Part shown: positions 1 through 35,358 of the stretch, piece by piece
Numbering within the stretch: position 1 is the stretch's first letter
How the letters are laid out: each line of letters starts with the position of its first letter
NCBI GenBank assembly: GCA_043381765.1
Contig: JBHJMP010000851.1
Coordinates: forward strand, 1 to 35,358
Length of the DNA: 35,358 nucleotides
Reading direction: 5' to 3'
Source of the DNA: Collodictyon triciliatum
Lineage: Eukaryota
The notes under the pieces: generated by a model
The model's database searches: none
Seen by the model: the letters and a program-made list of their open reading frames with translations, nothing else
What the model was told of the DNA's origin: nothing
Translations under genes and position numbers: made by a program

Positions 1-239
1 TTTTTTTTTTTTTTTTGTTTTTTTTTTTTTTTTTTTTTTTATTTTTTTTGGTGTTTTATTTTTTTATTAAAATTTTTTTTTTTTTTTTGGGGGGGGGGGG
101 GAAGAAAATGTATATTTAAAAAAAAAAGACTTTGGTCAACACTGGCTCATCATTCTGATATTTAAGTTTCATACAGAGAGCTCAAGTTAAAACTCAACCA
201 TTACAATGAATAAATAAGTGCACTGTATAGTATTGTTAC

Positions 240-2336
240 CACTCAGAGGCGTGCTAGAACCAGGGAGCACTCTTCCGTTCATCGTTTTCAGGGCGATAAC
301 AGCTTCATTATTTTTGTCGAATGTGGATATTAGTTAAAGAATTGTTGTGATTAATTTGTTGTTGGTGACAGTGTTGTTGTAACGAATGGTGTGTGATATA
401 TGAAGAGAATGAAGACAGAATAGCGACACATTTGAAAAGGATATCTGACAAAGCCGACTTGTTTGCTCTTTCCCGTTTGCTAAGGAGATAATGAGTGTGA
501 TGATTAAAGACAAAAAAAAAAAAAAAACGAATATAATTGAATGCTACAATCATTTTAAAACATAATGTTACTTACAATATCGACCATAACTTTGCACTCT
601 ACGACCTTTCCAAAGCACGAAAACATTTGATAGAGATCCTCTGAGTGAAGGATGAAGAGTCGTGGGTAAACATGCATGAATTAAAGTTTTTAAAAAAAAA
701 ATCAACAGAAGTATGAGAGTGAGGCACCATAGATGGAATGGAATTAATCATCAATAGGTGTTTATATTGCATATTTTCCACTACAGTACCGTCCGACATG
801 GAGCCCGGTAGAGGTTTGATGTACAAATTTGAGGACAAGGAGGCTGCCTGATTCGCAGAGGAGTTTGACAATTTGCAAAGGAGGGTTTTGTTGCCCACTT
901 GAAATCCAGACATCTTTGCGATGGCACGGTAGGATTCGTCGGCAGTGGTATAACGAATAAACCTAAGTGATTGTAGGATCTGTATAAGCGCTAAGAATGA
1001 AAGAAATATAAGGATAGGTAGAGGGGAAAAAAGGGACTTGGCCAGGATTGGTCTTGGATGTACGACCTGTAGCGTAAACAATAGAGATCCCAAATAAGAA
1101 AAAAAATATGTACCCGTATCCCAAGCTCTGCCCAGTCTTGACATCAACCATGACCTTCGCGGAGATGATATCACCAAAAGGTCTAAATAACTCAACCAGT
1201 CTGTCGTCAGTGACGTCGGACGGCAGATACTTTACAAAGACGTTGCATGGGTCCACCTGTGCGGGGTCCTGATTGGGTCCAATGACGCTGGAGAGGATTG
1301 CTGGATCGTGAGTGACCAGAGGCGTTGTGTTTGTGTGAGTCGCACCGCTTTGGTTTCCTGCGAGATTTGCAGCGGCAGCGGCAGCAGCCAAAACAGATGG
1401 GTGAAACATTGTCGCGTTGGACGGCATCGACGGGGAATTTGCCGAAGCGGTAACATGAGTGGAGGACGGAGGTGGAGGCGATGGCGTCGGAGACGGTGTA
1501 GAATTGTGGTGGAGCCCAGCCGAGGCGTGTGTGATCGCATGAAAAGCCTGCAGAGACGACCGGCGTGTGGCTGTGGTTGTGGTTTCGAAAGCACCGAAGG
1601 GGGACGGGAAGTGGGACACCCGAGGCGAGGCGGAGAGGGCAGCCGACGAGATGGGGAAGTTGTTTGCCGAGGGCGAGGCAGACAGCCCGGCCTCCAAAAA
1701 GTCCGAAAGGGAAGGGATGGAGGGGAACGAGTCGAAGCCGAAGCTGTGACTGTGGCTGTGCGTGTGGTCAGGGTCGTGGTCGGACTCGGACTCGCTGAGG
1801 AGGGAGCTTGTGAAGGAGCCTGAGGCAGACACGTAGGAGGCGGATGAGTGCGACGAGAAGTTTGGAGCGGGCTTTGGAGCGGGGTGGGAGAAGAAGGGGA
1901 CGTGGCTGTGGTTGTGGTTGTGGCTGTGCATGTGGCTGTGGCTGTGGCCCATGGATGAGGCGTAGGAGTAGGCCAGGGGCGTGGACGAGACGGAGGATAA
2001 GGACGAGGACGACGGCGTCCCCCACACGTTATTGCCCAGTGATGGGAACAAAGGGATCGGCCCTGCGTCGGCCGCTGCGGAGGCTCTGCGGAGGCCCGAG
2101 TGCGCTGCGCTCTGGGCTGCAGCATTGGCGGCGTTGGTGTATGTGTTGGGATGGGAATTGGGATGCGGGGCGAACGCGGCGATGGGCACGCTCTTGCTGT
2201 TGGGCGGCAGGAAGGCCGGGGCGTCCTCTGTGTCGAGAGACAGGTGTCCCAGCAGGTGCGAGATGGGTGCGCTGCTGCTGCTGTCGTCCGCAAGCAGGTT
2301 CGAGAAGGTGTCTCGGAAGTCGAACATAAACGACAT
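240..2336 (-). CDS. ELAV/Sex-lethal-like RNA-binding protein: long low-complexity N-terminus plus two RRMs; 3' end unresolved near the window edge
   Basis: Exons 2336-1114, 962-790, 640-576, 479-445 and 322-240 join in frame. RRM1 reads NVFVKYLP...TGQSLGYGFIRY...AIAKMSGFQVGNKTL. RRM2 reads NLYIKPLP...DLYQMFSCFGKVVECKVMVDIQTGKSKQVGFVRFDKNNEAVIALKTMNGRVLPGSSTPLS, resembling ELAV RRM1/RRM2. Three introns are GT-AG and one is AT-AC. Confidence 0.88.
323..444 (-). other. U12-type (minor spliceosome) AT-AC intron, 122 nt
   Basis: On the minus strand the 5' end is ATATCCTTTT (444-435), the branch site is TTCTTTAAC (341-333) and the terminal AC is at 324-323. Removing it restores GFVR|FDK in RRM2; the unspliced frame hits TAA. 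Confidence 0.93.
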
Positions 2337-3147
2337 TGGGCAGGCTGCTTGGTAGATGGTAGTCTGGTTGCTGGTTAGGTGGCCTGTTAGTCTTATTCAT
2401 ATTTTCTGCTCGTTACTTTGTTTTGTTTTGTTATGTTATGTTTTGTTTTGTTTTGTTTTGTTATGTTTTGTCCACTTAGTTGACTCGTGATTTTGGTGTT
2501 TTTTTTTTTGCTAGCTGAGAAGGAGGTAAGCCAAAAAAAAACCCCCAAGAAAAAAGGGAATGCTTGGGAACGAGTAATTTTTCTTTTTTTTCTCTTGTTG
2601 TTTTCCTTCGATTGGAGCGATTAGATATTAATGAGTGGTGATGAGAGAAAGGATTTTTTCTGGACGGTGTTGGCTGGGCTAAGCGATGGGATATGAGTGC
2701 GATGATGTGAGAATGTGTGTGCCTTTGCTGTCGACGAGTGTTGTGAGAGAATGCGCCAAAGGGAAATAAGAAGAAAAAGATTGATTAAGAATGCGCTCCT
2801 GTGGTGAATCAAGAGAGGAGAAAAAAAGAGGCTTGGAATGTGGCGATTGCTTATGTCGCGAGGCGTGTTTAAATAGATGCTCGCGAATTTTGTCTGGGAG
2901 AAAAGTGTCTGATTGAAAAGCCACGACGGCGACTAGTCTGTGGGGAGTGGGAGAAGAAAAAGGTCGGACCAAGGGATTTTCTCACCGAGGAGCGTTGTGA
3001 AACGAAAGTTCAGTGTGGCGGGCGAATGTGGGACGTTTGAGGCAGTTTTCTTTTGCCCCTCTATTCATCATTACTTGGCACAAAGGAGTAATCAGACAGA
3101 CAACCATCCAGAGATCCTCTTAGGACACGCAGCCAGCGGCTTCAGAG

Positions 3148-3192
3148 GTTTGGTTTGGTTTGGTTTGGTTTGGTTTGGTTTGGTTTGGTTTT
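3148..3192 (+). repeat. (TTTGG)n microsatellite
   Basis: About 9 tandem pentamer copies in the divergent intergenic region. Confidence 0.9.
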
Positions 3193-4567
3193 GCTAGACT
3201 CGGCAAATGCTGAGTGTCTGTGAATACTCCAGAGTACAAGCGCCTTTCGTCCGTCTTTGCCCGTAGATGACCGCCGCGTGGGAGGTCGGCAATGGATCAC
3301 CGAGGCTTGCAACTCTGTGTATTTCGCCTCAAAGCAGGAAAAATCCGGGGGGATTTCACCAGGATATATATCAGCCCAATGCGAGCGCCTTTGGCTTTTC
3401 TTTTTCGTGTTTTGGGCAGCCCTCTCTGATTCGACAAAGAGCCAATTAAAATTTTGTATATATATCCAGAAATCTCTGCCACTCCAACTGCACCATCCAT
3501 ATATATCAGAATTTTCCCTCCCTCTTCATCATATCTTGGGAGATAGTCTCTGGAGGGCTAGTTTTCTTTGGGAATCCGATGTTTCTACAAATATTGGGAA
3601 GGATGGACATTTCAGGTTTCTTAATGTGGACTAATCTTTATGCGGAATGGGTCTTCCGCTTTTTGTAAAGGTGTCCCTTCAAATGGTCTTATGAGACTGG
3701 CCTCCAGAGAAGTTTGTGATGGGAATTACTAGTTGCGGAGAAGTAGCCTCATTGAGCTAAATTGAATGAATTGTTGCGTGTATATGGTGCTGGCTCCCAT
3801 ATAGTTCCAATATGTATAATATGTATTACATAATTAAAATAATGATTGATAATTATTACAATCGACATATTGTGATATATATGTCTATGTTTGTATATTT
3901 TCCATAATTAATTATCACAATTGGAGTAAAGATTGTGGCTGGAGTGCGTCACATGGTTGCCAACCGACCACGAGCGTAAAATTCGAAAACATTCGACTAA
4001 TATAGATTTAAATAAAGAAATATCGAAATATTATACATAAAAAACATGTTTCTATGAATACCCTGTGACGCATTTTCTTGGCAGGCCGCAATATATGTTG
4101 TGTAGAAATGTTGCCTTCAGATCCACTCACAAAGTCGATCGCATAATCAGTCCACCGAAAATCAGCAGCGATGATGGTTCGCTTCGCGCGTTGAGTTGGG
4201 TCCTCTGCTGCGGTAAATCGATGCCTTCGGAACCTCCTGTGTCGTGAAGAAATGAATCACAAGTCCGAGTGTCTATTCAAAACCAACTGGAAAAAAAAAG
4301 AAAAGTGAAAATGAAAACGAAAATGAGTTGGGGTTGCGTTTGGTCCCCTAGGTCTACTCAGTTGCACAGTTTTTTTTTCATCGAAGCCTTCTTGTCACTC
4401 TGATGTCTCTGAGTTGAAGGAAACTGAGCAAGGCGAGCATCTCAAATTCATTTGAAGTCAAATAATACAACTTCTTTATTTTCGTTCTCCTTGTCCAACC
4501 CCCAATTTTTGTCTCAGCATCGAAAACCCTCTGCGGCATCGATGCTTTGTGTCCTTGGAGCACTCAG

Positions 4568-4669
4568 AAAAGACAGAGAGAAAAGACAGAGAGAAAAGAC
4601 AGAGAGAAAAGACAGAGAGAAAAGACAGAGAGAAAAGACAGAGAGAAAAGACAGAGAGAAAAGACAGAC
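4568..4669 (+). repeat. 13-mer minisatellite (AAAAGACAGAGAG)x~7.7
   Basis: Perfect tandem copies upstream of the ACSL start, possibly inside a 5' intron ending at the cacacag near 4749. Confidence 0.95.
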
Positions 4670-4790
4670 ACAAAAGAACCGCCATTGCGAGAAACCCAGA
4701 GCATCCTCCCCACACAATGACCCTGATTAATCCAACCATACTCACACAGGCAGAGCCAAAGCACACCACTCACAAGACTCGCAGGACTCC

Positions 4791-9645
<4,855 letters not shown>

Positions 9646-9898
9646 ATGAGAATCTTCGTTCCATAAACCCGGAATCTCTTTTAAAAGTGCCATGCCCGGC
9701 TATGTTGCAGTTCAGCGGTCCATCTTCGCTATTTTCCTGAGACATCAGAATGTGGGTGTCGTAACGAAGGGAGACTATGTCAGGTGTAAATCGATGTGTG
9801 CAATCCACACGAGACAAAGACATGTGGGGGTCGGGGGTAGGTTCGTTTATATTATAAAAGGAAAGGAGGTTGGGGTGACGAAGGAGAGACAGGGGTGG

Positions 9899-12025
9899 CT
9901 ATGAGTTTAGCTTCGGTAGGGCCAGGTTCGCGTTCTGGTCAGGTTTCTTGTCCGAGAGAAGCTTTTCACCTTTGCTCCCTCCGCTCTGCAGCGCCTGGTA
10001 TACAGCGGATATACCAGAAGATAGTCAAAGGAATATGTAAGGACACAACGAGATGCATTCGTTTGTTGGTGTTATGTATGAAGACTAAGGGTGTAGCTGT
10101 CACATCCCACACAGCATTTGCAGGGCGTGTGGAGATATATTCNNNNNNNNNNNNNNNNNNNNNNNNNNNNNNNNNNNNNNNNNNNNNNNNNNNNNNNNNN
10201 NNNNNNNNNNNNNNNNNNNNNNNNNNNNNNNNNNNNNNNNNNNNNNNNNNNNNNNNNNNNNNNNNNNNNNNNNNNNNNNNNNNNNNNNNNNNNNNNNNNN
10301 NNNNNNNNNNNNNNNNNNNNNNNNNNNNNNNNNNNNNNNNNNNNNNNNNNNNNNNNNNNNNNNNNNNNNNNNNNNNNNNNNNNNNNNNNNNNNNNNNNNN
10401 NNNNNNNNNNNNNNNNNNNNNNNNNNNNNNNNNNNNNNNNNNNNNNNNNNNNNNNNNNNNNNNNNNNNNNNNNNNNNNNNNNNNNNNNNNNNNNNNNNNN
10501 NNNNNNNNNNNNNNNNNNNNNNNNNNNNNNNNNNNNNNNNNNNNNNNNNNNNNNNNNNNNNNNNNNNNNNNNNNNNNNNNNNNNNNNNNNNNNNNNNNNN
10601 NNNNNNNNNNNNNNNNNNNNNNNNNNNNNNNNNNNNNNNNNNNNNNNNNNNNNNNNNNNNNNNNNNNNNNNNNNNNNNNNNNNNNNNNNNNNNNNNNNNN
10701 NNNNNNNNNNNNNNNNNNNNNNNNNNNNNNNNNNNNNNNNNNNNNNNNNNNNNNNNNNNNNNNNNNNNNNNNNNNNNNNNNNNNNNNNNNNNNNNNNNNN
10801 NNNNNNNNNNNNNNNNNNNNNNNNNNNNNNNNNNNNNNNNNNNNNNNNNNNNNNNNNNATTATAATGGAATACTACTTATTTTTTGGAAGTTTGTCGGGA
10901 GCCACGTTGTTGATGAGGATAATTTTGCCGTCTATATCATAAGTATATTCTTTTCCTCTAAGTTCACTTCTCAGGCGGTTCAAATGCTCTTGCTCCTCTT
11001 TCTCTTGTGCAAGAAGGCGAGCCTTTACCACTTCGGCATGCTTCTTTTCTGAATCAATTCTCGTCCGCAGGTTTCGAATGTCATGTGTGCCCTTCGAAGC
11101 TAGGGACCCATGGGAGCTGGAGGGCTCGTGCAGGGTACTGAGTAACTGTTCCATAGTTAGAAATACATTGATTTTTGACAAGATTATGTCTCTGAGAAAT
11201 TAAAGTCCCCTTATTTGGAGCATATAAACATTCGGACGGACAACAATATGACTTTTTCCATATTTCATATTGATGATTTAAATAGTTGATGTGACAATGA
11301 GCCCACTGATTTCGCCTCGCCTGATTGGGAAATGTCAAGCGGTGCTTTCCCATCTGCAGCAAGCAATTTCCGACTACTATTTCCAGGGCTGGCTCGACGC
11401 AAATATGACTTTCGACTAATAATTTATCCAAAAATTAAAATTATAATAATCAATACTGGTTATAAATAATCTCTCCTAGCAGAAAAAAAACAAAAAAATA
11501 AATAAAACAAAACAAAAAAATAACAAAAAAAAGTGAAAGAAAACAAAAGAAAACAACTCAATAAAGTTGTCACTTCAGGTGATTTTAGGAAAAGAACCTT
11601 GGGGGTGCACTGGGAAGTTCCGCAGGAACATTTTCTGGGGGATGAGGACGGACTGCCGTCGGTATAACACCCCTCGAATGTGCATCTGAGAAGCATACTC
11701 GAGGTTCTGGATATATGATTAACCTTTTGTAAATGATAATAAAAATAACACCTCCAATGATAAGTATATAAGGAAAGAAGCAGAATAATGCATATTAGAA
11801 TACAAAAGATTCGAATAAAACAACTGCATTATCTAAATTATTATCATATCTGACTCAATTAGCCAACAGACAGTTCTCCTCTACCTTTTTTTTTCGCTAG
11901 AAAATTAATCAGAACAAACCATCATCGGCACTCCATTCGCCACGTTTCACAACAGAGTCCCCATAGTCTCGTTTTATATTCAGCCCCTATAACCCAAACA
12001 GTACAAGTTTCAAAACAAAACAAAA

Positions 12026-12078
<53 letters not shown>

Positions 12079-12562
12079 TCTTATCACATAAATCACGAAC
12101 TTACATAAGTCAAATAAAACAAAAAAAATAAGAAATGAGAAGGAGGAAGTCGTTTCCCACTCGGAGTAACTGGAGGATATCCGCCTTTGCTTGAAGCGCG
12201 ACAAAAGGGATGATTTGCTCCTGCAGCTCCCTCCGGTGAACTTTATCCCAGGCACGCGACACGATCGACTCCAAAGCAGCTGCAGCAACAGACTCGGATT
12301 CCTCGGCCTCCGCAAAGACCTCTGCCCAGTCTGCCATGGCTGGCATGGACATGACAGACTGCACCGTCCCAACTGCGGAGCGGGCCGATCTTGGCGTCGT
12401 GCTTGCTTGGCCGAGCGAGTGAAGCACGCTTGGATGCGGCAGACCCGAAAGCATCGGAGTCGGGAGAGTCGAACCAGGCTGGACTTTCTCAGGAGAGTTG
12501 AGTCCGCTTGACGTTGCTGTTGGGTGCAGAAGCTTCGAGCTGGCTGCGGCCGAGGTTGACAT
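9899..12562 (-). CDS. C2orf81/DUF4639-like protein; multi-exon, interrupted by the N gap
   Basis: Exons 1-3 give WAEVFAEAEESESVAAAALESIVSRAWDKVHRRELQEQIIPFVALQAKADILQLLR-GLNIKRDYGD...WSADD-EPRVCFSDAHSRGVIP, matching the pattern I recall for C2orf81 (IPF...RDEG...W.EDEEP...D.W..G.VP). A later exon reads EYTYDIDGKIILI. The putative last exon ALQSGG...LPKLNS* ends at 9899. The start could instead be 12595, and linkage across the gap is inferred. Confidence 0.7.
10143..10858. other. Assembly gap (N run)
   Basis: Run of N characters. Confidence 1.
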
Positions 12563-12982
12563 TCCTGGCCGAGGTAGGAGAGAAAAGGGAGTCATAGGAG
12601 TCAGGAACGGTGATATTGAATTATTCTTTGCTCATGGCCTCATCAGCAGACACAGGCATGGCTTCCAATCCTGCAGAAGCTGAGCTGCAACTTGCAAGCC
12701 ATGGCGCTTGTAGAAAAGAAAGATTACACGCAGAAAAGGAAGCGCGCCAGTACCCTTTGGATTATGACAACGATCGGGTCTATGAAACGAGCGAACTATA
12801 AAAATATTAAGTTCCACTTTTGCTTCAACGATGTCTTGATATGGTATGAACACCTAGTTTAAGCCGCGCGTGAAGTAGACTTGTTTTTTGTTTTTCAGTA
12901 TTATGCTTTATTGTTTGTGACCGGCTGCGGATGTTCTAAGACCAGCAGAATAAAGGGGAATATGTTAAGAGAGAAAGCTGTG

Positions 12983-15281
12983 CTACTCTGTGTTCCACCG
13001 ACGAACGGGGTCGGTGATTAAGTCGCGGATGAGGGACGAGGCGAGGGCTTCTATTTTGCGGGCTTCTTTCAGCTTCTCCGAATCCTGGGCTATTGGGTAA
13101 CCGGCGAGCTTGTCCCCTGCATTAGCCAGCGTAGATTCGAAAACGCAATCAGTGGATAATATGTCGCAAGGCAGATAGAAGGAATATTGTATGATGGACT
13201 AGGCAATATACATATAGCAAGAAAACAAGCGTGAAATCGTATGCTTGTAATTTTGCTTCTAAAAATAAAAGTAAAAGGAAAGTGCAAATGAACTAAATTC
13301 ACTTACATTCCATTAAATACTTCAAGGTAGGGTCTGTAGAGGACACATCAACAACCTCTCCAAGACGATAAAGAACCTCGCATCCTGCATCAGCAGAAAT
13401 TCGAAAATTGCTTATGAAGTAGCTAATCTGTGTGGTGAGGATAAAGTGAATTGTAGTTGTAGATATCGTAAGATTTTTTGTCTCCAAAAAGGGAGAAAGA
13501 CAACCGCGCGACTTGAAAGCCTCATCCAATACTTTTGTAATACCAATTCAAAAGTGTATGCACAAACCAAATAGAAGAATGGAGTCAACCACGCCATAAA
13601 CCACGGCATTATTTTGGTGAATACAGCACCCGGACAGCTTGTGTACATATAGACACCCCGACTCTGCATAGAGAGCGACAGTTGAAAAGAAATGAATAGT
13701 AAATTAATGCACACCAACTCTTTTAAAATAAATGAACTAGAAATAATCGTTATAAATATATAAATCCATACTATTTTTTTCCATAAATGAGTGTAAAATG
13801 AAAATATATCGGATGAATCAATACACTGTATTTTTCGTTCCAGGAGACGGTAACCATATCCACAGCATACCTAAGCAATACTTTAGTTGTTCACTCCATG
13901 GAAACATAGTCAAGGGAGACTCATAATCTTGTGATTGACAGAATAAAATAAACCCACTTGGAGCTAGAATACGGGCGGTCGCTTTTGATTCCCTGTAAAT
14001 CTTCGATGTTCATTTTGTGCAGGGAGGCTGTTCTGGAACCAGTCCAGACAACACGGCTAGGAGATGCAGCTTCTAACAAAGGCAAAAGTTTGTGGGCCTA
14101 CAAATGGGTCTCATCAGACTAAACTTTGAAAGTCGCAAATAATTTAAACCGAGAGTATCATAGTCATGAGTATGGAATGATCATCTTTCCGTGTGAGAAA
14201 AAAATGACATTTAAATCCAAAGGGAATCATATGCAATTGTAATGATATCATGGGGTACAATCTGCTCACTAATTTAGGTACAATTAACATACAAGGAGGT
14301 ACTGTCCCAGAAGATTCGTTGCAAATACTTCGCCAAATCCTTCAGATGTGACCTTTCCTGTTTATTTGAAGGCGGTATAAGTTGCAATTGAGAAAATGCA
14401 TGTTCTTTTCTTGATAATTATAGTGACATATTCTGATGTAAAAAGAAAAAAGAAGTTAGATCAATTACAAACCGATGGGCTCCTTCAAGAGATCGCCACC
14501 TGTCTCGAGAATAGTCATGAACCTGCCTGTCATGAACATCTTTGCCAAGTACGACCAGTCAAGCCCCAGTTGCGGATAAATACCGGCATTTAGATACAAA
14601 ACATCTAGACGTGTGAATCTAGATATAAGAGCACCGATATGAGTCCTTATATGTGTAATACCATAAACTGCATCTCTAGACACCCAATCCTTTAAAATGC
14701 AGTCAGGACAAGCCTAGCTATAATACGAACGGTACCAGTAGGAAAACGATAAAAAAAAACTGAAGAAAAAACAGTCGAATGATACCGATGAGAAAAGTCA
14801 GCAGCTCCACGAACAACAGAACGCATGTTAGAAACGTCCATAACAACATATTCAAGACGTGCAGGGGAAGCATACTTTGACCGGTGCAGCTCCTATTAAG
14901 TGAAGTAGTAAGTGAAGAGTAGTCCAAATCGTGAACTTTACGCCGGGGTTTGCGGTTAAAGTTGGGACTACCTGGTGAGCTTTGAGTTCCTCAACTAAAT
15001 CTTTCCCTTTAGAATCGCTCCTGGCGGCTACACAAACAACTGTGTTTTGCTTCAGAGAGAGCCTCTTTGCCAAGGCAAGTCCGATTCCGCTGAGGGGGGA
15101 AATAAGGAGAGGCAGCTTTAAAGGAATGCTTATGACATACTTTGTTCTATGTCAACGTCTGTGGTAAAACTGTTTTTTTTTGTATAATCTTTGACAAAAG
15201 CTGGTGCTTGTTATTGAGAGTACTAATCGTCTACCTTGTGGCCCCTGTGATCAGGACAACTCTTTGCCCAGCTTGACTCAT
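12983..15281 (-). CDS. HSD17B7: 3-ketosteroid reductase, HSD17B7/ERG27-like SDR, 10 exons
   Basis: MSQAGQRVVLITGATSGIGLALAKRL, MDVSNMRSV, RFTRLDVLYLNAGI, FGEVFATNLLGQYLL, RVVWTGSRTA, PYSSSKYAVD (catalytic YxxxK in the same context as HSD17B7) and GVYMYTSCPG. Introns are GT-AG; stop TAG at 12985-12983. Confidence 0.88.
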
Positions 15282-16153
15282 CCTGAACTTTTTTTTTGAT
15301 TGTGATTGTTTCGGGTCGTTTATTCTGTATGATTCGCATTAAGAGACTTTGAACAACGAGCACTATACTTGTTCTTCTGCTTACTCAAGCTGGTCAGCAT
15401 CGCGCCTGGTTCTCCTCTAGCGAGGGGCTTTGTGATCGTAGTGATCATCACAAAAAATCGGCTTTGATCTGTGATCAAAAAAGCGCAAAAAGCGGCCACA
15501 GGCGAAACACAGCATCAAACTCTGTGATGACATGTACTGATATTATATAGAAAATAAACAAATTAGGGTAAAGATCTGTATAGTGTTTTGAAAGCAGGGA
15601 CTATCGGGAGCAAGAAGAATCCCAGTTCCCCTGTATTTGTGGAATGCCAGGAAACCCAGATCGATCACATATTCTCTTTGTTTTGGAGTTGTTCTTCCGT
15701 CATGTGATATCACAGGTCGATCGCATTAGCTATTTATTCGTATTCGTAATCAATTAACCACAAAGAAAAAAGAAAAGGGGCGAGAAAGAAAAAAAAAAGA
15801 AAGAAAAAAAAGAAAAAGAAAAGGGATCACTAGAAGGCGCGAAATGATAATTCGGAAGCTGGAAACCACGCACAAGAAAATTTACGAGCATGTAGGAGTT
15901 TTGCTATGTGCAACACGGCCTATTCTGACCTCAGAACACACGAATACTTAATACCAAGAGAAGCCCAAGCGTGTCTGTTGAAAGGCATTTATTCAATTAG
16001 CAAACATAACGACGGGGTTTAAAACTCGTCAAAGCAATGCCGGGAGAAAAGGCCAGGGCACAAACCAAACCTCTTCCACAATCGAGTCCCTAGACGCGTG
16101 AAATAACATGCCCCATAAACACTTTCGCACAACGACAGAAAGACAGACCCAGG
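15282..16153. promoter_or_regulatory. Divergent intergenic region (putative bidirectional promoter) with clustered GTGAT/ATCAC motifs
   Basis: 872 bp separate the two start codons. It holds 10 GTGAT/ATCAC copies in 15302-15830, including the 12-bp palindrome TGTGATATCACA (15703-15714). Confidence 0.6.
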
Positions 16154-17693
16154 ATGACCTTCAACGAGACCGAGGTGCAGAACTTCTCCGGAAGTGAGAT
16201 CTTTGACCTCACGCCATACTACGCCCAAATGAAGGAAACCTTCTCGGAGGACTTCCTCGTTGCCGGTGTAACCTACTTTATGCACGAAATCGTCTACATC
16301 ATATTTGGCTTTGTCTCTATGCTGCCCAACTTCTTCCCTGCCTTGCGAAAGTACAAGATCCAACAGGTAAGCGTCCACAATTCCGAAAGAACTCACTAGC
16401 TCGCTTACCCAAACCCATACATACCCATAGTCCCCTTTCTCCATGAGAGTTTATCTTGGCTGAACCCACCCCAAACGTGTACTCTACAGGACAAGAACAT
16501 CAAGGACGGTGATGTATGGAAATGTGTCCTGAACCTCTTCCAAAACCACGTCCTCATCACCCCACCAATGATATACTTCTCTATCCCGCTCTTCAAGTAC
16601 ACCGGTCTCTCCACTTCGCTCACCCTGCCAAGCTGGTTCGCAATATGATATATTTTATTCACCACACATGCTGCAAACAGAAAAGTCTTAACCCACTCAA
16701 CTCGCTCGACCACTGCCCAGCCCGACGCCTTCACGAAAACATGCCCCATCTACACGAAAAGCAAAAAACTAAACGAAACTTAACGAAACGAAACGAAACA
16801 AAACAAAACAAAACAAAACAAAACAAAACAATACGAAACCAGCAAATAAGCAAAAGAGCCATCTTAACTTTCTCCTCACTGTGTACAGGTATACCATCGC
16901 ATGGCAAGTCTTTGCGTTCTCGCTCATCGAAGATTTTCTGTTCTACTGGGGACACCGCCTCATGCACGAGGTCACCTGGCTTTACCAGAACGTCCACAAG
17001 CTGCATCACTACTACACAGCCCCCTTCGGAATCATGTACGAGTTCGCCCACCCGATCGAGTATATCGTCCTTGGGTTCTGCACATGTGAGTATCTTCAAC
17101 AGGGGGATATAAACGACCTTTTCTTGTACAAGTGCATATAATATCATAGGAAGTTAAGTAGAAGAAACGCGTTGAATGAAGACACGCACTTATGCCGGAA
17201 TTTTGTACCATGGACTTATACCAACACCTACTCAGCCTTCCCTATACTCGTTTTTGAGACACACGTCGTGACCATGTGGATCTGGGTCTTTGTCAGACAG
17301 CTTCAAAGCATGGAGGTATAATACCATGGCTTCTCTCACTCACTCACTGTATCACTCACAATATCACTCACAATATCACTCACTGTATCACTCACTCATT
17401 GTATCACTCACAATATCACTCACAATATCACTCACAATATCACTCACAATATCACTCACAATATCACTCACAATATCACTCACAATATCACCTTCCTCCC
17501 ACACCAGGTCCACTGCGGATACGACTTCCCACTCTCCCCTGCACGCTGGCTACCTCTTTATGCCGGCTCTGCCCACCACGACGAACACCACCACCACTTC
17601 ACCGGCAACTACGCGTCCTTCTACACCCACTGTGACCGCATCTTTGGCACTGAGCGTCCCCGTCGCAAGGACCAGAAGCCCAAGGCCCAGTAA
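16154..17693 (+). CDS. MSMO1: C-4 methylsterol oxidase (MSMO1/ERG25/SMO; fatty-acid hydroxylase superfamily), 5 exons
   Basis: FMHEIVY...[58 protein letters not shown] and [15 protein letters not shown] give three His boxes. Stop TAA at 17691-17693. Confidence 0.9.
17337..17492 (+). repeat. 12-mer minisatellite (AATATCACTCAC)n with variants, filling MSMO1 intron 4
   Basis: About 12 tandem units, some as the TGTATCACTCAC variant. Confidence 0.93.
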
Positions 17694-18292
17694 ACACCTG
17701 CTCCACCCACCCATCATACGCTGCCCAGCAGCCGCTATTCGTAGCACCGCACGCACATAAACATCTGTCCTCTGCCGCACCCTTCTCGCTGGAATCCATC
17801 GCTATTCTTGTCCCTCTTCCTCATTAATAAATGCACTCAGAAAACGAACCACTGGTGATTACGGGGAATCGTGTAAGACAAGAGAACTGGCTAAACCAGA
17901 TACCACTTTCCCGCCTGGCCCTTGTGGTACATACACCAATAGTTTTTATCTCCCTGTTCAATATCTTATTTCATCACAGCCCCATTCAAGAAAAAGAGGA
18001 AAAGGAAGAAAAATACATATCGTGCAATGACACTATTTTGTGACTCTCAAATGGCCTTTTGAGAAAGACCTACTCGATGAAACCTGTCATTTCCTCGGGT
18101 ACGTCGATCCCACGAAAACGCGATCGGTAGCACCAATACATAAAAGAACAAACTCCCCCTCCTCCTTCTCCTCTTTCTCTGCAACCTTCAGCATCGCAAG
18201 CTATTCTGACTATGCCCTTTATCTCAGCACGCAGCGGAGAAATCCACACAGCGCTCTTTCCCTTTAATTGTCTACAGGCACACAGTTGCAGT

Positions 18293-19260
18293 ATGTTCAA
18301 GATCTTGTGAGTCTTTTATTATCCCCCCCATTTTTTACAGGCAAATCGCATAAGGGTGGACTTGGTTGCCTTCTGCCAATTGAGTCACTTTTTATTCTTT
18401 TTTTTTTTTCGTCAGTGAGAGACAGCAAACATTCCGACCAAAGAAACTGACGCGCGGCACAGCGCTCGAGAAGCACATTTTCAAGACTCTGGGCTCGGGT
18501 GATGTTCGTGCTGCTGTCAAGCTCCCGCCCGACGAAAACCTGAGCGAGTGGTATGCAATCAACAGTAAGTTATATATATATATTTTTTGCTTACGACGCT
18601 CAAAGCATAGTTGCTGGTTATCCACTTTCTATGTAGTATTTATGTATCAACATATCAAAATAACATACCCAGTCAAATCCATGCTTTTATTCTTTAATTG
18701 TTCACTGTATCTTTATTTGGCTTTTTTTTTCCCCATATCCAATCACTTAAGTACAATATTTCTGTGTCAAAAGAATGGGAAATAAAATGAAAAAACCAGT
18801 CGAGTATTTTTTTTTCATATTAAACGATTTTATATCTCGCAAACATATTCGCATCCTTTTCATATGAGATTTCCAATATGTTTTGAATTCATGTTGGTTT
18901 AATCCACTATTCAAATAGCGGTTGAGTTCTACAATCAAGTCAATATGGTTTGTATGACTATGCTGGAGCTATGCACGCCACAAACTTGTCCAGTCATGTG
19001 CGCCGGTCCAAAGTATACACTTAAATTTGTGAATTATTCTGGCATAATTGCGTCAAAAATGTTGTCCTTATAAAAATATAATATCTGAATTTACAATATT
19101 TATTTCATTTTCAACAGTTATATTTGTTTCTATTATTTGGAAATGGTCCAATAATTATTTTTGTAAAACAAGAAAACAAGAAAACAAGAAAACAAGAAAA
19201 CAAGAAAACAAGAAAACAAGAAAACAAGAAAACAAGAAAACAAGAAAACAAGAAAACAAG

Positions 19261-19356
<96 letters not shown>

Positions 19357-20190
19357 GGACTTGAGAAATTACCTTATTGACGGATTTGATATCCATGCAA
19401 GGTACGAGTATTATTGGTCCGATGGTGTTACGATTACAACACCAATCAAGGTTTCCGCTCCAGAATATGTCGATTACCTCTTGACATGGGTTCAAAGTAT
19501 TATCGACGACGAGGCCGTCTTCCCATCACAACCTGGTATACATAAAGAAAAAAGGAACTCAAGTGCAGGAGTTTTCCGCATCCCTCGTTTTTTTTTTTTA
19601 AATATATATCATCCCATGATTTATCCATATATCATCACTATTTTCTCAATAGGGGTAGACTTTCCAGCAAATTTTGAAAATGTTGTGAAGACAATATTCC
19701 GGCGCTTGTTTCGAATTTATGCGCACATTTACAATACACATTTTGAGAAGATAATCGAAATCAAACAAGAGGCTACCCTGAATTCAGGATTTAAGGTTAG
19801 CATTACGATGATGCGACACAAGATTCCTCATGTGCTTTTCTTCTTCTACCAAATATAAGTAATTATTGCCGGTTTCCTCCAAAAATAGCAAAAAATAAAA
19901 AATAACATTATGTGAAATAACGCAACGCCGTACAGGAAATGACTAATTACCTAACAATTTTTCTTTATTTAACCAACAAAATCGAAATTCATACGGGATT
20001 TTATTCTTCATTTTGATAAAGAAACACGAAAATGACAGGATGTTATTTAATTATTTATTTTTTATTCACACTACAGCATTTTTACTACTTCATCAATGAG
20101 TTCGATCTTGTGGATGCAAAGGAACTAGCCCCAGTGCAACCCGTCATCGACGCCCTCACCCAGCGAGACGCCGAAAGGGCCAAAGCTTAG
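18293..20190 (+). CDS. MOB1: MOB kinase activator (MOB1/phocein family), 6 coding exons
   Basis: TFRPKK, TLGSGDVRAAVKLPPDENLSEWYAINTVEFYNQVNM, CTPQTCPVMCAGPKYEYYWSDG, SAPEYVDYLLTWVQ, IFRRLFRIYAHIY and FKHFYYFINEFDLVDAKELAP. Stop TAG at 20188-20190. Confidence 0.96.
19165..19352 (+). repeat. (AAAACAAG)x12 followed by ~92-nt poly(A), in MOB1 intron 3
   Basis: Perfect 8-mer array at 19165-19260 abutting an A run at 19261-19352. Confidence 0.93.
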
Positions 20191-20339
20191 CCCTTTACCA
20201 GAGCACCCACACGCTGAAAAGATTTGGAAAATGAAAGTTATATCCGTGCTTCGTCAACATATCCACCTGCAAGGAGAAATAAAGTCAAAGTAAACATGAT
20301 TTACTAATTATTATTATTATTTTTTATTACTATTATTGT

Positions 20340-20352
20340 TATGATTATGATT

Positions 20353-20390
<38 letters not shown>
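20340..20390 (+). repeat. (GAT)n/(TAT)n microsatellite
   Basis: Trinucleotide run downstream of MOB1. Confidence 0.85.
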
Positions 20391-20880
20391 CGATTGATTG
20401 ATTGATAGAATTCTGCGTTAAAGCCATCATTTGATTTATTGTGTGCGCTTTTTCTTTTGTAACATCAGAGATGACCTCTCATCACACATTTTCTTTGGGT
20501 TGAAAACATAATTCGATATGAAAATGACCGCAGAAAACAAAGCACAACAGTGCTGTGCGAATCAAATTATTTCCCGCGAACGCATCACATGTCAAAAGTT
20601 TTTGTGTTTTTTTCTCTCCTTGTCTCTTTCACTGCTATTCAACCCCACAGCCCTTTTCTTGTCCTTGGTACTCTATCACCCTTTACGCGGCCTTTGCGTA
20701 CTTAACAAACTTCTCTCATAGCATCAGACACAAAAGGATAAGTCAGCCAAGAGTCAGCAATGTCCTCTTACAATGAAAGGATATTTCATTTTATATTTCC
20801 CCATTCCTTCCTCACTTCTTTGACTGTCTCTATATTTCCTTTCTTATTTTGTATTTTTGCTTAAACTATATTAATTCCAT

Positions 20881-21097
20881 ATGAAACAACAGAGCTTCTT
20901 TGCTTGGGTCAAGGATCAACTTCAAAAAGTAAACTTGGCAGCTGCTAATCTCTCGATCGACCTCGAGGACGGGTTTTTGTTGCTTTCTCTGGTCGAAGTG
21001 GTGACAAAAAAAGAGTTGACTCTGTTTAGCAAACGTGAAAGGTAATGAAATCAAATACTTTGGTAGATCTATTTCTTTTCTTTTCCTTTTTGTGATT

Positions 21098-21192
<95 letters not shown>

Positions 21193-24100
21193 TTCCATTT
21201 CTCTACTTTATGCGGCTGCATATTGCGGTATGATGGCCTTCCATATCATTCCTTTTTATCCAGCAACGAACACATCCAAGATGGTGCATCAATAGTGAGA
21301 AACCGACAAGTTTTATTGGATTGGATATCCGAAAATGCTTCAGAATTCAGCTATCTTGGTACGTATTTGCTTTTCTTGTTAGGGCTTAAAACATATATGA
21401 CATTTTGTTTGATACTCGGGTGCTTTGTTTTTAACAGCAATTTAAGAATCCTGTGAGATATCCAGAGATAAATGTGATATTATTATAAGGTACGACTACT
21501 GCAATTATATGGGTTCTGTCTAATTTTGGAGAGCCTGTCTTTATGGTAAGGTCTATTACTGATGATGGGGAGTAAATCTAGGATTATATGTCTGGGTTCC
21601 ATTTTACATAAGGGTACTTTGTTTCATTCTAATAGACCCCGGGTTGGAGCGCATCGAAATTGAATTGTCTTATATTCGAGATAGCAGAAGACTTCTTCGT
21701 TCAATCAAAGTTTTCTTGATTCGTCTATTTTTTTTTGTTTGATTCTCCCCTTATTCCATTCAATTTTTTCGCTTGATAATTTATTACACATGTGCTCTTC
21801 CTGGCGGGCTATATTCTTAACATTATTAACATATAAATAAAATGGCTAAATCAGGTACGAACAGGCAATATCACACTTGGAGAGACTAGCATCTCAAGAG
21901 ATGAGGGAATTCAGTCGAGAGCACGGAATTGTTCTCGATAGGCTTGGTGAGGCGTATTTAAGGCTAAGAAGGTTTTTTTTTTTTGAAAAAATCAATTATT
22001 TCTTTAATCTTCATTGAAAAGCATTTATCACTCTCTTAAAAAAAAAATGAGAGAACACTGTAGCCTTTTTTCTTAAATAAAAATGCGATGAGACCGACAT
22101 TTTTATATAGTTAGATTCGGTCGATAGTGTGATAAATGAAAAAGCTAGAAACTAATTTCACACCAAAACGCAGATTCTCTGAATCAAAAGAGAGTTTCGG
22201 TAGGGCTCGAGATATTTTCCTACAACAAACGACACTGAGTGACACTCAATTAGCATCGACTCTTGAGAAGATTGCATTTATTGAATTTGAAACTGGAGAG
22301 TGCGAATTCCTAGAATAGCTAAAATCAAATATACACTATATATAAATATATCTTGAGTAAATCCTTATTCATTCATTATATTTCAAACCATAGATTTGGG
22401 TCCTGCTATGATGCTTTACTAGATGCTTCAAAAATTCGAGCTCAAACTCACTCCGTCATGTCAAGTTGGAATCTGAAGACTATTTTGAAAATGATTGAAA
22501 TAACGAAAGATAAAGAACATTATGAATCTGTAATTCAACTCTACTCATCGGCTATCAGAACCAGTGTGGAACAAAATCCAACAGAAACATGGACTACGTT
22601 AATCATATGCAGCGACGCAAAATCATTTTGCTGTGAAAGAGGCTTGCATGAACAAGCTCTAGAACTTTGGAGCAAAATACATACACTCTTATGTGAGAAA
22701 CTTGGTTGGACACATGAAAGGTGTCTTAACGTATGCGAATACCTATCTTTTCATTCAGAAAAGTTGGGGACTGTGAAAGAGCCATTTGAATTTTCTTTTG
22801 TCAATTGTTTCCTAAAAGAAAACGGTCGAGGCATTGAAGGTGAAAGTGCAATTGAAAAAAATCAATTAATTGTACGTCTTTTTGATATTGTGTACTCTTC
22901 AAGAAATGATGAGACCAAATCTAGAGCTGCCTCAGAAGCCATTACGTTTCTCAACTTCATGAACGTCTCCTTCCGGAACATGGACTTGTCAAAAATCAGA
23001 GTGCCTCATGCGAATCTAAGGCAATCTGTCATCGATGGTGCAAATTTTCAAGATGCAAACCTGGAGGATGTGATTTTTTGCTTTAGTGTGTTTGGAAATT
23101 GCGATTTCTCAGGGTCAAACATGGAGAGAACACAAGTCTATCACCTAACCGAGGAAATGACCAGCTCGAATTTGATGAATATACCCTCTTGCATAATTAA
23201 GAGGGGCAGCCATCTCGAGAACTTGTGTGCCACAGCCTCCTCGAATGGAGTGGTTAGCATATGGGACTTTCAATCCGGAAATAAGATCAAATCAATGGAG
23301 CAACATGAGCATAGTTTAGTTAGTTTATGCAGCATCCAAAGATTAAATGGAGAAAATACACTGGTGTCTGGCGATGCAGTCGGAAATATTCAGGTATGGG
23401 ACACTGAATCAGGTGCTATCAGTAAGAAAATCTCAGGACATTGCGGAATCATATCATGTCTGTGTGGAATACAAAAATCGGATGGTACATTCCTTTTCGT
23501 ATCTGGTAGCGATGATAGAGCCCTTAAGATATGGGACCTTGACTCTGGAAAAAGTATCAGCACCTTAAATGGACACTCTGCTATGATAGCTGGTGTGTGT
23601 AGTCTGAAAGGAGACGGCGATGATATCTGGATTATATCAAGTAGTGAGAATGGAGAAGTTTTCATATGGAGCTTATTGACAGGAAGTCTTCTTCACTCCA
23701 TGAGATTAAGCTGCAGTGTATACAGAATGCTAAGATTATCTACCAGTACATCAAACGAATACATATCTTTCACCACTGAGAAAGGAGTCACTGGATTTAT
23801 TGATGCAACAAAACGTACTTTCGACTTCGACCCAACCCAAAAGAGATTAGCTTGCAGTGATATGACATGTTCAACCACAAAGGTAAATACTAATTCAATT
23901 AGTGCTGAAGATGCAGCACACAAGGATATGTCTGCTTTGAAGTTGGAAAAAATACCTAAAGGAGGAAACATAAATATTACGAACGTCTCCCATATTTCTG
24001 GTCTCCATAAAGAGATTTTCTTCGTTATGGGAGGGTTCTCGCATGACAAAGACTTTATTGATTACTGCTTTAGTGGAAGAGATAAATATCTATCCATTTT

Positions 24101-25955
24101 TCAGGCAAAAGCACTGACAGAATACATCTTTAAGAAGACCAATACAGTCACATACATCGATGCGGTTTGTGAGCTATTGGGTAAGCTATTGATTTTTGAT
24201 GAGCTAAAGGAGCTAGTCAAACGCAATACAATCGAAGCATTAGTGGTATTGAAGAGTTTTGAAGAGATTACGTATACTGTGTATGTAAGTGATACCCTGG
24301 AAGAAAAGTTCAAACACCCAGAGGCCCTGGTTATTGTGGGCGAGGCCTATGAAAATGGTTGGTGTGTAGCAAAAGATTTAAAGTCCGCGGTAGCATGGTA
24401 TCGTTATGCTGAAGATTTTCAAGGACTCCAACGTCTTGCTCAACAAGGGATTTCTGATGCTTTTGACTCCTTGGTTGAAGCAGGAGAGTTAAAAATTGAG
24501 GTTTATGTTGGTACTATTGTCGAGCGAATCAAATATCCAATTGTTCCAACCATAGTTGGTCAGTGCTGTGAGCACGGGTGGGGCACCCCTAGGAACATTC
24601 CAGACGCCATCATCTGGTATGGGATTGGGAAAAATGTTGAGCATTTAAGGAGACATGTAAAATCGGGCTCAGCTCAAGCTTTTCAGATTATTTGTGAGCT
24701 TGCAAAAGAAGAACATATCTTTACTGACAAACTCGGAGAAACGAGCGACATTGGATGCAAATACCCTGATTTTGCTAGTCTTTTGGCTGAGTGTTATGAA
24801 AATGGATGGAACGTGGAGAAGAACATGAAGCAAAGTATCGAGTGGTTCTGGAAAGCCGGTAATAGTGAGAAACTAAAGGATACAATCCATGTTTCAAAAG
24901 ATGCATTTTCTTTAGTCGAAAAATTCATCAACGATGCCAAGCATCACCCTAAAAAGTGGACGAAAGGGCAACCATTTTCCAGGAGATATTTTCAAACCGC
25001 AAACATTCTGGGCTCGTGCTACGAAACGGGTATTATTGTTAGTAAGCATATACAATTGGCTTGCGAGTTATATGAAAGAGCTGGGAATGTGACTGATTTA
25101 ATTCGTCTTCACGAAAACGGGTATGGCGGTGCATTCACATCTTTGAAGAAACTTGCTGATCTATGGGAGCCCATCATAACAACGGACGATGTGTTTCGTT
25201 TGATTGTTCCGATGTATCCAAAAGCGAGCGAATACGTCGCTTGTTGTTTTGAGACCGGAAAACATGTCCAAAAGAATTTTCAAACTGGTCTTGAGTACTA
25301 TGCCAAGGCAGGGCGGTTTGATATTTTGACGAAGTATATCGAGGAGAAGAATATGGAAGCACGCCTATCTGTTCGCTATCTCTCTGAAATTCGAGAAACT
25401 GTAGTGAAGCCGAAGAAAAAGACAGCAATCAAGGTCTTCCGCTATCCTAATATTGCCGATATGATTGCCGCAACCTTGGAACACTGGATTGACCCTTTCG
25501 ACCTCAACGACGAACCCCTGATACGCTGGTTACGCTCTGTTGAGTGCATCGAAGGGTTCAAGAAGCTTACTCAGATGGGCTCTACCCATGCAATACGATA
25601 CTTGCGTCATTTTGCACTCGATTACAATGGGCGGGATAAAAACAACTTTGAGGTGGAAAAAGACATTCCAGTTTACCCAAAGGCATCCCTTGCTCTGTCT
25701 GAGTGCTGTGAGAACGGCTGGGGCAGCGTTCCGTCCAAGGAGCTTGCTTTGTACTGGAGGATAAAAGGTCTCTCTGGCTGCGATGATGCTTTCTACCAAC
25801 TCCGGAGATTGGCTAAGGAGGGTTCTGCAACTGCTTTGCGTGTCATATGGCGATTCTGCGGGGAAGTTGATCGCGATGCGGCAGAGTATCCTTTTCTTAG
25901 CAACGACAGATACTACCCGATAGCGAAAAGGTTTTATCTCGAGCTGACCAATTAG
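20881..25955 (+). CDS. ~1396-aa mosaic protein: calponin-homology domain, TPR-like helices, pentapeptide repeats, WD40 repeats and Sel1-like repeats; 7 exons
   Basis: Exons 20881-21041, 21264-21358, 21490-21545, 21636-21709, 21855-21971, 22174-22299 and 22394-25955 have compatible phases. CH-like: QQSFFAWVKDQL...NLSIDLEDGFLLLSLVEVV. TPR-like: YEQAISHLE...VLDRLGEAY. Pentapeptide: DLSKIRVPHANLRQSVIDGANFQDANL. WD40: FVSGSDDRALKIWDL. Sel1-like: GEAYENGWCVAKDLKSAVAWY. Confidence 0.85.
21097..21193 (+). repeat. (TATT)n microsatellite in an intron
   Basis: About 24 tandem tetramers. Confidence 0.95.
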
Positions 25956-26276
25956 CAACTCCCCCCGATATCTATTCTGCCGAGATACACACTCGCTTGA
26001 AGGAGCAGCAATATCAAACAAAAAAAAAAAAAAAAAAAAAAAAAAAACAAAAAAAAGTTAAAAAAAAAAAAAAGAAGCAAAGATATGCAGCCAAGTATGT
26101 ATAGTTGATTATGAAGTAATCAAAACAAGTGAATAAGAACCGTATAAGCACGACCGCATATTGCAAAGTTATCTCCCTGGGCTGCTTGTGGAGCATCTAT
26201 TTGCTGAACAAATCATATATAATTACGATAAAGCAAAAAGTTGTGCGCAACAACAAGGATACGCCCCCTGCCAAGT

Positions 26277-28055
26277 ATGAGTCAGTGGGCCGTCATAACT
26301 GGAGCAGGTTTGTTTATTCCCGCACAGACTGCAGCTCGAAGGAACCACCACGCTTTTTCATCTTCACAAAGAGAGGTCGACGAGCCACTCTGTTTTTCCT
26401 TACTGATGGTGTCTACAACTCTAGGCACTGGCATCGGTGCTGCTTTTGCGACTGAGCTTTCTCGTCGTGTGAAAGGTCTTCACTTTTTGCTCATTGGTCG
26501 CCGTGGAGCTTTGCTGGCCCAGACAAAGTCCTTGTGTCAAGACCCGAGTAAAGTGTTCACAGCCTCGATCGACTTGGCTTCGCCTGAGGCTGCAGGAAAG
26601 ATATCCGCCCTTATTCCCGAGGTATGTAGAGGCTATCAGGGATCCAATATAGTTATTTGAAATTGGCTTGACTTTATAGTCATAGTAGTATTGATAATAG
26701 TGCAGTTAATCTTTTATTGCATAATCTTAAACTTTTATATATGGGTCACCAAAGAATGACAGGGTTTTGTACTTGGTTCATAATGCAGCGGTACTGAATC
26801 CATCGAAAAGCACTCAGGCGTCCCAAGAAGACTGGGCCCAGGCATTCCAGGTTCCAAAGAAAAAAACCTTTCTAAAAATTGGTTCCTTACTTCTATTTAT
26901 ATCTGTATAATCTCATATCAGACGTTTACTACTTCATAGTATCATAAAGAGCATACACCTTATTGATATTATTAACCACTACATCAGTATGAAAATTGTA
27001 TTATTTTCTTGTGCTGATTATTCTGTTGATGATGTATCAGGTTAATGTGCATGCTCCTCTGTTTATCACACAAGCCCTGCTTGGAAAGATGAGTCAGGTG
27101 TTTTTTCGATTTGCCGAATGATTGCTAAAACACTTTAAATGGCTTTATGCGTTGATTTTTAATTTGAGTTTCGAACCGCTATTATTTTATTTTCTTCTTT
27201 TGCTATTGAAAAGTATAGTCTCGGGTTTTGCACATATCAAGCGGAGCTGCACATAGGGCAATTCCAGGCTGGTCTGCCTATTGCTCCACTAAGGCAGCTT
27301 TCTATATGCTATTCAAATCATTACAAGCTGAAGTTCCAAAAGACACTGTATTTTCTCCTTACAGATGATTTTTCTTATTGGAATATGCACATTTTTCACT
27401 TCGTCTTATCATTATATACTTATTCCAAATAAATTAAAATTGAAATAATTCATGTAATTCAACTTTCAATCGAGGCATTGTTTGGGAGCGTGAGACCAGG
27501 GGTTGTGGACACGCCTATGCAAGAACAAATTCGCGGATTGACCGAGGAAACCTTCCCTATGGTACATTCCCTCTTCTTTCTTTTTTTAGATAAAAAATCT
27601 ACATAGACACTGAACGATTGCATCACATTAAAAGGAATTTTCTGAGAGACTCTTTTCTTTTACATATGAATTACTAAATTTGTGTAAAGTTTCGTCTTTT
27701 GTCTGCTAGTCAGGAAACAATTTTTCTTTCAAAAAAATTACAATATTATTTTTCCTATCTAGGTCGAAGTATTTCGCTCAAAGAAAGAGAACGAAGAATT
27801 GGAATCAGTGGAGGTTAATGCTTTGCGTCAAAAATTACTTTCATTTTTCTCTATATTTATGATAACAAAAGTAATAAGTTTCTGTGGATAACATATTATC
27901 TTTTTTTTTCTTTTTCTTTTTAACAATCCTCATAGAGAGTAGCAAATTTCTTGTCATTTTTACTGTTGGACACTACTGCAGACGAGTTTACAAAGGACGA
28001 ATGGGACATCAGAGATGAACACCATCAGAAGCGATGGAACGTGAAAGGAAACTAA
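26277..28055 (+). CDS. Short-chain dehydrogenase, sepiapterin/benzil reductase-like, 8 exons
   Basis: MSQWAVITGAGTGIGAAFA, LVHNAAVL, VNVHAPLFITQAL, RVLHISSGAAHRAIPGWSAYCSTKAA (YxxxK) and SVRPGVVDTPMQEQIR. Stop TAA at 28053-28055. Confidence 0.9.
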
Positions 28056-28491
28056 ACCATGATGAGTCCTATGCTGGACGTATCAATAAACCCGATAACA
28101 TTCACAATCTTCACATTATTAAACTAAGAAAGTGACACGGCTGAGGTTTAATAATAGTATGGTTCATGTGCTGGTCAATTGGTAAAAACAAAATAGATAC
28201 GCATGTATTGTCATTTCCTCTTTATTCGGTAATATGAATTCATTATATAAATGTTCTCTGAATGAAACTGTGTACTAAAAAGAGGGTATATCAGCAATGT
28301 ATGTTATGTTTTTTGTTACTATTTATTAAGATTTGGGATATGATTTACGGTAGTTTTTTTTTTCGCTTTTAAAGTCCACACACAAAAAATGTCGGTCCAG
28401 CTCAAAAGCAAAAGTTCATTAGAACATAACCAAACTTGGTTAAGACGTAAAGGTTTTAAAAAAAATCGAGGGATTCCTTTTGTTTGCAGAT

Positions 28492-29351
28492 TCATTCACT
28501 CAAGACAGAGGCACATATTTGCTCCGCCTTTCTAGATGCATCCCTGTCCTGGGATTCTGCGTCTTGCTCCGCCTTTGCCATAAAGTAAGCATGTTTCCAC
28601 TGAACTGCCTCGGTTGTGAGCCCCAGATCAAACCGAATCCCAATGAGATAAGAGACTTCCATTCTATTCAGAAGCCCCAAATCCAACGAAGCCATTTTGG
28701 CGAACCTAAACACAACGAATTAGAATACCCAAGAAAAATACGTGTTGCTTTACAATTTAGCATGTATGTGATGTAAGAGTAGTCCGGCGTATGAATCATA
28801 CGTGGCGTTATCGTATGGAATATCCTCCATGAATTTGCAGGCAATCATAATTGATACAAGAAATATTGGAACGACGTTCATATGTGTCAGTGTAATCCCA
28901 GACCTCAGGATGAATCTCTCCATGTAGACAATACCACCAAATATGATTTCGTCGGATACAACCTATTGTATTGATAGAGCATGCATCATAGGATTAGTTT
29001 TTGCAAATGAATCTATTGCACGCAAGCAAATCGTGCATGATGTTTATAACGTTAGAGGTTATATATTTGTGCTTCTTTTCATTTAAACAACTCTACCCCA
29101 AATCTGCGTATGGTGTGAAGCAGTTCAGTTATGTTGTTCGTTCGAACACAATCAAAAATAGTGGACGGGTATGCCACTGGAACGGAGTGCGATACCAAAA
29201 GCCTAGCTATCGCTGAATGCAGAGAAAGCTGGATGTGTGTTTCTGCTGATATCCCCGACCCGGTGTCATCTGTCTGTGTGGTTCGCTGCCCGTGCCATTT
29301 CCCTCCGCCCAAGTCTACACAGCAAAGAATCATCTCGTCCCAGACACACAT
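28492..29351 (-). CDS. Cyclin, PHO80/CYCU (P/U-type)-like, 3 exons
   Basis: Exons 29351-29097, 28962-28802 and 28705-28492 give GIVYMERFILRSGITLTHMNVVPIFLVSIMIACKFMEDIPYDNATFAKMASLDLGLLNRMEVSYLIGIRFDL, a PHO80-type cyclin box. The start codon is uncertain. Confidence 0.88.
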
Positions 29352-30437
29352 TTGCTTCAAACCCACAGACCCTTCTGACTTTTGCGTAAGTGATGAAATT
29401 TAGTGTTTTTTGCAAAGTTTTCTTATTTCTTAAGAAAAAAAAAGAGTTCAGATTTATATCGGGGTATAAGGTTAGGAGCTGCACTCATTCATGTTCATTA
29501 AGCGCGGTGTGGAATTCTCTCGCACAATTTTCCTCCCTAATGCCACCATCAGCTGCTAAATTACGCACAAATGGAAAGGGTATTAAAGTCCGGTTGCCTC
29601 TGCTTTTATTGCCCTTCCAGATTGAAGTGTGATCACCTTTTAATCACACCAGGCGATATCACGGCTGCCGGGTTGTAATCAAAGGCCTTTTGATTATATA
29701 ATACGAATGAGACTCTCGCCAACATCACTTTTTCGGACGATGGAGCCAATAATCATACTCACATTCCCAAATTATAGCATGGCCATAGACAAAAAGCGTA
29801 AGGTGCTCTATGAAAAACCCAATTTTTTGACTCAAACATTCAAGATAAAGCAAGCGGTGATTCAAAAACGATGTGGATTTGGGTGAATTTTAGTAATTCA
29901 ATTGAATTTTTTTTTTATGTATTATTGACCGGTTGCTTATTTCTGAAAACACCCCGAATGTTATATTGTGAATTATAGAAGAAAATAAGGCTATAAAAAT
30001 GTGGTATTTGTGGCAATCATTTAAGGAATTCATAAATACAACATGTTTTCCCCACATAATTAAAAAAAACCGCCATAATTATTTATCACTGATATTATTC
30101 TTTGGGTGTTGTGATTGCGATTGCAATCATTTCAAATAAATATTCTTTTATTTTTTAGTATAAATCATTCAGGCCATATAGATGGCCTGTGTAAAACAAT
30201 TCGCTTTGAGCGATTTTAAACCCTACCATCTGCGAAAATTCAAAGTCTCGAGAGACCGCAGAACCAACAAATATTGAGAATGTTGGTATTCAAAGTTAGA
30301 TAGATATTGACCCGCTGGTGCAAGATATCAGGCAAAATGAACAGCCAATCAGAGGAAAAATTGAAGAAAAGACTGTTTATTTCTTTCATCAATAGTGCGT
30401 TTCATACGAGCAGAGTATCATACGGGAGTTAATCTTT

Positions 30438-31021
30438 TCAATTCTTTCCCTCAAATTCTCTGCCGATAGGGTTCCGTTGCTTGTACTGCTCCTTGCGCTC
30501 TGCGGGTGATGTGCATGTGTTGATGTGACAAGTGAGTGAACGAGCCATGAGACCGTATTAGTTGATGGTTCGAGATAAATGGCATTTTATATTCCTTCGT
30601 TTTGCTCAGGCGACTGCTTAGTGTTTTTCTTTTCTAACATTTGTCCATTTCATTTTGATTGCTTCTTGAAAATGTAATATGTTTGGGAATAGACTGCATA
30701 TATTAATGACTTTGTGTTGCGCTGATAAGCATACATTTCAAGTTTCCTTCATGTAATAAAATGCGTACATATAGTAAAAAAAGAAAATGAAAAAATGAAA
30801 AAAGAAAATGAAAAAAGAAAATGAAAAAAGAAAATGAAAAAAGAAAATGAAAAAAGAAAATGAAAAAAGAAAATGAAAAAAGAAAATGAAAAGGAAAAAG
30901 AAAAAAGAAACAGACCGTGAGCGTCCTTTTCATGTGCGTATGTCAACGAGGCAACCCCAGCCAGAGTAAAGACACTGCATGCCATAAGAACGAGATACGA
31001 AAGCTTGTCCCTAGGATGCAT
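30438..31021 (-). CDS. Small single-pass membrane protein (55 aa), possibly PET117-like
   Basis: Exon 31021-30916 (GT donor) joins exon 30499-30438 (cag acceptor) in frame: MHPRDKLSYLVLMACSVFTLAGVASLTYAHEKDAHERKEQYKQRNPIGREFEGKN*. An alternative second exon near 30720 is also open. Confidence 0.45.
30781..30892 (+). repeat. 13-mer minisatellite (AAAAAAGAAAATG)n
   Basis: About 8 units inside the intron of the small minus-strand gene. Confidence 0.9.
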
Positions 31022-31833
31022 TTCGAGTTGCTCTTTTTCCTCGTGCTTTGCGTCCTAGCCTTTTGAGCGGATCTGTAAGTACATATAAATGTTATCAGTA
31101 AAGAAAAGATATCACAGCTATCAATGCCCTGCAAGGCTTGACAGGCTCTGATCCAGAGAATCCGTGGTTGCATCAGCGTCGCAAAGACAAGAGGAGCTCT
31201 GAGTAAAACTGCCCAGCAAAGCCCAATGGGATACCCCACAGCACACATAAAAGAATGCATGTATAATATGTTCATAGCCCAAGGGAGTTGCGACCAGAAG
31301 GCTCGGGCAATACCAGCGCTAGTTCAAAGAGGATTATGTGCCTGCAGTGTGCCAGAGGCTTTCAAACTCCCGCAAAGCTTTATTACAGAATAAGTGAGCC
31401 TGTTCCTTGGGGGGCTTCACTGCGCGACGTTTTTTTTTTTTTTTCTTAAATGATAACCAAACGAACTGGCTGGCCTCACTTGAAAATAATATATGTGCGA
31501 GCATGTTTTGGTTCTTTCTTCCCCCTCATCAAAATGAATGCATCGATCTCACAGTACATCTTTAATAATGACACCCTCAGAAGAAACCGTAATTGAATGT
31601 TTTCTTTCATTTGTTTTGTTTCACTTTGTTTTTTTTTTTCTTCTTCAGCTTCTCAATGAAGCCATAGTGACTGGATGGCAGGATGTATGTGTAAGTGCCG
31701 TACTTGAAGATTTTATTCTTTGCATTTTTGAACTGTGATGGATGATTTCCATGAGAATCGTGTTAGATTCCGTCATCAAAACGTTGAATCGAATAAATGA
31801 GATGAAGAAGAAAGAGTATGTCCTTACAAAGTT

Positions 31834-34800
31834 TTAAGTCCAGGTCGAGAGCCACCTTCGAGCTTTCCTTTGCTCCTGTACCAATTCGTCACACATTTAA
31901 AGATTTAGTTGCCATGAACTTAGTTTGAATTTTTATGCATCCTTCTAAAATGCGTAAACGACATGTGTTGGGGTGTTTTTCTTTCTTTCTTTTTTACACA
32001 GGTTCTAAATCATTTTAATAATACATGAAATGGTTGATCTATAGAAGATAAGGTGGATTATATGTCTACTTACCAACGTTAATGGCCAAGCATATACATT
32101 TGGGGAGTGGTATGCAAATGTGGCGATGAAAATAAAAAGTATTATAGAAAATACTCTGAATCTCGTTCTTTTGTCCCTATGAATCACATAGTTTAGACAT
32201 CTCCGACTTGCAAATAGGCCTAGATTTTACTTGCGAGATGGGAACATGTACATACTTTGTCACAAAGGTGTCTAACGTGTGTCCCACAAGGAGGATAGAG
32301 AAATACAGAGAAGGCATGTAGTGATACAGAAAAGTAACTCTTGCAATCAGAATGAACGGAAGCCAATTAAGCATATGGCCTCCTACCAAAAGCGCCCCAA
32401 TTTTTATATATCGCTCCTCTTTTTCTTGCAGTTTATCCCGCCTGTTTAGGGGCATACAGGGCATGAAGAAAGATCATAGCAGAGGGAAAGAACATTTTAA
32501 CAAGTGAAGTGATATTCATCGAGAACCCATTTCATTCTGATGATATTACCTGTGAGGAATTCGAAAAAGGTAGAAGAAAAAGTACAACAAAGTAGCTGTA
32601 CAAGTCCACCAGACGAGAGGATTACCTTGTTTATTGATGACTGAGATTTTAGATACACTTCTGCAACAATTTGCTTTGTTGTTTTTTGGCATAATTTTCC
32701 CTTAAATACAAACTTACCAACTAGACTAAAAATGAAACAAAATCGATACCTAGGAGATAGATGGACCTCCGAGTATTAGGTGGGTCGTCATCCAGTTCGC
32801 CAACCCAAAAAGCCAGTCCTCGGAGCAGGAACGGCCACGACCACCAGGCTGATAATGATGGATAATACATGAAGAATGGGGAAAGAATGGATGAAAAAGA
32901 AGAGGAGATAACAATCCAAATAATTGCCATTAATTGAAAAAAGGACTATTAAGAATGAAAAAAAAAGTTAAACATCGTCATTCACTGATTATTTCAAAAT
33001 ATGGCACAAATAGGAAATGCATATTGGTTATGTAACTATTAGATGAGTTTAGAACAGAGCCCTAATCAGGGTTGCGCTTCGATGAAACGAGAGAATTAAA
33101 AAGGGTTCTATTGATAAAATATAAGTTCATTTACATGTCATCCAATTGTGGGGGTCTACTATGGACTTGTTGTTAATATATAATTTAATTTGTAGCTCGA
33201 TGATAGACTGCATTATGCTCAAAGGCTCGACATAGTCTAATATGAATCAAATGATCAGATTGTATATTAATGTCGATTTCTGAGAAGACTGAAGATATAT
33301 GCTGCGAACTCTGGTCGTTTTTTTTTAAAAAAAAATTCTTATTAGTTTTGCGGCAATTATACCTATGGTTATTTGTTCGTTTGAATGCTCTTTAATTAAA
33401 AAAAAAGTGCAGACTAGTAAAGGTAAAATAAAAAGAAAAAAGGCTCAAAGGTAATGGAAAGAGGAATAGCCACCTGGTTCTTCATTACCAACAAAGTTTT
33501 TTCGAAATTCAGGACTCATCCAAGCATCACCCATACCTATGATAAAAAAAAATAATTGAAAGTCGCTAATGTAGAGACAGGAAATGTCGGTATGACCAGT
33601 ATTAAATCAAATCAAGATATTATGGTATACCTGATTTCGGAAGAAAATACAGGTGAAGGACCCAAGAAAATATATATATTGCTATGGGAAGAATGAATAG
33701 CAACAAAAATCGAATAGACCAATTAAGTATTCTATCTTCTGTAGATTGGCTTTTCCATGTGCTCAGTAATCCGATAAATACATCCAAACCTGGAGGAGGA
33801 AAGAATGAGATATTATAACTATAGACTGCTGAAGATTATGGATATGGCATCCAGATAGAGAAGGTGTTTTCATTTGAAAACATACTTGACGATTTTATGT
33901 GACATTACCAATAATTGCCATCGTGGCCAAAGCCGTCCATTTGGAGCTTATACAGCAGCCGATGAATAATCCGCACAATCCCATATTAATTGACCAAGGG
34001 ATAGAAAATTCAACCATGTTTTTGGTTCGCACGTGGAAGTAGAAAGACAGCATCACAAATAACATCAATATTGCATCTGTGACAATTATCCTGGCCTCCA
34101 TTAACATACACATTTCTACTACGACAGTAATTCCGGTAAAAAAGCAGGCTATTTCTGACGCGTGCATTTCTTTCATTGTCAAATAAGAAACCGGGGCTTG
34201 AAGAGAGCCAAATAAAGCGGGCATCATTCGAAGGGGGATGTACCAATCACCATCATATTCGTAACTTTTGTAGAACTGGAAATGGCCATCATATCCACCC
34301 AGCCAGCCAGCATATCCCAGAATAAGTTTCGAAAGAGGTGGGTGGATATCGAAAAAGTGATGACCTTTGATATAGCAACCAGCAAAGAAGCCAAAATGAA
34401 CCTCATCGAATACAATCTATTTCGTAATGAGTATTATTAAGTATGGCAATAAGGATGGATTGTGGATTGTGGATTGTGGGTTGTGGATTGTGGATTGTGG
34501 ATTGTGGATTGTGGATTGTGGATTGTGGATTGTGGATTGTGGATTGTGGATTGTGGATTGTGGATTGTGGATTGTGGATTGTGGATTGCGGATTGTGGAT
34601 TGTGGATTGTGGATTGTGGATTACCTCAGGGGGGTACTCTAGCGACCAAAACCGTGTGAAGAAGCTCAAAGCAGTAATGATAAGAAGGTTTTGCTGAGTT
34701 TGAAGGAAGGTGATGAATGCACTTTGTTCTCTTGGGTCATGTTTCTTTCTTTTTGAGTCAGATTTCTTTGAGCTAAACAAATATTCGATCTCTTCGTCTT

Positions 34801-34975
34801 CGTTGGTTTCTTCAGAGTCCATATCGTTGTGAACATGATGTTTACTTAGAGATGCCACTGCCCGCGGTACGTGCATATCCAGAGAGTCAGCACTGCCGAA
34901 CTGATTCTCCGTAGAATCATTCATCGTAGCGTACGAACTCGTGTGGACGCGACGATTCAAATTCTCGCGGTTCAT
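31834..34975 (-). CDS. PMT: Dolichyl-phosphate-mannose-protein O-mannosyltransferase (GT39, PMT/POMT family) lacking MIR domains; 10-11 exons
   Basis: TRFWSLEYPPEIVFDEVHFG (catalytic DE), FFDIHPPLSKL, ARIIVTDAILMLF, GCCISSKWTA, HNWMTSWWSWP, IYLLGNPLVWW and NWLPFILIARVTFLYHYMPSLYF. The protein ends RRWLSTWT*, with the stop at 31836-31834. Confidence 0.95.
34457..34622 (+). repeat. 7-mer array (GGATTGT)n filling PMT intron 1
   Basis: About 23 near-perfect copies starting immediately at the splice donor (GTAATCC ACAATCC... on the minus strand). Confidence 0.96.
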
Positions 34976-35124
34976 CAACACTATGATTCTGTAACATGTT
35001 AGCTAGATTTTTTTCCTCTTCTTTCCTCTGTTGCTTTTTTGTTCCCTTTTTCTTCTTTTTTTAATGTTTTTTTAACATTTATCTTTATTGTATAACCTTT
35101 GAATCGAATAAAGGAAAAAATCTT

Positions 35125-35358
35125 TATCTTTATTTTGTTTTTGTTTTTTGTTTTTTGTTTTTTTATGTTTTTATGTTTTTTAATGTTTTTTTATGTTTTT
35201 ATGTTTTTTATGTTTTTGTGTTTTTTATGTTTTTTATGTTTTTTTAATGTTTTTTTATGTTTTTTTTATATTTTGTTTTATGTTTTGTTTTATGTTTTTT
35301 TTATGTTTTTTTTATGTTTTTTTTATGTTTTTTTTATGTTTTTTTTATGTTTTTTTAT
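35125..35358 (+). repeat. Degenerate (T5-8ATG)n low-complexity array
   Basis: T-rich imperfect tandem repeat running to the window end. Confidence 0.9.

Follow-up and report, generated by a model that had tools for sequence, protein, structure and literature searches.

Does the AT-AC intron at 323..444 belong to the minor (U12-type) class, does the genome that carries it encode the machinery to remove it, and what history placed it in an RRM of an ELAV-like gene? The window, that is, the whole stretch of 35,358 nt analysed here, is the complete contig C851 of a 75.4-Mb genome assembly of 14,576 contigs, and the gene lies at one end of it on the minus strand. We consider the best explanation, taken as a whole, very probable: an ELAV-like gene with three RRMs carries a working AT-AC intron of the U12 type, with a history of conversion between intron classes behind it. 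Beyond the first-pass annotation of this DNA, the analysis contributes the set of snRNAs, the finding that paralogues carry introns of two classes at a single codon, and an estimate of a strong genome-wide AT-AC excess.

The host gene, its AT-AC intron and the minor snRNAs

The features of the gene are, in the order of transcription:

1114..2336, minus strand: exon 1, encoding a long low-complexity N-terminus and the first half of RRM1 (Pfam RRM_1, E 5.8e-12)
963..1113, minus strand: intron 1, GT-AG, 151 nt, phase 2 (spliced alignment)
790..962, minus strand: exon 2, encoding the remaining RRM1, the linker and the start of RRM2 (94% identity to Diphylleia rotans P0001 over 89% of the query)
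641..789, minus strand: intron 2, GT-AG, 149 nt, phase 1 (spliced alignment)
576..640, minus strand: exon 3, RRM2 (spliced alignment)
480..575, minus strand: intron 3, GT-AG, 96 nt, phase 0 (spliced alignment)
445..479, minus strand: exon 4, 35 nt, with its 3' end inside RNP1 of RRM2 (spliced alignment)
323..444, minus strand: intron 4, U12-type AT-AC by its signals, 122 nt, phase 2, in the Arg codon of RNP1 of RRM2
435..444, minus strand: U12 donor ATATCCTTTT, with the full U12 consensus RTATCCTT, preceded by an exon ending in AG
333..341, minus strand: predicted U12 branch site TTCTTTAAC, one C-to-T change off the consensus TTCCTTRAC
323..325, minus strand: 3' splice site CAC, followed by the exon letters AT
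240..322, minus strand: exon 5, remaining RRM2 (spliced alignment and RNA contig)
1..239, minus strand: start of intron 5 with a GT donor, an intron position common to the paralogues; the contig ends inside it

The start of exon 1 agrees with that of D. rotans P0001 and RNA contigs cover parts of 1399-2372; at the other end, a 987-nt RNA contig from one run lies on 306-240 and departs from the genomic sequence at position 239, where the GT donor begins. Because the contig ends in intron 5, the RRM3 exons lie outside the window, so that RRM1 and RRM2 are present in the window gene and RRM3 is expected from the D. rotans homologue P0014. The first-pass annotation had called the gene ELAV-like, and as a statement of likeness this stands: TIGR01661 (ELAV/Hu and Sex-lethal) is the best NCBIfam match, the layout of a tandem RRM1-RRM2, a hinge and RRM3 is shared by the D. 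rotans homologue, and HuD, HuR, HuC and Sxl are among the top solved structures for one family member. The likeness does not extend to the curated family, since the homologues, which were scanned in place of the window protein, stay below the ELAV/HuD cut-off of 279.1 bits (212.4 for D. rotans P0014 and 215.6 for Cyanophora P0002), and a low-complexity N-terminus of ~360 residues is a further difference.

The branch A, placed by convention, is predicted at 334, 11 nt from the intron end, and the CAC|AT at the 3' splice site agrees with the CA[G/C]|AU boundary given in passages of PMC10853781. Joining 445 to 322 restores GFVR|F in frame and leaves RRM2 whole, as had been proposed from the first reading; retention of the intron brings a stop ~42 codons in. 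Four AC ends in the neighbourhood of the branch site were tested, and the frame stays open with the one at 323 alone; a spliced aligner that allowed GT-AG or AT-AC ends, with the D. rotans protein as query, chose exactly this intron. The earlier placement of a U12 AT-AC intron in RRM2 is confirmed by its donor, branch site, ends, frame and spliced alignment, and on these signals the intron is almost certainly of the minor (U12-type) class.

Two other ways of removing these letters have to be weighed, namely a U2-type AT-AC intron cut by the major spliceosome and the use of a nearby GT-AG junction, which the first-pass annotation had itself raised. The exon before the donor ends in AG, the major donors are loose (see below), U2-dependent AT-AC introns exist according to the title of a cited work, and the RNA contigs from four of the seven listed runs, none of which lies over 323-444 or exons 2-4, do not cover the junction of 445 with 322. 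These points are opposed by the full U12 donor, a branch site that fits U12, and an intron with no pyrimidine tract and not one AG. The GT-AG alternative fares no better, because in the 50 GT/GC-AG joins computed through exon 4 every in-frame one damages RRM2, by deleting its residues or inserting intron letters, and none restores it whole; none of the five exon-4 skips is in frame. Both routes are highly improbable in our judgement, and we infer that the minor rather than the major spliceosome removes the intron.

A lenient U12 scan of the window, in which we modelled 24 introns, returned six weaker matches and no other convincing U12 intron, in agreement with the earlier description of this intron as the only one of its class there. 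The other RTATCCT sites in the window have no support as introns, and GTATCCTTTT at 25886 falls within an open reading frame. The window also holds a gene for a long-chain acyl-CoA synthetase (4791 to ~9645) with 20 GT-AG introns; 8 of their 20 donors have T or C at position +3, and the major donors of this genome appear to be loose. The last intron of this gene (9463-9594, plus strand) has a minor-like donor, AG then GTATCCCG, but lacks a U12 branch site; it may be a hybrid or the product of a conversion. We also observed a long region with few or no introns inside this intron-dense window (~22400-25955, plus strand), which we take to resemble repeats of the TPR, pentapeptide, WD40 and Sel1 types, and a run of ~716 N in mid-contig (10143-10858).

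The first-pass annotation held that the organism keeps a minor spliceosome and proposed a search for its snRNAs. Rfam searches of the genome for the four minor snRNAs each returned a single full-length match, with U6atac (75.7 bits), U12 (72.1) and U11 (55.3) above the Rfam cut-off and a U4atac candidate below it (47.4 bits against a cut-off of 53, E 1.7e-5). According to pairings that were predicted without a shuffle control, the 5' end of U11 and U6atac of this genome each form a 7-pair duplex with the donor ATATCCTTTT, U12 pairs with the branch site TTCTTTAAC with one base bulged, and the candidate, a probable U4atac, pairs with U6atac at -32.9 kcal/mol. CENATAC (PF14968), the one minor-specific protein family searched, is present (E 6.7e-20). 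The U11, U12 and U6atac genes and CENATAC support the claim that the genome encodes a minor spliceosome. Its retention is not surprising in itself, because this is the ancestral state; less expected are the AT-AC excess and the split of intron classes among paralogues.

The arginine codon in relatives and paralogues

A search with exon 2 matched 12 proteins among 29 candidates, of which the best was from Diphylleia rotans (94% identity), and the closest named relatives beyond Diphylleia were Cyanophora and Pharyngomonas proteins. A glutamate dehydrogenase (GDH) that matches the genome is 88% identical to one of D. rotans, which makes the organism, a freshwater flagellate, a relative of that species. 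The closest named homologues are thus Diphylleia proteins (Collodictyonidae, CRuMs) in both genes with matches; a sterol-oxidase-like exon used as a third query had no homologue at E 1e-15. CRuMs is the sister group of Amorphea. In D. rotans, the transcript-derived isoform P0014 is spliced at the Arg codon and continues to RRM3, and a second transcript-derived isoform, P0001, has R-Y-P at the same codon and then a stop, which reads as a retained RTATCC donor would. This donor is seen as protein alone, in which AT and GT are indistinguishable, and its +8 letter is C. A distant homologue, P0004, on a 612-nt contig that is apparently genomic DNA, reads through the RRM2 codon, as judged from the protein, and has apparent breaks where introns 1, 2 and 5 would fall, implying that the RRM2 intron is not universal in the family.

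The two D. rotans isoforms could be taken to mean that the intron is a regulated switch, in which removal by the minor spliceosome is slow and the form that keeps the intron, with RRM2 broken and no RRM3, limits the amount of full-length protein. The stop brought by retention in C851 as well, and the fact that the AT-AC intron is kept in two paralogues, would fit such a role. However, the GDH isoforms P0033 and P0040 in the same D. rotans data set run into ordinary introns. Since minor introns are thus not the only ones retained in that data set, retention at the RRM2 codon is weak evidence of regulation, and we regard the switch as fairly unlikely.

A search of the genome with one member of the family gave 23 matches, and we modelled the five loci that best fit the subfamily in RRM1-RRM2, with C2265 left out. 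In all five, a phase-2 intron interrupts this Arg codon, a position that, in the comparison with relatives called for by the first-pass annotation, the D. rotans isoforms share. C851 and C435 have it as an AT-AC intron that bears U12 signals; in C902, C13412 and C4553 it is GT-AG, lacks U12 signals and is hence major-looking. Our tree unites C851, C435 and D. rotans P0014 in a single clade (100/100) and leaves the three major-type genes unplaced, two of them on long branches; in a quicker tree, a branch with a support of 79 has all three on one side, and a clade that takes in all six is not rejected (p-AU 0.22). The trees neither rooted the paralogues nor fixed the direction of the class change, and since the three major-type paralogues lie on one side of a branch, a single change is enough in either direction. 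A search of metagenome contigs with a back-translated RNP1-plus-donor pattern found 50 loci, none in an RRM gene, which says little on other lineages.

A stepwise path from AT-AC through GT-AG to major introns was reportedly described by Burge and colleagues in 1998. In the mechanism that we propose, U11 would bind the donor and U12 the branch site with the branch A bulged, U6atac would take the place of U11, and the cut at AC would restore RRM2. The RRM2 intron position would be old and originally minor. The Arg codon constrains the letters before the donor to AG or CG, so that a stable intron at this site should be either minor AT-AC or major GT-AG, and these are the only states seen in the five paralogues, with no GT-AG minor intermediate. 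According to passages of PMC10853781, AG before GT-AG minor donors is absent in human and makes such a site major, and the major spliceosome has difficulty in recognising AT-AC introns. A copy that mutated to GT-AG would be captured by the major spliceosome and an AT-AC copy would escape, a process that would yield two AT-AC and three major paralogues. The same drain, aided by loose major donors, may have led to the genome-wide AT-AC excess described below. We hold this conversion from minor to major at the Arg codon to be moderately likely.

The opposite direction would make the position first a major GT-AG intron that turned into an AT-AC minor one, after duplication of the ELAV-like gene, on the branch that led to the D. 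rotans gene, C851 and C435. On this reading, the AT-AC excess would be a lineage-specific gain of minor introns made from major ones, and such gains, with loss of GT-AG minor introns, would have raised the AT-AC share above the 77% of Blastocystis. The genes with the minor intron do form one clade, three of the five paralogues are of the major type, and a major origin is inferred for 15-20% of human minor introns in the part of PMC11347168 that bears on this. On the other hand, the position of the three major-type paralogues on one side of a branch is explained by one change either way, the gain requires changes in the donor, in the branch site and at both termini, and in the searched text of PMC10639083 conversion is assumed to run almost solely from minor to major. 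Together with the intron phases given below, these points make a gain distinctly unlikely in our view.

AT-AC and GT-AG minor introns across the genome

With a strict AT-AC pattern we obtained 61 matches (51 donors), compared with 30 in the reversed control; the GT-AG version of the pattern gave 15 matches (12 donors), compared with 34. With a symmetric pattern, in which both starts and both ends were open, there were 61 matches against 29 in the reversed control, and their donors, counted from all matches except one (C11450), comprised 44 AT-AC, 8 AT-AG, 6 GT-AG and 2 GT-AC (Fisher p 0.0013); if the mixed ends (8 AT-AG, 2 GT-AC) are taken as chance, ~37 AT-AC stand against 4 GT-AG. The union of the patterns holds 78 AT-AC and 17 GT-AG donors, or 95 distinct strict matches in 75 Mb, chance included. 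By hand, we accepted 33 AT-AC and 5 GT-AG introns, judged by Pfam and known protein motifs and including three near-duplicate pairs, which corresponds to 87% AT-AC (95% interval 72-96%). We estimate the AT-AC share at ~85-90% of strict minor matches, a figure in which drifted GT-AG minor introns would go uncounted, as the strict patterns miss drifted donors or signals, distant branch sites and introns longer than ~280 nt; the intron of C435 is one that they overlook, on account of its branch site. We think it likely that AT-AC introns make up more than three quarters of the minor introns of the genome, whatever the cause.

Pfam searches with 106 flanking peptides, most of them without a match, gave positions that are continuous across the AT-AC introns of two dynein genes and one G-alpha gene and across the GT-AG minor intron of the splicing factor gene Prp18 (L063, C5711:4149-4326, plus strand). 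For the GDH gene at L140, a 489-residue protein on a 1747-nt contig, which we read as a spliced transcript, is identical to the exons where aligned and is joined across the AT-AC intron. Many of the host genes here, such as GDH, dynein and G-alpha, are not known as minor-intron genes, a point in favour of the gain of new AT-AC introns. The phases of the hand-checked AT-AC introns speak against that gain: phase 0 occurs in 9 of the 33, a better fit to old introns than to recent ones, as the proportion is near the minor average of 22% and below the 49% of Blastocystis, both as given in passages of PMC10639083. In the same set, G precedes the donor in 11 of the 33 AT-AC introns and in none of the 5 GT-AG introns, in keeping with the AG-driven switch of our preferred minor-to-major conversion.

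Enrichment of donor 9-mers over reversed controls (2372 vs 1056 and 1250 vs 945) was rejected as a measure, because Markov expectations from 414 kb are 1781-2546 and 670-1092 and because repeats inflate the counts, with 12 of the first 100 AT sites in one tandem array. A lenient check without the strict branch site found a branch site with a matching end at 3 of 63 GT and 3 of 35 AT donor 9-mers, and with the wrong end at 2 GT and 3 AT, in a sample taken in listing order that has little power on the ratio; the upper limit that it sets for GT-AG minor introns of this donor type is ~13% of 1250 sites. With at most these 3 of 35 and 3 of 63 sampled donors qualifying, the earlier view that there has been no mass expansion of minor introns holds.

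Several further observations were made among the matches. A dispersed repeat family holds GTATCCTTT (L223, L224, L228, L237, L243, L259, L273, L277 and L013) and accounts for ~9 of the 63 sampled GT sites. Some AT-AC introns occur as near-identical pairs on separate contigs (L031/L140, L047/L148, L033/L155 and L182/L211), which may be uncollapsed alleles or recent duplicates; L047 (C1436) and L148 (C6522) are Rab1-like copies with an AT-AC minor intron just 5' of WDTAG, and another Rab, L060 (C3546), has a GT-AG U12-type intron just before WDTAG. One GT-AC match (L206, C4819:4299-4393, minus strand) has the full U12 donor and the branch site, is flanked by open frames on either side, and may be a genuine non-canonical minor intron instead of a chance match.

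Comparison with known minor introns

Our search, which most subscription journals lay outside, found no paper on minor splicing in CRuMs among those listed, the Diphylleia spliceosome papers that it found being concerned with organellar introns, and a listing by title gave none on a minor intron in an ELAV-type RRM. CRuMs is not named in the searched text of PMC10639083, PMC9887622, PMC11039992 and PMC9120149, whose species tables and figures may hold CRuMs protein profiles, and it is not among the six supergroups of the survey in PMC11347168 as described in the part searched. Intron 323..444 is therefore of a known class, in a lineage missing from the searched portions of the two surveys checked. 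The result extends minor splicing to CRuMs and fits its origin before the last eukaryotic common ancestor, for which reason it fills a gap more than it surprises. It also has a practical side, as gene finders limited to GT-AG introns will break dozens of conserved genes in this genome.

The intron resembles the canonical U12 AT-AC introns of animals and plants in its RTATCCTT donor, a branch site within 9-14 nt of the end, its AT-AC termini, the CAC|AT boundary, its phase 2, its place as a single minor intron among the major introns of a gene, and the four minor snRNAs of the genome (U4atac being probable); it differs in its CRuMs host and in the one C-to-T change in its branch site. The genome as a whole stands apart from human, where ~26% of minor introns are AT-AC according to passages of PMC10639083, compared with ~85-90% of strict matches here. 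Blastocystis sp. subtype 1 is closer in that AT-AC introns dominate there too (77%, in the same passages), but its introns are ~40 nt long with 49% in phase 0, whereas those found here span ~85-280 nt, a range set in part by the pattern, with 9 of 33 in phase 0. Physarum polycephalum is likewise a protist with a working minor spliceosome, and differs in that 12% of its introns are minor, against 95 strict matches in 75 Mb and no mass expansion here. The nearest parallel to the Arg codon comes from Pelomyxa schiedti and Helobdella robusta, in which, in the relevant text of PMC10639083, one position is minor in one gene and major in another, and loose major donors are proposed as the cause of conversion in Helobdella. 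Unlike in those cases, the split seen here is among paralogues of one genome. With both classes at one codon in five paralogues and AT-AC introns apparently dominant, how introns switch class, and in which direction, becomes testable within a single lineage.
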